The position numbers were made by a program, and so were the translations under genes. DNA of 64,000 bases, from the NCBI GenBank assembly GCA_038245785.1, contig JBBRSB010000011.1, positions 32,001-96,000 on the forward strand. The letters run 5' to 3'. Positions 1 through 64,000 of the stretch are shown here, piece after piece; positions within the stretch are counted from its first letter, which is position 1; each line of letters opens with the position of its first letter. A model generated the notes under the pieces. That model ran no database searches and had not been told where the DNA came from. It was given only the letters and a program-made list of their open reading frames with translations. This stretch comes from Gloeobacterales cyanobacterium. GTDB taxonomy: Bacteria > Cyanobacteriota > Cyanobacteriia > Gloeobacterales > PMM-0068.

Positions 1-15
1 ATTACATCCATGAAG

Positions 16-1080
16 TTACCGATAGGTTGGGTCTAGATTTACGCTATCCCCTAGCTGGTTCAAACGGTCAATAAAAATGCGTAGTCGTCCAGGCCGATTG
101 CGTTTAGGCAAGAGAATCAGACGGGGCAGATGGCCTGTGTGGGCATCTTCTTCCTGCGGCAGTGCCTGTTGGGTTTGATAGATCGGTTCAGCTAAAAAGT
201 CATCAAATTCCCGAGAAAGCGTCTCTAACGACTCTGGAGAGAGGAAAGTATTGATCCGAACTAAGAATTTTTCACCCAGGTACCGACTGGAATGATAAAC
301 ACTGTAAAACTGCATCACTTCTTCGCAGGCTTGGTCAAGGGTTTCTACCCGTCGATATAGGCTCAGATCTACTTCATCTACTAGGCCTCTAGAGCCTAAA
401 AGCTTATGCAACATCCGGTCCCATTCTTGCCAGTAGTCTCCACCGGGTTCTTCCACAAGCACAATCGGCATGATCAGAGCTTTGCCTGTTTGGATCAAGG
501 TCATGCACTCAAAGGCTTCATCCCAAGTGCCAAAACCGCCAGGGAACAAGGCTAGGGCATCGGTCTCTCGCATGAAGAAGAGCTTACGGGTAAAGAAATA
601 CTTGAAATCAACGGCTTTGGGGTCGTCTTGAATGAAGTTATTGATGTCCTGAAAATCAGGCAGCACGATATTCAAGCCAAAAGACATATCTCGGCCTGCT
701 CCTTCATTTCCGGCCTGCATGACGCCGCCACCGCCCCCAGTAATCGTCATAAAGCCTTTCTCGGCCATCAGGGCTGCAAACTCGCGGGCCATCTTATAGA
801 CCTTAGACTCTGGAGCTAGTCGAGCCGAACCAAAGATACTGATTTTGCGTTTTTGGCGATAGGGTGCGAAGGCCGTAAAGCCATTGCATAGGTCTTTGAG
901 CGCATTATTTAAAATTTTCCAGTCCAGCCGCTCTAATCCGGGATTCTGGAGCATACAGAGCAAATTTTCCAAAACTTTCTGCACGAGATCGGGTTCTGGA
1001 TGTTCGGCTGCTTCTTTCATCAATTGCTGGAAAATTTCTTGGTTTCTAGATAACACTTTGGCTCCTCGGCACCCCATCAT
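16..1080 (-). CDS. LOG family (TIGR00730-like) Rossmann-fold nucleotide-binding protein, long form; exact start uncertain
   Basis: Motifs IFGSAR, ITGGGGGVMQAGNEGA, FKYFFTRKLFF and PGGFGTWDE. Confidence 0.88.
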   Translation of the reverse strand: MMGCRGAKVLSRNQEIFQQLMKEAAEHPEPDLVQKVLENLLCMLQNPGLERLDWKILNNALKDLCNGFTAFAPYRQKRKISIFGSARLAPESKVYKMAREFAALMAEKGFMTITGGGGGVMQAGNEGAGRDMSFGLNIVLPDFQDINNFIQDDPKAVDFKYFFTRKLFFMRETDALALFPGGFGTWDEAFECMTLIQTGKALIMPIVLVEEPGGDYWQEWDRMLHKLLGSRGLVDEVDLSLYRRVETLDQACEEVMQFYSVYHSSRYLGEKFLVRINTFLSPESLETLSREFDDFLAEPIYQTQQALPQEEDAHTGHLPRLILLPKRNRPGRLRIFIDRLNQLGDSVNLDPTYR

Positions 1081-1199
1081 TATTCCCGATAGCGTAGGGT
1101 CTACTAATTATTCTAGCGAAATAGGGATCGGGGACTCATGCCGTAGCGTGTGGTTCTATCTGCGGTACTTTGGCAGCAGCATCTATACGCGAGGTCCTG

Positions 1200-2495
1200 A
1201 TGCATCCCCAGGAATTGATTGACCAAGCTCTGAAAGAAGGGGCTCAAGCTGCAGAAGTGTATCAAGCCAGCAGTGAGAGTCGCTCTGCCATTTTTGAAGC
1301 GAATCGCCTGAAACAAATAGAGTCCTCTGAGGAAGAAGGAACCGCCCTGCGTGTCTGGAAAGAGGACAAAGTCGGCCTGGCCGTTGCCTACGGTCCAATT
1401 GATGGAAAAGCTCTGGTAGCAAAAGCGCTGGCCTTAGCTGAATTTGGAGAAATCACCCCGATTGATTTAGCCCATGAGTCTCTGCGCAACCCAGAAAAAA
1501 CCTATGAGCCCATCCCTTCTCAAACCCTGATCGATTGGGGAGAAATGGTTATTCAAGGAGTCCGGGAACGTTTTAATGAAACCATTTGTAGCGCTTCCTT
1601 TGGGTTTGAGGTGGAAGCCGCCAGCCTCACCAATTCTGAAGGGCTTGCTTCTTACCACCAAACCCGTTCTCTCGGTGGATATGTCGGGGTGGAATGGGTG
1701 CGTGGAGACGACTTTTTGGCTGTTTATGAAGGAGATTCCGATGTGGTTATCCCTGAGCCTCAGAAAATTATCCGGCGCGTCCTAGACCGCCTGGAATGGG
1801 CTAAGGAGAATGTCTCCGCTCCTATTGGCACCTATCCTGTTATTTTTACCGCCAATGCCGTTAGCACCCTGCTCGGAACCGTGCTGGCGGCTATGAATGG
1901 TCGAGCAGTCTTAGAAAAATCTTCACCCTGGACGGACAAACGAGGGGAACAGGTGCTCTCGCCACTCTTGACCATCCAGCAAGACCCGAATTTTGGTCCG
2001 TTCCCCACACCCTTCGATGATGAAGGCACCCCAACGCAGATTTTGAGCTTTCTCACCGAAGGCGTCCTGAACAATTTCTACGGAGATCGTCAAGTGTCCC
2101 GCACCTTGGGGCTGGCGCTCACAGGCAATGGAATGCGGGATGGATTGGGGGGCTTTCCCAAACCCGGCGTGATCAACGCTATCCTCACGCCAGGAACGCT
2201 GAGCTTGGAACAGCTCGTCGCCCAGGTTGACCGTGGTCTTCTGGTAGACCAAGTGCTAGGCGGTGGAGCAGGGCTTTCTGGAGAACTTTCGGTCAACATC
2301 GACCTAGGCTATGCCATCGAAAAAGGAAAAATTCTTGGTCGCGTTAAAGACACCATGATCGCAGGCAATGCCTATAAGCTCCTCAATCAAGTGATCGCCG
2401 TAGGGCAAGAGCGGTTCTGGGAAGGGGCACTCTATACCCCGGCCCTCTTAGTAGAAGGAGTCTCTATTAGCAGTAAGGAGCCAGAAGAGGATTAA
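1200..2495 (+). CDS. TldD/PmbA family protein (PmbA-like)
   Basis: FDDEGTPT motif and C-terminal SGELSVNIDLGYAIEKG..GRVKDTMIAGN; ATG at 1200 follows GAGG, preferred over the TTG at 1170. Confidence 0.88.
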   Translation: MHPQELIDQALKEGAQAAEVYQASSESRSAIFEANRLKQIESSEEEGTALRVWKEDKVGLAVAYGPIDGKALVAKALALAEFGEITPIDLAHESLRNPEKTYEPIPSQTLIDWGEMVIQGVRERFNETICSASFGFEVEAASLTNSEGLASYHQTRSLGGYVGVEWVRGDDFLAVYEGDSDVVIPEPQKIIRRVLDRLEWAKENVSAPIGTYPVIFTANAVSTLLGTVLAAMNGRAVLEKSSPWTDKRGEQVLSPLLTIQQDPNFGPFPTPFDDEGTPTQILSFLTEGVLNNFYGDRQVSRTLGLALTGNGMRDGLGGFPKPGVINAILTPGTLSLEQLVAQVDRGLLVDQVLGGGAGLSGELSVNIDLGYAIEKGKILGRVKDTMIAGNAYKLLNQVIAVGQERFWEGALYTPALLVEGVSISSKEPEED

Positions 2496-2580
2496 AGGAA
2501 CAAGAACACAGTACGAAAAGAGCAACAGGGGATGTCAATCAACCTTCCGGCCTCATACACTGAGAAAAATAGCAATTTAG

Positions 2581-2946
2581 ATGACAAAGGTTATGACGTT
2601 CCAGCTAGATCAAATCGTCTGCCTACGAGTGGCTCCGGCAGTACTGTATTGCGTGGTCCGTGCCACCAACACAAATCCTCAAGGCGAAGTGCTGTGTTGG
2701 GCTCGGCCTTTATACATTCAGGAATGGGAAGAAGTGCACGATGTGCGTTGCTCTGTAGATATTCTGTGCCCTCTCGCTTGGTTTGAGCCGACCTATGATG
2801 TGGAAGTTTTGGACCATCTACCCCTCTTGGACTGGGAACAGGCAGCCGTCTTTGGCCTAAACGCCCAACATCGCCAACGGGTCAATCATTTCATTCGTCA
2901 TTTTGTGGCAGAAAGCACAGCCCTTCGCCCACTTCTTAACCCTTAG
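2581..2946 (+). CDS. Hypothetical protein
   Basis: 121-aa ORF co-oriented with rlmH and ending 5 nt before it; 'LCWARPL' and 'DILCPLAWFEP' segments resemble a conserved cyanobacterial hypothetical. Confidence 0.65.
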   Translation: MTKVMTFQLDQIVCLRVAPAVLYCVVRATNTNPQGEVLCWARPLYIQEWEEVHDVRCSVDILCPLAWFEPTYDVEVLDHLPLLDWEQAAVFGLNAQHRQRVNHFIRHFVAESTALRPLLNP

Positions 2947-2951
2947 ACGCA

Positions 2952-3413
2952 ATGCAAATTACGCTCCTCGCCGTCGGACGCATCAAGCAAAAGGGCTATG
3001 CCCAAGCCTGTAGCGATTATCAGACTCGGATCAGTCGCTTTTCTCCTTTTCAAGTGATCGAACTTAAAGACCAGCGGGGGGGAAAAGACTACAGCTTGAC
3101 GCGAGAAGCTCAAGACCTGCTTCATAAGATCCCAGCAGGAGCCCATGTCGTCTGCCTAGATGATCGGGGCACTACTTTTTCGAGTGAAGAGTTCGCTCAC
3201 TGGCTGGAGAAGCAGAGACTACAGGGCCCACCGATTGCCTTCATTTTGGGTTCTGGTTGGGGCCTAGATGCCAGCATCAAACAGAGAGCAAACTTCATCC
3301 TCTCCCTATCCAAAATGACCCTCCCCCACGAATTAGCAAGGGTTGTGTTTTGCGAACAACTCTACCGAGCCTTCACCATTATCCAGGGCCATCCCTACCA
3401 TCACGGTGATTAA
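2952..3413 (+). CDS. rlmH: 23S rRNA (pseudouridine1915-N3)-methyltransferase
   Basis: SPOUT motifs LDDRG..FSSEEFA, FILGSGWGL, LSLSKMTLPHELARVV and terminal HPYHH. Confidence 0.95.
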   Translation: MQITLLAVGRIKQKGYAQACSDYQTRISRFSPFQVIELKDQRGGKDYSLTREAQDLLHKIPAGAHVVCLDDRGTTFSSEEFAHWLEKQRLQGPPIAFILGSGWGLDASIKQRANFILSLSKMTLPHELARVVFCEQLYRAFTIIQGHPYHHGD

Positions 3414-3427
3414 TTTAAAGTGGACAT

Positions 3428-3500
3428 AACCCCCGGCTATCGCCGTCCCCCACTCTCCGGGAAGGCCACGCTTAGTGCCAAGGGGGACTATAGGGAGTCT
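3428..3500. repeat. GC-rich REP/MITE-like palindromic element between convergent rlmH and speA
   Basis: GTCCCCC...GGGGGAC arms; core ACTCT(N)CGGGAAGGC also occurs near 50003-50020. Confidence 0.5.
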
Positions 3501-3527
3501 TCTATTTAAGCTACTTAGTCCGTTAGG

Positions 3528-5471
3528 TTAGTAATCGGTCAAATAAGTATAGCCATTCAAACTATGCTCATAGTTTTGCAAAAGCAGTCGTGCTTCAGAC
3601 ATCGTGATCTTCTTCTCTTGCAGAGCCCGCTCTGTTTCCCGACGCATACGTTCCAGGAGATCATCTCGGTCGAATTGCACATACTGCAAGACTTCTGTCA
3701 TCGTGTCCCCTTTGACCACATGTTCAATCGCATACCCTTCTGGAGTTAGGTGAATATGCACGGCATTTGTATCGCCAAACAAATTGTGTAGATCGCCAAG
3801 AATTTCTTGATAAGCTCCATTCAAGAAGATACCCAGATAGTAGGTTTCTCCCTGATTTAGTGGATGCAATTCTAGTACTGGCTTTACATCTCTGAGGTCA
3901 ATAAACTCATCGATTTTGCCATCGCTATCACAAGTCACATCCGCGATAGTCCCACGCTCCGTAGGCTTTTCGTTCAATCGGTGAATGGGCATGATTGGAA
4001 ACAGCTGATCAATAGCCCAATGGTCAGGAATAGACTGAAAAACAGAAAAGTTACAGTAATATGTCGAAGCGAGAATTTTCTCTAAATCTTCTAAGTCATC
4101 AGGCACATAATCTAACTCTCGAATAATATTCAGAATCTTGTTGCAAGAGCCCCAGAAAAGCTGCTCTATCTTCGCTCGTTCTTTCAGTTTCAAATAGCCT
4201 AAACTAAACAGACTATCGGCCTCTTCCTTACACTGAATCGCATCATGGTAGGCTTCTTGGAAATTACTAGGATTTATATTTTCATAAGTTTCATAGAGAT
4301 TGCGAATCGTTGAATGCTCACTTTCTTCAGTCGCTGCGATTTCTCGACAATGGGTTTTATTGACTCCCAAAACATCAAAAACCAGCACGGATTGATGAGA
4401 GGCAATAGCTCGGCCACTCTCACTGACCAATACAGGGACAGGTATATTTCTTGAGGTGCAAGCTTCTTTTATTTCAGCTACTACGTCATAGGCATAGCTC
4501 TGCGTATTGTAGTTTTTAGAGGAAGGAAAAGTCGTTTTGGAACCATCATAATCTACGCCCAATCCACCCCCGACATCAACATAGCCCATCTGAGCACCCA
4601 GCTCAGCTAGTTCTACATAGATTTTGCCAGCTTCTCGCAAAGCATCTTTGATGACACTAATCGAACTAATTTGAGAACCAATATGGAAGTGTAAAAGTTG
4701 TAGACAGCTAAGCATCTCTTCTTGTCTTAGCCGCTCAACTACTTCTAGAATTTCAGTCACTGTCAGCCCGAACTTTGCGCGGTCTCCAGCAGAACTGCCC
4801 CAGCGACCAATACCCTTAGAAGTCAGCTTAGCCCGAACGCCCAAAATTGGGCTGATTTTGAGTTTCTTCGCCGCTTGAATAACTACTTCTAGTTCTTCAA
4901 ATTGTTCTAAAACAATAATAGGGGTCTGTCCCAATCGCTGAGAGATTAAGGCCGTTTCGATATATTCTCGGTCTTTATAGCCGTTGCAAATTAACAAAGC
5001 TCCTGGTGTTTTCAAGAGGGCCAAAGCAATCAATAATTCTGGTTTAGAACCCGCTTCCAAACCAAACTGAAAAGACTTTCCATATTTAACAATTTCTTCT
5101 ACGACATGACGCTGCTGATTAACTTTGACGGGGTAGACGCCTCTGTAAACATTGGCATAGTCATAGCGGGATATGGCTTTGGAAAAACAACCATTTAAAC
5201 GTTCTATGCGGTCTGCCAAGATGTCTGAAAATCTAATCAATAGAGGAGTATTCAATCCTCTAAGTTTCAGGTCTGAGACCAAACTATATAGGTCAACACA
5301 TCCGCCTCGGTCACCTCTGGGTGAAACTGTAATATGGCCTGCCTGGTTGATACCAAAGTAGGGCTCACCCCACGTTTGGATACGATACAGTTCTTCGCTA
5401 TCCTGCACGGTCCATGCGGATTTTCCAAGTAGCGGGGAACGGGGAACGGGAACCTTGAGTTCTTGCATCAA
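3528..5471 (-). CDS. speA: Biosynthetic arginine decarboxylase
   Basis: YPVKVNQ (PLP lysine), GLEAGSKPEL, HFHIGSQI, DVGGGLGVDYDGS, TCDSDGKI, GAYQEILGDLHNLFG. Confidence 0.97.
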   Translation of the reverse strand: MMQELKVPVPRSPLLGKSAWTVQDSEELYRIQTWGEPYFGINQAGHITVSPRGDRGGCVDLYSLVSDLKLRGLNTPLLIRFSDILADRIERLNGCFSKAISRYDYANVYRGVYPVKVNQQRHVVEEIVKYGKSFQFGLEAGSKPELLIALALLKTPGALLICNGYKDREYIETALISQRLGQTPIIVLEQFEELEVVIQAAKKLKISPILGVRAKLTSKGIGRWGSSAGDRAKFGLTVTEILEVVERLRQEEMLSCLQLLHFHIGSQISSISVIKDALREAGKIYVELAELGAQMGYVDVGGGLGVDYDGSKTTFPSSKNYNTQSYAYDVVAEIKEACTSRNIPVPVLVSESGRAIASHQSVLVFDVLGVNKTHCREIAATEESEHSTIRNLYETYENINPSNFQEAYHDAIQCKEEADSLFSLGYLKLKERAKIEQLFWGSCNKILNIIRELDYVPDDLEDLEKILASTYYCNFSVFQSIPDHWAIDQLFPIMPIHRLNEKPTERGTIADVTCDSDGKIDEFIDLRDVKPVLELHPLNQGETYYLGIFLNGAYQEILGDLHNLFGDTNAVHIHLTPEGYAIEHVVKGDTMTEVLQYVQFDRDDLLERMRRETERALQEKKITMSEARLLLQNYEHSLNGYTYLTDY

Positions 5472-5574
5472 ATATTGACCTTGCTATCTAAAGCTTACAG
5501 TCCGCTAGTGTACCCTATCCAGATTGGGAACTCTCAGGCATTCTCAGGGTATCAGACCGCATAGTCTCGCTTTA

Positions 5575-6576
5575 TCAAGCTTGTTTGATTAAATAGCGTA
5601 TTTCGTCCAAACTTAGCCCTGATTTTTTGGAAGCTAGTGCGACATCCTTGAATTCAACGAGGGCGCTGATAAATTTTGACAACTTTTTGCGGTAGAGGCC
5701 ATGATTCAACTTCCAGACCTGAGGATCTACTTTTAGGAGGGTGTCAGCGAGAACAGCGCTGCCGTCTTCCATCAAAATCGGAATGGTGCTGAGAATGGCT
5801 TCTGGCGAAGAGTTAACCTTGATTGGAGGAGCCTTGGTAGGTTTTAGTTTTGAAGCTAGGGGGCTCTGGGCTGTTTTTGTTTGTGCAAGAACTGAAGACT
5901 TGCGAACGGTAAACCTTTTAGAAACGCTTTTAACTCGCTTCCCTGAGGCAGAACGAAAACTTTTTACGGCTATCGGTTTTTGGAGTGAGGAAGAGTCAAA
6001 CACTTCTGTACTGGGAACTAAGGAAAGAGGGCGCTTTCTGTCCATTACCAAAGTGGCGGAAATCGGGATTTTTACAGAATTTTGTTTAACAGGATCTACA
6101 GAGCCGATAGAACTGATAGGTGGAGGAGGCGCATCTTTGATCAGCTCAAGCGCTTTTTCTAAAACTTTACGTTCTATAACCCCAGGGTCTGGCTCTTTAG
6201 GAGACACCACGGCAATCGGTTCGGGCTTAGTCTGGATAAAGGTAAAGGTAAGGCTATACCCAAGGCTAGTACTCAGAGCAGCGGTGACGGCACAAGCAGC
6301 CGCAACAGATTTCAACGGATAAAGTTTGGACGTGCGTTCTAGAGGATTAGGGTCAGACCCCATAATCGCTAAGTTATAGGCAGCACGGGATTCATCGTCA
6401 GACAAGATGCCATAAGCCTGATTGACTTCTTTCAACTGTTCATCGTTTTCCATACCCTGATTGACGTCCGGATGGTACTTACGGGCGAGACCAAGATAAG
6501 CGTTTCTAATCTGTTCCTTCGTGGCGCTTCGAGGAACTCCTAAAATGCGATAGAAGTCTTGGGACATAGGTTGCAC
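5575..6576 (-). CDS. J-domain (DnaJ-like) protein with hydrophobic segment and basic low-complexity C-terminal region
   Basis: N-terminal DFYRILGV...ARKYHPD...EVNQAYGILSD; hydrophobic stretch near aa 90-115. Confidence 0.85.
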   Translation of the reverse strand: MQPMSQDFYRILGVPRSATKEQIRNAYLGLARKYHPDVNQGMENDEQLKEVNQAYGILSDDESRAAYNLAIMGSDPNPLERTSKLYPLKSVAAACAVTAALSTSLGYSLTFTFIQTKPEPIAVVSPKEPDPGVIERKVLEKALELIKDAPPPPISSIGSVDPVKQNSVKIPISATLVMDRKRPLSLVPSTEVFDSSSLQKPIAVKSFRSASGKRVKSVSKRFTVRKSSVLAQTKTAQSPLASKLKPTKAPPIKVNSSPEAILSTIPILMEDGSAVLADTLLKVDPQVWKLNHGLYRKKLSKFISALVEFKDVALASKKSGLSLDEIRYLIKQA

Positions 6577-6715
6577 GTACTTTAAGAAAAAAAAGTCATA
6601 CCAATCTAGAACTATGTAGCCGATTTAACTAATTCGCATAAGATTAGCAGCTTTTGTTCCTATCTAGAAGTTTTGACGAATACAGGATTATGAAGAATCT
6701 GAAAGATCCGACTCA

Positions 6716-7501
6716 TCAGCTATAGCGCACTAACTCTATTCGATAGCGACCTTTTTTTGTTTCTTCTACTTTGCCGACTTCCAAACGACCTTTTCCAGAC
6801 ATCGTGATCCGGTCTCCTTCTGCGACCAACTGACTAGATTTCAGCGCAGTCTTCCAGTTCACGCGCACATCTCCAGTTTCGATCGAGTCGGCCATTTTGG
6901 CGCGCGAAAGTCCAAATCCAGCAGAAGCCACCGCGTCCAGGCGCATGGAAGCTTCTACAGTCGTCATTGCTTTGGAGCGCGGAGGACGAATTTCCAGGTT
7001 TTCTAAGGCTAGCGGTTCAACGGTAACCGATACGGAGCGCACACTTTTGAGAGATTGCTGGATGAATTCTACCAACTCAGGAACTATAAGAATCTGAGCG
7101 CCTCGGTCTTTGAGAATCAGAATATCGCCCACTTTTTCCCGGACAATCCCTGTGTTCAGCACCGCTCCTAAAAAATCTCGATGGGAAGCAGGATCAAACA
7201 GAAAGTTTCCGCGCACCTCCACCGCTGCTATTGCAATCTCTGTGCGCTCGATAGGCACTTCTATCCGGGCAAAAGCAACCCGGACGCGCTCTGCTTGCTC
7301 ATAGCCTCCCCAGACCAAGCTCTGAATTTCGGTCAGGGAAGCAAAAGCAGCGAGTGTCTCCTGGGCTTCAGGAGGAGAACAAAAATCTGAAACCACTACG
7401 GTCCACTCTTTAATCGCTTTTTCTGCGAGGTCTACCATACGCGCTAGCGTGTCACGGTAGTCACGACTACGGGCAAGAATTTCTTCGCGGGGTAAATTCA
7501 T
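6716..7501 (-). CDS. Photosystem II S4 domain protein (YlmH/Sll1252 family)
   Basis: GGYEQAERVR, HRDFLGAVL..G..REKVGDI, SMRLDAVASAGFGLSR S4 domain. Confidence 0.92.
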   Translation of the reverse strand: MNLPREEILARSRDYRDTLARMVDLAEKAIKEWTVVVSDFCSPPEAQETLAAFASLTEIQSLVWGGYEQAERVRVAFARIEVPIERTEIAIAAVEVRGNFLFDPASHRDFLGAVLNTGIVREKVGDILILKDRGAQILIVPELVEFIQQSLKSVRSVSVTVEPLALENLEIRPPRSKAMTTVEASMRLDAVASAGFGLSRAKMADSIETGDVRVNWKTALKSSQLVAEGDRITMSGKGRLEVGKVEETKKGRYRIELVRYS

Positions 7502-7529
7502 AGATGAGGCTTTTTCTCTTTTGATTAGC

Positions 7530-7560
7530 AGTATTTCTACTCAATATAGGTAGAAATACT
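7530..7560. promoter_or_regulatory. Perfect 11-bp inverted repeat in a divergent intergenic region
   Basis: AGTATTTCTAC-N9-GTAGAAATACT. Confidence 0.5.
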
Positions 7561-7601
7561 CTGCAGAGCCGTTACTATAGGGATAAGTCAAGGGTGGGCT
7601 A

Positions 7602-7826
7602 GTGCATCTATTAAGTTTATTGCTTCTTGTGATGGCTGCAGCAGGATGGGTTTTTGCACCGCGAGGCCTCGTGAATCGGACACAACAGGTTTTGGCATGG
7701 GCGGCCATTCAACAAAGAGGGCTGAGCGTAGTCAGATTGGGAGTTTTTACGGCTCTCTCTTTCGCTTTTATTCACATCTTGAACTCGATGCCATCGGATC
7801 TGTTAGCTAATGTCCTCCCTCGCTAA
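7602..7826 (+). CDS. Small hypothetical membrane protein
   Basis: 74 aa, two hydrophobic segments, ends 6 nt before gcvT. Confidence 0.55.
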   Translation: MHLLSLLLLVMAAAGWVFAPRGLVNRTQQVLAWAAIQQRGLSVVRLGVFTALSFAFIHILNSMPSDLLANVLPR

Positions 7827-7832
7827 GTTTCT

Positions 7833-8903
7833 ATGGATTTAAAACGCACCCCTCTCTTCGACCTCCATCTTGCACAAAAAGCCCGTATGGTAGCGTTTGG
7901 AGGCTGGGAGATGCCCGTCCAGTATGAGGGAATCCTGGCGGAACATCGGGCTGTGCGCGGGGACGTAGGACTTTTCGACATTTCCCACATGGGGAAATTT
8001 ATCCTCAAGGGAAACTTGGAGCAGATCCAACCCTTGGTCCCTTCTGATCTCTCGCGCCTACAGGCTGGACAGGGGCAGTACAGCGTCTTACTGAATGAAC
8101 AGGGCGGAGTGGTGGATGACGTAATCTTCTATTGCCATAGCCCAGAGCACTGGACGGTGATTGTAAATGCCAGTACAACCGAAAAGGACAAAACCTGGAT
8201 TCAAACCCATGCTCCTAGCGTTAATCTGCAAGACCTGAGCCAAGAACGACTTTTACTGGCTATTCAAGGCCCCAACGCCCAAACTAAGCTTCAGCCCTAT
8301 ACAACTGTAGATCTCAGCTCCATTCCACGTTTCGGTCACGAAACCGGAGAACTTCTAGGAGCCGAAAGTTTTATCGCCCGCTCAGGTTATACCGGGGAAG
8401 ACGGTTTTGAAGTGATGATCCCCTTCGAAGAAGGCCGTGCGCTTTGGACAAAGCTCCTAGAAGATGGCGTATTCCCCTGTGGTCTGGGTTGCCGAGATAC
8501 CCTGCGTCTGGAAGCCGGGATGCATCTCTATGGACAGGACATGAATGATGAAACTACGCCTCTGGAAGCTTCTTTGGGCTGGGTAGTCCACTGGGATAAA
8601 GGACCATTCATCGGCCGAGAAGTTTTAGAGAATCAGAAATCTAAGCTCACCCGCAAACTCGTCGGCCTAGAGATCACAGAACGGGGCATTCCTCGTCATG
8701 ATTATCCTGTTCTTTTCCAAGGGGCTCCCATTGGCACCGTAACCAGCGGCGCTTTGTCTCCCCAGTTCAATAAAGGTATTGCTCTCGCCTATGTCCCTAC
8801 AGAATTGTCAGCCCTAGGTACCCATCTGGAAGTGGATATTCGCGGAAAGTCTGTGGCTGCAACTGTTGTTAAACGGCCTTTTTACCGTAGACCTGCAGTA
8901 TGA
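7833..8903 (+). CDS. gcvT: Glycine cleavage system aminomethyltransferase T
   Basis: FGGWEMPVQY, GLFDISHMG, RSGYTGEDGFE, GLGCRDTLRLEAG. Confidence 0.97.
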   Translation: MDLKRTPLFDLHLAQKARMVAFGGWEMPVQYEGILAEHRAVRGDVGLFDISHMGKFILKGNLEQIQPLVPSDLSRLQAGQGQYSVLLNEQGGVVDDVIFYCHSPEHWTVIVNASTTEKDKTWIQTHAPSVNLQDLSQERLLLAIQGPNAQTKLQPYTTVDLSSIPRFGHETGELLGAESFIARSGYTGEDGFEVMIPFEEGRALWTKLLEDGVFPCGLGCRDTLRLEAGMHLYGQDMNDETTPLEASLGWVVHWDKGPFIGREVLENQKSKLTRKLVGLEITERGIPRHDYPVLFQGAPIGTVTSGALSPQFNKGIALAYVPTELSALGTHLEVDIRGKSVAATVVKRPFYRRPAV

Positions 8904-8928
8904 AGTTGTTACCTCTACTCAATCCTTC

Positions 8929-9720
8929 ATGACTGCTCAGACTCCAGGCATTCTTGCCCTCGACTTTGATGGTGTTCTCTGTGATGGCCTGCTGGAATAT
9001 TTCCAGGTGGCGTGGCGCACCTATGCTCAACTCTGGCAACCGAACAGTTCAGCAGTACCCGAGGAGCTAGCTCCAGCTTTTTATCGTCTACGTCCGGTGA
9101 TTGAGACGGGTTGGGAGATGCCTATCCTGATTCAAGCCTTGCGCCAAGGCATTCCTGAAACCCAGATTCTTCAGGGTTGGTTGATTATCGCTTCGCAAAT
9201 TCTGGCCGATAGCCACTTAGATGCCAAGACTATAGGCATAGCCTTGGACCATCAACGCGACCAATGGATTACAACAGACCTTGACGGCTGGCTAGCTCTT
9301 CATCATCTCTATCCAGGCATCTTAGAGCGGTTAAAATCCACCCTTGCAAGTGCCGTCTATCCCGTCATTATTTCCACAAAAGAAGGTCGTTTTATAGATC
9401 AGCTTTTGAGACAGCAAGGGATTGAATTGTCAGAGGCCCAAATCATCGGCAAAGAATCGCAGCGCCCTAAACATCAGGTCTTACGCGAGCTGGTTGCAGA
9501 CAACGACTACTCCACTATTTGGTTTATTGAAGACCGTTTCAAAACCCTCATCTCTATTCAGAACCACGTAGATTTGACAGCGATCAGACTTTATTTAGCA
9601 GATTGGGGCTACAACACGAAGCAAGAACGAGAGGCTGCGCAGCAGAATAGCAAAATCGAACTGCTCTCCCTATCAGAATTTACCCAGGACTTTTCTGAAT
9701 GGCCCGCTATAATTGGCTAA
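8929..9720 (+). CDS. HAD-family hydrolase (cyanobacterial type)
   Basis: LALDFDGVLCD motif I, FIEDRFKTL, LADWGYN; ATG at 8929 avoids overlap with gcvT. Confidence 0.88.
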   Translation: MTAQTPGILALDFDGVLCDGLLEYFQVAWRTYAQLWQPNSSAVPEELAPAFYRLRPVIETGWEMPILIQALRQGIPETQILQGWLIIASQILADSHLDAKTIGIALDHQRDQWITTDLDGWLALHHLYPGILERLKSTLASAVYPVIISTKEGRFIDQLLRQQGIELSEAQIIGKESQRPKHQVLRELVADNDYSTIWFIEDRFKTLISIQNHVDLTAIRLYLADWGYNTKQEREAAQQNSKIELLSLSEFTQDFSEWPAIIG

Positions 9721-9750
9721 TCGACGAGTGGAGCCAACCCCTATATGACA

Positions 9751-10167
9751 TCACAGCAAAAATAGAGATGGTGAAATGTTAAAGCGTTCTCCTAATTTCT
9801 TGGCTTGAGCTTTGCTGATCTCACGTTTACCATTGATGACTTCTGAGGCAATTCCACTTGAACCAAAAACATCCAGCACATCTGTCTGCTTCAAATTATT
9901 CGACTCCAGAAGGTGTAGTAACCGACTAAGAGAGGTAGAAAGATTCGATGGCAGGTAGTTTCCTTCCTCAAACTTCTCAATCGATAAGATTAACAAGTCA
10001 TATAGCCGATCTTCTTCAGGAGTTAATTCTGCCTTGTGCATCAGAGCTTCAACATGAACTAATGCCCGGTCGTTCTCTTCTTCAGTCTTGATTGCTTGGG
10101 GTAAGACTTCAGATAAGAGATTTGCGTAGACTTCCCGATTAAAAGTAAGGGTCATTTTTCCAGTCAT
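9751..10167 (-). CDS. higA: HigA-type HTH antitoxin/transcriptional regulator
   Basis: PQAIKTEEENDRAL, LKQTDVLDVFGSSGIASEVINGKREISK; overlaps the 3' end of a higB remnant. Confidence 0.88.
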   Translation of the reverse strand: MTGKMTLTFNREVYANLLSEVLPQAIKTEEENDRALVHVEALMHKAELTPEEDRLYDLLILSIEKFEEGNYLPSNLSTSLSRLLHLLESNNLKQTDVLDVFGSSGIASEVINGKREISKAQAKKLGERFNISPSLFLL

Positions 10168-10297
10168 CCTTGTCGTATTCAGCGTGGGTTAAAAAATATT
10201 TGAAATAAATGGTTTGCTTTCTATAGTTCATGGCAACTATCAGCCGATAGCGGTTTCCTTTGACATTGAAGACTGTGAAGTTTCCAACTGCTATAGC
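10139..10297 (-). pseudogene. higB: 5'-truncated HigB toxin remnant
   Basis: Manual translation AIAVGNFTVFNVKGNRYRLIVAMNYRKQTIYFKYFLTHAEYDKDDWKNDPYF*; frame closed upstream by TAG at 10298-10300; parallels the C-terminal half of the intact HigB at 61787. Confidence 0.85.
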
Positions 10298-11095
10298 CTA
10301 TTTTACCGAATTTTTCAGACGCTCCCAGAGAGTTTCTTCTCTCTTATTGGCCAGCCGCCAGAACAAGCACAGGGATATCAATTCCGGTCCGTGGAAGTCA
10401 AGCAGACGGCATTCCGTATTGATGGAGTATTTCTGCCGAGTAGCCCTGTTCAGCCCGTTTACTTCGCAGAAGTCCAGTTTCAAGATGGTCCTCAATTTTA
10501 TGCTCGTTTCTTTTCCGAGATTTTTTTGTATTTGAAACAGTACGATGAGCCCGATGACTGGCAATCCGTAGTCATCTTTCCTCGTCGAGGCACCGAGCCG
10601 GATAATTCCCTACGCTATCGAGCCCTATTGAACAGCGACCAAGTGCAGCGGGTTTACTTGGATGAAATAGACGAAGAAGAAACATCCATAAGCCTCGGAA
10701 TTATCAAGCTAGTTGTTGAACCAGAAACAGTTGCTGTCGAGAGAGTAGGACGCCTGCTGACACAGGTTCAAACTGAGCTGAGTGATACTATTCGAAGGGA
10801 TATGATAGAGCTAATAGAGACGGTAGTTTCCTATAAATTTGCCAGTATGAGCAAGGAGGAGATAGAGGCGATGCTAGTCACTACGGAAAGTGAGTTCAAG
10901 CAATCCAGACTTTACCGAGAGATAAAAGAAGAGGGTCTAGAAGAGGGCAAAGCAGAGGGCGAGCGTGAAGGCAAGCTGAAAACCGTGCCTGAATTTCTCA
11001 AACTGGGCCTTAGCCTGGAACAGATAGCCCAAGCTCTGCATCTATCCATAGAAGAAATTGAGGCCACAGCTACCCCGAATCCTGAAAACTCATGA
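10292..11095 (+). pseudogene. Rpn-family recombination-promoting nuclease/putative transposase (DUF2887), lacking its native start
   Basis: SLFYRIFQ, FRSVEVKQTAFRIDGVF, VYFAEVQFQ, EEGLEEGKAEG; the usual MKTD start is missing and the called TTG at 10214 lies in antisense higB sequence. Confidence 0.75.
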
Positions 11096-11380
11096 AAATA
11101 CCTTCAACCTCACCTACAAAAATTAGGCAAAGCTAAGCTCACGGGCAATGAGATGAATGGGATTATTGAAGCAGTGCATAAGAGTGCACTACACACCTTA
11201 AAAAAGGATATACAGTCGGGTATCCAGCTTCTCGCCGGATTGGGTGTTGAGAGCGACGTACACATGGGCGTTAAGGTGCCGCCAGAACCACACCACCCAC
11301 TGGATCGGGTCTGATCTGATTGATTACTCTACTGGCTAAAATAAGAGCAGGTCAACGCTAAACTAGAATCGTCCCTGCGC

Positions 11381-11758
11381 ATGACTCCTGTGAATAGCTT
11401 TAATTTCTGGCCCCTCTTAGCGGGTTCTTTAGGGATTCCCCTTTACCTATGGTTTAAGTTCACGCTTTCCAATGTGACAAGAGACTGGAACGCTCTGCTC
11501 AAAGACGGGCTGGCCTCAGCGACTGGTTTTTCCTGGTTGGGCCTTTGGCTATTTTTAGGCTATGACAACTGGCTGCATTGGGCTGGTTTAGCTATCTTCG
11601 TCTGGAGTCTAACCTTTTGGCTTTCTACAGGAGTTGCCTGGCAAAGAGTACAGTCCGAAAAAAAAGGGGGGAAACCAGCCGCCCCATTTACAAAATCATC
11701 CGCTCCTGCCAGCCCAAACCCTAATCGCCAACAGCGTCGCGCTCGCCGCAAGAGTTAA
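11381..11758 (+). CDS. Hypothetical membrane protein (about 3 TM) with basic tail
   Basis: Three hydrophobic Trp-rich segments; tail NRQQRRARRKS. Confidence 0.7.
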   Translation: MTPVNSFNFWPLLAGSLGIPLYLWFKFTLSNVTRDWNALLKDGLASATGFSWLGLWLFLGYDNWLHWAGLAIFVWSLTFWLSTGVAWQRVQSEKKGGKPAAPFTKSSAPASPNPNRQQRRARRKS

Positions 11759-12666
11759 CTGTTAAGGGCTTGAAGCACCGTCATAATCTGCCGATAAGAT
11801 TCTAACTGGCCCTGACTTTGAAGGAATTGCGCCGCCTTTTGCAAATCTTCTTTTGCTCCTTGCTTGTCTCCTAGGCCAACGCGGGCTGCCCCTCGATTTT
11901 GATAGGCTTGTTGCAAATTAGGATCGAGTTCCAAGGCTAGATTGGAATCCTCAAGTGCAGCTTTATATTCCTTCAAATGTAGATAGGTAAATCCCCTATT
12001 GATATAGACTAAGGCCATCCTAGGATTTAGTTTCAAAGCTTGATCACAGTCTTTCAAAGCCTCTTGATCCTGTCCCAATTGAGCGTAGACAGCTCCACGA
12101 TTGCTGTAGGCTTGAGGGAGGTTAGGATTGAGCTTGAGGGCATAGCCAAAATCATCAATAGCTTTCTGCCATGCATTTGCGTTCATGTAGGCAAGTCCAC
12201 GGTTTAAATAAGCTAAATCCAAGCTCGAATTGATATTCAGAGCACGACTACAATCTTCAATAGCTCCTTGAGTGTCGCCCAATTTTGTACGAGCAAGCCC
12301 ACGATTACTATAGGCTAAAGCAATACTGGGATTCATTTTTAAGACTTGACTATAATCTTGAATAGCGCCTTGATAATCTGCCGCATTATATTTAGCAAGA
12401 CCTTGATTATAGTATTTTACAACTTCCTGATCAGAGGTGTTAAGTAGATGATTTTTGGCGTTATCTACAGGTAACGCAGGGCTACTATTAGGGGCATATT
12501 TTTGCCTACTTTGATTGAGTTGAATGGCATCTTTACGGGTTAGGGTCCCCGCTTTTACCTGCTCTTCTAACCAGTCAGGCATCTCTTGAGCAGAGGCACT
12601 CAATCCCCCAAGAGCTAAAACTTCACAAAGAATTATAAAAATAGCGAAAGCTTTTATCTTATTCAT
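11755..12666 (-). CDS. Secreted tetratricopeptide repeat protein
   Basis: Signal peptide (..ASAQ) and about 6 TPRs of the AYxNRG..A..D...AL.LNP type. Confidence 0.9.
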   Translation of the reverse strand: MNKIKAFAIFIILCEVLALGGLSASAQEMPDWLEEQVKAGTLTRKDAIQLNQSRQKYAPNSSPALPVDNAKNHLLNTSDQEVVKYYNQGLAKYNAADYQGAIQDYSQVLKMNPSIALAYSNRGLARTKLGDTQGAIEDCSRALNINSSLDLAYLNRGLAYMNANAWQKAIDDFGYALKLNPNLPQAYSNRGAVYAQLGQDQEALKDCDQALKLNPRMALVYINRGFTYLHLKEYKAALEDSNLALELDPNLQQAYQNRGAARVGLGDKQGAKEDLQKAAQFLQSQGQLESYRQIMTVLQALNS

Positions 12667-12828
12667 ACAGCTAAGTATTGTCTGCTATAAGATTTAGATT
12701 TCCCTATTTAGGGTAGGGGTCTAAGAAGTTTTGATGAAGTGCAAAAGCTAATGCTCATACTGCTCAATAAAAAAATCCCTTTAAACACAGTAAGGGATTG
12801 AAATAATAGAAGTGATAAAGGCTAACTA

Positions 12829-13425
12829 CTATTTGGTACTGAAAGGCTGTGCTACGACAGAACCATCTTGCTCTAAAGGTCCGTCTATTTCAAAGTCATA
12901 AACGCCTGGCTTACCTTCATCGATATGGAGCATAGCCCATAACTTCTGTGTCTTAGGAGGTACGATCAGGGTTACTGCTAAGTTGGTATACTCTCCCACT
13001 TTCAGAGGAACTTTTCCCAAAATAGGACCGGGGTGCCCTGCCACATCTCCATGTATGACCAACCATCCTCGCTTCGAGACGAGCACCCGAGAAACCACCA
13101 CTTTATTTTCTATAAGCGCTTGGTCCGTCACTTCTAGGAGAGACGTAGCTTTTTTCTCTGTGGTACTGCCTTTATCTTTGAAGCCGGTTTGGTCGTTAGC
13201 GCTACTCTTCTTCTGAACTTTTTCTATAGAGCTCGGTGATGTTGGTGGAGTCTCTGGAGTACTTAGGGGGGAGGGCTTGGCAATTTCTCCTTTTTCTTCT
13301 TTCTGACCCGTCGGCAGTTCAACAGGCAGTTGACGGGGAAAATTGGGGGAAGATGGAGCGCTGTTTTGAGCAGCTACAGGTAAAGCGATAAGGAACACAA
13401 CGAGAGTGGCTACTATTCTCTTCAT
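12829..13425 (-). CDS. Secreted hypothetical protein with Pro/Ser linker and C-terminal beta domain
   Basis: Signal peptide MKRIVATL..PVAAQ; conserved-looking GWLVIH..GPILG..LWAMLHIDEG. Confidence 0.75.
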   Translation of the reverse strand: MKRIVATLVVFLIALPVAAQNSAPSSPNFPRQLPVELPTGQKEEKGEIAKPSPLSTPETPPTSPSSIEKVQKKSSANDQTGFKDKGSTTEKKATSLLEVTDQALIENKVVVSRVLVSKRGWLVIHGDVAGHPGPILGKVPLKVGEYTNLAVTLIVPPKTQKLWAMLHIDEGKPGVYDFEIDGPLEQDGSVVAQPFSTK

Positions 13426-13531
13426 AAAATTTTTGCCGTGAGAGAGCATTTGGGTTAGAGCAGAAGATACAGGATCGGCTAGGTCCTAGAATTGAGTCAT
13501 AGAAGTAATCTTGTCTATTTAGATAAAAAAT

Positions 13532-13563
13532 AACTGCTTAAGGTTCCCAGTCCCTAAGCAGTT
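13532..13563 (-). terminator. Intrinsic terminator downstream of the Ser-rich gene
   Basis: AACTGCTTA...TAAGCAGTT stem followed by a T-run on the minus strand. Confidence 0.6.
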
Positions 13564-13600
13564 CTGCCAATTATTTAACGCACAGACAAAGTGCCTCTAA

Positions 13601-14116
13601 CTACGAAGAGGGTGCCGCTGGCGCAGGGGGAGCCGTTGGAACTTGACGGGCTCTGTACTGCTTACCAGAGGGTTTCTCTCCATCAGACGCTTCACCCGTG
13701 GTCTGTGTCTTCTCTTCAGGCTTTGTCATCGTTCCTGCGCTGTCAGAGCTAGAGCTGGCAGGCTTATCGGAGGACGTAGATCCAGAAGGACTGGAAGACT
13801 TATCAGAAGAGGTGGTAGACCCAGCTCCAGAAGGACTAGAAGGAGTCGAGGTAACACTTGGATCTGCTGGGGTTGCAGGCTTATCAGAAGACGTAGTCCC
13901 AGAAGAATTGGAAGGACTAGAAGGGCTGGGATTGTAAGGGCTAGAAGAAGGACTGGAAGAGGGGCTAGAAGGACTTACAGGAGCTGTAGTGCCTCCTGAG
14001 CTTGGAGCATCTGCAGGACTAGAGCTGGGCTTTCCATAGGGGTCTTGGGGAAGTGTCTGAGCTGTGGCAGGAAGGGCCATAGCTAACACAGCAAGCAATG
14101 CTAATGCTTTCTTCAT
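13601..14116 (-). CDS. Secreted Ser/Pro/Thr-rich low-complexity protein
   Basis: AAGGAG RBS, signal peptide MKKALALLAVLAMALPATA, TSSDK repeated three times. Confidence 0.8.
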   Translation of the reverse strand: MKKALALLAVLAMALPATAQTLPQDPYGKPSSSPADAPSSGGTTAPVSPSSPSSSPSSSPYNPSPSSPSNSSGTTSSDKPATPADPSVTSTPSSPSGAGSTTSSDKSSSPSGSTSSDKPASSSSDSAGTMTKPEEKTQTTGEASDGEKPSGKQYRARQVPTAPPAPAAPSS

Positions 14117-14307
14117 TAGATTTTCTCCTTGAGTAAGTAGTGGATAGTCACGATAGAGGGCATTTTGCCCAGAGAACTCTCCACGGGGCAGGCGAGTATA
14201 TAGACGTGCCCTCGCAACAGCACTTGCCTTTAGACAGATATGAATCTTCTGGGGTTCCCCAAATTGGTGGTCTAGGCTACCAAATAAGGTTTAGCTTCAG
14301 TGAAGCA

Positions 14308-15150
14308 TCACGTATGCAGGTCTAGGCTTATATCTAACCAGGATGAGCGCGTAATCGGCGCACTGGTAGAAATAAAATCCACCCCGACCTTGCCAACGGC
14401 CCGGATATTTTCGAGGGTGATATTACCTGAAGCCTCTATGGTGACCGTTCCTGCAATCAGTTTCACCGCTTCCTGCATCGCTTCTGTACCCATGTTGTCA
14501 AGCATGATCGTATCCACCTGGGCTTCCAAGGCCGCCTTGACCTGTTCTAAGGATTCACACTCCACTTCAATCGTTACAGGATAAGGAATAACATTACGGA
14601 TCTGGGCCACAGCTTTCTGAATATTGCCAGCTGCCTCGATATGGTTGTCTTTGATCATGACAGCGTCATCTAGACCCATGCGATGGTTGACGGCTCCACC
14701 CACCCGTGAGGCATATTTCTCTAAAATTCTTAGGCCAGGGGTAGTCTTGCGCGTATCGGTCAGTTTGGCCGTGGTTCCTGCCAGCGCTTCGCTATACCGC
14801 CTTGTAGCCGTAGCAATGCCACTAAGACGCTGAACAAGATTCAACGCTACACGTTCAGCCATCAGTATTCCAGCCACAGGACCCTCCACTAAGGCAATCG
14901 GAGTTCCAGAGGAATGGGCAGTTCCCTCTGCAACCATGGGCTGAAGCATAATCGCAGGATCTGTTAGTTGGAAAATGCGGGCAGCAATGGGCAAGCCAGC
15001 AATGACCCCCTGCTCTTTAAGCAGTACCGTCCCCTTCGTAAAAAGATTCGATTCAGAAAAAAGCGCCATCGTGGTCAGGTCTCCTCTCCCCCAATCTTCT
15101 TGAAGCCATTGACGCAGCAGAGGGTCTAAAAGGAGAGGGTGGGGGAGCAT
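14308..15150 (-). CDS. nadC: Nicotinate-nucleotide diphosphorylase (carboxylating)
   Basis: DTRKTTPGLR, NHRMGLDDAVMIKDNH, IEVECE, IMLDNM, EASGNI. Confidence 0.97.
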   Translation of the reverse strand: MLPHPLLLDPLLRQWLQEDWGRGDLTTMALFSESNLFTKGTVLLKEQGVIAGLPIAARIFQLTDPAIMLQPMVAEGTAHSSGTPIALVEGPVAGILMAERVALNLVQRLSGIATATRRYSEALAGTTAKLTDTRKTTPGLRILEKYASRVGGAVNHRMGLDDAVMIKDNHIEAAGNIQKAVAQIRNVIPYPVTIEVECESLEQVKAALEAQVDTIMLDNMGTEAMQEAVKLIAGTVTIEASGNITLENIRAVGKVGVDFISTSAPITRSSWLDISLDLHT

Positions 15151-15216
15151 GGATAGTTATTGTGAGTGGCTTTTGTCAGCCTACCGTGAGTCTGCAAAAA
15201 GAAGAACCCCACGCAC

Positions 15217-15280
15217 TTGTCTTTAGTCTATTAGACTCACTATAATGAGTCTAAGCAACGCAGTTTACCTATACAAGGAG
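15217..15280 (+). promoter_or_regulatory. Sigma70-type promoter whose -10 lies inside an operator-like palindrome, followed by an RBS
   Basis: TTGTCT(15217)-N18-TATAAT(15241); TTAGACTCA-N6-TGAGTCTAA at 15231-15254; AAGGAG at 15275-15280. Confidence 0.6.
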
Positions 15281-15387
15281 ACGGCCATATTTAGTCAGCT
15301 CCATAGAATCAGAAAGAACATCTGACTGATCAAATAGGCTGCTCTTGCTTTGCGGAAGGCAAGAGCGGCTGTGAGACTAGAAGAATA

Positions 15388-15429
15388 CAAAAGGGCACGA
15401 TGGATGGAACCTTGTGCCCTTATTTATTT
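15388..15429. terminator. Probable bidirectional terminator
   Basis: AAGGGCACGA...TTGTGCCCTT stem with A/T-rich flanks on both sides. Confidence 0.55.
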
Positions 15430-15468
15430 CAGCTCTAGCATCGCTCTTACTCTCTAGCGAATCGCGAA

Positions 15469-16689
15469 TCATACATAGACCTCCCGCAAGGAAGTTTCTT
15501 TCAAAGGAAGTTCAACGTTGATTCGACAGCCAGCTCCTGGCTCTGTAGAAAGCTGCAAGTTACCTTTCAAAGCGGCTACCCGTTCTCGCATACTTTGGAG
15601 ACCAAATCCTGTCGGTTTTGAATCCAACTGGAATCCTCTGCCGTTGTCCTTAACAGTGAGGCTTACCTTGTTCGGGCTAGCGCTAAGTTGAATCATTACC
15701 GTAGTTGCGTGAGCGTGTTTGCAAATGTTGGTTAAGGACTCTTGCACAATCCGGTAAAGGACCTTGCCCACCTGGGGTGAGGGCGCTGTATTCAGCGTCA
15801 TCTGGGTAGTAATAGATATACCCGTACCTTGCCGAAAATCTTCTACTAAAGATTCAAGGGCTGCTTCTAGGGGTTCTTCTTCCCTGGTATCCGCCCGTAG
15901 CGCTCCCACCGATTGACGCACTTCCTTGATCGCCAGTTCTCCCAACCGTTGAGCCTGGGTTAAAAATGACCGGGACTGATTAAGGTCGTTATGCCAGAGT
16001 TTGCCCGCTGTTTGCAATTGAATATTGAGCGCAGTCAATGCATGGCCAAGAGAATCATGGATCTCTCGGGCAATACGGTTACGCTCTCGCACGGCAGCGA
16101 GGTCTTCCACCTGCAGGGCGTATTGCTGCAATTGCTCGTTGGTCTCTACTAGTTTTTCTTGTATCTTGCGATCCGTCAGGGATGTTTTCACCAAGCGCAC
16201 CACAAAGAATAGAGCCAAACCGAAGGTCAAGGTTTCGCCCAGTTGGTGCATCCACAGGTTTTGCTGTTTGGTCATGGTCAGCATGAGCGCGTCCATGCCT
16301 TGCAGATACTGTGCCTGATTTTTCACGTACAGAACAAAAGCCAAACTGCCCACGATCCAGGGGCCAAAAGCCTCAAATAAGAAGCAGCTACGGATGACCA
16401 CCAACAGGTACAACGAAGGCATGATATGAAGATAGCCTAACGATGTTCCATAGAAAATCAAGCCAAATTCAACAGCGGTGTACAACACCTTGATCAACAT
16501 GCTGCCACTCGGCAACCGCAAACCCATCACACCGAGGAGGACAAGAATGAGAAAGTGCTGAATGGGCGGATGGTTGGGTTGCGCTAAGGTTTCCATTAAG
16601 GCGAACATGCCGCAACAGGCCAGCATCAACCACTCGGTGTAAAGCAAAAAGGGAAAAGGATTGGGTTGGAGTTTGAACGAGAAATTCAT
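15469..16689 (-). CDS. Membrane sensor histidine kinase, HisKA_3 (NarX/DesK-like)
   Basis: About 5 TM segments; ERNRIAREIHDSLGH H-box, QESLTNICKHA N-box, DNGRGF and GFGLQSMRER G-boxes. Confidence 0.95.
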   Translation of the reverse strand: MNFSFKLQPNPFPFLLYTEWLMLACCGMFALMETLAQPNHPPIQHFLILVLLGVMGLRLPSGSMLIKVLYTAVEFGLIFYGTSLGYLHIMPSLYLLVVIRSCFLFEAFGPWIVGSLAFVLYVKNQAQYLQGMDALMLTMTKQQNLWMHQLGETLTFGLALFFVVRLVKTSLTDRKIQEKLVETNEQLQQYALQVEDLAAVRERNRIAREIHDSLGHALTALNIQLQTAGKLWHNDLNQSRSFLTQAQRLGELAIKEVRQSVGALRADTREEEPLEAALESLVEDFRQGTGISITTQMTLNTAPSPQVGKVLYRIVQESLTNICKHAHATTVMIQLSASPNKVSLTVKDNGRGFQLDSKPTGFGLQSMRERVAALKGNLQLSTEPGAGCRINVELPLKETSLREVYV

Positions 16690-16758
16690 GGCAGTAGAAC
16701 TTTCTTTTATTAATACTCTTCATTTCTCAAATAAGCTGTGCCAGGCTGCACATTTATA

Positions 16759-16797
16759 ACTTTCGTCGAAAAACCAGGGGGCGGACTCAACGAAAGT
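16759..16797. promoter_or_regulatory. Inverted repeat between the kinase gene and the T1SS operon (candidate regulator site)
   Basis: ACTTTCGTCGA-N17-TCAACGAAAGT (1 mismatch); a nearby AAAGTTAG direct repeat. Confidence 0.4.
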
Positions 16798-16952
16798 CGT
16801 AGGAGCTATATCCTTTCAGACAGCAAAAGTTAGAGAAAGTTAGTTATTTCGTTGAGGAAGTCTCAAGACGTTTTTCAGATGTTTATTGCATCTTGCCTCT
16901 CTACGATGAGAGCAACTCACATCTAGAGTAATCATCTAAAGAGAGCACTTCA

Positions 16953-17573
16953 ATGACATTCCCAATTCAAGTAGGCACAGACGGTAACGACACCTTAAAC
17001 GGCACCGCTGGCCCTGATATCCTTGTCGGTCTCAAGGGCAATGATGTCCTAAATGGTGGATATGGCAGAGATATTCTGGCGGGGGGTGAAGGCGTGGATA
17101 CCCTTACGGGTGGTTATGGGAAAGACATCTTCTTCTTTGCTGATAATCCTTTCTCTGGGGGAACCCCAACCCCCGCAGCCAATGGAATTCAAGCCTTGAA
17201 TAAACCCGATATTATCAAGGACTACCAAATCGGAGAAGATAAGTTGGTCTTCAGTCACCAACAGCTTGGCGTTAACCACCTCAATTTCGAAAAAGGCGTT
17301 AGCTCCCAACTAAGTGGTTCTAATAATCTTTTGGTATTGCAAGATGCATTTCCTAATGCCGCTGCCGCTGCTAAGGCGATTGCTGATAACAATGCGCTCA
17401 CAGCAGATGCAGGTCTATTTGTCTATTTCAATACGACATTGGGTATTTCCCGAGTTGTATTCTCCCAAGATTTGGGAGATGGTGGACCGATCAGCGTTCT
17501 TGCCAATTTGGACAATCTAAAAGATCCCGCTGGCCAGGCTAATTTCTCTGCGAAAGACTTCGCACTGGTTTAA
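16953..17573 (+). CDS. Small RTX/hemolysin-type calcium-binding protein (probable T1SS cargo)
   Basis: Nonapeptide repeats GTDGNDTLN, GLKGNDVLN, GGYGRDILA, GGEGVDTLT, GGYGKDIFF; no Sec signal; terminal DFALV. Confidence 0.88.
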   Translation: MTFPIQVGTDGNDTLNGTAGPDILVGLKGNDVLNGGYGRDILAGGEGVDTLTGGYGKDIFFFADNPFSGGTPTPAANGIQALNKPDIIKDYQIGEDKLVFSHQQLGVNHLNFEKGVSSQLSGSNNLLVLQDAFPNAAAAAKAIADNNALTADAGLFVYFNTTLGISRVVFSQDLGDGGPISVLANLDNLKDPAGQANFSAKDFALV

Positions 17574-17576
17574 TAC

Positions 17577-17644
17577 GCCCCCTAAATCCCCCAATACTGG
17601 GGGACTTTGAGTCAGAACCCCCCAGTATTGGGGGGCAGGGGGGC
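17577..17644. repeat. Dispersed REP-like palindromic repeat, copy 1
   Basis: GCCCCCTAAATCCCCCAATACTGGGGGACTTTGAG-TCAGAACCCCCCAGTATTGGGGGGCAGGGGGGC; near-identical to 62493-62561. Confidence 0.85.
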
Positions 17645-17681
17645 TTTCAATTCACCGTTGTGTTTAGAGAGATTACTAAGG

Positions 17682-18410
17682 ATGAATACAACAGTTTTGC
17701 AGTCTGGTGAAGATGTAATTTCATCACCTGAAGTGCTATCCCTTTTGCAGCGGTATCAACTAATACCGCACCTATTGAGAGGAATAGCGATTAACCGGGC
17801 TATTGCTCCTTTCTCTTGCACGGAGACAGAACGAAAAGCGGCCATCGAGCAGTTCTGTGAGCATCATCAACTTACTGATCTCACAATTTTTAATACCTGG
17901 CTTAGAAGGCATCAGTTAACTAAGGCGGGGATGGAGGAACTGGCTATACGTCATGTTCTGATTGAAAAGTTTAAGTGGGCAACCTGGGGCAACAAACTAG
18001 AGTCCTACTTCTTGAAACGCAAGGCAGACCTGGACCAGGTAGTGTATTCTCTGATTCGCACCCAAGACGGGGAACTCGCCCATGAACTTTATTTTCGCCT
18101 GCGTGAGGGTGAACAATCCTTTGCTCAATTAGTGCCGCGATACTCTCAAGGCCCGGAAATTCATACGGGTGGGCTGTTAGGACCGCTCCCCCTGAGTCAA
18201 CCTCACCCAAGCATTCGTAATCTCCTCTCCGTCAGCCAACCAGGCCAACTCTGGCCCCCCTGTGTTGTTGCCGATTGGTTTGTGATTATGCGTCTGGAAA
18301 AATTGTTGCCTGCCCAGTTTGATGCCTCCATGCAGCAACACCTGCTGAATGAACTATTTGAGACCTGGGTTCAAGAACAGGTTCAATCACTTGGGGAGAT
18401 GGTGGCATGA
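17682..18410 (+). CDS. PpiC/parvulin-type peptidylprolyl isomerase associated with T1SS
   Basis: LDQVVYSLIR..ELYFRL.EGEQSF..L..YSQGPE..GGLLGP; ATG at 17682 lies outside the repeat. Confidence 0.9.
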   Translation: MNTTVLQSGEDVISSPEVLSLLQRYQLIPHLLRGIAINRAIAPFSCTETERKAAIEQFCEHHQLTDLTIFNTWLRRHQLTKAGMEELAIRHVLIEKFKWATWGNKLESYFLKRKADLDQVVYSLIRTQDGELAHELYFRLREGEQSFAQLVPRYSQGPEIHTGGLLGPLPLSQPHPSIRNLLSVSQPGQLWPPCVVADWFVIMRLEKLLPAQFDASMQQHLLNELFETWVQEQVQSLGEMVA

Positions 18411-21361
18411 CTTTAGTGCGCATTCCTGTCTCTATTCTTGAGTCTCTAAGAGAGATTCCCCTTTTTAATCAGCTCACTTCAGAGCAATTGCACACCATCG
18501 CAGCAAAATGCCAACGGGTCCGTTATCGCATGGGCCAGTTCATGATGGTCCGTGGAAAAATGCCTGCTCAGGTCATGATTATCTGTGAAGGGCAGGCTCG
18601 ACTTTTGGGGTATGACCAACGCACAGAAACTTTAGAGAGCCTGGAAATCGTCGGTGCCGGAGCAATTTTGGGTTGGTTGAGCTTGCTGCGCAGCGTACCC
18701 TGTGAAACAGCCATTGCTTCTACGGAAGTCTCCTCTATTACTCTTTCCGCAGAAGACTTCTGGTCCTTATTCGCTGCGGAACCTTCGTTCAAGCGTCTCG
18801 ATGAGTGCACGACGCTGACAGAAGTGTTTGAGCTATTGAGTATCTCATTGCAGCAACAAGCCCATAGCCCTACGAATCTAAAAGACCTGGCTCTCCAAGC
18901 CGAGCAGGATGCTATTGTCCTGAATTTGTCCAAAGGTCAAGTAGCTTCTACACAGCTAGACCCCAATCGCCTTTGGCTGGTGAGTGCGGGAGTGGTAGAA
19001 GGCTTTCCCGTGGGGAGCCGCTTACCGCTTGAACACACACCTCAACGATGGCGCGCTGTTGGGATGCAAGGTGTTCGCTTACTTGGTTTGCGCATTAAAG
19101 AACGTCAAGAGCCTGTCCAAATAGACAATATTCTTCCTTTTCCTCGCCTGCAAACTGCGGATATTCCCTACGCATCTGAGCCACCCTCTGCCCCCATCGA
19201 AGATCAATCTATCCTCAAAACTCCCTTTGTGCGGGGACGAGGGGCTATGAATGGATCTTTGGCCTGTTTTCAAATGCTTAGTCAGTCCTTAGGCATTCCC
19301 TTCCGGAAAGATTCGGTCCGACGGGTTTTAGAAAATCAATTGCAAAATAGTGAGCGAATCTCGCTGCCGGTGGGTGGAGCGATTGCAGAAATGATCGGTT
19401 TGCGGGCTCAGGTGGTGAATGTCTCTACCACAGCCATCCCGCGACTGAAAATGCCTGCCCTGATTCACTGGCAGGATAGCTTGGCCGTTTTGTATCAAGC
19501 GAGCGCAGAGGAATTCTTGATTGCTGACCCAGAGCGTGGAATCCGTCGTCACTCGTCTCAGGAATTTGCAACGCTTTGGGGAGATACAGGTTCGCTGTTA
19601 CTGGTGGAGGCTCCTCTAGGGGAGCGCTCGGAGAAATTCAGCTTGCGCTGGTTTCTTCCTGCTATTCGCAAGTATCGCCGTGTGTTAACGGAAGTCCTGG
19701 TGGCTTCATTTTTTATCCAATTGTTTGGTCTGGCCAACCCTTTGATTACCCAAGTGATCATTGATAAGGTTTTAGTCCAACACAGCCTCGATACGCTGGA
19801 TGTGTTGGGCATCTTTTTGCTGGGTGTGGCTGTATTTGAAGCCCTGCTCACCAGTTTGCGCACCTATTTATTCACCGACACCACCAATCGTATCGACCTG
19901 AGCCTTGGTTCGGAGGTAATGGCTCATCTTCTCCGATTACCCCTAAGCTTCTTCGATCGCCGTCGCATCGGAGAACTGGCGGGTCGGTTTAATGAACTGG
20001 AAAATATTCGCCAATTTCTGACGGGAACAGCTCTCACTGTTGTGATGGATGCGGTATTTTCAGTGATTTATATCGCGGTCATGCTGATTTATAGCTGGCA
20101 GTTGAGCTTGGTAACCCTGGCAACGGTGCCTTTGTTTGGGCTGCTGACCGTTTGTGTTTCGCCGATTGTGCGTCGGCAACTGCAGACCAAGGCAGAACGC
20201 TATGCCGATGCTCAAGCCTATTTGGTAGAAATCCTTTCAGGGATGCAAACCGTCAAGGCTCAGAATATCGAACTGAAATCGCGCTGGCAGTGGCAAGAAC
20301 GCTATGCCCGCTATATCAACGATGGCTTCCAGAGTGTCTTGACCTTTAGCAATGCCAGTTCGATCAGTGGTTTTTTAAATAAGCTATCGGGCTTGCTCCT
20401 GCTCTGGGTTGGAGCGCACTTGGTCCTGGCCAATCAACTCACCTTGGGCCAACTGATCGCCTTTCGGATTATTGCCAGCTATGTCACAAGTCCTCTACTG
20501 CGTCTAATCCAGCTCTGGCAGAACTTTCAGGAAACAGCGCTATCCATTGAACGGCTTGGCGATATCCTTGATACCCCGCAAGAGGTAGATGAAAATGACC
20601 GCAACAACATCGCCTTGCCTGAGATTCAAGGAGCGGTTAGCTATAGCGGGATTTCCTTTGGCTTCAATCCCAAGGGTAATTTGCAACTGCTCAATATTAA
20701 TCTGGAGTTTCCGGCTGGCACCTTTGTTGGCATTGTTGGTCAAAGCGGTTCGGGCAAGAGTACCCTGGCAAAATTGCTGCCTCGTCTCTATGAGCCGACT
20801 TCTGGTCAGATTCAGATCGATGGCTATGACATTAGTAAAGTCGAACTGAACTCACTGCGTCGTCAGATCGGCATGGTGCTCCAAGATACGCTGCTATTCA
20901 ACGGCACGATTCAAGAAAATATCGCTCTAAACGACCCAGATGCCAGCACGGAAGAAGTGATTGCCGCCGCAAAAGCGGCAGCGGCCCATGATTTCATCAT
21001 GACCTTGTCCCATGGCTACAACACGCTCGTCGGAGAGCGCGGGTCTACCTTGTCGGGTGGTCAACGCCAGCGGATTGCCATCGCCCGCGCAGTGCTTCAA
21101 AACCCCAGGCTTCTGATTCTTGATGAAGCCACCAGTGCTTTGGACTATGACACAGAGCAGCATGTATGCCAGAACCTGGCGAGCCTGTTTCGGGGCCGCA
21201 CACTCTTTTTCATTACCCATCGTCTTAACACCGTCAAAAATGCAGACGTGATTTTGGTGATGGATAAAGGTGCAGTGGTGGAGCAAGGAACCCATGCTGA
21301 ATTGATGGCCTTAAGAGGTCGCTATTACTGCCTTTATCAACAGCAGGAGTCACAGCTATGA
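18407..21361 (+). CDS. Type I secretion ABC transporter (cNMP-binding + C39-like + TM + ATPase; HlyB family)
   Basis: Walker A GQSGSGKST, LSGGQRQR, ILDEATSALD; N-terminal cNMP-like domain; ATGA overlaps with both neighbours. Confidence 0.95.
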   Translation: MTLVRIPVSILESLREIPLFNQLTSEQLHTIAAKCQRVRYRMGQFMMVRGKMPAQVMIICEGQARLLGYDQRTETLESLEIVGAGAILGWLSLLRSVPCETAIASTEVSSITLSAEDFWSLFAAEPSFKRLDECTTLTEVFELLSISLQQQAHSPTNLKDLALQAEQDAIVLNLSKGQVASTQLDPNRLWLVSAGVVEGFPVGSRLPLEHTPQRWRAVGMQGVRLLGLRIKERQEPVQIDNILPFPRLQTADIPYASEPPSAPIEDQSILKTPFVRGRGAMNGSLACFQMLSQSLGIPFRKDSVRRVLENQLQNSERISLPVGGAIAEMIGLRAQVVNVSTTAIPRLKMPALIHWQDSLAVLYQASAEEFLIADPERGIRRHSSQEFATLWGDTGSLLLVEAPLGERSEKFSLRWFLPAIRKYRRVLTEVLVASFFIQLFGLANPLITQVIIDKVLVQHSLDTLDVLGIFLLGVAVFEALLTSLRTYLFTDTTNRIDLSLGSEVMAHLLRLPLSFFDRRRIGELAGRFNELENIRQFLTGTALTVVMDAVFSVIYIAVMLIYSWQLSLVTLATVPLFGLLTVCVSPIVRRQLQTKAERYADAQAYLVEILSGMQTVKAQNIELKSRWQWQERYARYINDGFQSVLTFSNASSISGFLNKLSGLLLLWVGAHLVLANQLTLGQLIAFRIIASYVTSPLLRLIQLWQNFQETALSIERLGDILDTPQEVDENDRNNIALPEIQGAVSYSGISFGFNPKGNLQLLNINLEFPAGTFVGIVGQSGSGKSTLAKLLPRLYEPTSGQIQIDGYDISKVELNSLRRQIGMVLQDTLLFNGTIQENIALNDPDASTEEVIAAAKAAAAHDFIMTLSHGYNTLVGERGSTLSGGQRQRIAIARAVLQNPRLLILDEATSALDYDTEQHVCQNLASLFRGRTLFFITHRLNTVKNADVILVMDKGAVVEQGTHAELMALRGRYYCLYQQQESQL

Positions 21362-22806
21362 AAGCGGGAATAACCCTAGAACAACCCGTAATTTTGGAGC
21401 GTCCCCAAATTTGGTCCCGTATCTATATTTGGTTGATCATCGGGATTGTGACTTCCAGTCTTGTCTGGGCAGCCTTAGCAGAGCTGGAACAGGCCGTGCC
21501 TGCCACGGGGAAGTTGGAACCCCAAGGTTCTGTGCAAGAGATTAAAGCTCCGGCAGGAGGCGTAGTGCAAACTATTGAGGTCCAAGATGGACAGCGGGTG
21601 AAAAAAGGCCAACGTTTGTTGAGCTTTGATCCGACAACAGCAAAAGCTGAACTAGAATCCCTGATTAAACTTAGAGCATCCCTGATCGGAGAAAATAAAT
21701 TTTATCAGTCTTATCCGACCGCTACTGACAACAGTGCATCTATTACCGCTAGAAACGATTTGCAACCTTTAATGCAACTCCGAGCGACCCTTATTGCGGA
21801 GAACCAATCTTATAGGACTGAGCTAGCAGGTCAAAATGTACCTGATAGAAGTGGAGAATTCAATGCCAATCAGCAAAAGCTGGTAACCGCCAGTCAGTCC
21901 GAAAATCGATCTCGGCTCGTTACAGCCCAACTGCAAATTCAGGAGTTGCAAAAACAGCTCATTCAAAACCAGGCTCAGTTGGCCAATGCCAAAAAGATAT
22001 TTAGCCTCAATCAAAATATTTCCCAGCGGATGCGTTCTATCGTCGCGGAAGGAGCGATTTCTGAGGTGCAGGTTCAAAAGCAAGAGCAAGAAGCTTTGAG
22101 CCGCCTGTCAGAAGTGGAACGACTCCAAGGCGAGCAGCAGCGTTTAAGTGTGAGCATCACACGAGCACGAGAACAGGTCCAACAAGTACTTGCCACTGCG
22201 GACAAAGAGGTTTTAACTAAAATTGCTGATAATCAAAAACGCATGGCCGAAATAGATACGCAGCTTAGTCGGACGCAACTGGAAAATCAAAAAAAGATTA
22301 CCGAGATTGACAGTCAAATCAGCAAGGCAAAAGTAGCCCTTCAATATCAGGAGCTGCGTTCTCCCGTGGAGGGTGTGGTGTTCAATCTTCAGGCTCACGC
22401 GTCAGGATTTGTCGCCAATACCACTCAGCCTATTCTCAGCATCGTTCCCAGCGATCATCTTGTTGCTTCGGTAGAACTTGCCAACAAAGACATTGGCTCT
22501 ATCCAACCTGGAATGCCTGTCGATATCAAGATTGAGTCCTTTCCTGAAAGTGAATTTGGCAGCCTCAAGGGCAAATTAATTTGGCTCGGTTCCGATGCCT
22601 TACCTCCTACCCAAAGCCGCCCTTTCTATGCCTTCCCTGCCAAAATTGAGTTAGAACGTCAGTCCATGTCAAACAACGGAAAAATTCTTCCCCTGCAATC
22701 GGGTATGGCCGTGAATTGCAGTATCAAACTGCGAAAGCGCACTTTCCTCAGCCTTTTCCTCAATATGTTTGATAAGAAAGTGAAGAGCTTAGAATCTGTT
22801 CGATAA
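21358..22806 (+). CDS. HlyD-family membrane fusion protein
   Basis: N-terminal TM, ATGKLEPQG..EIKAPAGGVV, long coiled coil, LQSGMAV. Confidence 0.95.
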   Translation: MKAGITLEQPVILERPQIWSRIYIWLIIGIVTSSLVWAALAELEQAVPATGKLEPQGSVQEIKAPAGGVVQTIEVQDGQRVKKGQRLLSFDPTTAKAELESLIKLRASLIGENKFYQSYPTATDNSASITARNDLQPLMQLRATLIAENQSYRTELAGQNVPDRSGEFNANQQKLVTASQSENRSRLVTAQLQIQELQKQLIQNQAQLANAKKIFSLNQNISQRMRSIVAEGAISEVQVQKQEQEALSRLSEVERLQGEQQRLSVSITRAREQVQQVLATADKEVLTKIADNQKRMAEIDTQLSRTQLENQKKITEIDSQISKAKVALQYQELRSPVEGVVFNLQAHASGFVANTTQPILSIVPSDHLVASVELANKDIGSIQPGMPVDIKIESFPESEFGSLKGKLIWLGSDALPPTQSRPFYAFPAKIELERQSMSNNGKILPLQSGMAVNCSIKLRKRTFLSLFLNMFDKKVKSLESVR

Positions 22807-22849
22807 AAATCTGGAAATATTTGACATTTATTCCTGCTGTGTGTGAATC

Positions 22850-22985
22850 GCAAAGATGGTTATCCAAAATATTATCGGTATGGTTATTTGGATGAATGGA
22901 TAATCATGCCCAACCCGGTGCACAGGATTGTGGCATTAAACCACCAACGTCGCAGGGGCGATTTGCAAATCGCCCCTGCGAACGC
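22850..22985 (+). pseudogene. Fragment of a REP-associated Y1 (RAYT/IS200-like) transposase with adjoining REP-like palindrome
   Basis: LDEWIIMPNPVHRIV resembles the LDxxxIMPNHxHGI HUH motif; perfect 30-nt palindrome at 22951-22980. Confidence 0.7.
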
Positions 22986-23115
22986 CGAAAATGCAACCAC
23001 ACCATCTAAAAAAATGTCCCACCAAAATGTTCCAATGGTTTGTGTTTTGACATGCAAAACCATGGGTATTACCTTTCGGGATTCATGCAGGAACTCTATT
23101 GAATAAATTCAAACC

Positions 23116-23556
23116 CTAGAGCCTCTGAGCCTCTATTAAAACCTTAAAACGATTGAGGTCGGCCACAAGATTTTCATCAATCCAGCGGGCTACACCAACC
23201 TGTTCCAGAAAAGTGCCTACCACGCCCCCAGGGATTTCAAAAGCGAGGGCTAACTTGAGACGACAGCCTGAATCCTCTGGAAAAAATTCAATCTGTCCCC
23301 GATTTTTCAGACCCGAAATTGACTCCCAGGCAATCAGGCGCAAGGGGATTTTTCGAGTGGTGCGGGAAGTCCAAGTGACCGATAGAGGACCTGTACCGAA
23401 GCGCCAACGAGATATTTCAGTCTCGTGCGGCTGGCTGATAATTTTGACATCTTTGACAAACTCCATCCATTGGGGGAGATTTTCCATGTCTGCCCAGAGC
23501 TGATAAACCAGCTCTAGAGAACGGTCTACTCTCATCTCGACCGTTCGCTCTAGCAT
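23116..23556 (-). CDS. SRPBCC/START (polyketide cyclase-like) family protein
   Basis: VYQLWADMENLPQWM, IAWESISGLKNRGQIEF, ADLNRFK; TGATG overlap with the upstream methyltransferase. Confidence 0.9.
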   Translation of the reverse strand: MLERTVEMRVDRSLELVYQLWADMENLPQWMEFVKDVKIISQPHETEISRWRFGTGPLSVTWTSRTTRKIPLRLIAWESISGLKNRGQIEFFPEDSGCRLKLALAFEIPGGVVGTFLEQVGVARWIDENLVADLNRFKVLIEAQRL

Positions 23557-24173
23557 CAACGGCAAGCACCACTGAGCAAGATGGACCCCAACAAATATTG
23601 ATGGCCTTTAGACTGTAGCCCAGCAAAACCCATCAGCATTTCCCGTTCTCGATGGGAGAAAAGCTGTACATCGCCAGCTCCCAGGGCTTGAAAAGTCCAA
23701 TTGCTCACTGCTTCTAAAGGCTCTGAGCCAGCGATATCTGCCCAATAGAACCAACCACCCGGCTTGAGAACACGATGTATTTCTTCACAAACTTTGAGCG
23801 GATCAGCAAAGTGCAAAAAACTTAACATGCATACGACTTGGTCAAAACTGCGATCTTCGAAGGGAAGCAGCATGGCGTCCCCTTGCTTGAAAGAAGTACG
23901 CTTTGGGCAACCATGAACTTGATGAGCGCGGCTGATCATCTGCCAAGAAAGGTCTAACCCCACGGAGCCAATATCCGGTCTTTGACGGCCGAGTTGAATC
24001 AGTGCTTGCCCTGTACCGCAGCCTAAATCCAGGACCTGAGCGCCAAAAGGGACTTTGGCCATTTCCCAAAAACGACGATGAACACTCCCCATGAACACCC
24101 GATTTATCATCAGGTCATACTGGCCAGCCCAATTATCAAAGAAAGTTTGCTTTGTATTAGAAGTCGCGACCAT
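23556..24173 (-). CDS. Class I SAM-dependent methyltransferase
   Basis: VLDLGCGTG, GLDLS, GDAMLLPFEDRSFD, RVLKPGG. Confidence 0.92.
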   Translation of the reverse strand: MVATSNTKQTFFDNWAGQYDLMINRVFMGSVHRRFWEMAKVPFGAQVLDLGCGTGQALIQLGRQRPDIGSVGLDLSWQMISRAHQVHGCPKRTSFKQGDAMLLPFEDRSFDQVVCMLSFLHFADPLKVCEEIHRVLKPGGWFYWADIAGSEPLEAVSNWTFQALGAGDVQLFSHREREMLMGFAGLQSKGHQYLLGSILLSGACR

Positions 24174-24297
24174 GCTGCTCAGCCTTAAGTTTTGAAGCCT
24201 ATGGAGTTAGGGAAGCGGACCCAACTGTCCATACCCGTATTAAACGACGGTCTTCAAAGAATTGAACTAGACTCAAGAGCAGGTTACTGTAGCATGT

Positions 24298-25362
24298 ATG
24301 TCGAAAACGCATGGAGGGAAGCTTTTCCAGCCTGCGGCCGCTACACAAAACGCAACACTTTTATATCGGTATAAAACGCTTGTGATTAATAAACCCATCG
24401 ATAACCTGGACCGCTACCTTGAAGAGATTGGCCGTTACCCGCTTCTCTCCAAAGAGCGGGAGGTTGATTTGTCGCGCCAAGTCCAGCAGAGACTGGCTCT
24501 TGTAGCACTAACGGAAGGCAGCGAAATCCAGCCGGACCTCTGGGCCAAAAAAGCTGGAGTCAGTACCGAAGAACTCCAGCAAACCTTGAAGACGGGCGAA
24601 CGGGCCAAAGAAGTCCTAGTCCGCCATAATCTACGCCTCGTGGTCTCTATCGCCAAGAAATATCGGGACCAGGGACTCTCCTTGGAGGACTTGATCCAAG
24701 AAGGGAATGTGGGGCTGATGCAGGCCGCCGAACGCTTCGATCCCGAAAAAGGCTACCGATTCAGTACCTATGCCACTTGGTGGATCCGCCGGGATGTATC
24801 TCAAGCCGTGGCCAATCAAGGCCGAACGATTCGCGTGTCGGTCTATATGCAAAAGAAGATGAGCCAGTATCGCCAAACGATGCGGGAACTCTCGATCCAA
24901 CTGGGACGCCGTCCCACCCACCGAGAAATCACCGCTCAATTGGGTCTGAGCGATACCAACGAAGAATTGCTGGTGCAGCACAGTCGTCCTCTCATCTCGC
25001 TCAATGAATTGTCGGGAGAACATGAAGACCAAGAGCGCATGGAACGTCTGGTGGATCCGATGGCAACTCCGATCCAAAACTTGGAAGAGCGGGATACCAA
25101 GCAATTGCTTTGGTCCTCCCTCAGCCGTCTAGAACCTCTAGAGAAGAAAGTAATTACCGCTCGTTTTGGTTTAGACCACCAGGGTGCGCGGTCCTACGGA
25201 GAAATTGAAAAAGAATTAGAGCTTACCACCCGCCAAGTCCGCCGCCTTCTGAATACGGCTTTAGAAAAATTGCAGAAGGGGCTGATTCAAAACTCTTCTG
25301 CCGGACTTTCCCTCTTCGTGATGGCAAAGTCGATTGTGGGAGCCCATCCATGGCATTTTTAG
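24298..25362 (+). CDS. RpoD/SigA-family (group 2-like) sigma-70 factor with atypical promoter-recognition regions; start uncertain
   Basis: Region 1.2 YLEEIGRYPLL, region 2 NLRLVVSIAKKY..DLIQEGNVGL..FDPEKGYRFSTYATWWIR; no region 1.1. Confidence 0.9.
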   Translation: MSKTHGGKLFQPAAATQNATLLYRYKTLVINKPIDNLDRYLEEIGRYPLLSKEREVDLSRQVQQRLALVALTEGSEIQPDLWAKKAGVSTEELQQTLKTGERAKEVLVRHNLRLVVSIAKKYRDQGLSLEDLIQEGNVGLMQAAERFDPEKGYRFSTYATWWIRRDVSQAVANQGRTIRVSVYMQKKMSQYRQTMRELSIQLGRRPTHREITAQLGLSDTNEELLVQHSRPLISLNELSGEHEDQERMERLVDPMATPIQNLEERDTKQLLWSSLSRLEPLEKKVITARFGLDHQGARSYGEIEKELELTTRQVRRLLNTALEKLQKGLIQNSSAGLSLFVMAKSIVGAHPWHF

Positions 25363-25378
25363 GTACTTCATAGAGCCT

Positions 25379-26032
25379 ATGGCTGTGAATGAAAGCCGCG
25401 AAAGCCCCTTGCCCAAGTTCTTACTCCTCCTATTACTTTTGGGAACTGGGGTGATCCTCTTTCGGTGGAGCCCTTTGTCTGCTTTATTTCATCCAGACCA
25501 GCTCTCTCAGCTCGGGGGATGGACAGCGCCTGCCTATATCTTGCTTTTTGCCCTGGCCTTGACAAGCGGGCTGCCCGCTGGAATCTTTGCGCTGTCGGCT
25601 GGTGCATTATTTGGTCCTTGGTGGGGAACCCTGTGGGCCCTCTGCGGAGGTATGCTCGGAGCGACCCTCGCTTTTTTATTGGCTCGCCGCTTAGGCCGCG
25701 AACAGGTGGAGCGTTGGGTGAAGCAAAAACGCTGGGACCGATGGGATGAACTCATCGAAACTCGGGGTTTTGAAGGAATGGTTTATGCCCGCCTTTTGCC
25801 TACTCCCTATGCTTTGGTCAGCTTTGCAGCGGGCTTGAGTAAGGTGCGCTTCCGAGATTATTGGTGGGGTTCCCTGCTTGGAAACTTGCCTGGCATGGCC
25901 GCTTTTGTTTGGATGGGGCATGCTGGCCTCGCTTTTGGAACAAATCAGGGCGGATGGTCAACCGTCCTTCTTATTGCCGGAGCAGGATGCTTGATTATTG
26001 GGCCTGCCCTTTGGGTAAAGCGTCGTATCTAA
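25379..26032 (+). CDS. TVP38/TMEM64 (DedA/VTT) family membrane protein
   Basis: AGALFGPWWG..GATLAFLLARRLGR, ARLLP..YALVSFAAGLS.VRFRDY. Confidence 0.9.
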   Translation: MAVNESRESPLPKFLLLLLLLGTGVILFRWSPLSALFHPDQLSQLGGWTAPAYILLFALALTSGLPAGIFALSAGALFGPWWGTLWALCGGMLGATLAFLLARRLGREQVERWVKQKRWDRWDELIETRGFEGMVYARLLPTPYALVSFAAGLSKVRFRDYWWGSLLGNLPGMAAFVWMGHAGLAFGTNQGGWSTVLLIAGAGCLIIGPALWVKRRI

Positions 26033-26745
26033 TTAAGTGTTTGTAGTGTATTTATTTATACATTAGTACTCAGTAATGCTCAGTATTTAATCAACTAGGT
26101 TGATGCGTGATTACTAGCAACTGATCAGCTTATAAGCATTATGTTTAGTTGTTAAAGCACTATAGTTCCTAGTAGGAAATACTGCATAAAAGTAGAAAAT
26201 GCCAATCATAAAAGAAAGCTAAAGTTATCCCTAATATCCGTATAACCGCTGACAACACACCTGCAATCATTGCCATAGTATGAGGCGCAACACCAATGTC
26301 AGTGGAACAGATTTATCTGATTCCCAACTGCCTTGTGTTGCATATAGCTAATGGTTTTCCAATGTATTTGGTTAAGGCCAACGTTTTCATTGGGATGAAA
26401 ACTATACATAAAGGAGTGAGCGTGAAATGTCATCTAGCCATGAAGAAAAGCTGTAACGGGGAGTTGGCCTCTGGCTTGCTAATTATGCCTGCAATCTATA
26501 GCTAGATCTGCCCCAATGTCAGCTAAAAGCGCGAGAACTGAGCCCATCACTGCAGGGACGAACGTTCTTCTTAAATTGTTTCATCCTTCTTCCTCTTAGA
26601 ACCTAGATCGCGGCATACCTCCCACTCAGTTCCTGTCACCGATAGACAAATTTTTCTTTTCTTGACGTAGCTTCTTGCCATGAAAGCTGGAAGCGCAAAG
26701 AGGTACGAACTTCACAAAATCTCGACAATAATTCACGGAGTGATC

Positions 26746-28290
26746 ATGAGACAACCTATCAATAACCACACAAAGCACGCACCACATAGCCTACTTGAGC
26801 AGTCTAAGTATGGTCGCCTGTGGTTCCTAGCACAGTTTGCGATGGTGGCTGTTCTGTTGCCCTTTGCCGCTCAAGCGCTTCCCTTAGACGCTCGCCCACA
26901 GCCGTTGCTATTAGCTCAGGCCACGGCACCCGCCGAGCCCAACCCCAACTGCACCCTGATTGTGCCCGCTAGCCCCCTTACAGCTAAAGGACTCGCAACG
27001 CCCTATCAATTGACCGCGACGGATCCTGCGGCTGGTCCCTGTAGTGAATCCGTCAAGGTTCAAGCATCGTTTGTTGAAGCTGCGATTATTGACCCAGCTA
27101 ATGGGCAGATTGTGATTTATCATCCCTTGATCGTTGACAAGGGGCAGCAGCCAGCAAAACCTCCTGTCGTCCCTTATCTGCCACCCAACGCAAAAGTGGG
27201 CATCTGGTTTGGTGGCAACGGTGGAACTCTAACCCTCCAGGGTACGGACGACTTAGCGCTTAGTAAGTGTGTTAACGGCCTACCTGGTGGTGACAACTTC
27301 GGACAGGTCGCCTACTGCAATGCACCAGCCTTCTTCCGTGCTGCTCACCGCGCTATCCGCTATGGGCAGTTACAAGTTCCAGCCTTAGGGGTGGCCAAGG
27401 ATGGTCAGACATGTCCCACTGTCAGGGATTTTTCGATCGTGGACATGGACCAAAGCGACAATGTCCTCGCAACCTATTTGGTGACCGCAGATGGAAAACT
27501 GGCCCAGGAGACTCAGGCTAATAAACAGGCACTGCCGGGAGCAAAGCAGCTCAAAAATGCCAGTGATAACCGCCTCGTTGCCATTGCCGTCAATGGTGCC
27601 TTAGGTTGCTCCCCGTGGAAAGCACCCAACCTCACCGATCCTGGTCAAACCGTGGCAGCCCTTGCTCTTAATGAAATACAAGCGAGACTTTACCAGTCCC
27701 GACCCATTGCCAGGGTTCCGGCTGGTCATGCCATGGTTCTAACTAACGGCCAGCCCAACTTGGAGAAGCTGAACGCCTATCGTCGAGGCGTTTTCCAAAG
27801 ACCTGTGTATTCCCTGGAGTTTGCAGACACCAAGCGCTACTGCCGTCGTCTCTTCCGAATAGCACCCGCCAGATTTAGTCTGGATGAAGTCTACACCAGG
27901 CCTGCAGCCTCACCGGATCCTGACGCCTCGAATTCTTTATTTACGTTTCTGGCACAGCGGTTTGTGGCCACAAATGAAGCTCTAGGCTGTTCGACCGCAC
28001 TGGGCGTAGAAAACCCAGTGACCGTGATCACTAATGCTGACGGTGTCGCCATCGATGCCAAGATCAGTCTTCCTGCCGATGCCAGCAACCAGGCCAAGTT
28101 GGCTCCTGCCGCCCCTGCTGATAACCAACAGGCAGCAACAGAGGCCGCTGTGGAAGCACCCGCCGCGACTGCACCAGCCGCAGAAACACCCGCAACAGAA
28201 GCCGCACCTGTCGCACAACCAACAACAGCAGCACCCGCGACCGTACCTGCTGCACAACCAACAACAGCGGATGTACCTCCAGGCCAATAA
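26746..28290 (+). CDS. Secreted Cys-containing hypothetical protein with Ala/Pro/Thr-rich tail
   Basis: GGAG RBS before ATG 26746; signal peptide ending AAQA; spaced cysteines; tail with AQPTTA repeated. Confidence 0.8.
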   Translation: MRQPINNHTKHAPHSLLEQSKYGRLWFLAQFAMVAVLLPFAAQALPLDARPQPLLLAQATAPAEPNPNCTLIVPASPLTAKGLATPYQLTATDPAAGPCSESVKVQASFVEAAIIDPANGQIVIYHPLIVDKGQQPAKPPVVPYLPPNAKVGIWFGGNGGTLTLQGTDDLALSKCVNGLPGGDNFGQVAYCNAPAFFRAAHRAIRYGQLQVPALGVAKDGQTCPTVRDFSIVDMDQSDNVLATYLVTADGKLAQETQANKQALPGAKQLKNASDNRLVAIAVNGALGCSPWKAPNLTDPGQTVAALALNEIQARLYQSRPIARVPAGHAMVLTNGQPNLEKLNAYRRGVFQRPVYSLEFADTKRYCRRLFRIAPARFSLDEVYTRPAASPDPDASNSLFTFLAQRFVATNEALGCSTALGVENPVTVITNADGVAIDAKISLPADASNQAKLAPAAPADNQQAATEAAVEAPAATAPAAETPATEAAPVAQPTTAAPATVPAAQPTTADVPPGQ

Positions 28291-28295
28291 TCGGT

Positions 28296-28350
28296 GTTCT
28301 TGGAGTGTGACCTGACGGCCTTTGCTGTTGCAGGAAACACTCCCAAGAAC
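28296..28350 (+). terminator. Long stem-loop after the secreted protein gene
   Basis: GTTCTTGGAGTGT...ACACTCCCAAGAAC; a second hairpin TTCGAGTGCTA..TAGCGCTCGAA at about 28366-28394. Confidence 0.45.
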
Positions 28351-28530
28351 TGGCTAACGCTAAAATTCGAGTGCTAGGTTCCCTTAGCGCTCGAAATTTG
28401 TCAAAAAACGTCTTATTTATTTGATTAATGAGTAAATTTCTGACTTATGAGCAGCTACGCACAACTTTTCAATCTCTAAAAGGAAGATGCTTGCTTCTCA
28501 ATGAAAACCTAATCTGGGGAAATTATTCTA

Positions 28531-30420
28531 ATGATTAATCAAATTCCAGAAAAGCAAATGCACTATGTGCGCTGGCTTTTAACGGTTGCCTGGGCTGTCT
28601 TAATCGGCTCCCTCTTCTATGACCCCATTTCTACTCAATTAACCGATTTCCATACTCTCTGGAGCCCCTTCCATCTCCAGGATGCCTGCATCCCTTTCCA
28701 AGGAAACTGCATGCAGCCTTTGCCCTATTCCATGGGGCCAAGAATTTTCTGGGGGATGGTCCTTCCCAGTGCCATCCTCTTGCTTCTCTTCTTTGGTCAT
28801 GAAGTCTGGAGACGGATCTGCCCTCTCTCGTTCATTGCCCAACTTCCTCGGGCTCTGGGATTGCAGCACAAACGTTTAACGATTAAACCTTTGACTGGAG
28901 AGTTTGCCTATGAACCTGTCAAAGTCAGCAAAGACTCTTGGCTCGGTCGCAACTATCTCTATCTACAGTTTTCTCTTCTATTCCTTGGCCTCAATGTCCG
29001 ACTGCTCTTCGTAAACTCAGACTGTTTAGCCTTAGGCCTCTATTTGGTCGCTACTATCTTATTAGCGATGGGGGTCAACTACTGGTACGGCGGCAAGAGC
29101 TGGTGTCATTACGTTTGCCCTATGGCTCCCGTGCAGATGGTCTATACCGGCCCTAGAGGCTTACTAGGGAGCAAAGCACACCAGGACAAGAAGAATATTA
29201 CCCAATCGATGTGTCGTATCGTGGATGAAAAAGGTAAAGAGAAAAGTGCCTGTGTCGGGTGCAAAGCGACGTGTTTGGATATTGACATTGAGAAGTCCTA
29301 CTGGGAGGACCTGCATCAGCCCGACCGCAAGTTTTTGTACTACGGCTATCTGGGCTTGGTGATTGGTTTCTATCTCTATTTTTTCTTGTATTCCGGCGAT
29401 GCGAACTTTTTTGCGACCGGGGCCTGGAGCGAGATGAACCAGACGGCGACGCTCTTTCAACCTGGCTTTTACATAGCAGGTCATCTGCTGCCGATCCCGA
29501 AATTAATTGCGGTCCCTTTAACGCTATCGGTGTGCACGGGCTTGAGCTATGGCCTGGGCTTGTGGATAGAGACGGTGTACAAAGGGATGACGAAATCTTC
29601 CTCTCAGCAGAAAGCGCAGCGACAAATATTTAGTACTTTTACGCAGGTGCAGCATCGGATTCTGACGACGTTTACGTTTTTGTCATTTCATGTTCTGTAC
29701 TTCTTGGGCATTTATCCCTCCTTAAGTTGGATCTCCTTACCGTTGCAAGAAGCGGTGACCTGGCTAGTGATGATTGCCAGTGCGGCTTGGTTTTATCGGA
29801 CGTTGAAGCGCAGTGCCGAGCAGTACAAGCGGGAGAGTCGGGTGAGCAGTTTGCGACGGAGTTTAGACCAGTTGGCGATAGACTTTCCGCAGGTGTTGGA
29901 GGGCCGCACGCTAGAAGAGCTGGCAGCGGATGAGGTATATATTTTGGGCAAGATTCTGCCGGATTTGATGCGGGATAAGGAATTGCTGGAGGAGGCGTTA
30001 GCGCAAAAGGATGCAGATTTTTCAGCTCAGCGAGAGACTTTAGAAAAAATTAAGCAGGCAGTAGCAAGTAAGCCGTCACAGGTTGTTACTCCTCGGCCTA
30101 CGGCTATCATGTCTCAGGCTAGTGCGCCTCCATCATCTGGCCCCAGTGCCGTTCAATCAGAGCTTTACTCCGCGTTGAACTTAGAAATCGTCCAAGAGGA
30201 ATATTTGTACTTGGATGCTTTGTTGACAGATCTGTTAGGTTCGATAGGTCCGCTGCTATTGCGTCATACGGTTCTGCAGGTATCAAACACTCAAGAGCTA
30301 GTGCAGAAACTAAATCCGCATATCCCCCTGCATCGTTTAGCAGAGTTTCAAGCCAGAACCATGCCCCTTCTCCAAAAAACAACAGTTCAACCCCAAGAGC
30401 ACACCTATTCAAAAACTTAG
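28531..30420 (+). CDS. Polytopic 4Fe-4S-binding membrane protein (NapH/NosR-like CxxxCP motifs) with soluble C-terminal helical domain
   Basis: WRRICPLS, SWCHYVCPMAP, CVGCKATCLDID; many TM segments. Confidence 0.85.
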   Translation: MINQIPEKQMHYVRWLLTVAWAVLIGSLFYDPISTQLTDFHTLWSPFHLQDACIPFQGNCMQPLPYSMGPRIFWGMVLPSAILLLLFFGHEVWRRICPLSFIAQLPRALGLQHKRLTIKPLTGEFAYEPVKVSKDSWLGRNYLYLQFSLLFLGLNVRLLFVNSDCLALGLYLVATILLAMGVNYWYGGKSWCHYVCPMAPVQMVYTGPRGLLGSKAHQDKKNITQSMCRIVDEKGKEKSACVGCKATCLDIDIEKSYWEDLHQPDRKFLYYGYLGLVIGFYLYFFLYSGDANFFATGAWSEMNQTATLFQPGFYIAGHLLPIPKLIAVPLTLSVCTGLSYGLGLWIETVYKGMTKSSSQQKAQRQIFSTFTQVQHRILTTFTFLSFHVLYFLGIYPSLSWISLPLQEAVTWLVMIASAAWFYRTLKRSAEQYKRESRVSSLRRSLDQLAIDFPQVLEGRTLEELAADEVYILGKILPDLMRDKELLEEALAQKDADFSAQRETLEKIKQAVASKPSQVVTPRPTAIMSQASAPPSSGPSAVQSELYSALNLEIVQEEYLYLDALLTDLLGSIGPLLLRHTVLQVSNTQELVQKLNPHIPLHRLAEFQARTMPLLQKTTVQPQEHTYSKT

Positions 30421-30531
30421 GTCGTCTGCCAAGGCTTCTGTATTTTTCTCTAAACTCATTAAGAGTCTCGTAACATTACACCCTAGGCTTTGCCATGCTA
30501 TGCCTTAGAGATATACAGAAGGAATGCTCCT

Positions 30532-31983
30532 ATGGTCTTACCTATCCTCGTTGCCAAAGGCGAACAAGAATGCTTTTTGCTACCTAAGTTAGCAAATCGC
30601 CATGGCCTGATTGCAGGAGCAACTGGGACGGGTAAAACAGTCTCTATTCAGGTATTGGCCGAAAAATTTAGCCGGATGGGTGTACCTGTATTTATGTCTG
30701 ATGTGAAAGGAGACTTTTCGGGGATTAGTCAAGCAGGGAGCGAGAACCCGAAGATTCAAGAGCGCATAGAACAATTAGGACTTGATGATTTCGAGTTTAC
30801 GGCCAGCCCTGTGACCTTTTGGGATGTCTTTGGAGCGCAGGGACATCCCATGCGCGCCACTATCTCAGATATGGGACCCCTACTCCTCAGCCGCCTCCTA
30901 AATCTGAACGATACCCAAACAGGTGTACTGAGCTTGGTTTTTAAGATTGCTGATGATGATGGGTTGTTGCTGATAGACCTGAAAGACCTGCGTTCTATGC
31001 TTAAGTACGTGGGGGACAATGCCAAGGAATTCCAGACTGAGTATGGGACTGTCTCTACCGCTAGTGTTGGCGCTATTCGGCGTGGACTTTTGGCCCTGGA
31101 AGAACAGGGGGGAGACCAATTTTTTGGAGCACCCGCCCTCAATCTTGATGACTTGATCCAGAACGATAGTCAAGGACGGGGCATGATCAATGTCTTGGCG
31201 GCAGACAAACTGATGCACGTTCCCAAGTTGTATTCCACGTTCCTCCTATGGCTGCTCGCTGAACTCTTCGAACGCTTGCCGGAAGTGGGAGATTTGGCAA
31301 AGCCCAAACTCATATTCTTCTTCGATGAAGCCCATTTGCTTTTTGACCAAGCTCCCGAGGCGCTTCAGGAAAAAATCGAACAGGTTGTCCGCCTAATTCG
31401 TTCTAAAGGCGTTGGCGTCTACTTTATTAGTCAAAATCCAACCGATATTCCAGATACCGTATTGGGACAATTGGGTAACCGCATCCAACACGCGCTACGA
31501 GCCTTTAACCCCCGCGACCAGAAGGCGATCAAGGCCGCAGCGCAAACCTTCCGCAGCAACCCGAAGTTGAAGGTAGAAACAGCAATCACAGAACTTGAAG
31601 TCGGGGAAGCGCTGGTTTCTTTTCTCGATGACAAGGGTACGCCAGGAGTGGTGGAACGCGCTTTTATCTGTCCGCCCCAAGGGAAAATTGGTGCGATTAC
31701 TCCGGAACAACGCCAGCAAATTATTCAACAGTCCTTAGTCTATGGACATTACGAAAAAGAGGTCGACCGCGAGTCAGCCTACGAGCTGCTGAAGGTGCGC
31801 GCTGAACAAACGGCTCAAGCGGAGGCAGCAGCGGAAACTGTTAACCAGAAGCAATCGAAGAGCCGTCAACCGGATGATATCTGGGCATCAATGGCCAAGA
31901 GTGCAGCCCGTGCAGCCAGCAGTCAAGCGGGCCGCCAGATTGTTCGGGGCATTTTGGGTTCTATCTTTTGGGGCCGTCGTTAG
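30532..31983 (+). CDS. HerA-like ATPase, DUF853/YjgR family
   Basis: [49 protein letters not shown]. Confidence 0.93.
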
Positions 31984-31989
31984 CAAACG

Positions 31990-34785
31990 CTATTTGGCTA
32001 AACGCTGCTCTTGCCAGCGCAAAAAAGCCTTACGCAACTCGTCAAGGAGCAAAATAATCGGGGTCCAGGCTAAAACAAAGGCCCACTCAACCAGACCAAG
32101 AGGGGCTGTGTTGAACACACCCTGAAAGAAGGGGACGTAAATCAAAAGCCCGAGGATACCTAGCTCAAATGCAATACCTGCCAACACCAGGCGATTCGAA
32201 AAGAGACCGATTTTGAAGACGGAGACGCGGTCTGTTCGGCAACCGAATACTGCCCCCACTTGAGTGGACACAATCGCGGCAAAGGTCATCGTAGTAGCCA
32301 TTCGATAGTCCAGGGTTCCTTCCTGCGCGAGGGCTACCCCCGGCCATCCTAGCCGTCCGTTCAGGAAAAAGTAGGCAGACATGGCGGCGACCGATTCTAG
32401 CAAGCCATACCACAACAAGGCACGGGTTAGCAGAGCACCGTTGAGTAAGGGCTCTTGGCGAGAACGCGGTGGACGATCCATGATTCCTGATTCTGGGGCT
32501 TCCGCCCCTAAACCAATCGCAGGAACCATATCCGTACCCAAATCGATAGCCAATACCTGCATCACGGTTAAGGGTAGGGGAATGCCTCCACGGGAAAACA
32601 GCATCACCACAAAAGGTACAGCCTCCGCCATATTGCTGTTGAAAACGTACATCGCAAACTTGCGAATATTGGCATAGACGGCCCGTCCTTCCTCGATCGC
32701 ATTGACGATCGAGGCAAAGTTATCATCCGTCAGGATCATGTCCGCCGCTTCCTTGGCCACATCGGTGCCTGTAAGCCCCATCGCCACCCCAATATCGGAT
32801 TGCTTCAAGGCAGGGGCATCATTGACGCCATCGCCTGTGACTGCCACCACATGCCCCATGGATTGGAGAGCGGTGACTACACGCAGTTTCTGTTCAGGCG
32901 CAACCCGAGCAAAGAGTACTTCCTTTCCAAGATGTTCCTTGAGGACTTCATCACTCATTCCTTCTAGTTCTGGCCCTGTGACAATCTGGGCAGGGTAGGT
33001 GCGAATGATGCCAATATTGCGGGCGATGCTCTCGGCGGTTAACCCATAGTCGCCAGTAATCATCACTACCCGGATGCCCGCTCGGTAACATTTTTCTACC
33101 GCTGCTGCTGCTTCTGGTCGGGGCGGGTCCATCATGGCGATCAACCCAAGAAAGGTCAGGTCACATTCAACTGTTTCCGGTCTAGGAACACCTAAGTTAG
33201 TGGGCAGAGAACGCAGGGCAATCGCCAAAACTCTGAGTCCATTGGAGGCATATTGATCATTGACCGCTATGATTTGAGCCCTCAAGTCTTCTGCTAAAGG
33301 ACTTATCTGACCGTTAATCTGAATCTGAGTGCAGAGGTCCAGGATTTCTTTAGGGGCTCCTTTTACATAGGCAACGGAAGTTCCTGCCAACCCTCGATGA
33401 ACGGTACTCATCCGTTTGCGATGAGAATCGAAGGGCAGTTCCCGTAATCGTGGGGTCCGGATGGCTTCAGCTTCAAGATTCAGACCGCCCTTAAGGGCCA
33501 CTACCCGCAGCGCCGCTTCCGTCGGATCGCCCAGCTCTTTCCAGTGGTTAGAGCCATCCGTGGGCGGAAGTAAACGGGCATCATTGCACAGCCCAGCGGC
33601 GATGAGCAACTGCTGAAGGTCCCCCTCTACGGGCGAGGAAACAGGATCATCTCCCTCTAGAATCTGTCCCTCGGTGTCATAGCCCACACCCGTCACGGTG
33701 AGGCTGCGGTCCGCGACCCATAGGGCACGTACCGTCATTTCATTTTCCGTAAGCGTTCCTGTCTTGTCGGTACAGATAACGGTGGTACAGCCTAGGGTCT
33801 CAACCGCTGATAGCTTTTTAATCAAGGCATTACGCTTGGCCATACGCTGCACGCCCATGGCTAAGGACAGTGTCACCGTCGGCAGCAATCCCTCAGGCAC
33901 AAAGGCAACAATCATACCCATCGCGAAGATGAAACCCGCTGCCAAATTCACACCTGCCAGAGAAACGGCAAGCACAAAGAAAAGAACCCCCATGCTGACG
34001 GCCAAAGCCGTCACCACCTTAGTCACCCGGTCCAGCTCTTTCTGCAAGGGACTAGGTTCATCAACAATGTTCTGGGTAAGATGCGTAATCTTGCCAAACT
34101 CAGTGCTCATACCTGTGGCAAAAACGACAGCCTTTGCAACTCCAGTCGCCACGCTCGTGCCAGCAAACACAAGATCTGGGACTTCAGCACGAGTCATTCC
34201 TGTTCTCGGAGCGGCTTCATCGGTCTTACCCACGGGTTGAGATTCACCCGTAAGCGTAGATTGGTCCACCTTTAGTTCAGCCGCCTCTACCAAGCGACCA
34301 TCGGCTGAAATGCGGTCCCCTTCTGCCAAGAGCATCAGGTCGCCTGGCACTAGCTCCTCCGCCAGGATCGATTGTTCTACCCCCTCGCGAAGTACTCGGG
34401 CAGAAGTTGGGAGTAGTCTTTGTAGAGCCTCTGTCGCTTTCTCCGCTTTGTACTCCTGCCAAAAGCTAAAAGCTCCGTTGATTACATTTACAGTCCAGAT
34501 AGCAAATCCCAGTTGCGGTAATTGGGCTATAAAACCAACCGCACCACCAACCCAAAGCAAGAGCGCCATAAGGTGGGTAAAGTTGGCCAGGAATTTTAGA
34601 ACTAGCGGTTTCCCTTTCACTTTAATCAGGCTGTTGTGACCAAAACGGTTCAGACGCTCTTGCACTTCCGCTTGCGTCAGTCCCTGCGGCCTCGTCTCCA
34701 GGCTTTTGTAGACTTCTGGAATAGGTACGGCATGGAGATTGGTTTTTATGGCAATCTCAGAAGATACATCGCGGGTTACAGCCAT
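31990..34785 (-). CDS. Cation-transporting P-type ATPase (type II)
   Basis: TGES, PEGL, DKTGTLT, KGAP, MITGD, TGDGVNDAPALK. Confidence 0.96.
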   Translation of the reverse strand: MAVTRDVSSEIAIKTNLHAVPIPEVYKSLETRPQGLTQAEVQERLNRFGHNSLIKVKGKPLVLKFLANFTHLMALLLWVGGAVGFIAQLPQLGFAIWTVNVINGAFSFWQEYKAEKATEALQRLLPTSARVLREGVEQSILAEELVPGDLMLLAEGDRISADGRLVEAAELKVDQSTLTGESQPVGKTDEAAPRTGMTRAEVPDLVFAGTSVATGVAKAVVFATGMSTEFGKITHLTQNIVDEPSPLQKELDRVTKVVTALAVSMGVLFFVLAVSLAGVNLAAGFIFAMGMIVAFVPEGLLPTVTLSLAMGVQRMAKRNALIKKLSAVETLGCTTVICTDKTGTLTENEMTVRALWVADRSLTVTGVGYDTEGQILEGDDPVSSPVEGDLQQLLIAAGLCNDARLLPPTDGSNHWKELGDPTEAALRVVALKGGLNLEAEAIRTPRLRELPFDSHRKRMSTVHRGLAGTSVAYVKGAPKEILDLCTQIQINGQISPLAEDLRAQIIAVNDQYASNGLRVLAIALRSLPTNLGVPRPETVECDLTFLGLIAMMDPPRPEAAAAVEKCYRAGIRVVMITGDYGLTAESIARNIGIIRTYPAQIVTGPELEGMSDEVLKEHLGKEVLFARVAPEQKLRVVTALQSMGHVVAVTGDGVNDAPALKQSDIGVAMGLTGTDVAKEAADMILTDDNFASIVNAIEEGRAVYANIRKFAMYVFNSNMAEAVPFVVMLFSRGGIPLPLTVMQVLAIDLGTDMVPAIGLGAEAPESGIMDRPPRSRQEPLLNGALLTRALLWYGLLESVAAMSAYFFLNGRLGWPGVALAQEGTLDYRMATTMTFAAIVSTQVGAVFGCRTDRVSVFKIGLFSNRLVLAGIAFELGILGLLIYVPFFQGVFNTAPLGLVEWAFVLAWTPIILLLDELRKAFLRWQEQRLAK

Positions 34786-34835
34786 AGCGCAAGGCTAGCG
34801 GACGTTTAAATAGATTGCAATCCTTTAAACCCTAG

Positions 34836-35399
34836 TCACTCTTCTAAGCTATAAACAGGTTCTGGACGAGGCAAAGAAGTCGGCTGCGAGAGGAAAGCCA
34901 CCGCTTGGATGATCGTATCTTCAGAAAGCTGGATTTTTTCCATACGGACCAAGCCCTCATTCACCAAAGCGGCTTTGGCAAAACCTTGACCATCCGTACG
35001 CAGCGCCAAAGGCACTTCAAAATATATTTCTTTAATGCCTGAGGCAATAATCAGCTTCAGACAGGAAAGGCAGGGTTCTAAGGTGGCGTAGATCGTTGCA
35101 CCGTCTACAGAAATTCCCTTCTTAGCCGCCATAGCGATTGCATTCGCTTCGGCATGGGAAGAGCGAGAAGGATAGGCCTGGTCTGCATCACAGCGGCTGA
35201 TGCCTTCATAGCAATAGCCCATGTCGGTGCAGTGATGCGCCCCAGCGGGGGGTCCATTGTAGCCAGTGGCAAGAACCTGCTTATCTTTGACAACCACGGC
35301 TCCGACGGCTGCGGCTCTACAGGTAGAGCGGGTGGCAGCCAGTTTCGCCAGAAGCATAAAATATTCGTTCCAGGTGGGCCGATGACTGATAGAAAGCAT
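34836..35399 (-). CDS. dCMP deaminase / ComEB family
   Basis: RSTC..VGAV..ATGYNG, HAEANAI, PCLSC zinc motif. Confidence 0.92.
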   Translation of the reverse strand: MLSISHRPTWNEYFMLLAKLAATRSTCRAAAVGAVVVKDKQVLATGYNGPPAGAHHCTDMGYCYEGISRCDADQAYPSRSSHAEANAIAMAAKKGISVDGATIYATLEPCLSCLKLIIASGIKEIYFEVPLALRTDGQGFAKAALVNEGLVRMEKIQLSEDTIIQAVAFLSQPTSLPRPEPVYSLEE

Positions 35400-35438
35400 A
35401 GGCTAAACATACCATTGAAGCCTGTCTACTTCTCCAGT

Positions 35439-36920
35439 CTAGTAGGCCCCACGTCTCTGAAAAACAACCTTAACCGTCCGGAGCAAAATCTGAAAATCTA
35501 GCCACAAAGACCAGTTTTCGATATAGGTCGTGTCGAGTCGGACGACCTCTTCAAAGTCCGTGATTTCTGAACGGCCTGAGACCTGCCATAGTCCTGTAAT
35601 TCCGGGGAGGACTTCATGACGAATAAAATGGTGGTCGTCAAATTTTTCTACATCCCTTAGAGGGAAAGGGCGAGGTCCAATCAGACTCATTTCTCCAAAC
35701 AAGACATTAAATAGCTGAGGCAGCTCATCCAAACTGAAGCGACGAAGGACGTTGCCAATTTTGGTAATCCGTGGATCGTGCTTCATCTTGAACATGATGC
35801 CGTCTTGCATTTCGTTCTGAGACTCTAAGTCCTTCTGTAATTGGTCGGCATTCGTGACCATAGTGCGGAACTTCCAAACCTTAAACTGCTGACCCCGTAG
35901 ACCAACTCGGGTTTGTCTATAGAAAATAGGTCCAGCAGAATCTAGCCGAATCAGAAGGGCAATGATCAGGTAGAGAGGAGCAGTTAAAAGCAGCGCAATC
36001 GCAGCAGTCAGGAAATCGAAACCTCGCTTTACCAAAAAATCTGTACCAGAGATGAAGGGAGGGGAGAAGCGCGTAGCCGGTAAACCACCTACCATGAGGA
36101 AATCAGGTTTCTGCAGAAGAAGGGGCTCTAAACCAATGGGCAAGACATATAAGGTAATCCCAGCGTTACGCAAACGCCAATAGAGGAACATGGGGTTTTC
36201 TATGGGATAGGAAGAACAGATAAAAACCTCTGCTACTCCCAAGCTAATGATGTGGCTAATCGTTTCTTCCCCATCCTCTTCTTCTAGAGAGAGGATATCG
36301 GAAGTTCCCAGAATTCGGTAACGTCCCTCCCGCTCCAATAGGGCAGCCGCCGCAGATACATCCTTAGGATGGCCCAACAGATAAGCAGGATAGAGAACAG
36401 CGCCTTTCTCTCGTAGATATTCAACAGCTCCATCGGCAACGAATCGGCCCAGGCAGACAAAAAGGACGCTCAAGAACCAAGACAGGATAAAGGTCGAACG
36501 GGAGACAAAATAACCAGGCTGATAGAAAAAAGCAATCAGCAGAAGAAATACATGGGACAAGGTCAGCGACTGCGTAATCCTAAAATAATCACGACGCTTG
36601 CCTCCTGCATCGTACAAACCTCTACTAATTAAGAGACCCACCGCAAGAATCAGAATAAGAAAGAGAAATTGTGGATTCCGTCCAATTTTCCAGACGGAAG
36701 CAAGCGGAGTTCCATAAACTTCTGCAACCCGCCAAGCCATGCTGATCAAAATGCAATCTATGGCAATCAAAAAGGGGGTACGAAATAAAGCAATGCCAAG
36801 TCCTTTGCGGATACTTGCAAAGACAGGAGCCCTGAGGTCAAGATTATAGGGTTTAGAAGATTTAAGGGAAGGAACTTGCACTGGTAAGTTCTCCGTAATA
36901 TGTCTAGGACCCTTAGTCAT
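35439..36920 (-). CDS. Polyprenyl-phosphate priming sugar transferase (WcaJ/WbaP family)
   Basis: KRGFD, KFRTM, DPRITKIG..LRRFSLDELPQL, PGITGLWQVSGRS. Confidence 0.94.
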   Translation of the reverse strand: MTKGPRHITENLPVQVPSLKSSKPYNLDLRAPVFASIRKGLGIALFRTPFLIAIDCILISMAWRVAEVYGTPLASVWKIGRNPQFLFLILILAVGLLISRGLYDAGGKRRDYFRITQSLTLSHVFLLLIAFFYQPGYFVSRSTFILSWFLSVLFVCLGRFVADGAVEYLREKGAVLYPAYLLGHPKDVSAAAALLEREGRYRILGTSDILSLEEEDGEETISHIISLGVAEVFICSSYPIENPMFLYWRLRNAGITLYVLPIGLEPLLLQKPDFLMVGGLPATRFSPPFISGTDFLVKRGFDFLTAAIALLLTAPLYLIIALLIRLDSAGPIFYRQTRVGLRGQQFKVWKFRTMVTNADQLQKDLESQNEMQDGIMFKMKHDPRITKIGNVLRRFSLDELPQLFNVLFGEMSLIGPRPFPLRDVEKFDDHHFIRHEVLPGITGLWQVSGRSEITDFEEVVRLDTTYIENWSLWLDFQILLRTVKVVFQRRGAY

Positions 36921-37078
36921 GTGTCTCTTCAGTTACGTATTTATACGCAAAACAGATTCGCTATTGTCAATTTATGTTAACAGTAAGATACAGATAGTTG
37001 ATGTATCAAATAATGCATCTTGCTTGAAATTCAGTTCAATGAAGACTTTCTTCGAAGATTGCATCAGGCCTGGCAAAT

Positions 37079-37996
37079 CTAGGCTTCGGCGGTCTGTGGC
37101 TTGGCCCCTTTACGTTCCCGCCACCAGGTCAAAAGAATGCTGGCATTGAAAATACTGGAGTAGGTACCGCTCATAAATCCAACAATCAGGGCAAGCGCAA
37201 AGTCATGAATGGTTTGTCCACCGAAAATATAGAGCGCGAACAGGGTGAGCAGAGCCGTTAGAGAAGTATTGATTGAACGGGCTAAGGTTTGGTTAACGGA
37301 TTCGTCCACAATCTCACGGAAGGCTTTTTTGCGAGAAATGAATTTCAAGTTTTCTCGAATACGGTCGTAGACAACAACTGTATCGTTCACCGAAAAACCA
37401 ATAATCGTCAACAGAGCCACCACAAAAAGAGAGTCTACCTCTGTCTTAAACACTAAGCCTAAGATGGCGAAGAAGCCCATCGTAACTAGCACATCATGAA
37501 CCAGCGCTACCAAAGCAAAAATGGCATAGTCCGTTTGGAAGCGGAAGCTGATGTATACGGTGATACCCAAGAAGGCAAGCAGTAGTGCCAGGATGCCATT
37601 GGTAAACAATTCCTTGCCCAAGGTCGGCCCTACAACTTCTACCCGCTCCAGCGTGAATGTACCCAAGTCTTTTTTGAGTTCCTCCTGGAGGGCAAGACGT
37701 TCGTTTTGTGCCAAAGGTTTCGTGCGGATTAGAATCTCTTCTTCTCCAGCTTTTTGGATAATGCTATTCGCCAAGTCTCTCTGCCCTAGCGCTTCTCGCA
37801 CTTTCGAAGGATCAGGAACTAGCTGCGCGGAGGGAAAGCGCATTTGGAGCAAGGTTCCTCCGGTGAAGTCAATGCCCAGCCGCAGGGGGCTGCCTATGGT
37901 CGCCCAAGAGATTGCCATAGCGATCAGGCCAATGGCGATGAATCCACTAGAGAGAGAGAGCCACAGGGTGCGGTTACGATTAACATTCAGTTGCAT
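37079..37996 (-). CDS. secF: Protein translocase subunit SecF
   Basis: LGIDFTGGT, VGPTLGKEL, GFSVNDTVVVYDRIRE. Confidence 0.97.
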   Translation of the reverse strand: MQLNVNRNRTLWLSLSSGFIAIGLIAMAISWATIGSPLRLGIDFTGGTLLQMRFPSAQLVPDPSKVREALGQRDLANSIIQKAGEEEILIRTKPLAQNERLALQEELKKDLGTFTLERVEVVGPTLGKELFTNGILALLLAFLGITVYISFRFQTDYAIFALVALVHDVLVTMGFFAILGLVFKTEVDSLFVVALLTIIGFSVNDTVVVYDRIRENLKFISRKKAFREIVDESVNQTLARSINTSLTALLTLFALYIFGGQTIHDFALALIVGFMSGTYSSIFNASILLTWWRERKGAKPQTAEA

Positions 37997-38001
37997 AGCA
38001 G

Positions 38002-39312
38002 TTAGCTCGTTGCCGTATTGGAAGAATCAGAGGGCTTAACCCCAAAGAGGACCGGATTGCGCAGAGAGGGAATGTTCAACGCCAAATACAAAAAGGTGCG
38101 GGTACAGGTCAGTGCAGAAAAGAGGCTGACGAGAATACCAATGCCTAAGGTCAGGGCAAATCCCCGTAAAATGCCCGAGCCGAGTACAAAAAGGACCGTA
38201 CAAGAAACCAGGGTCGTGACATGGCTATCTAGAATACTGGAAAAAGCCCGACTAAATCCTGCTTCCACCGCCGTGAATATTTTCTTACCGCTCTTTATCT
38301 CTTCCTTGGTCCGCTCAAAAATCAGGACATTCGCATCTACAGCAATCCCGATCGAGAGAATAAATCCGGCAATCCCCGGCAATGTCAGCGTTACCGGAAT
38401 CAGTTTAAAAATAGCCAACGTAGTCAGGGTGTAGATCAAGAGCGAGATATCTGCAAAAAATCCAGGCATCCGGTAGTAAAGCAGCATGAAAACCAGCACG
38501 GCGATCGTTCCGCCTAAACCCGCCGTCAGGCTCTTGCGCAGACTGTCTTCGCCTAAGGTTGCTCCCACGGTGCGGTTCTCGATCACCTCTACGGGTACCG
38601 GAAGGGCCCCTGCATTCAGCTTCGTCGCCGTGTCGGTAGCCTCTTGTGCCGTAAAGGTTCCTGTGATTACGGCCTGTCCTCCCGTAATTCCCTTGCCCGC
38701 AAATTCAGGCCCTACCGTGGGGGCACTCACCAATTTATTGTCTAGAAAAATACCAAGGCGGCGTCCTGTCCCGCCTAGGTTCCCGGTTAGTTGGGCAAAT
38801 AGCTCTCCGCCTCTGGGTGTAAACTCCAGCGCTACATCCCAGGCCCGACCTTGCGTGGACTTAGGGGTAGATTTCTTGAGATCGCCTCCGGTGAGCCCTG
38901 TTTTCTTCCACTTGGGTGCGCCCAGCGGGTCAGTGCCGACCTGCTCGCGAAAATCTAATTGGGCGGTGTCTCCGAGAAGCTTAATCGCTCGGTCTGGGTC
39001 TTTAACGCCAGGGAGTTGGATCAGAAGCTGGTCTACGCCTTTTTGCTGCACGGTTGCTTCTGCCACCCCCAGACCATTGACCCGCTGTTCAATCACTACT
39101 TTGACCCCTTGCAGGATCTCAGAAGTGACCTTGGGAACTTCTGCCGTCGGTTTCGCTAAGAGTGTAAGCTGAGCACCTCCTCTGAGATCAAGTCCCAGAG
39201 CTACGGGTACAGGTTTTAGCTTGAAGGCCTGAGGAATAGGCTCAACGACTACGTAGAGTCCTCCAAGAACGACCGCTAGAATGAGAGCAAGAAGCCAATA
39301 CCTTTGTTGCAT
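38002..39312 (-). CDS. secD: Protein translocase subunit SecD
   Basis: LGLDLRGG, LNAGALPVP, VGATLG, IGIAVDANVLIFERTKEE. Confidence 0.97.
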   Translation of the reverse strand: MQQRYWLLALILAVVLGGLYVVVEPIPQAFKLKPVPVALGLDLRGGAQLTLLAKPTAEVPKVTSEILQGVKVVIEQRVNGLGVAEATVQQKGVDQLLIQLPGVKDPDRAIKLLGDTAQLDFREQVGTDPLGAPKWKKTGLTGGDLKKSTPKSTQGRAWDVALEFTPRGGELFAQLTGNLGGTGRRLGIFLDNKLVSAPTVGPEFAGKGITGGQAVITGTFTAQEATDTATKLNAGALPVPVEVIENRTVGATLGEDSLRKSLTAGLGGTIAVLVFMLLYYRMPGFFADISLLIYTLTTLAIFKLIPVTLTLPGIAGFILSIGIAVDANVLIFERTKEEIKSGKKIFTAVEAGFSRAFSSILDSHVTTLVSCTVLFVLGSGILRGFALTLGIGILVSLFSALTCTRTFLYLALNIPSLRNPVLFGVKPSDSSNTATS

Positions 39313-39382
39313 GGGATACTAATGTACGCCGTATATAAGGTAGCCCTTCCTGGGGACGCTTGTATCGAATTACAGGAAAACT

Positions 39383-40033
39383 ATGACATCCCTTGAAACC
39401 ATCGCTACTCAGCTAGAAGATTCAGACTTTGGTCAACGCATTCAGGCGCTGATCCAATTGCGCTCGGTGGTTGCTGCTGATGCCGTTCCCTTGTTAGCAA
39501 AAGCGCTGAAAGATCCGAATACGCGGGTACGCTATTCTGCCGTCAGTCTTCTAGGCCAAAAACATACCCCAGAAACCTTGGCCCTACTGCAAGAAACCCT
39601 GGCTACTGACCCAGAACTAGATGTGCGGGCCGCAGCGGCAGCCGCCCTCGGTGATTTAGGTGACCCCTCCGCCCTCGATAACCTCGTAGAAGCCTACCGC
39701 GTAGATCAGGATGAAATGGTGCGCTTTAGTGCCGTCGCGGCCCTTGGAGAATTGGGAGATGAACGAGCGATGGACCTCTTGGCGGATGCAATCCATCAGG
39801 GCGGTTTGATTGAGACCGCAGCCGTAATGGCTCTCGGACAGATTCCTTCAGCACGCACCTATGAACTCCTGGCTCCCTTTGCTACCTCAGAAGATTGGGA
39901 AATGCGTTTTCGGGTGGCCCAAGCCTTGAAGATCTCTTCCGATGAGCGAACAGTAGCCTTGTTAGAACAATTAAAAGCAGACCCTCATCCCCAAGTTGCG
40001 CAGGAGGCAGCCTTCTCCCTAGAGAATCGCTAG
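39383..40033 (+). CDS. HEAT-repeat (PBS lyase-like) protein, NblB-like
   Basis: EZ-HEAT repeats (D.N.RVRYSAV, DVRAAAAAALG, VRFSAVAALGELGD). Confidence 0.8.
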   Translation: MTSLETIATQLEDSDFGQRIQALIQLRSVVAADAVPLLAKALKDPNTRVRYSAVSLLGQKHTPETLALLQETLATDPELDVRAAAAAALGDLGDPSALDNLVEAYRVDQDEMVRFSAVAALGELGDERAMDLLADAIHQGGLIETAAVMALGQIPSARTYELLAPFATSEDWEMRFRVAQALKISSDERTVALLEQLKADPHPQVAQEAAFSLENR

Positions 40034-40057
40034 ATTCCAGAAAGTTCTTGGGTCAGG

Positions 40058-40702
40058 TCAAGTGTCAAAACCTTGGATAGCGCCTATGAGGCTGCCCACA
40101 AATTTTTCAGGGTCATATTGGGTTTGCAGCTTTTCCATTTTTTTACTAGAGGAATGGCCGATGAGAACAGTAGGAAAAGAGTTGATACCAAAGGAGGCAC
40201 TTCGTTTGAATTCAGCTTCTATGTCTTTGATTTGAGCTGGAGCGCTAACTAACTGCAGATCTAAATCAATTTGGTTTTTCTTGGCAAGCTCTAGATAAAG
40301 ATTTTGGTCATTCAGGTCTCTCCCCTCTTGAAAATGCGCTTCGATGACGTCATGGGCAAAATCTAGGGTTTTAATCGGTTCTCTGTCGCGAACCGCCTTG
40401 ATCGCAATGGAAGGCTCTATCGAACTGGCAAGGATTTTTTTATTGCAGAGGATGTTGGCATGAAACTTCTCAGAAGGTTTACGACCCGTGACCATAAACA
40501 ACCTTTGAGAAGCGCTTTCAATATAGGCCCTCATCTCTGCATAGGGCCCAATACGTGTGCCAGCGACCATCCCCCCAAGCGCCAATTCAATATCCAAGTT
40601 TGGCAATGTTTTGCGCAGTAATCTCATAGCTGGGACAAATCCATAGCACCATCCGCACAGAGGATCAAAACCGTAAATAATTTTTGCGTCTACCATGAGC
40701 AT
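40058..40702 (-). CDS. DsbA-family thioredoxin-fold protein
   Basis: YGFDPLCGWCYGF active site; GINSFPT cis-Pro motif. Confidence 0.88.
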   Translation of the reverse strand: MLMVDAKIIYGFDPLCGWCYGFVPAMRLLRKTLPNLDIELALGGMVAGTRIGPYAEMRAYIESASQRLFMVTGRKPSEKFHANILCNKKILASSIEPSIAIKAVRDREPIKTLDFAHDVIEAHFQEGRDLNDQNLYLELAKKNQIDLDLQLVSAPAQIKDIEAEFKRSASFGINSFPTVLIGHSSSKKMEKLQTQYDPEKFVGSLIGAIQGFDT

Positions 40703-40799
40703 TAAGTTGCCTCTCCTATAGCTAGAAATGAGATTTAAAGCTCATCAACAAAAAATAATTGATGAGTGATATCTATCTTATAGCCGTACCACAATCGCT

Positions 40800-41306
40800 C
40801 TAGATTTTCCCAAGATAATCCCTCTTACCCAGCTCTACTCCGCAATGCCTGAGAATGTTGTAAGCAGTAGTGACATGAAAATAGACGTTAGGAAGCACAA
40901 AGTTTAAGAGATAGGGCAATCCCTCGAAAGTCATCGTTTCCTTACCCACGGGAAGGGTAATCGACTTTTCTTCCGAGCCATCGATTTGATCAGCGGTTAA
41001 TGTTTTTAAGTAAGCGATGACGTTCTGGAGACGGGCAATCAATTCAGGAAAAGTAGTTTCGTTATCTTCTAGTTTGGGTGCTTCCAATCCTGCTAGTCTT
41101 GCCGCTCCTCTTCTAGCAATGTCTGAAGCAATTTGGACCTGTCGTCCCAAAGGAAACATATCAGGATACAGGCGGCTGTTGAGCAGTACAACAGGATCGA
41201 CTTTTTTGGCCTCAGCATGGGCCGCACCCTTTTCCAGAATAACTGCCAGGTTATTCAGTGCATGAATGAGCGATGGGACTGAGGCTTGATACATGGAAAT
41301 CGTCAT
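40800..41306 (-). CDS. DUF1993 family protein (DinB/YfiT-like fold)
   Basis: RLYPDMFPL..QVQIASD, LPNVYFHVTTAYNILRH.GVELGKRDYLG. Confidence 0.92.
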   Translation of the reverse strand: MTISMYQASVPSLIHALNNLAVILEKGAAHAEAKKVDPVVLLNSRLYPDMFPLGRQVQIASDIARRGAARLAGLEAPKLEDNETTFPELIARLQNVIAYLKTLTADQIDGSEEKSITLPVGKETMTFEGLPYLLNFVLPNVYFHVTTAYNILRHCGVELGKRDYLGKI

Positions 41307-41427
41307 AGATATTGCTCCTGGAATCTAATGGAACCCTAATCCTTACAGAGCAGGTTGTAGCCCATCATCCCTTCAGGAGTGTCCCCTTTTTCCTTTTTCT
41401 ATGCAAAAAGTCTAATAAAAGCCGGAA

Positions 41428-41775
41428 TCAATTCAGAATATTCTCGTTGCGAAGGTGATTGCTAATGGCACCGCAAAAAGCTTCGTAGGGAGCCATGCCA
41501 GCTACTTCTCCAACTAGTTTGCCACATTTGAAGATAAAAGTAATCGGAATGCTATTGATACCGAGAAGCCCAAGGTTGTGAGCCACTTTAGGGTTCTCAT
41601 CTATATTGAGCTTGATGACTTTTATACGGTCCTTATACTTTTCAGCAAGTTGGTCAACTAAAGGAATAATATCCTGAGATTGGGCACACCAATGTGCATA
41701 GCAATTGATTAAGACTAATCCTTTGTAGCTCAATAATTCATGCCATTCATGTTCTAGCTTGGCTAATGTACTCAT
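41428..41775 (-). CDS. Thioredoxin-like protein with CxxS site
   Basis: LVLINCYAHWCAQSQ, KLNIDENP, INSIPI; GGAGGT RBS before ATG 41775. Confidence 0.82.
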   Translation of the reverse strand: MSTLAKLEHEWHELLSYKGLVLINCYAHWCAQSQDIIPLVDQLAEKYKDRIKVIKLNIDENPKVAHNLGLLGINSIPITFIFKCGKLVGEVAGMAPYEAFCGAISNHLRNENILN

Positions 41776-42415
41776 AATTTTTACCTCCGATTCTTTCAAG
41801 AGGAGAAGTCAGTGCAATTTTTCTTTCGTGATTATTTCCGCAAAAGGTACTGTAGTGGTGGGGCAAGATTAATTGATTGTCACTACGTATAATTTTGCCT
41901 TCCTGTTCTAGAACCCCGAACATGCGGGTCACCGTTACGCGTGATGCAGCAATCGTTTCAGCAATTTCTTGATGGGTCAATCGCAACATAATTAACTTTC
42001 CTGTTTCAACTTCACAGCCAAATTTATGAGCGAGCCAACCCAAGAACTCTAACAAGCGCAAGTACACGGTTTGGTGGCTAATGATATTAAGTAGGTTTTC
42101 TGTCTGTCGTACATGCCGCAGGATTGCATCCAGTTCATGCACACAAAGGTGAAGGGGCAAAGCTATAGCTGTTGTAGGCTCGAGACATTCAACTTCGTAG
42201 GGGTCAGTCTGGGATAGAGGTTTACCCACAACATCTCCTGGACCCCAAAGCCCCAGTGCCCTAGGAATTCCTTCTATACTCCATGTCAACGTTCGAACTA
42301 CGCCCCGTTCAATCTTCCAGAGAAATTTATTATCCAGTGGAAGCCTGTTTTGTCGTTCAAATGTTTTTTTTGTCAAGCTAGAAGCTAGATCAGAACTTAG
42401 ACTGGAACCATTCAT
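41747..42415 (-). CDS. Crp/Fnr-family transcriptional regulator (short cyanobacterial CysR-like type)
   Basis: LWKIERGVVRTLTW..LGLWGPGDVVG, LTHQEIAETIAASRVTVTR HTH. Confidence 0.9.
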   Translation of the reverse strand: MNGSSLSSDLASSLTKKTFERQNRLPLDNKFLWKIERGVVRTLTWSIEGIPRALGLWGPGDVVGKPLSQTDPYEVECLEPTTAIALPLHLCVHELDAILRHVRQTENLLNIISHQTVYLRLLEFLGWLAHKFGCEVETGKLIMLRLTHQEIAETIAASRVTVTRMFGVLEQEGKIIRSDNQLILPHHYSTFCGNNHERKIALTSPLERIGGKNYEYISQART

Positions 42416-42487
42416 ACGCTCAGAACTCCTAACAGATTTCGTCCAAATACATCACTGGATAGGCCAACGACATTTAATTTGGTATTC

Positions 42488-42667
42488 TCAGCTCCTTACA
42501 ATGGCTTGCTGAGTTGGCATTTCCTGACGACATGAACTGCAACGCCAATAAATCCCTGCTGAACGCATGTGCTTTAGCAAAATCGTTGAACAACAGAGGC
42601 AAGTGGGAATACGCTTTGTGGGTTTCTCAACCGTTATGGCAACAGCCTCTGGGCTGATCTTGACCAT
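42488..42667 (-). CDS. Small zinc-ribbon protein (59 aa), missing from the ORF track
   Basis: Manual translation MVKISPEAVAITVEKPTKRIPTCLCCSTILLKHMRSAGIYWRCSSCRQEMPTQQAIVRS*; pattern CxCC-x-LLxH-x-YWxCxxCxQEMP. Confidence 0.8.
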   Translation of the reverse strand: MVKISPEAVAITVEKPTKRIPTCLCCSTILLKHMRSAGIYWRCSSCRQEMPTQQAIVRS

Positions 42668-42864
42668 TATCTTAGGTTCATAAATGAAATATTCCCTTCA
42701 AAATTTAGTGGCAATTGCTCATCCCTTGGTCTAACCAATTTGACAGACGACAGGTTGATTTCGTGGATGAGTTGATTAAGTTGATTGATTATGAACTTAA
42801 GACTTAACAAAGCGGTGGAAATAAGGATTTTTTACTACCTAATTTGATAAAATAGCCTTCAAAT

Positions 42865-45177
42865 TTATTGCCATTCTCTATTCTCAAGTTCCTTCTGGGG
42901 TAACAATAAGGCCGCTTCAATTTCCTGTCGGGTCGCCGCTGTTACTGCACAATTGCTATTCAGGCAATCTAGCAGCAATTGGTTGGCATCGTAGTAGCCT
43001 TGTAGTACGCGCTCTTGCTTGGGACTAAACTGCCAAGGATGGTTAATATTCCGATAATTAATAATCGTTGTATTCAGTCGTTCAAACCAAGTGGAATAGT
43101 GCGTTTGCCACCAGTCCTGAAACCGTCCTCCGTTTTGAGCAGGATTCGGAAGTTCATCGCTGAGCTGCTGAAGAGATTTATGGAATCCATCCTCTTGCAC
43201 AATGTCCAAAATATTATCCAGAACATGGCTACAGGTATGGACATGAGCAAAGTCTTGGTTGTGCTCGATGGCACAATTCAGCAACAGGTCATCTAGCGCC
43301 GCATCGAGCAATATCCCCTGATCGAGCGCGCTGGCGAGGGCAAAGTGAAAAGCCATGTGCGGAGTCTGGGCAAGGGCGAGGTAGAAAGCTCGAGTCGTCG
43401 CAATCTTGGGTGTAGAGGGTATTGTCTGAGATTTTTGGCTAGCCCATGTCAAAAACTCTTGCAGATAAGAATCTTGGGCGACCAAGTTATCAATTTCTTG
43501 TTTCATTAACTGCACCAACTCGTCTGCACTCCGCAGCATGACCGCCGTCAACAAAAAGATTTCGCGCCATTGCGGGTCGGTGATGTGGCTAACCAGTCCT
43601 TCCAATGCTTGCTCTAAGGACTGGAGATTATGGCTAGCAACGATTTTTCGAGCGGTGAAATATTCTTGAAATGCTAGATAAGAGAAGGAGAAAATGCCCC
43701 GCGCCCGTTCTGTGAGTAGACCATGCTGCGCCTCGATCGCTCTCAAGACCGCTTCACTTTCGAGTTGCAGTTGCTCAAGATCGGTCGGGGCATCCGGCAT
43801 TTCCCGAATAGAGTCACCAATGTATTGTTCAATGAGGTGCTGCTCAAAAAAGTATTGGCCCTGCTCAAAGGTCACGGCTGCAATCTGACTCAAGAGCTTG
43901 AGCTTTTGGGGCAACAAAAACCCTCGGTAAACGTCATCTCGCTCAACCCCTCTGGCCTCGTCCCATTTACCCAGCAGCAAATCTAGCCCTTGTTTATAGA
44001 ACTCCGACCGCTTGGTCGGAAATTTTTCCTGTGTGTGGAAGACCCAACAGGCGAGATGTAGAAATAGTGGGGTAATGGCGAGTCGGCGAAATTGCCAGTT
44101 TTCCAATAGGTTCAGCTTGTGAATAAATTGAGCAGACTGCGCCTGTCCATTTTTAGCGTTCGTTTTGGTGAATGCTACAAACCATTTCTGGGCGAAGGCG
44201 ATGATTTGTGCTGAGGTGAATGGGGCAATCTCAACATCAGTAAAGCCCCTCAGCTGAAGCTTTTGAGCCGCTGTGCGACAGGTCGTTACAAATAAGTTCT
44301 TGTGATATTTGTCCGCAAATTTGCGAACTTCTCTCAAGACCGCAATACTCTCTTGGTTCAGCACTTCATCCATGCCGTCGAGCAATAGCAAGACTCTGCC
44401 TGCTTGAAGCAAGGTTTCGATCACAGACAGATCTGAAATTCCAGAAAGGAGAAACTCTTGATGGATGTACTCTAATAAACTGCACTCTGGGTGGCTTCTA
44501 GTCTCTTCCGCAAAATTCTTCAAGGAGATGAAGATAGGCACCCGATTGGCGGCAAACGCACCGTGGTTGCACTGAATGGCAAGGTGTTGTAAAAAGGTGG
44601 TTTTGCCGCTCCCCGGCTTGCCCAGTACCCTAAGTTTGGAATACATCTCAACAGCTTGCATGCCCGATATTTGTGGCTGGGAAATCTCCCCTAGGCCAAC
44701 GCGATCGAAGTCTTCTGCACTCAAGTTTTGGAGATAAGTGAGCTCGAACCACTCTTTGCTGGCTATTTTCTCCAAAACATTGACATCAATGTAGATGTCC
44801 TCAATCCCCACAGGATGGCTGACATCCAAAAGCTGCAAAATGCCGCATTGGTCTTGAATTTTCTCCTGGCGTTGCAAACGAACTTTTTGCACCAAGCTAT
44901 CAATAGCCAAAACGTTCTCGTGGGCAAATTCTCCAGGATCAGAAGACTCTGCAGGCGGATCGATCGCAATCTCCCGCCAATTCAGCTCCAAGACAAAGCA
45001 AATTTCCTGAAAGACATGGCGTTCGACTGGACGACCCGTGAAAAATCTCCAAATGGGTTGGCGCGTTTTTAAGTTGATTTCCCCTGCCAGATTTTCCTGA
45101 GTCCATCCCTTGAGGGCAAATGCTTGTTTCGCCTGCTGAATTCCAGGAAGTGAGGCCTGGAGCGATCTTTTGACCAT
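42865..45177 (-). CDS. NACHT NTPase (STAND) with N-terminal HTH and C-terminal helical domain
   Basis: GWTQENLA HTH, Walker A GKPGSGKTT, Walker B LLLLDGMDE, VTTCR, TPLFL, FSFSYLAFQEYFTA. Confidence 0.93.
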   Translation of the reverse strand: MVKRSLQASLPGIQQAKQAFALKGWTQENLAGEINLKTRQPIWRFFTGRPVERHVFQEICFVLELNWREIAIDPPAESSDPGEFAHENVLAIDSLVQKVRLQRQEKIQDQCGILQLLDVSHPVGIEDIYIDVNVLEKIASKEWFELTYLQNLSAEDFDRVGLGEISQPQISGMQAVEMYSKLRVLGKPGSGKTTFLQHLAIQCNHGAFAANRVPIFISLKNFAEETRSHPECSLLEYIHQEFLLSGISDLSVIETLLQAGRVLLLLDGMDEVLNQESIAVLREVRKFADKYHKNLFVTTCRTAAQKLQLRGFTDVEIAPFTSAQIIAFAQKWFVAFTKTNAKNGQAQSAQFIHKLNLLENWQFRRLAITPLFLHLACWVFHTQEKFPTKRSEFYKQGLDLLLGKWDEARGVERDDVYRGFLLPQKLKLLSQIAAVTFEQGQYFFEQHLIEQYIGDSIREMPDAPTDLEQLQLESEAVLRAIEAQHGLLTERARGIFSFSYLAFQEYFTARKIVASHNLQSLEQALEGLVSHITDPQWREIFLLTAVMLRSADELVQLMKQEIDNLVAQDSYLQEFLTWASQKSQTIPSTPKIATTRAFYLALAQTPHMAFHFALASALDQGILLDAALDDLLLNCAIEHNQDFAHVHTCSHVLDNILDIVQEDGFHKSLQQLSDELPNPAQNGGRFQDWWQTHYSTWFERLNTTIINYRNINHPWQFSPKQERVLQGYYDANQLLLDCLNSNCAVTAATRQEIEAALLLPQKELENREWQ

Positions 45178-45680
45178 GAAAAGGAATTCCTAGTCTTAAA
45201 GACGGGAGGAGGCTGATATCTTAGATCATAAACTTTACAGAAGGGTGAAAACTGCTGCTTAGCTGAACTTATACAAAAGCTTAAGGCCGATTTGAAATGC
45301 AACAATCTCAAGATGTTTGCACGCTGAAAATTGCCGATGAAGCTTGAGGAGCGCATTCCATGAAAGCCTCAGGAGCCTTGAACTTTAAGCATCCACATAT
45401 TGTGAGTGACGCTAAGCAGTGAGTGAAATGATAAAATGTTAAATTTTGTAACGAACTCAAACGCGACAAACTAAATGTATATCTAAATAACCTCCGCTTT
45501 GCAAAAGTATAAGTTTGCTGGCTCTGACTAAGAAGTAAAAACGCGCAGCCGGGATAAAAAAGTTGGGATTGGTCACAAATGTTGCCTTGCTATTTAGTAA
45601 AGCCGCAGATATGGGTATTCTGAGCCAAGAGCGAATCATCCCAACCCTTTTAGAAGATGCGCCCCCAAGAGGAGAAGAAT

Positions 45681-46376
45681 ATGCGTCCCGTAGCTCTGGC
45701 TTGCGCCCTAGCAGCTTTAACATCCTTACTTCCGGTTTATGCTCAGAGCATACCGCTACAGAAGGAAAGCGTAGCCAAAAACGTAAGTATTCCCGATATC
45801 GTCGTTACCAAAGATGCGGTGGATTTCCGTACGATTAATCTTTTTGAGCAAGCCCTGCCTGTGAACCAGCGGAATGTGCAGTACGGGAACGCTTACGACA
45901 TTCAAGGCGGGACCTACGACCAGGCTTGGATTTTGCCCGGACGTAAAAATTCTCTGCTGGCTATGGACTTGGGAGCCAGCAGCCCTTGGAAAAATTTCCG
46001 CTTTAACCTCGGTTCCCTCATGCCCTACAAAGGCTATGAAAAGCCTGTACAACTGGAAGTTTTAGGCGATGGCAAGCGTCTTTTTGCCTCTACTTATAAC
46101 TCTGTAGAGCCTCTTAGCCCTATTGATGTGGATGTTCAAGGAGTACGTTCTCTACAAATTCGGGTCAATGCCGCTTGTCCTCAAGCAGAGCCGGATTTTG
46201 CCGTTAGCCGTGCCCTCAGTCTCTATGTCGTAGAACCTACCCTTTCCAAAGATTCTTCGGCCCAATCCACGCCTTCTCGCATCCGCTCGATTCAGTGCGC
46301 ACCCGCTATCTTCACCGAAGCAGCTCCTCCTGTTAAGCCTCTAGCTCCAGTAAAGCCCGTTAAAGCACTCTGGTAA
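45681..46376 (+). CDS. Secreted protein with NPCBM/NEW2-like beta domain
   Basis: AGGAG RBS, signal peptide; VQLEVLGDGKRLF..IDVDVQGVRSLQIRV. Confidence 0.72.
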   Translation: MRPVALACALAALTSLLPVYAQSIPLQKESVAKNVSIPDIVVTKDAVDFRTINLFEQALPVNQRNVQYGNAYDIQGGTYDQAWILPGRKNSLLAMDLGASSPWKNFRFNLGSLMPYKGYEKPVQLEVLGDGKRLFASTYNSVEPLSPIDVDVQGVRSLQIRVNAACPQAEPDFAVSRALSLYVVEPTLSKDSSAQSTPSRIRSIQCAPAIFTEAAPPVKPLAPVKPVKALW

Positions 46377-46380
46377 CCCC

Positions 46381-46726
46381 ACCCCTCAGTCCCTTTGGGA
46401 CAGCTCCCCCAAAAGGGGAGCCTCTTCTGGGAGAAGAAGGATTGATTGGATTTGAGTACGGACCCCGCCAAGCGATAGGTCACTTCATTGTTGATGAAAC
46501 GGACTACGCGCAGGACCGAACTTTTTAGGGCAAGTGCTACAAAAATTCATACCAGAATTTATTTCGCAGGGAGTACAACTGCTACGCATCATGCGTACTT
46601 TCGGAATGAGCTTATTCATGTAGTGTTCTCATATCTTCTAAGTTCTAATCCTTCACCCGCACCTTTCTCTTCTCAAAAGGTCCAGGCTCCCCTTTGAGGG
46701 GAGCTGTCCCGTAGGGACTGAGGGGT
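46381..46726. mobile_element. 346-bp element bounded by 43-bp inverted REP-like repeats and carrying a decayed DUF559-like endonuclease gene
   Basis: 46381-46423 vs the reverse complement of 46684-46726 match at 39/43; internal minus-strand fragments LIPKVRMMRS..TPCE / KFWYEFL / LRVVRFINNEV. Confidence 0.75.
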
Positions 46727-46735
46727 CCGCACTAC

Positions 46736-47518
46736 TCACGGACGCAATCCGGGCAGTTTCAAGGCTTGTTCCATCGCTAAGGTCTTCTCCACGACTCTAG
46801 GCGGCCATCTGCGCAGTTCTCGAAGCCATTTGCGGTTCCCATAGTTTGGGTCTTGCTTCAGGGCTTTGCGAATTAACACAGCTGCTTCCTTAGGACGCTT
46901 ACTCTCCCATAGCGCCACGGCTTCAGCAGCCTGTAAATCTACAAAAGTTCGTTCTTGTTTCCCCGCTTTGGCATAGATTTCCAAAGCCCGCTTCGGTTGG
47001 TTGGTTTCGATGAAGGCTAGGGCCAGGTTGAGACGGGCAAGGTCATAGCGGGGATTGATAATCAGGGCGCTTTCAAAATCTTGAATCGCCTTTTTCCACT
47101 CGCCTTTACCCCCATAGGCGTTGCCTCGATTATTCAAAGCATCAGCGGCTCTCGGCTCTAGCTGCAGCACCCGATTGTAATCAACAATGGCATCATCCCA
47201 GCGGCCCATGGCTTCCCAAACGGCTCCGCGATAGAGATAGGTGGTTCCTACGCGTGGAGCATAGGCTAAGGATTCGTTGTAGTCTGCCAAAGCTCCTTTC
47301 AAGTCTTCAACAGCGACTTTGGCCGTTGCTCGGTCTCGGTAGGCATCCGCATTTTTCGGGTCCTTAGCGAGGACCTGGTCCCAGAGAGGAATCGAGCGGG
47401 CAAAATCCTGACGGATCATGGCAGACGTAGCTTCACTTTCCAGCGCTGTCCGCCCCGGAGCACAGGCCGTCAGCAGGATCAAGACCCAGGGAAGCAGATT
47501 TTGCCAAGTCACGGTCAT
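46736..47518 (-). CDS. TPR-repeat lipoprotein
   Basis: Lipobox LTAC; TPRs (NNRGNAYGG.GEWKKAIQDF). Confidence 0.88.
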   Translation of the reverse strand: MTVTWQNLLPWVLILLTACAPGRTALESEATSAMIRQDFARSIPLWDQVLAKDPKNADAYRDRATAKVAVEDLKGALADYNESLAYAPRVGTTYLYRGAVWEAMGRWDDAIVDYNRVLQLEPRAADALNNRGNAYGGKGEWKKAIQDFESALIINPRYDLARLNLALAFIETNQPKRALEIYAKAGKQERTFVDLQAAEAVALWESKRPKEAAVLIRKALKQDPNYGNRKWLRELRRWPPRVVEKTLAMEQALKLPGLRP

Positions 47519-48108
47519 AGACTGTAGCGTTCCTCAGTCCAGGGTTCTCCCCGACTGTGGTAGCCATTTTGCTCCCAAAAGCCTAATTGTTCACTAGACA
47601 TGAATTCCAGCCCATTGATCCACTTGGCTGATTTCCAGGCGTAGAGGTGAGGAATCAAGAGGCGCATCGGGCCACCGTGTTCAGCGGGGAGGGCTTCGCC
47701 AGAAAGAACATGAGCAAATATATTCTCTTCTTTGAGGAAATCCTCTAGCGGTACGTTCGTGGTGTAGCCGCCGTAGCAGTGCCCCATCACATGCTTCGTC
47801 TGTTCCTGGTCCCACTCAATCATTTTCAGAAAGTCTAAAACTTTGATTCCGGTCCACTGCACCTCTAGTTTGGACCAGCGGGTCACACAGTGAAAGTCAG
47901 CGGTGAGGCTAACCTGGGGCATATCCATGAAATCTTGCCAGGTAAAGGTTTTTTCCTGGGCCAAACCCCATACCTTGAACTCCCAGGCATCCCTAGCCAC
48001 CGTAGGCACACGCCCATAGGTCATCAGGGGGAACCCATTAGTCAAATATTGCCCTGGAGGAACACGGTCATTCGGTTCTGTTGGTTTTTTGAAAAACTTG
48101 CCTAACAT
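47515..48108 (-). CDS. Sulfite oxidase-like molybdopterin oxidoreductase
   Basis: RVPPGQY, DFHCVTRWS, HGGPMRL..HLYAWKSAKW, GFWEQNGYH. Confidence 0.92.
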   Translation of the reverse strand: MLGKFFKKPTEPNDRVPPGQYLTNGFPLMTYGRVPTVARDAWEFKVWGLAQEKTFTWQDFMDMPQVSLTADFHCVTRWSKLEVQWTGIKVLDFLKMIEWDQEQTKHVMGHCYGGYTTNVPLEDFLKEENIFAHVLSGEALPAEHGGPMRLLIPHLYAWKSAKWINGLEFMSSEQLGFWEQNGYHSRGEPWTEERYSL

Positions 48109-48194
48109 AAGCAGTAATAAGGGAGTTAATGTCTATGGTACAGGCCGCACATCGCTTCAGTGAATTGATCAGAGGGTTGGTGAGCGACTGCTCT

Positions 48195-48800
48195 TCAGAA
48201 CGCAAGTTTCTGAAATAGATCAGCCACAGGAAGTAAGAAACCAGAGACCACATCTTCGCCATCCAGCGAGTCTGTGGATTTGAGTAGGCGGTCGGGTTCC
48301 TTGGCAGAGCGATAGACCAGCACATAATGCTCATTGGGGTGGACGACCCAAATTAGGCGAGCACCGTTCTCAAAATATTCCACAATTTTGGTGTGAATCT
48401 CTTCAGTTGTATTGCCTGGAGAAAGAATTTCCACTACCAAATCGGGTGCCCCCTCCAGAAAACCATCGGGCAGGTCTTCAAGTCCCTGTAAGCGTTCTTT
48501 CGCGACGAAGGAGATATCTGGACCACGTTTGTTGCCCGATTTCATCTTGAAGGAAGTGCTGGAATCAAACATGGCTCCTAGTCTTTGGAGTCGGACATAG
48601 CCACCCAGCAAAATCATCAACGTGCTGCAAACATAGCCATGCTTCGCACCAGAATTTCCCATATCAACTAATGCTCCATTTACCAGTTCATAACGATGCC
48701 CGTCGTCTGGAAGTGCCATGAACTCTGCATCGGTCCAATCTTTCTTCTCTGGCGCACTTTTGACTAGACTTTCAGTTGAAGATTGACTCAGAGTCGACAT
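48195..48800 (-). CDS. Uma2 family (DUF820) PD-(D/E)xK endonuclease-like protein
   Basis: RYELVNG, PDISFV, APDLVVEILSPGN, YFENGARLIWVV. Confidence 0.92.
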   Translation of the reverse strand: MSTLSQSSTESLVKSAPEKKDWTDAEFMALPDDGHRYELVNGALVDMGNSGAKHGYVCSTLMILLGGYVRLQRLGAMFDSSTSFKMKSGNKRGPDISFVAKERLQGLEDLPDGFLEGAPDLVVEILSPGNTTEEIHTKIVEYFENGARLIWVVHPNEHYVLVYRSAKEPDRLLKSTDSLDGEDVVSGFLLPVADLFQKLAF

Positions 48801-48986
48801 GAGTTTCTCCTGGATTTCTACTTCTACAGTGATCTTGACATGGGTTGTAGACTTCACTCAATTGTAGATGATGGCACGTAGGTCTTTGTTTTCATGAGGT
48901 GCCAGGCGTTTGTGGAAGAGAACGTTCAGGAACGCAGACCGAAGGGATAGAGGGGATAATAGGAAAACCATTCTCTGCCGCTAACT

Positions 48987-49946
48987 GTGTCCCAAGCGCT
49001 GCCCTATCTACTCCATAGCGAAGTACTCAAAGAGCGCTTTGGCAAAAAAGTATTCAAAGTCACTCTGGATGCAGGTTTTGACTGTCCCAATCGAGATGGT
49101 ACACGTGCTAAGGGGGGTTGCACTTTTTGTGATGCTTCCGGTTCTTCTGCGCAAATCACCCCACCGGCTACGCCTTTAGCCGAGCAGCTAGAGCAAGGGA
49201 TTGCTCGGTGGAAAGCTCGCTACGGAGACAAAGCACAGAAATTTGTTGCATACTATCAGGCATTTACGAATACCCATGCGCCGGTGGAACGTTTAGCCGA
49301 GGTCTATGAAGTAGGGCTCAAGCATCCCGAAGTGGTAGGACTTGCCATTGGCACCCGTCCTGATGCTGTCCCTGAAGCGACTTTAGACCTGCTTGCTGAT
49401 ATAGCCCAGCGCAAATATCTATGGGTGGAATACGGTCTCCAGTCAGCCCATAACCAAACCTTGGAATTTATCAATCGCGCTCATACCGTTGAAGAATGGT
49501 CCGATGCCGTCCAGCGAACGCAGCGTCGGGGCATCGAAATCTGTGGACACTTGATTCATGGCCTGCCCTACGCTCCAGGACAGATGGAAACCCCAGAAAT
49601 GATGATGCAATCAGTGGATTTAATGGCCCGTAGTGGTGTGACGGGCATCAAAATTCATTCTCTGCATATTGTGCGGGGGTCGATTATGGCCTTTCAGTAC
49701 AAAATGGGCGATATACCCATGTTTTCGATGGGAGAATACGTGCACTGGGTCTGTGATTCTCTAGAACGTCTTCCTGCACAGATGCAAATTCATCGACTCA
49801 CCGGAGACGGCCTCAAGCATTTATTGATTGCTCCAGAGTGGTCTCGGGATAAACGAGTGGTGTTGACTGCAATTACTAAGGAGATGGAACGGCGCGGAAC
49901 AGTCCAGGGCGCAAAATATGTTTCCCCTCTTCCTGTGCATACTTGA
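48987..49946 (+). CDS. TIGR01212 (YhcC-like) radical SAM protein
   Basis: FDCPNRDG..GGCTFC, YQAFTNTH, IGTRPD, VEYGLQS, IHRLTGD. Confidence 0.93.
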   Translation: MSQALPYLLHSEVLKERFGKKVFKVTLDAGFDCPNRDGTRAKGGCTFCDASGSSAQITPPATPLAEQLEQGIARWKARYGDKAQKFVAYYQAFTNTHAPVERLAEVYEVGLKHPEVVGLAIGTRPDAVPEATLDLLADIAQRKYLWVEYGLQSAHNQTLEFINRAHTVEEWSDAVQRTQRRGIEICGHLIHGLPYAPGQMETPEMMMQSVDLMARSGVTGIKIHSLHIVRGSIMAFQYKMGDIPMFSMGEYVHWVCDSLERLPAQMQIHRLTGDGLKHLLIAPEWSRDKRVVLTAITKEMERRGTVQGAKYVSPLPVHT

Positions 49947-49950
49947 CTAG

Positions 49951-50046
49951 AAATCCCCCCAGAAAAGCCATTCAATGCTTCAAGTAGCATTGCCCCCCTT
50001 TTACTCTTACGGGAAGGCTGCGCCTAGAAGGGGGGAGGGGGGATCT
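49951..50046. repeat. GC-rich REP-like element between convergent genes
   Basis: ATCCCCCC...GGGGGGAT outer arms; core similar to 3428-3500. Confidence 0.5.
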
Positions 50047-50663
50047 CACCAGGTGGCTGCTGCCTTTTGGACAGCAGAATGTGCTTCTCCCAGCACTTGG
50101 TCACGGACCTCATCCCCTTGATTCAGCGCATTGGCATGGATGAACTGAACATCCGTCACGCCGATGAAGCCAAAGATTCCTCTCAGGTAAGGCTCTTGGA
50201 AATCATAGGGAGCCATAAACTCTGGACGGAAGTCACTGCCCCGAGCCGTGATGAAGAGCATCTTTTTACCTTCGACCAAACCCTTCAAGCCCTCAGGACC
50301 CACCGCAAAGGTACGACCAGCACGGACAATTTGGTCGATATAGGCTTTGAAGGTAGAAGGTACATTGAGGTTGTACATAGGAACCCCAAAGACGTAGCGG
50401 TCTGCAGTCAAAAATTCATCTACCAGTTCATCGGAAACTTTAATCGCTGCGGCCATCTCAGGCGTATGCATATCAGGAGGCGTAAAGGACCCTCCTACCC
50501 AAGCTTCATCCACATGAGGCACGGGATAGCGTCCAAGGTCCCGATAGGTAACAGTGTCATCAGGGTGCCCAGCATTCCAATGACTTACGAATTCTTTAGA
50601 AAGCGTACGAGAGTAAGAGCGCTCACCACGAGGACTAGCATCAATATGAAGAATGTGGGCCAT
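50046..50663 (-). CDS. azoR: FMN-dependent NADH-azoreductase
   Basis: ILHIDASPRG..S, PMYNLNVPSTFKAYID, TARG, YLRGIFGFIG. Confidence 0.92.
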   Translation of the reverse strand: MAHILHIDASPRGERSYSRTLSKEFVSHWNAGHPDDTVTYRDLGRYPVPHVDEAWVGGSFTPPDMHTPEMAAAIKVSDELVDEFLTADRYVFGVPMYNLNVPSTFKAYIDQIVRAGRTFAVGPEGLKGLVEGKKMLFITARGSDFRPEFMAPYDFQEPYLRGIFGFIGVTDVQFIHANALNQGDEVRDQVLGEAHSAVQKAAATW

Positions 50664-50756
50664 GAAATAGTCTCCTTAGATCTAGAAATTAGGCTTTTTG
50701 CCAAAGTTAGTTTTTTTGCGGATGCCCTTAGGAATCGACATTACCCAAATCCTATA

Positions 50757-50800
50757 AGTATTCACTTTCTTTTGTAAAGTAGGTACCTTTAAGTAACTAC
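50757..50800. promoter_or_regulatory. Candidate operator region for the HxlR-family regulator between azoR and hxlR
   Basis: AAGTATTCACTTT..GTAAAGTAGGTACC..AAGTAACTAC repeated half-sites in the divergent promoter. Confidence 0.35.
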
Positions 50801-50802
50801 CC

Positions 50803-51219
50803 ATGATTAAGCGAATATCTATGCCTCTATCAATCGTCGAACAGGCTGAACAAAAGGATACAGAGTGCCATAAATACTGTCCTGTGAACAAACTCCTCAA
50901 TCTTCTATCAGGCCCTTGGACTATGTATATCCTCTGGATTCTCCAAAGCCAAGGAGCCATGCGCTTTGGAGTTCTTAAACATCAAGTCGAGGGCATCTCC
51001 ACCAAAGTTCTTACAGAGCGCTTGCGAATGCTGGAAACGGAAGGTCTGATCTATCGAGATTACGTACCGACGGTCCCACCTCAGGTTACCTACGGGTTGA
51101 CAGCACGGATGAAAGACCTCACCGAAGTGCTAGAGCAACTGAGTGCCATTGCCCAACGTTGGTATAGCCAGGAACAGTTTACACAGGGCAGACATACAGA
51201 CAAAAGAGAGGATATTTAA
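50803..51219 (+). CDS. HxlR/MarR-DUF24 family transcriptional regulator
   Basis: CPVNKLL..GPWT, MRFG.LK..GISTKVLTERLR, VPPQVTYGLT; divergent from azoR. Confidence 0.92.
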   Translation: MIKRISMPLSIVEQAEQKDTECHKYCPVNKLLNLLSGPWTMYILWILQSQGAMRFGVLKHQVEGISTKVLTERLRMLETEGLIYRDYVPTVPPQVTYGLTARMKDLTEVLEQLSAIAQRWYSQEQFTQGRHTDKREDI

Positions 51220-51443
51220 TGGTGACCAGCATAAAACAAGTTAGCCCAAGCGCTCAGATCTCCCTCGGCAAAAAGTATGCGGAGAAAACGGTGATCATTG
51301 AGCAACCGGAGGAAGGTGTTTGGGTAATTAAAACAGCTATCACCATTCCTAAAAACGAACTCTGGTTGCACCAAGAACCGTTTAAATCAAAACTTGATGC
51401 TGCTATCAAACAGGCGGCGAGTAGGAACACGAATCCCAAATAA
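51219..51443 (+). CDS. Small protein resembling AbrB-like antitoxins (orphan)
   Basis: IKQVSPSAQISLGKKYA..GVWVIKT..IPKNELWLH; TAATG overlap with hxlR. Confidence 0.55.
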   Translation: MVTSIKQVSPSAQISLGKKYAEKTVIIEQPEEGVWVIKTAITIPKNELWLHQEPFKSKLDAAIKQAASRNTNPK

Positions 51444-51451
51444 CAGAACAC

Positions 51452-51910
51452 CTAACCAGGAATCAAGGCTCTTTGGCATTCTGGGCAAACGGCATGAATC
51501 GTCAGCTGGCAGTCTAAAAGCTTAAACCCATGTTTCTGAGACTGCTTAGAGCCTACTTGCAGAATGGAGTTGCTCTTGAACTCAATGGTCTGATTGCAGC
51601 GTACGCACACGAGATGATGGTGATGATGAGGATAGGACTGATTCAGCTCGTAGTGCTTGTGTCCTTCTGCCAGCTCTAATTCTCGGAGGATGCCTAGGCG
51701 AGACAGTAGCTTGACCGTGCGATATACCGTGGACAGACTAATGCCGGTATCTACTTCCAGCAATTTATAGTGCAAATCTTCAGCACTTAGATGATTTCCT
51801 TCTGGCAATTCCTGAAAAATTTTGAGAATCGTCTCCCTCTGCGGAGTCAGCCGCCAACCTTTTGAGTTCAGTTCTGCCTTGAGGGTATCTGGGGTGTATT
51901 GCGTGACCAT
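51452..51910 (-). CDS. fur: Ferric uptake regulator
   Basis: RLTPQR, HLSAEDL, STVYRT, HHHHHLVCVRC, CPEC. Confidence 0.95.
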   Translation of the reverse strand: MVTQYTPDTLKAELNSKGWRLTPQRETILKIFQELPEGNHLSAEDLHYKLLEVDTGISLSTVYRTVKLLSRLGILRELELAEGHKHYELNQSYPHHHHHLVCVRCNQTIEFKSNSILQVGSKQSQKHGFKLLDCQLTIHAVCPECQRALIPG

Positions 51911-52066
51911 AGGATTATCAAGAAGAGCGGCTTATTGAGAATATAGCTTATTTCTTCGACCAGCGTCTCGAAACCAGGCATTATTAATGTTGCGTTTTGT
52001 AGTAAATATGAAATCCTTGCCAGGATTGAATTGTAGGCTATGGACTCATAGCTATTCTAATCCTCT

Positions 52067-52570
52067 ATGACTCCTTTTTCTCTTGAACCGCCGGATCTTA
52101 GCCTCGCCACCTTTATCGCTCCCGATGCGCAAGTGATCGGTGCGGTCCGTCTTGAGGAGGGCGTAAGTATCTGGTACGGCGCTGTGCTTCGAGGGGATGT
52201 AGAACGGATTGTGGTTGGCCGTTCAACGAATATTCAGGACGGAGCCATACTCCATGGAGATCCTGGAATGCCCACAGTTCTGGGTAACTATGTGACGGTG
52301 GGACATCGGGCCATCGTTCATTCTGCCACCGTGGAAGACGGGGTAATGATTGGGATGGGCGCTATCTTGCTCAATGGGGTAACGGTCGGGAAAGGTTCGA
52401 TTGTCGCAGCAGGGGCCGTTGTAACCAAAGATGTATCTCCTTATACCCTTGTCGCAGGAGTACCTAGCAAACCTATGCGTGTTATTTCTCCAGAAGAAGC
52501 AGAGGGCCTGATGCACCATGCCCAACACTATGAAGAGTTGGCTAGAGCCTATAAAGACAAAGGTCTTTAG
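52067..52570 (+). CDS. Gamma carbonic anhydrase family (YrdA-like) protein
   Basis: Hexapeptide repeats; VLRGD, NIQDG..H, TVGH..H. Confidence 0.92.
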
Positions 52571-52650
52571 CAATTAATGAACCTATTTATCAGTTTTGCT
52601 CATGCGCAGCAAGTTTAAATTTTATAAAATCTTTCTAAGTTCAATTATCT

Positions 52651-52905
52651 CTAGTGCTGCTGAGTACTTTGGCGCATGTCTCTTGCCCTTACACGTACAG
52701 AGCTAAAGGACCGTAGACGACGCTCAAGCGAGTTTTGAAAGTCAGCAGGTTGGGTAAGCAGATTTCTATGAGTGAGGGCAAATCTACGCACGCTCAGCGT
52801 CAAGCGAAAAGCAACAGGCAAAACAAGGCACCCGAGAAAAAAGCCTAACAGATAGAATGCCCTTGTTATAGTATTTCGGTCAATTGTCATAAGATTCAGC
52901 CTCAT
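52651..52905 (-). CDS. Small hypothetical membrane protein
   Basis: One hydrophobic segment and a basic tail; fills the intergenic gap. Confidence 0.4.
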   Translation of the reverse strand: MRLNLMTIDRNTITRAFYLLGFFLGCLVLPVAFRLTLSVRRFALTHRNLLTQPADFQNSLERRLRSFSSVRVRARDMRQSTQQH

Positions 52906-52996
52906 ACAGCTTGTTTACAAAAGAGATAGGGCACCATAATCTGTTGCCACAATATTGTAAAGAACAGCCGCCTCTAAAAAAGCCGACTCTTCGCAT

Positions 52997-53037
52997 TAGC
53001 GGTTAGGGGAAAGGTAAAATACCAGGCTAACCGCTAA
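52997..53037 (-). terminator. Stem-loop downstream of the DUF2993 gene
   Basis: TTAGCGGTTAG...CTAACCGCTAA 11-bp arms. Confidence 0.5.
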
Positions 53038-53045
53038 CTTACTGT

Positions 53046-53795
53046 TTATGCTGATGGAAATTGTTTAACCAACGCTTCGGATTCAAGCGTTAATTTTCCT
53101 ATTTGAACATCAAGCTTTTTCAGGTTCAAAGAAAAGCCTTCTAACTTGAAGTTGCGCAAGTCTAAAAGTTCACGAACCTGTTCCACAAGGGCCTCTGTCA
53201 ATTCTGGTGAAACATCCTGCCCTTCCTGGGATTGTATGTCTTCTAAGATTAGCTGTTTGCCATCAGGACTTACCTTAGGCACCGCCGTAAAGGAAACTCG
53301 CTTTCTCTCTTGAGTGGCTTGTATATTGAGATCGGCGCTTAGAGAAATCTTACCTTCACCAGGCAAACCAAAATTGATAGTGCCGTTGTCAACAGTTGCA
53401 AGCTCTCCGTTAACATACACATCCATCTTCTGCATTTTTTTATGGAGAAAATCTGAGTTGAAAGCACGATTGATATCTGCTTCTGTTAGTACCACATGGG
53501 CCTCAGCTTCAGTGGGGTTTTTTAGTTCGATTTTGCCGAAAGCAGCGCTTACAGGATTGATAGAAACACTTCCTGTGTGAAGCTGCATTTCTTCAATTCG
53601 GAGGTCTTGGTTCATCACCAAACCTTCTCCTTTGATCTCAACAGAGTCAACAGCTCCAGAAACCAACTTCAGGGGATTAGTCTCGATGTTTACGTCCAAA
53701 TTTTCAACTTCATCTAATTGACTAGAAATTCCAACTTCCGCAGCCTTATTAATTGCTTGTTCACCTAAGCCTGACATGTAGCGCTCCATTGTCAA
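53046..53795 (-). CDS. DUF2993 / LmeA-like protein
   Basis: LGEQAINKAAE.GISSQLD, VLTEADINRAFNS. Confidence 0.85.
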   Translation of the reverse strand: MTMERYMSGLGEQAINKAAEVGISSQLDEVENLDVNIETNPLKLVSGAVDSVEIKGEGLVMNQDLRIEEMQLHTGSVSINPVSAAFGKIELKNPTEAEAHVVLTEADINRAFNSDFLHKKMQKMDVYVNGELATVDNGTINFGLPGEGKISLSADLNIQATQERKRVSFTAVPKVSPDGKQLILEDIQSQEGQDVSPELTEALVEQVRELLDLRNFKLEGFSLNLKKLDVQIGKLTLESEALVKQFPSA

Positions 53796-53974
53796 TATAT
53801 TTATCGGTACTCTAAGTCATGGGAGTCAGTCATCGAATCTGCACCATGGTAGAAAGGTTGGTCGATCGTGCTCTACTGAGGGGAATAGATTAGCCTGTAG
53901 CTATACATAGAAGCAAAAAGTATTTTAAATCTGAAGGAAATAGGAAAAAATCCTGAGCCTTTGCAATAGGCAGA

Positions 53975-54271
53975 TTACAAAGGCAGACAGCATGGAATGA
54001 TTATGCAACGTGCCTGGCCCTTGTTGTTGCGTGCGCGCAGGAGGCGGCTTGCCTCAGAGCAGTCACCAAATTGACGCCGGGAGATGCCTAGAGCCTTGCT
54101 AAGGGGTTCTTCATACAGGGCGCGTTTAACACGAGCCGAGCACGACTCGCCATTATGCACTATACGGTGAGCACAGCCGAAACCCTTGCGCGGCGAGATA
54201 TAGCGTTGATAAAGGCCGATTCCGGCAATACTGAACCGCCGAGTCGAGGAATCTAGAATTAGTGACGACAT
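53975..54271 (-). CDS. YidD-like (membrane protein insertion efficiency / haemolytic domain) protein
   Basis: IGLYQRYISPRKGFGCAHR..SCS; AAGGAG RBS before ATG 54271. Confidence 0.8.
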   Translation of the reverse strand: MSSLILDSSTRRFSIAGIGLYQRYISPRKGFGCAHRIVHNGESCSARVKRALYEEPLSKALGISRRQFGDCSEASRLLRARNNKGQARCIIIPCCLPL

Positions 54272-54569
54272 ACGTGCTCCTTGCGCCGGGCAACAGTCAT
54301 TTCTTACCAACCTTACTAACTCAGCCCTTGCTTAGAGCTCACCCGTAGGAGTGATATTCGCTTACCCGGCTGTATTCGGCTCACTACCCGGGCGTAGTTC
54401 GACCTGTGAACTACTCAGCCCACCTAGGCAGCCCCACCCCAGAAGGAATCTATGATCTTGGAGAGCTGCTCATGGTGCTCGACGATTGCCATAGGACCGG
54501 GGATGAGCGGTACTAGTTCGCAGCCAGGCAAGGCATCCGCCAAGAAATGGCTTGCCTGCGGTTATTGGA

Positions 54570-55460
54570 CTACTTGATAACACGAACTGCATGTTTAGAA
54601 GGCTCGATTGGTAATCCCCTATACTTAGAATAAACCTGTGTAAACTCTGCACCAAATAGCAAAATCTGGGCAGAATAGAACACCCAAATAAGGACTACAA
54701 CCAATGATCCTGCTGCTCCATAAGCTGAACCAATACTGCTAGTTCCTAGATATAGTCCAAGCACAAACTTTCCCAGGTTGAATAACAGGGCTGTCACGCC
54801 CGCACCAACCCAGAGATTTTCCCAGGGAATAGTAACATCGGGCAAAAACTTATAAATCGCTGCAATTAAAGCAGTGACCACAGCAAATGAGATTATAAAG
54901 TTGGCTATCTGGCCGACAACTAAAAATCCAGGTACTAAACTGCCAAAGTAGGATGAGATTGCTGCTAGAGCGGCTGATAGAACGAGTGAGACTAGTAATA
55001 GAAATCCAATAACTAGCACCATTCCAAACGATAAAAATCGAGATTGAAGAAAGCTCTTAATACTGTTGCCAGGCTTTGGCCTAACTTCCCAAATCTTGTT
55101 AAGCGCAACTTGAAGTTGACCGAATACACCAGACGCCCCAAATAAAAGAATAACGACTCCGGTAATAGTTGCGATTGTGCCGCCAGACCCAGGTCGATTC
55201 GCATTTTGAATCATCGCCTGAATCGCCTCTGCTCCCTCTTTGCCGACCAAACCTTGAATCTGTCCGATAATTTCGCCACGTGCTGCCTCTTCTCCAAAAA
55301 AGAATCCGGCAATAGCGATTGCAATCAACAGTAAAGGAGCGAGAGAAAATACAGTGTAGTACGCTAGGGCAGCAGCAAAAAGTGGCACGTTGTCTTCATT
55401 CCACTCTGCTACTGTCTCTTTGATCAGCTTGAAGCCGTCATCCAAAGACATGGTTTTCAC
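54570..55460 (-). CDS. YihY/BrkB family membrane protein
   Basis: AAALAYYTVFSLAPLL, YGAAGSLVVVLIWVFYSAQILLFGAEF. Confidence 0.95.
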   Translation of the reverse strand: MKTMSLDDGFKLIKETVAEWNEDNVPLFAAALAYYTVFSLAPLLLIAIAIAGFFFGEEAARGEIIGQIQGLVGKEGAEAIQAMIQNANRPGSGGTIATITGVVILLFGASGVFGQLQVALNKIWEVRPKPGNSIKSFLQSRFLSFGMVLVIGFLLLVSLVLSAALAAISSYFGSLVPGFLVVGQIANFIISFAVVTALIAAIYKFLPDVTIPWENLWVGAGVTALLFNLGKFVLGLYLGTSSIGSAYGAAGSLVVVLIWVFYSAQILLFGAEFTQVYSKYRGLPIEPSKHAVRVIK

Positions 55461-55742
55461 TCTCTTCTCCGAACTAAATAGGTCTGGATAGCCGTGGGTA
55501 GAATCTTACGCAAAAACGCTCGATTCCGCCCCTATCCTGAGGCGTACATTCGCGAAAACCCTTTAAATATTATGCTCGAGCGTTGGTCCAGCTTGATAGA
55601 GCAAGCAGATGCTATGTCTAAGGGTAGAGAAGACTGAATATTTTGAGCCCTAATCCCTATCCTAAGGTAGTAGGACCGAAAAACCCAAAGTCGTACGCTA
55701 ATACATAACGTCAAAAATGATCCTTGAACGAGGTTTTTCATT

Positions 55743-56162
55743 ATGTCTGATTTAAAAAACGAAGAGCAGCTACGTCCTGAGCTTACGACCGAAGAAAGAG
55801 AAGAACTGGTGGACCATAGACTCACCCGAAAAGAGGCCATCGAGAGAGACGGCTATGATTCTATGCCTATAGAAGCGGCAGCTCCCGAAGGCCCAGCTAT
55901 ACTGCCTTCTACTGACGAAGAGGTTATTGCTGAAAACCTTAGCGGCACCAATCATTACACGGTGGACCAAGATGGATTAATGAACAACTATCCCGTGGAG
56001 CCAGAAATGTACTTCGAGGTTCCGGGTGACGCACGCGAGGAAAATGAAGCTGAGAAAGCAGCCCGTGCACAGGAACGCAGGGAAGTGACTGAGAACAGTT
56101 TAGGTGACTCTGAGGGAGAGGAACATGTTGGCAGTCACGGTAAGGGCGTAGGAATCATTTAG
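55743..56162 (+). CDS. Acidic hypothetical protein carrying a Psb34/Ssl1498-like motif
   Basis: YTVDQDGLMNNYPVEPEMY; Glu-rich, no TM; GAGG RBS. Confidence 0.75.
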   Translation: MSDLKNEEQLRPELTTEEREELVDHRLTRKEAIERDGYDSMPIEAAAPEGPAILPSTDEEVIAENLSGTNHYTVDQDGLMNNYPVEPEMYFEVPGDAREENEAEKAARAQERREVTENSLGDSEGEEHVGSHGKGVGII

Positions 56163-56191
56163 TAGAAGCGCTCTAGCTTGAAACGTGGTGC

Positions 56192-56878
56192 TTATCCTCT
56201 CAATCCCCCGCTTTTTTGAGAAGCCGGGGATTTTTGGACTGTGGCAAAAGCAAGAAAATTGGCAAGCAAAGACAGTCCCAGATTGGATGATTTTTCTGGG
56301 TGAAACTGGGTTGCGATTACGTTGTCTTTCCATACGGCAGCAGTAAAGGTTTGGTTCCCATGGGTGCTGGTAGCCGCAATAACCTTTGGGTCGCTGGGAA
56401 CCGCAAAGTAGGAATGGACAAAATAGACCCAAGGTTTCTGAGGAACCCCCTTCCAAATAGGACAATCTTTAGGTTTTAGATCTAGCTGATTCCAACCCAT
56501 ATGGGGCACCGTCAGTCCTGGTTCTACTAGAAAGCGTTTTACTCGCCCCGATAGGATGCCCAGTCCTAGTTCTACGCCTTCATCAGAACCATCAAAGAGC
56601 ATCTGAAGACCAACGCAAATACCCAGAAAGGGTTTGCCTGAATTGATAGCACGATGGATAGGCTCTTCTAAACCGTATTCTCGGAATTTCTTGATCGAAG
56701 GGTCGAAAGCCCCTACCCCAGGCAAAACCAGCCCATCAGCCTGGTCGATTTCTTTTGCATCTCGGGTTACTACCACCTCTAGTAGGTTCCCTGGGAACGC
56801 ACTACCTGCATACAACAATCCTTTGCGCGCAGAGTGGAGGTTGCCAGAACCATAGTCGATTAGTGCAATGCGGGTCAT
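56192..56878 (-). CDS. hisH: Imidazole glycerol phosphate synthase glutaminase subunit
   Basis: IDYGSGNL, LPGVGAF, GICVGLQ, VPHMGWN, YFVHSY, QFHPEKS. Confidence 0.97.
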   Translation of the reverse strand: MTRIALIDYGSGNLHSARKGLLYAGSAFPGNLLEVVVTRDAKEIDQADGLVLPGVGAFDPSIKKFREYGLEEPIHRAINSGKPFLGICVGLQMLFDGSDEGVELGLGILSGRVKRFLVEPGLTVPHMGWNQLDLKPKDCPIWKGVPQKPWVYFVHSYFAVPSDPKVIAATSTHGNQTFTAAVWKDNVIATQFHPEKSSNLGLSLLANFLAFATVQKSPASQKSGGLRG

Positions 56879-56935
56879 GGTAGTGAATCAGAAGCTACCC
56901 TGAGTGTATCCAACTTATGTAACAACTGCTGGGCT

Positions 56936-57550
56936 ATGGGTTTCTATTCACAGTTTATATTTCCCCAATTGTTGGACTGGTCTATGTCCGGTGATGAGTT
57001 GGGACAGTATCGTCAAAAAATTCTGGCAGAGGTGCAAGGAGAAGTCTTGGAAATTGGCTTTGGCACAGGTTTAAATCTGCCGTACTACCCTGAGCGTATT
57101 CAAAAAATTACGACTATCGATGTGAATCCGGGCGTACATGCGTTAGCTGAAAAACGTATCCAAAATTCTGCGATCGAGGTCGATAATAGGGTGCTGAATG
57201 GGGAACAGCTCCCGATGGCGGACAACACGTTTGATAGCGTGGTAAGCACCTGGACGCTGTGCAGTATTGCCGATGTAGATCAGGCCCTGAAAGAAATTTA
57301 TCGAGTCTTAAAACCCGGCGGGCGCTTCTTCTTCATCGAACATGGGCTGAGTGAAGACCCCAGCGTCCGGGTCTGGCAACATCGCTTAACCCCTATCCAG
57401 AAGGTGATTGGCGATGGTTGTCATCTTGACCGCGATATCCAAACCCTGATCAAGAAGCAGTTCCAGGCCATCAGCTTGGAGCAATTTGATATGGAAAATA
57501 TCTCTAGAACCTTTGGGCACATGTACATGGGCGTTGCTACCAAAACCTAG
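56936..57550 (+). CDS. Class I SAM-dependent methyltransferase
   Basis: VLEIGFGTGLN, WTLCS, RVLKPGG, GCHLDRD. Confidence 0.92.
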   Translation: MGFYSQFIFPQLLDWSMSGDELGQYRQKILAEVQGEVLEIGFGTGLNLPYYPERIQKITTIDVNPGVHALAEKRIQNSAIEVDNRVLNGEQLPMADNTFDSVVSTWTLCSIADVDQALKEIYRVLKPGGRFFFIEHGLSEDPSVRVWQHRLTPIQKVIGDGCHLDRDIQTLIKKQFQAISLEQFDMENISRTFGHMYMGVATKT

Positions 57551-57594
57551 GCTTCCACTTTATTCCTGGGCTGGAGTGGCATAGGCTAGTAGCT

Positions 57595-57696
57595 ATGAAT
57601 ATTCTGAATGCTGTGCTTGCTGCTTTTGCCCTGCTAATTATGGGCAGTGGATTGTTCCTGCTCTTCAGTGGAGCGCGGGCCATGAATAAAAAGTAA
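57595..57696 (+). CDS. 33-aa single-TM peptide, missing from the ORF track
   Basis: MNILNAVLAAFALLIMGSGLFLLFSGARAMNKK*. Confidence 0.55.
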   Translation: MNILNAVLAAFALLIMGSGLFLLFSGARAMNKK

Positions 57697-57717
57697 AGGC
57701 TTTTAGCACTGCCGCCC

Positions 57718-58095
57718 TCACAGAAGATCTGGTAGCAACAAGTGAGCGAAGCCTGTTATCGCAAAGCAGGCGATCATCGCCCAGCTTACGCCCATCCAAA
57801 ACTGCATCATGCAGAGGGCGAGGCGTTGGTCATCAGCATGAATCCACTCTTGATTCACGGATTCCCGCAAAAGCCAGCGGCTGGCGGTGCATAAGCCCAG
57901 AATAATCAAAGCAGCCCAGATTAATAAGCCAGAATTTGGCAGGTAGAAGCTTTCCCAAGCACTCAGCGACCAAGAGGTGCCATTGTAGTTCCGCCCTAGG
58001 CGCAGCAGCAGCAGGCCCGTCGCAACCGCTGCTCCGAGACAAAATAAAACCGTACTGGCGATATTGATACGTTTTTCAATGGACGGGACGGTCAT
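57718..58095 (-). CDS. Hypothetical membrane protein
   Basis: Three hydrophobic segments. Confidence 0.6.
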   Translation of the reverse strand: MTVPSIEKRINIASTVLFCLGAAVATGLLLLRLGRNYNGTSWSLSAWESFYLPNSGLLIWAALIILGLCTASRWLLRESVNQEWIHADDQRLALCMMQFWMGVSWAMIACFAITGFAHLLLPDLL

Positions 58096-58175
58096 ATTTG
58101 GGGTAGCGAAAGCAACACTTCAGCATATTCTCACCCAATTAGCCCGGATGATCGATGCTGGATAGAGGTAATCGG

Positions 58176-59090
58176 CTAAGGCAAATAGGGCCTTGGATCT
58201 ATGGGTTTGCCAGCGACATGGAGCTCGAAGTGGAGATGGGGGCCTGTGCAATGTCCGGTACATCCCATCAGCATGATCGGTGCGCCCTGATTAACAGGCT
58301 GTCCCACGCGCACCAAAATCTTCTCAGCGTGGGCATAGCGGCTGATGCTCCCGTCCTGATGGCGAATATCAATGCCATTGCCATAGCCATGTCCGACTGC
58401 ATTCATCCCTGCTGCAATCACAATGCCGCTTTTAACCGCTAGTACAGGAGTGCCGATCGGTGCTGCAATATCGATGCCTGCATGTAATTTGCCCCAGCGC
58501 ATCCCATAGGAAGAGGTGAGACGGCCAGTGGAAGGCATGATGAATCGGCTGTCAGTATTCGATGGGCTTGCCCCTGACATACTAGCGATTGTTTGCTTAT
58601 TGGTTATACTGCCAGTTTGTTGTGGCTGAACTTGTGACGGGGAAGATGCTTCATTTGCTTCTGGTTGACGCTCAATATTTTTATCTCGGCCCAGATTTCC
58701 TATGGCTGCTGCAACGTTCCGGTCTTGTATCGTGGAATATTGGCGGTCTTCGTGCAGAGAGATTACGGCTTCTAGGGTGGCAGGATTTACAGATGAGGTA
58801 GGATTTGGAAGAAAAGTAGAGAGATATAAAGTAAGTGGCACTAAACCAGTGATAAAAACAGCAAGAGGGATAAATAACTTGAATTTTGGCCTCGGCTTTT
58901 TGGGGATAGCCACAATTTGGGTTTCGGAAGTGCCCTTGCGTGTTTCTAAGAGGTTCGGTGAGGTCATAGCGGAGAGAGGAGGGAGCTTAAAAAAACTTAT
59001 AACAGTATGGGGATCATGGCAAGGATTCTCATTTATTACAATGAATGGCTTAGCTGTAAACTTCTCCCAAAAGGGTGAATTAGAGGACAA
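58176..59090 (-). CDS. M23 family metallopeptidase, membrane-anchored; start uncertain
   Basis: HAGIDIAAPIGTPV, YAH, TGPHLHFE. Confidence 0.9.
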   Translation of the reverse strand: MSSNSPFWEKFTAKPFIVINENPCHDPHTVISFFKLPPLSAMTSPNLLETRKGTSETQIVAIPKKPRPKFKLFIPLAVFITGLVPLTLYLSTFLPNPTSSVNPATLEAVISLHEDRQYSTIQDRNVAAAIGNLGRDKNIERQPEANEASSPSQVQPQQTGSITNKQTIASMSGASPSNTDSRFIMPSTGRLTSSYGMRWGKLHAGIDIAAPIGTPVLAVKSGIVIAAGMNAVGHGYGNGIDIRHQDGSISRYAHAEKILVRVGQPVNQGAPIMLMGCTGHCTGPHLHFELHVAGKPIDPRPYLP

Positions 59091-59195
59091 AGTGGCATCG
59101 GTGCTGTCGCAGCCCTCCTAAAAAGCTACGCATGGACAAGAAATCCCTGGTCGTTGGCTTACGTTAAAATGACAGCATCCGGCTAACTGAGTGGC

Positions 59196-59981
59196 ATGAC
59201 GCAATCTCCACCTGACTCCCTGCAAGAGGATGACCCCTCCCAATTGCCCGCAGAGGATCCTGATCCAACAGAGGACTTTCCCTTCGAAGTGGAAATGTCT
59301 TTATTTGATCACCTCGATGAACTACGCAAACGACTCATCGTCGCTATAGCCGCTATCACGGTCACGACCGTAGGCTCTTTTTTCTTTATCAACCAAATCG
59401 TTTCTTTCTTGCAGGTCCCAGCGGGCAAAGTTAAATTTATTCAAACCGCTCCTGGTGAATATTTCTTTGTTTCTTTCAAGGCCGCAGCCTATGTCGGTAT
59501 TTTGATTGCTGCTCCCGTAATTCTCTACCAAATAGTCCAGTTTATTTTGCCTGCTTTAACCCGGAGAGAACGGCGATTTGTCTTGCCTGTGGTGGTTGCC
59601 TCCAGCATCTTATTCGCGCTGGGATTAGCTTTTGCCTACTACGCTATGATTCCTGCGGCTATGAACTTTTTTGTGAGCTATGGAGCTGGGGTTGTAGAAC
59701 AGAACTGGACTATTGATAAGTACTTTGACCTGATCTTTGTCATCCTCTTAAGCACCGGATTGGTCTTTGAAGTGCCTGTCCTCCAAGTTCTACTGGGCGT
59801 TACAGGATTAGTTTCTTCCCGCCAAATGTTCGAAAACTGGCGCTATATCATCTTGGCGGCGGTAATTTTAGGTGCAGTCATTACTCCTTCCACAGACCCA
59901 CTCACGCAGATGCTTTTGGCAGGTGCGGTGAGCGGACTGTACTTTGGAGGCGCTGCTGCGGTGAAGCTCTTAGGACGTTAG
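59196..59981 (+). CDS. tatC: Twin-arginine translocase subunit TatC
   Basis: EMSLFDHLDELRKRL, FILPALTRRE, GLVFEVP, ITPSTDP. Confidence 0.97.
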   Translation: MTQSPPDSLQEDDPSQLPAEDPDPTEDFPFEVEMSLFDHLDELRKRLIVAIAAITVTTVGSFFFINQIVSFLQVPAGKVKFIQTAPGEYFFVSFKAAAYVGILIAAPVILYQIVQFILPALTRRERRFVLPVVVASSILFALGLAFAYYAMIPAAMNFFVSYGAGVVEQNWTIDKYFDLIFVILLSTGLVFEVPVLQVLLGVTGLVSSRQMFENWRYIILAAVILGAVITPSTDPLTQMLLAGAVSGLYFGGAAAVKLLGR

Positions 59982-61489
59982 CTGTCTAACTTAGCTTTGA
60001 GCAATTCATTAATCAGTTCGGGAGCTGCCCGTCCTTTAGTTTTTGCCATCGCCTGACCGACAAAGAAGCCAAAGATCTTGGTTTTACCGGAGCGGTATTG
60101 TTCTACCTGTGTAGGATTCGCCTCAATAATTTCTTGAACTAAGGCTTCTAGCTGTCCTTGATCAGAAATTTGAGTCAGTCCTTTAGCTTCTACCAATGTC
60201 TTAGGAGAACCGCCTTTTTCTAACAGTTCAGGCAAGATATCTTTGGCAATCTTGGAGCTGATCGTTCCACCTGCAATGAGCTTAGTCAGTTCAGCTAGGG
60301 ATTCAGGGGTGAGGGGCAGGTTGGTGACGGTTTGGTTGGAGTCGTTGAGAAACTTGGCGATGTCGCTCATGATCCAGTTGGCAGCAGCTTTTGGTTCTGC
60401 GCCTGCGGCCAGAGCCGCTTCATAGTACTTGGCGGTCTCCTGCTCTTCGGTCAGATAGTTGGCATCGTAGGGAGAGAGGCCCAGGTCTTCGCGGTAATGC
60501 CTCCGCTTGGCATGAGGTAATTCAGGGAGCTGTGCCCGGTAGGTTTCCAGTAAGTCAGCGCTCACTTTGATCGGCACTAGATCGGGTTCAGGGAAATAGC
60601 GGTAGTCATCAGACCCTTCTTTCAGTCGCATCGAAGTAGTCTTCTGCAGATTTTCATCCCAGAGACGCGTCTCTTGACGGATCATGTCATCGGTGTCTGT
60701 GGGGTCTAGTTCACTGGGGTCACTGCTCAAAACGTGGACCTGACGGACAAATTCATAATCAATCGCTCGTTGAATCGCATTGAACGAACTCATGTTTTTG
60801 ATTTCGGTTTTCGTGCCAAAAGCCTCACGACCGATGGGACGAATGGAAATATTCACATCACAGCGCATCGAACCTTCTTGCATGTTTCCGTCGCATACAC
60901 CCAGATAGCGCAGCACTTTGCGCAGTTCTTGCACATAGGTAGCCGCTTCGTAGGCGGTGCGGATATCCGGCTCGGAGACGATTTCGAGTAAGGCCATGCC
61001 GGAGCGGTTGTAGTCCACGAGAGAGTAGGGAGAATTGGAAAGTCGGTCGCCACTGCCATGCACGAGCTTGCCAGCATCCTCTTCCATGTGAATACGGGTA
61101 ATCCCAATCCGCTTCATATCGACGCCATTCTCCAGCGGAATCTCAATCCAGCCATGTTCACAGATCGGCAAATCGTATTGGGAAACTTGATAGTTCTTGG
61201 GTAGATCCGGATAGAAATACTGTTTACGGTCAAATTTGCTCAGACCCTTAGGCGCAATCTGACAGTTCAGCGCCAGTCCCGCTTTCAGCGCATATTCTAA
61301 GACGCGCTTGTTGAGCACGGGCAAAACACCTGGCTGCCCGGTACAGACAGGACAAATATTCGTATTCGGTGGCGCTGCAAACTGAGTGGAGCAGCCACAG
61401 AAGATCTTAGTCTTGGTACTGAGTTGGGCATGAACCTCAAGACCAATCACCATCTCATAGGCCGTCTTCGTTGGGGATGCAACCGTCAT
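59978..61489 (-). CDS. gatB: Asp-tRNA(Asn)/Glu-tRNA(Gln) amidotransferase subunit B
   Basis: IGLEVHAQL, FDRKQYFYPDLPK, HMEEDAGK, RCDVNIS, DYRYFPEPDL. Confidence 0.98.
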   Translation of the reverse strand: MTVASPTKTAYEMVIGLEVHAQLSTKTKIFCGCSTQFAAPPNTNICPVCTGQPGVLPVLNKRVLEYALKAGLALNCQIAPKGLSKFDRKQYFYPDLPKNYQVSQYDLPICEHGWIEIPLENGVDMKRIGITRIHMEEDAGKLVHGSGDRLSNSPYSLVDYNRSGMALLEIVSEPDIRTAYEAATYVQELRKVLRYLGVCDGNMQEGSMRCDVNISIRPIGREAFGTKTEIKNMSSFNAIQRAIDYEFVRQVHVLSSDPSELDPTDTDDMIRQETRLWDENLQKTTSMRLKEGSDDYRYFPEPDLVPIKVSADLLETYRAQLPELPHAKRRHYREDLGLSPYDANYLTEEQETAKYYEAALAAGAEPKAAANWIMSDIAKFLNDSNQTVTNLPLTPESLAELTKLIAGGTISSKIAKDILPELLEKGGSPKTLVEAKGLTQISDQGQLEALVQEIIEANPTQVEQYRSGKTKIFGFFVGQAMAKTKGRAAPELINELLKAKLDS

Positions 61490-61546
61490 CGCGGATTCCT
61501 TGGAGTATCTCTACTCAATCTTAAACGGTATGGTGCTGGCTCTGTC

Positions 61547-61684
61547 CTAGCTGGCTTGTGCCAAAGAGCGAACGGTGAGAATTTTATCAGCGCGTAAGGC
61601 TTCTACAGCAGAGAGTGGAACCGCTACCACTGCGATTGATTCACCGACGGCGTTAAATACTTTTAAATTACTATGTTCTTGCAT
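61547..61684 (-). pseudogene. C-terminal fragment of a DUF4926-like protein
   Basis: MQEHSNLKVFNAVGESIAVVAVPLSAVEALRADKILTVRSLAQAS*; resembles the LEVFNAxGxxIAVV C-terminus I recall for this family; N-terminal half absent. Confidence 0.6.
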
Positions 61685-61786
61685 TAACTTCGCAATTTTG
61701 CTAAGATTCTAGCAGTGCAAGAGTGCGGTGTGCAAACAAAATTGACACCTCAACTAAGCTGCGAATACCTATATTTAGGGGACCTA

Positions 61787-62086
61787 GTGCATGTTATTTC
61801 TAAGAAACGATTGCAGAAATTTTGGACAAAGCATTCTGATGCTGAGCCCAGTCTAAGTGAATGGTATAAACGTATAAATTCTAAAGAGTTTAAAAATTTT
61901 GTTGAGTTGCGAAAGGACTTCCCTGCAGCAGATCAGGTTGGAAAGCTCACCGTATTTAACATTGGAAAGAAATATAGACTTATTACTTTCGTGGACTATG
62001 AGTACCAAAAGGTTTTCATTCGTGATGTGCTAACACATGCAGAATATGACAAAGAAAAGTGGAAACGTGACCTCTGGAATATCTGA
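61787..62086 (+). CDS. higB: HigB toxin (RelE-like mRNA interferase)
   Basis: GTG start MHVISKKRL..FW, ADQVGKLTVFNIG..YRLIT, LTHAEYDK. Confidence 0.93.
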   Translation: MHVISKKRLQKFWTKHSDAEPSLSEWYKRINSKEFKNFVELRKDFPAADQVGKLTVFNIGKKYRLITFVDYEYQKVFIRDVLTHAEYDKEKWKRDLWNI

Positions 62087-62480
62087 ACCTCCTTCTTACG
62101 TGGACTTGCTGATAGCTTTTCCTCCACGCACGATTAAGTCGGAGGAAGAACTTGATGTGATACAAGAAGTTATTGACGGGCTGATTGATAAAGGGGACTT
62201 GACCTCAGATGAACGAGATTATCTCAATCTTCTAGGAACCTTGGTTTATGAGTATGAAGAAGAGCATTATCCTATTCCTGATATTCATGGAGTAGAGCTG
62301 CTCAAAGTCTTGCTCATTGAACGGGATCTTCGCCAAAAAGACTTGATACCTGTGTTTAAGACAGAATCCGTTGTGTCCTCTGTTTTAAGTGGTCAACGAA
62401 AGCTCACAGCTAATCACATTCAAAAGCTTGGTGAATTCTTTCACATCTCTCCAGCCGTATTTTTTCCAGCTGTTAAATAG
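62037..62480 (+). CDS. higA: HigA antitoxin
   Basis: FPPRTIKSEEE, LRQKDLIPVFKTESVVSSVLSGQRKLT; overlaps the higB 3' end. Confidence 0.92.
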   Translation: MQNMTKKSGNVTSGISEPPSYVDLLIAFPPRTIKSEEELDVIQEVIDGLIDKGDLTSDERDYLNLLGTLVYEYEEEHYPIPDIHGVELLKVLLIERDLRQKDLIPVFKTESVVSSVLSGQRKLTANHIQKLGEFFHISPAVFFPAVK

Positions 62481-62492
62481 GATTGGGTCGAA

Positions 62493-62561
62493 GCCCCCTA
62501 AATCCCCCAATTCTGGGGGACTTTGAGGTCAGAACCCCCCAAAGTTGGGGGGCAGGGGGGC
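62493..62561. repeat. Dispersed REP-like palindromic repeat, copy 2
   Basis: Near-identical to 17577-17644; sits between convergent higA and M48 genes. Confidence 0.85.
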
Positions 62562-63394
62562 TATGTGCGCCCTAGATACTCCCCGTCATAAATCTTTTGA
62601 TAGCCTGGACTCTGAAACCAGCGGTCGATTTCCTTGGCTCGCAAGACAGGAACTGGATGGGTGCGCTCTATCGTTTGGGCCAGGCGTATTGCTTTGCCTA
62701 AGGGGTCTTTGGAGGATTCTTCGTAGTGACGAGCCTGGTCAATAAAACTATCTAAATCCAGTTCATCGACCAGGGAGGGTGAGCCGCCAGAAAGTTTCAT
62801 CAATAAAGACATGACTATCCGTGGGTCTTGAGCCACGAGCAGGGCTGCGCGGTCACAGGTGAACTCGGCACAACGCACCCATTCCAATAGCTGCAGCCTC
62901 AGGGGACGTTCTAAGACCATCCCAATTCGCGGGAGTTGACCAGCAGCCAGGATCAACAGATTGGCAATCGTTAAATAGACGCTGTGCTCACATTTCAGAT
63001 GGCCCAATTCATGAGCAATTACGGCCTGGCTTTCTTCATCTGTTAAAAGTTCTAAAAGAGAAGTATGAATAACAACAAATGATTGTCGATTGTTGACAGC
63101 AAAAGTGTAGGCATTGGGCACCGGGTTTTGGCGCACATAGAGCTGGGGAACTTCAATATCCAATACGGAACAGGCTTCTTTGTGCAGCGTATGGAGTTTA
63201 GAGAGCTGTTTGGGACCGACCTGAATGGCGGAAGAAAGATTATCTAGATGAAAAAATTGCGAGGCTACAGGAAACAAAGTTGTACGTAGCAGGAAATCTA
63301 ATCCAGGGATCTGCTGGAGGCTTTGAGTCGCCTGTTTGTCCAGAGGATGACGAAAGTTTTCTGCTGTGAGGCTGGTGAAAGTGCGCTTACCCAT
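62561..63394 (-). CDS. M48 family zinc metallopeptidase
   Basis: FRHPLD, PNAYT, HELGHLKCEH, EFTCDRAA, THP. Confidence 0.93.
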   Translation of the reverse strand: MGKRTFTSLTAENFRHPLDKQATQSLQQIPGLDFLLRTTLFPVASQFFHLDNLSSAIQVGPKQLSKLHTLHKEACSVLDIEVPQLYVRQNPVPNAYTFAVNNRQSFVVIHTSLLELLTDEESQAVIAHELGHLKCEHSVYLTIANLLILAAGQLPRIGMVLERPLRLQLLEWVRCAEFTCDRAALLVAQDPRIVMSLLMKLSGGSPSLVDELDLDSFIDQARHYEESSKDPLGKAIRLAQTIERTHPVPVLRAKEIDRWFQSPGYQKIYDGEYLGRT

Positions 63395-63468
63395 GATGCT
63401 CTGAATTTTGGTCTCTCTCCAGCATGGCATAATCTTTTGGAACTGGGCCTGCGCTTTTCGGTTTGGCT

Positions 63469-63633
63469 CTACCCTTTCAAACCAATTAGCGTTAGTAGCC
63501 CTTTGCTGTATACGATTTCAAGGATGATGAGCGCAGCAAACCCAATCATGGCCAAGCGCCCGTTAAGTTTCTCGGCATAGGGGACAAATCCGACCTTGCC
63601 CTCTTCAATATCCCTGCGGCGGGAGGTAGCCAT
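63469..63633 (-). CDS. hli: High-light-inducible protein (HLIP / chlorophyll a/b-binding), 54 aa, missing from the ORF track
   Basis: [54 protein letters not shown]; canonical ExxNGRxAMxG. Confidence 0.93.
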
Positions 63634-63650
63634 GATAAATCCTAGAATTC

Positions 63651-63691
63651 TTTATATATCTTTACACTATAGCGAACGCTTTATTTGTAAA
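63651..63691. promoter_or_regulatory. HLR1-like (RpaB) direct repeat at the hli promoter
   Basis: TTTATATA-tc-TTTACACT at 63651-63668; another TTTACAAA on the minus strand at 63684-63691. Confidence 0.45.
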
Positions 63692-63711
63692 TAAACGCAG
63701 AGACTCACAAC

Positions 63712-64000
63712 ATGCATGGCCCACAAACCTCTGAAGGGATCAAAATCCTAAAATCTGAGTTGCGGCAGAGGCTGCTGGCTGAACGCTTAGCTCTTTCTCC
63801 AGAAAGTGTAAAAGCAGAAGAATTGGCCATTTATAAATTCTTGAGTCAGTGGTCTACTTTCCAAGACGCCCGCTCGGTCCTATCGTTTCTAGCCTTCCGC
63901 AATGAGCCGGACCTGACGGCTTTGATGAACTCTTACCCAGACAAACAATGGGCTATTCCCCGCTGTGTTGGCCAAGAACTGACTTGGCACAGCTATCCAG
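63712..64000 (+). CDS. 5-formyltetrahydrofolate cyclo-ligase, truncated by the window end
   Basis: Manual translation KSELRQRLLAER..ARSVLSFLAFRNEPDL..WAIPRC. Confidence 0.85.
   Translation, partial: MHGPQTSEGIKILKSELRQRLLAERLALSPESVKAEELAIYKFLSQWSTFQDARSVLSFLAFRNEPDLTALMNSYPDKQWAIPRCVGQELTWHSYP

Follow-up and report, generated by a model that had tools for sequence, protein, structure and literature searches.

Most discussion of bacterial NACHT proteins casts them as immune receptors; many of those in cyanobacteria have no assigned function. The only NACHT protein that we found characterised as a transcription factor is XssQ (slr5058) of Synechocystis PCC 6803, which belongs to the XssS/XssR/XssQ module (PMC8205485; bioRxiv 10.64898/2025.12.18.694786). 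XssQ is a proven DNA-binding HTH-STAND transcriptional activator (PMC8205485). Four XssQ homologues of Anabaena PCC 7120 (alr1232, alr2242, alr3789, and all4929) are uncharacterised members of the same broad HTH-NACHT family located near two-component genes; they were compared by description only, and the excerpts consulted assign no motif or regulon to them (PMC12267927, PMC4192349). MalT, GutR, and AfsR are bacterial STAND activators whose switch is gated by an inducer and ATP, with AfsR binding direct repeats at its promoter (PMC10936776). The signature of NACHT-class STAND NTPases is a Walker A P-loop with a D[GAS]hDE Walker B; bacterial NACHT adaptors include DNA-binding domains, and the effectors of the anti-phage bacterial NACHT proteins (bNACHT) are variable (Kibby et al., bioRxiv 10.1101/2022.07.19.500537).

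The NACHT gene of the window (the whole 64-kb stretch of DNA that was analysed) is located at 45177-42865 on the minus strand. Judged from its sequence, the 770-aa product is an HTH(XRE/Cro)-NACHT-helical-NCH2 STAND protein. Pfam matched NACHT at residues 184-333 (63.7 bits against a cut-off of 26.7) and NCH2 at 665-760. Both Walker motifs were intact (A, GKPGSGKTT; B, LLLLDGMDEV), which is the signature of a NACHT-class STAND NTPase. The N-terminal HTH of this protein itself had no Pfam match. A profile built from 51 family N-termini matched HipB (E 3e-4), PezA, and C.BclI, and weakly the 434 repressor; HTH_3 was matched by 14 of the 51, and the structure model (pLDDT 92) matched XRE/Cro folds with a probability of ~1.0 but with E ≥ 0.01.

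The protein shared 36% identity with XssQ over residues 1-766 (E 5e-154), with the same domain order and a similar HTH, and members of both groups are frequently found beside receiver-only proteins and often on plasmids. The recognition helix is KTRQPIWRFF here and invariant in the clade, in contrast to STRNSVWKFL in XssQ, and Walker B is the canonical DGMDE instead of NAFDE. In a quick tree of 67 rows, in which long branches were flagged around XssQ, the window protein fell in a 45-row clade (SH-aLRT 100, stem 0.49) and XssQ in another clade of 6 rows (likewise 100). Clade members share 64-76% identity and a near-constant length across distant genera. They were present in 39 of the 201 oxygenic cyanobacterial genomes sampled (about a fifth), with a patchy, mobile, and often plasmid-borne distribution. 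Among the carriers known by name are Nodosilinea nodulosa PCC 7104, Leptolyngbya sp. PCC 6406, and Chroococcidiopsis sp. CCNUC1. The protein is thus very probably an XssQ-family transcription factor belonging to a separate, highly conserved, and uncharacterised clade. The initial annotation was right to see a transcriptional switch with an HTH here and not a classic abortive-infection NLR; it had overlooked both the characterised homologue and the promoter motif described below.

Two putative regulatory elements were found. An element at 45218..45236 (minus strand), upstream of the NACHT start, resembles one conserved 20-50 nt before clade NACHT genes (Gibbs motif of 14.4 bits against 9.2 for shuffled sequences, 55 dereplicated upstream regions) and is likely the promoter of the NACHT gene itself. 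The second is an oriented non-coding motif of ~60 bp, with the consensus TTTGTATCGTAnTCAATCAAtTCAttCAnnAAATCAAACAnnnnnnnGTCAtAGT, apparently undescribed before. It precedes the Zn-ribbon gene of the window at 42737..42800 (minus strand), with the core at 42788-42751, a putative extended -10 at 42745-42737, and 121 nt to the Zn-ribbon ATG. We predict that this region is an operator/promoter of the NACHT clade. The window copy carries an additional 9-nt unit, matches the 27-nt pattern exactly, and was the sole match in the 64 kb (18.0 bits) for a PWM trained on other genomes; with a 70-bp PWM it scored 29.5 bits, the next-lower match in the genome scoring 12.1.

A PWM trained solely on loci L001-L080 identified four intergenic sites in this genome: the Zn-ribbon site, which is the weakest, and sites before a sucrose synthase-GH65 locus (contig C3), an alpha/beta-hydrolase cluster (C22), and a cluster of a 228-aa gene, an oleate hydratase, and BON (C21). 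Two further matches, on C50 (inside an ORF) and C204, were dismissed. Three shuffled controls gave no match of ≥16 bits. At 90 of 110 sites an ATG-initiated ORF began no more than 400 nt 3' of the motif and on its strand, against 7 of 110 for the reverse arrangement, and 5 of 110 sites fell within long ORFs. Six motif loci had no Rfam match, and four sites showed no RNA fold (z -0.6 to +0.6).

We then compared the presence of the motif with that of the clade in 401 genomes. The exact core was found in 19 of 39 clade-positive and in none of 362 clade-negative genomes, the latter including 62 with distant paralogues only; the reversed pattern gave no match. With up to two mismatches, it was found in 30 of 39 positives and 21 of 362 negatives (22 sites), and the reversed control matched 3 genomes. 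Fisher p-values (1e-16) are overstated because the genomes are related, and the count of 56 motif-bearing loci among 80 NACHT loci is circular because the motif was discovered beside these genes. The motif was absent from the 20 distant-paralogue loci inspected. Linkage to the NACHT gene is absent at many sites (1 Mb away in G095, 2 Mb in G127), and G291 carries 20. Out of sample, two clade-positive genomes had four and two sites (G420 and G414), and three clade-negative genomes (G401, G402, and G403) had none. These results suggest that the motif is probably the binding site of the clade NACHT protein.

It could instead be a real promoter element read by another factor, such as an alternative sigma factor or an unlinked regulator, with the NACHT clade as a mere co-traveller on stress islands. 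Nine of the 39 clade-positive genomes still lacked a site when two mismatches were allowed, and the motif is missing from the loci of a sister clade with a nearly identical recognition helix (ETRQPIWKFF). Among seven clade-negative matches inspected, six failed the 70-bp PWM (≤13 bits), but the one in G050 was a convincing orphan at 50 bits. The motif targets also resemble the sigma-controlled general-stress genes of other phyla. However, if the reader were a housekeeping or widespread factor, sites would be expected in clade-negative relatives, and the exact core was found in 0 of 162 clade-negative genomes of the same class. Four within-genus contrasts between clade-positive and clade-negative genomes also tracked NACHT (3/3 vs 0/3 in g39, 2/2 vs 0/3 in g12, 1/1 vs 0/2 in g84, and 1/1 vs 0/1 in g61). 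We therefore consider another factor unlikely, though it is the strongest of the alternatives, and retain the NACHT protein as the predicted reader of the motif.

Genes behind the motif encode an Asp-to-Glu pseudo-receiver, CsbD, an allophycocyanin-like protein, Dps, hemerythrin, Usp, YGGT, PRC-barrel, and sucrose synthase with GH65. The commonest NACHT partner is the receiver, which is non-phosphorylatable (Asp-to-Glu in 42 of 48) and itself lies behind the motif; no clear orthologue of it was found in this genome. Sucrose synthase-pgmB adjoins NACHT on a Pseudanabaena plasmid and is behind the motif here, and look-alikes of the 228-aa gene on C21 follow the motif in G355 and G135. The sucrose synthase target is of foreign origin, sharing 66% DNA identity with congener copies against ~81% for orthologues, so that the sites may be co-acquired promoters. 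We somewhat favour a general-stress, osmotic, or desiccation set as the content of the regulon, and NACHT is likely an activator rather than a repressor.

The general-stress regulons of Firmicutes (SigB) and Alphaproteobacteria (EcfG/PhyR) overlap with the predicted regulon in target families such as CsbD, Dps, Pmp3, DUF2382, BON, and GlsB/YeaQ-like. The controller proposed here differs in being a STAND NTPase, mobile and patchy, and not a sigma-factor cascade. Compared with XssQ, the motif is different and longer than AAGTTnnAC, the predicted targets are general-stress genes and not EPS enzymes, and the partner is an Asp-to-Glu receiver behind the motif, no XssS/XssR pair being present in the window. 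Our best reading, with a probability of roughly 0.6, is that the NACHT protein acts as a STAND activator of a mobile general-stress regulon, in which the Zn-ribbon gene, and possibly Crp and thioredoxin, are predicted local targets. More tentatively, and at somewhat less than even odds, the clade would be a master activator, stand-alone and mobile, of a general-stress (desiccation/osmotic) regulon in cyanobacteria, playing a SigB/EcfG-like part, oligomerising along an operator of tandem ~9-bp repeats and serving up to ~20 promoters per genome.

The mechanism that we propose borrows its template from MalT, GutR, and AfsR. Those proteins differ from the clade NACHT in NTPase subclass and DNA-binding domains, the latter being an N-terminal XRE HTH on NACHT here, so that the likeness is one of working and not of membership. 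Uninduced NACHT would be an autoinhibited monomer. A stress cue, possibly passed by a receiver domain as with XssR, would cause nucleotide exchange and oligomerisation; the clustered HTHs would bind the tandem ~9-nt TCAA units, which overlap a weak extended -10 promoter at its -35 position, and the DNA-bound oligomer would recruit RNA polymerase. In this genome NACHT would drive the four motif promoters, read-through from the Zn-ribbon gene into Crp-Trx being possible, and the regulator and its promoters would spread horizontally via islands and plasmids. A second conserved NACHT clade thus has a specific predicted DNA site and a target list, which make binding, the inducing signal, and the oligomer mechanism directly testable in cultured strains. 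If true, the reading would account for the acquisition of a coordinated stress programme through gene transfer in cyanobacteria of soil crusts, lichens, and blooms, and it could yield an orthogonal inducible promoter.

That the protein is a bacterial NLR against phages, setting off a defensive transcriptional response through its HTH, appears improbable. The D[GAS]hDE Walker B and the NCH2 C-terminal domain (Pfam) are shared with bNACHT proteins, DNA-binding domains occur among bacterial NACHT adaptors (Kibby et al.), the patchy mobile distribution often involves plasmids, and locus L155 adjoins ORFs that we read as restriction-modification-like. In contrast to the variable effectors of Kibby et al., the clade is highly conserved in sequence and length; it has no enzymatic effector, stress genes are its neighbours, and a cognate promoter motif is predicted. 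The PADLOC match was 29 bits, and the NCBIfam antiphage models gave 21-26 bits against cut-offs of 790-1000; such matches, confined to the NACHT core, do not place the protein in bNACHT, EruA, DS-8, or PDC-S60.

The initial annotation had also proposed a thiol, sulfur, or redox-coupled STAND system of six genes; on such a model, redox state would reach NACHT by way of the Zn-ribbon, Crp, and CxxS thioredoxin. The six successive minus-strand ORFs are real, with the Cys motifs as claimed: behind NACHT follow the Zn-ribbon gene (42667-42488, 59 aa, CLCC...CSSC), Crp (42415-41747, 222 aa), thioredoxin (41775-41428, 115 aa from ATG or 123 aa from TTG at 41799, WCAQS), DUF1993 (41306-40800, 168 aa), and DsbA/FrnE-like (40702-40058, 214 aa, CGWC). 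The claimed Crp/Trx overlap is 29 nt, counted from the Trx ATG; the other spacings from NACHT to DsbA are 198, 72, 121, and 97 nt, and a crude scan found no terminator-like site between the genes. Pfam confirmed HTH_Crp_2/Crp, Thioredoxin, DUF1993, and Thioredoxin_5/DSBA, and gave no family for the Zn-ribbon product. Co-orientation is no proof of a single system. Crp, Trx, DUF1993, and DsbA were each found at 0 of 80 homologous NACHT loci, of which 56 had at least 5 kb of downstream sequence, and at none of the further loci inspected. Linkage fails for four of the five partners; the Zn-ribbon gene is the sole conserved neighbour (31 of 80 loci by tblastn, 32 of 80 by HMM) and the predicted first target gene of NACHT. 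Its family occurs widely, in 124 of 401 genomes, and several of the top scorers are encoded close to clade NACHT genes.

The block of six genes is a patchwork insertion, not one conserved thiol/redox system. The 5.56-kb segment 40027..45590, between nblB and a 239-aa NPCBM gene, is missing from the congener G402, whose contig C112 connects window ~40026 with ~45591 via ~32 nt; a repeat scan found no terminal repeats and no clear target duplication. Crp is a short cyanobacterial Crp/Fnr-family regulator (best NCBIfam model PtrA, 103 bits against a cut-off of 300; best match among 60 relatives 49%) and half of a lineage-specific Crp-Trx module with three copies in this genome. The two extra pairs, on C18, lack NACHT and the motif. 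In a look for the sulfate-uptake linkage of a CysR-type sulfur regulator, no sulfate-transport ORFs were seen beside any of the three Crp copies. The thioredoxin has WCAQS instead of the WCxxC of a canonical disulfide reductase (TIGR01068 67.5 bits against a cut-off of 96.8); copies at 57-68% occur in this genome only, with ≤43% in 30 relatives, and the small family, most of whose 25 aligned members are CxxS, keeps its N-terminal Cys. In metagenome loci L199 and L200, from one other population of the lineage, the Zn-ribbon tail, Crp, and Trx adjoin at the same nblB site, and read-through from the motif promoter could place Crp-Trx under local NACHT control. In L200, however, an IS split the Zn-ribbon gene from its 5' part and left Crp-Trx intact.

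No DUF1993 gene lies between Trx and nblB in L199/L200. Its orthologues in both congeners (80-81% aa) adjoin genes whose counterparts here are at C1:409856-411506, indicating a native gene relocated into the block. The DsbA-like gene had no homologue (E ≤ 1e-15) in any of 60 relatives and is a singleton and a chance neighbour, in line with the earlier suspicion that the DUF1993/DsbA pair was fortuitous; both would be later passengers. The redox reading as a conserved system is largely refuted already, very improbable despite the real co-orientation and Cys motifs, and, there being no unit, carries no importance.

Least probable of all is that the protein is an XssQ orthologue in the strict sense, with control over the synthesis of sulfated exopolysaccharide: the full-length identity and shared architecture speak for it, but the window protein sits in a separate clade, no xss-type EPS cluster was found among the common annotated neighbours, XssR/XssS and sulfated-EPS genes were absent both from the block and from 54 annotated representatives of the neighbours at the 80 loci, and AAGTTnnAC was not enriched before the partner genes (Zn-ribbon 1/32 against 0.9 shuffled; receiver 2/50 against 1.4). 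On the reverse strand, AAGTTnnAC was enriched before the NACHT gene (19/83 against 2.2), mostly in related Nostoc promoters that are consequently not independent.

The six minus-strand open reading frames of the block (window 40058..45177) and their Cys motifs were both present where the initial annotation had placed them. NACHT and NCH2, Crp HTH, thioredoxin (Trx), DUF1993, and DsbA-like domains were detected using Pfam, which found no domain in the 59-aa Zn-ribbon protein. The initial annotation had proposed that these genes form a single thiol/redox-coupled STAND system. We counted gene linkage in the best 80 of 201 related NACHT loci (64–76% identity; at least 5 kb of downstream sequence in 56). 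Crp, Trx, DUF1993, and DsbA genes occurred in none of the 80 loci and the Zn-ribbon gene in 31, and one conserved system of six genes was not borne out. The neighbourhood check across NACHT homologues shows linkage to the Zn-ribbon only, leaving redox coupling of the six genes unsupported; no additional Crp, Trx, DUF1993, or DsbA gene was found in 56 more loci (L091–L106 and L127–L166).

In the congener G402, nblB directly adjoins the gene that here lies on the other side of the NACHT promoter, indicating that the 5.56-kb block is an insertion. The NACHT of the window protein's clade (clade NACHT) was found neither in the two congeners (94 and 97% complete) nor in 11 further genomes from the order. 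The DUF1993 gene is native and sits at another location in both congeners, and the DsbA-like gene was detected in 0 of 60 relatives. The Crp-Trx pair is present in three copies in the genome, two of which lack NACHT (C18:47377-48362 and C18:60982-61950, with the active sites WCAQS and WCTDC); the first of these follows a DUF2949 gene and a CheB/CheR-like–PAS kinase–receiver cluster. Two metagenome contigs (L199 and L200), apparently from a single related population, carry Zn-ribbon tail–Crp–Trx–nblB at the corresponding site, where DUF1993 and DsbA are missing, and the Zn-ribbon gene of L200 is cut by an IS. Taken together, the G402 junction, the relocated DUF1993, the distribution of DsbA, the Crp-Trx copies, and the metagenome contigs indicate that the block was built stepwise. 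Sigma-70 and terminator scans gave matches at the shuffle level. On the far side, a 239-aa gene with a signal-peptide-like start and an NPCBM/NEW2 carbohydrate-binding domain (window 45657-46376, plus strand) is conserved beside nblB in the congener. It is followed by a MITE-like, 346-bp non-coding element (window 46381-46726) whose terminal inverted repeats are 43 nt long and 91% complementary; many related copies of the element occur here (92 BLAST segments) and in G402.

Close homologues of Crp-Trx were absent from the relatives searched; the pair is a lineage-specific module and not a conserved part of the system. It may be co-transcribed locally with the Zn-ribbon gene, judging from the 72-nt gap, which has no terminator-like site. 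For the Zn-ribbon gene itself, the role of a target is the most likely one. Its family consists of small CxxC-(x)-LLRH-(x)-YWRCxxC proteins without a Pfam model, found in 124 of 401 genomes and often multicopy; structural look-alikes in the ESM Atlas were generic small zinc-finger proteins only.

The N-terminal HTH noted initially in the NACHT protein was confirmed as being of the XRE/Cro type and takes up the N-terminal 70 residues. An N-terminal profile of 51 rows matched HipB at E 3e-4, 14 of the 51 rows matched HTH_3, and the HTH model (pLDDT 92) matched XRE folds, none at E ≤ 0.001. An AlphaFold model of the whole protein reached a pLDDT of just 54.5, too poor to be used. The protein aligns end to end with XssQ encoded on Synechocystis pSYSM (36%, E 5e-154). 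A quick maximum-likelihood tree was built from 67 of 129 sequences, after dropping those shorter than 650 aa or more than 86% identical, and placed the window NACHT in a 45-row clade (SH-aLRT 100, stem 0.49) that excludes XssQ and whose recognition helix is nearly invariant. Defence models match the NACHT core alone, far under the cut-off. XssQ has been shown to activate transcription as an HTH-STAND protein that recognises AAGTTnnAC and whose action lies downstream of XssR, a receiver protein (Maeda et al., PMC8205485). XssQ and XssR are sufficient in a heterologous host (Ohdate et al., bioRxiv 10.64898/2025.12.18.694786), uncharacterised XssQ homologues are noted in Anabaena (PMC12267927, PMC4192349), and HTH effectors on bacterial NACHTs are listed (Kibby et al., bioRxiv 10.1101/2022.07.19.500537). 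Synechococcus elongatus PCC 7942 reportedly has no xssQ homologue. The family and mode of action are already known from XssQ. We found no description of the motif or stress regulon of this clade in the open-access literature, although one may exist in subscription papers or in the supplements to the XssQ study. The genome also encodes a second HTH-NACHT-NCH2 paralogue of 827 aa (C26:30743-33226; 37–41%), which belongs to a distant clade and has no copy of the motif in its vicinity, and another genome contains three tandem HTH-NACHT paralogues (G089:C9:36000-55999; 59, 53, and 51%), a local expansion inside the clade.

Inspection of upstream regions revealed a conserved non-coding element, and a regular expression describing it gave 62 matches in the 80 loci. 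The seed of the position weight matrix (PWM) left out three fixed matches on the reverse strand as off-pattern. Extending the consensus over 104 sites gave a length of approximately 60 bp, with TCAA-containing units about 9 nt apart and, at the end, GTCAtAGT, a possible extended −10 element; a transcription start about 7 nt beyond it is predicted. Using a PWM from other genomes alone, we detected a single site of 18 bits in the window (42737..42800, minus strand), 121 nt before the Zn-ribbon ATG. The rest of the genome contained three stronger intergenic sites (46, 42, and 28 bits), one intra-ORF site, and one further 18-bit match, and none reached 16 bits in three shuffles. The 128 loci contain 110 distinct sites, of which 90 point toward an ATG no more than 400 nt away, versus 7 for the reverse arrangement. 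This orientation toward gene starts, together with the lack of terminal repeats of the block in a repeat scan, led us to reject transposon ends as the nature of the motif; an RNA element was rejected on the basis of no Rfam match and no RNA structure.

The protein and the motif were both searched in the same 401 genomes, and clade membership was decided solely by the protein search (a match of at least 300 residues with at least 58% identity). This gave 39 genomes, the window genome included, with full-length copies in 36 and partial or split copies in 3. The exact 27-nt pattern occurred in 19 genomes, all among the 39 clade-positive ones, and in 0 of the 362 others; as 200 negatives belong to other classes, the fair contrast is 19/39 versus 0/162. 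The reversed pattern had no matches. In the four genera with both kinds of genome and motif matches, all matches follow NACHT. With two mismatches allowed, 91 sites were matched in 30 of the 39 positives, G291 having the most with 20, and 22 sites in 21 of the 362 negatives. Seven of these 21 were inspected; in six the match does not pass the long PWM, and that in G050 appears genuine. In G050, where clade NACHT was not found, the orphan motif scores 50 bits (C59, minus strand from 6227). Five genomes outside the set fit the prediction, with 4 and 2 sites in the positives and 0 in the three negatives. Several points count against the link between motif and NACHT: nine clade-positive genomes have no site, the motif is missing from the loci of a neighbouring clade whose recognition helix (ETRQPIWKFF) is almost identical, the genomes compared are related, the targets here look co-acquired with their promoters, and the window genome has no clear pseudo-receiver orthologue.

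The first genes behind 100 sites included 33 pseudo-receivers, 11 CsbD-type, 5 allophycocyanin-like, and 5 DUF7219 genes, in addition to Dps, hemerythrin, Usp, YGGT, PRC-barrel, GGDEF, and flavodoxin-like genes. Of the three stronger intergenic sites in the window genome, one precedes sucrose synthase–GH65, another an alpha/beta-hydrolase cluster, and the third a 228-aa gene accompanied by oleate hydratase and BON genes. Clustering identified a receiver of approximately 170 aa near clade NACHT in 41 of the 80 loci, with Glu at the phospho-acceptor position in 42 of 48. Such single-domain pseudo-receivers, in which Glu replaces the phospho-acceptor Asp (L022:10789-11193 and more than 40 other loci), lie almost always directly 3′ of the motif and are candidate feedback partners of NACHT. 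The predicted complex of the pseudo-receiver with residues 85–770 of the L022 NACHT scored 0.01, which counts neither way. Other common neighbours in the 80 loci were Zn-ribbon, fasciclin, DUF1816, allophycocyanin-like, CsbD, desaturase/hydroxylase, PRC-barrel, NblA, carotenoid-binding protein, and BON genes. At L006:13331-13813 and 11–12 other loci, an allophycocyanin-alpha-like phycobiliprotein gene, possibly of the AplA or ApcD type, lies behind the motif, and no beta partner was seen in those clusters. The homologous locus L106 was present as contigs in 14 RNA runs; csbD depth was higher in 2 of 4 runs, although contigs provide no gene ranking or starts, paralogous promoters confound their ends, and a silent control was lacking.

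What the sequence data establish for the clade NACHT is the architecture, the homology, the motif, its orientation, and its co-distribution with the clade. With XssQ and the STAND proteins MalT, GutR, and AfsR (PMC10936776) as templates, we propose a mechanism in which the clade NACHT would initially be autoinhibited. A stress cue would cause it to bind ATP and oligomerise, and the oligomer would place several HTHs on the tandem motif units beside a weak promoter, presumably activating transcription from the putative start site.

The XssQ consensus in reverse orientation precedes 19 of 83 clade NACHT ORFs in L001–L080, versus 2.2 in shuffled sequences, mostly in related Nostoc promoters; auto- or cross-regulation is possible. 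Upstream of the window NACHT (45435-45452, minus strand) lies a sequence with one mismatch to the HLR1 (RpaB) consensus, which might place the regulator under high-light control. HLR1-like sites with up to 3 mismatches precede NACHT in 23 of 55 loci versus 14.9 when shuffled, a weak enrichment.
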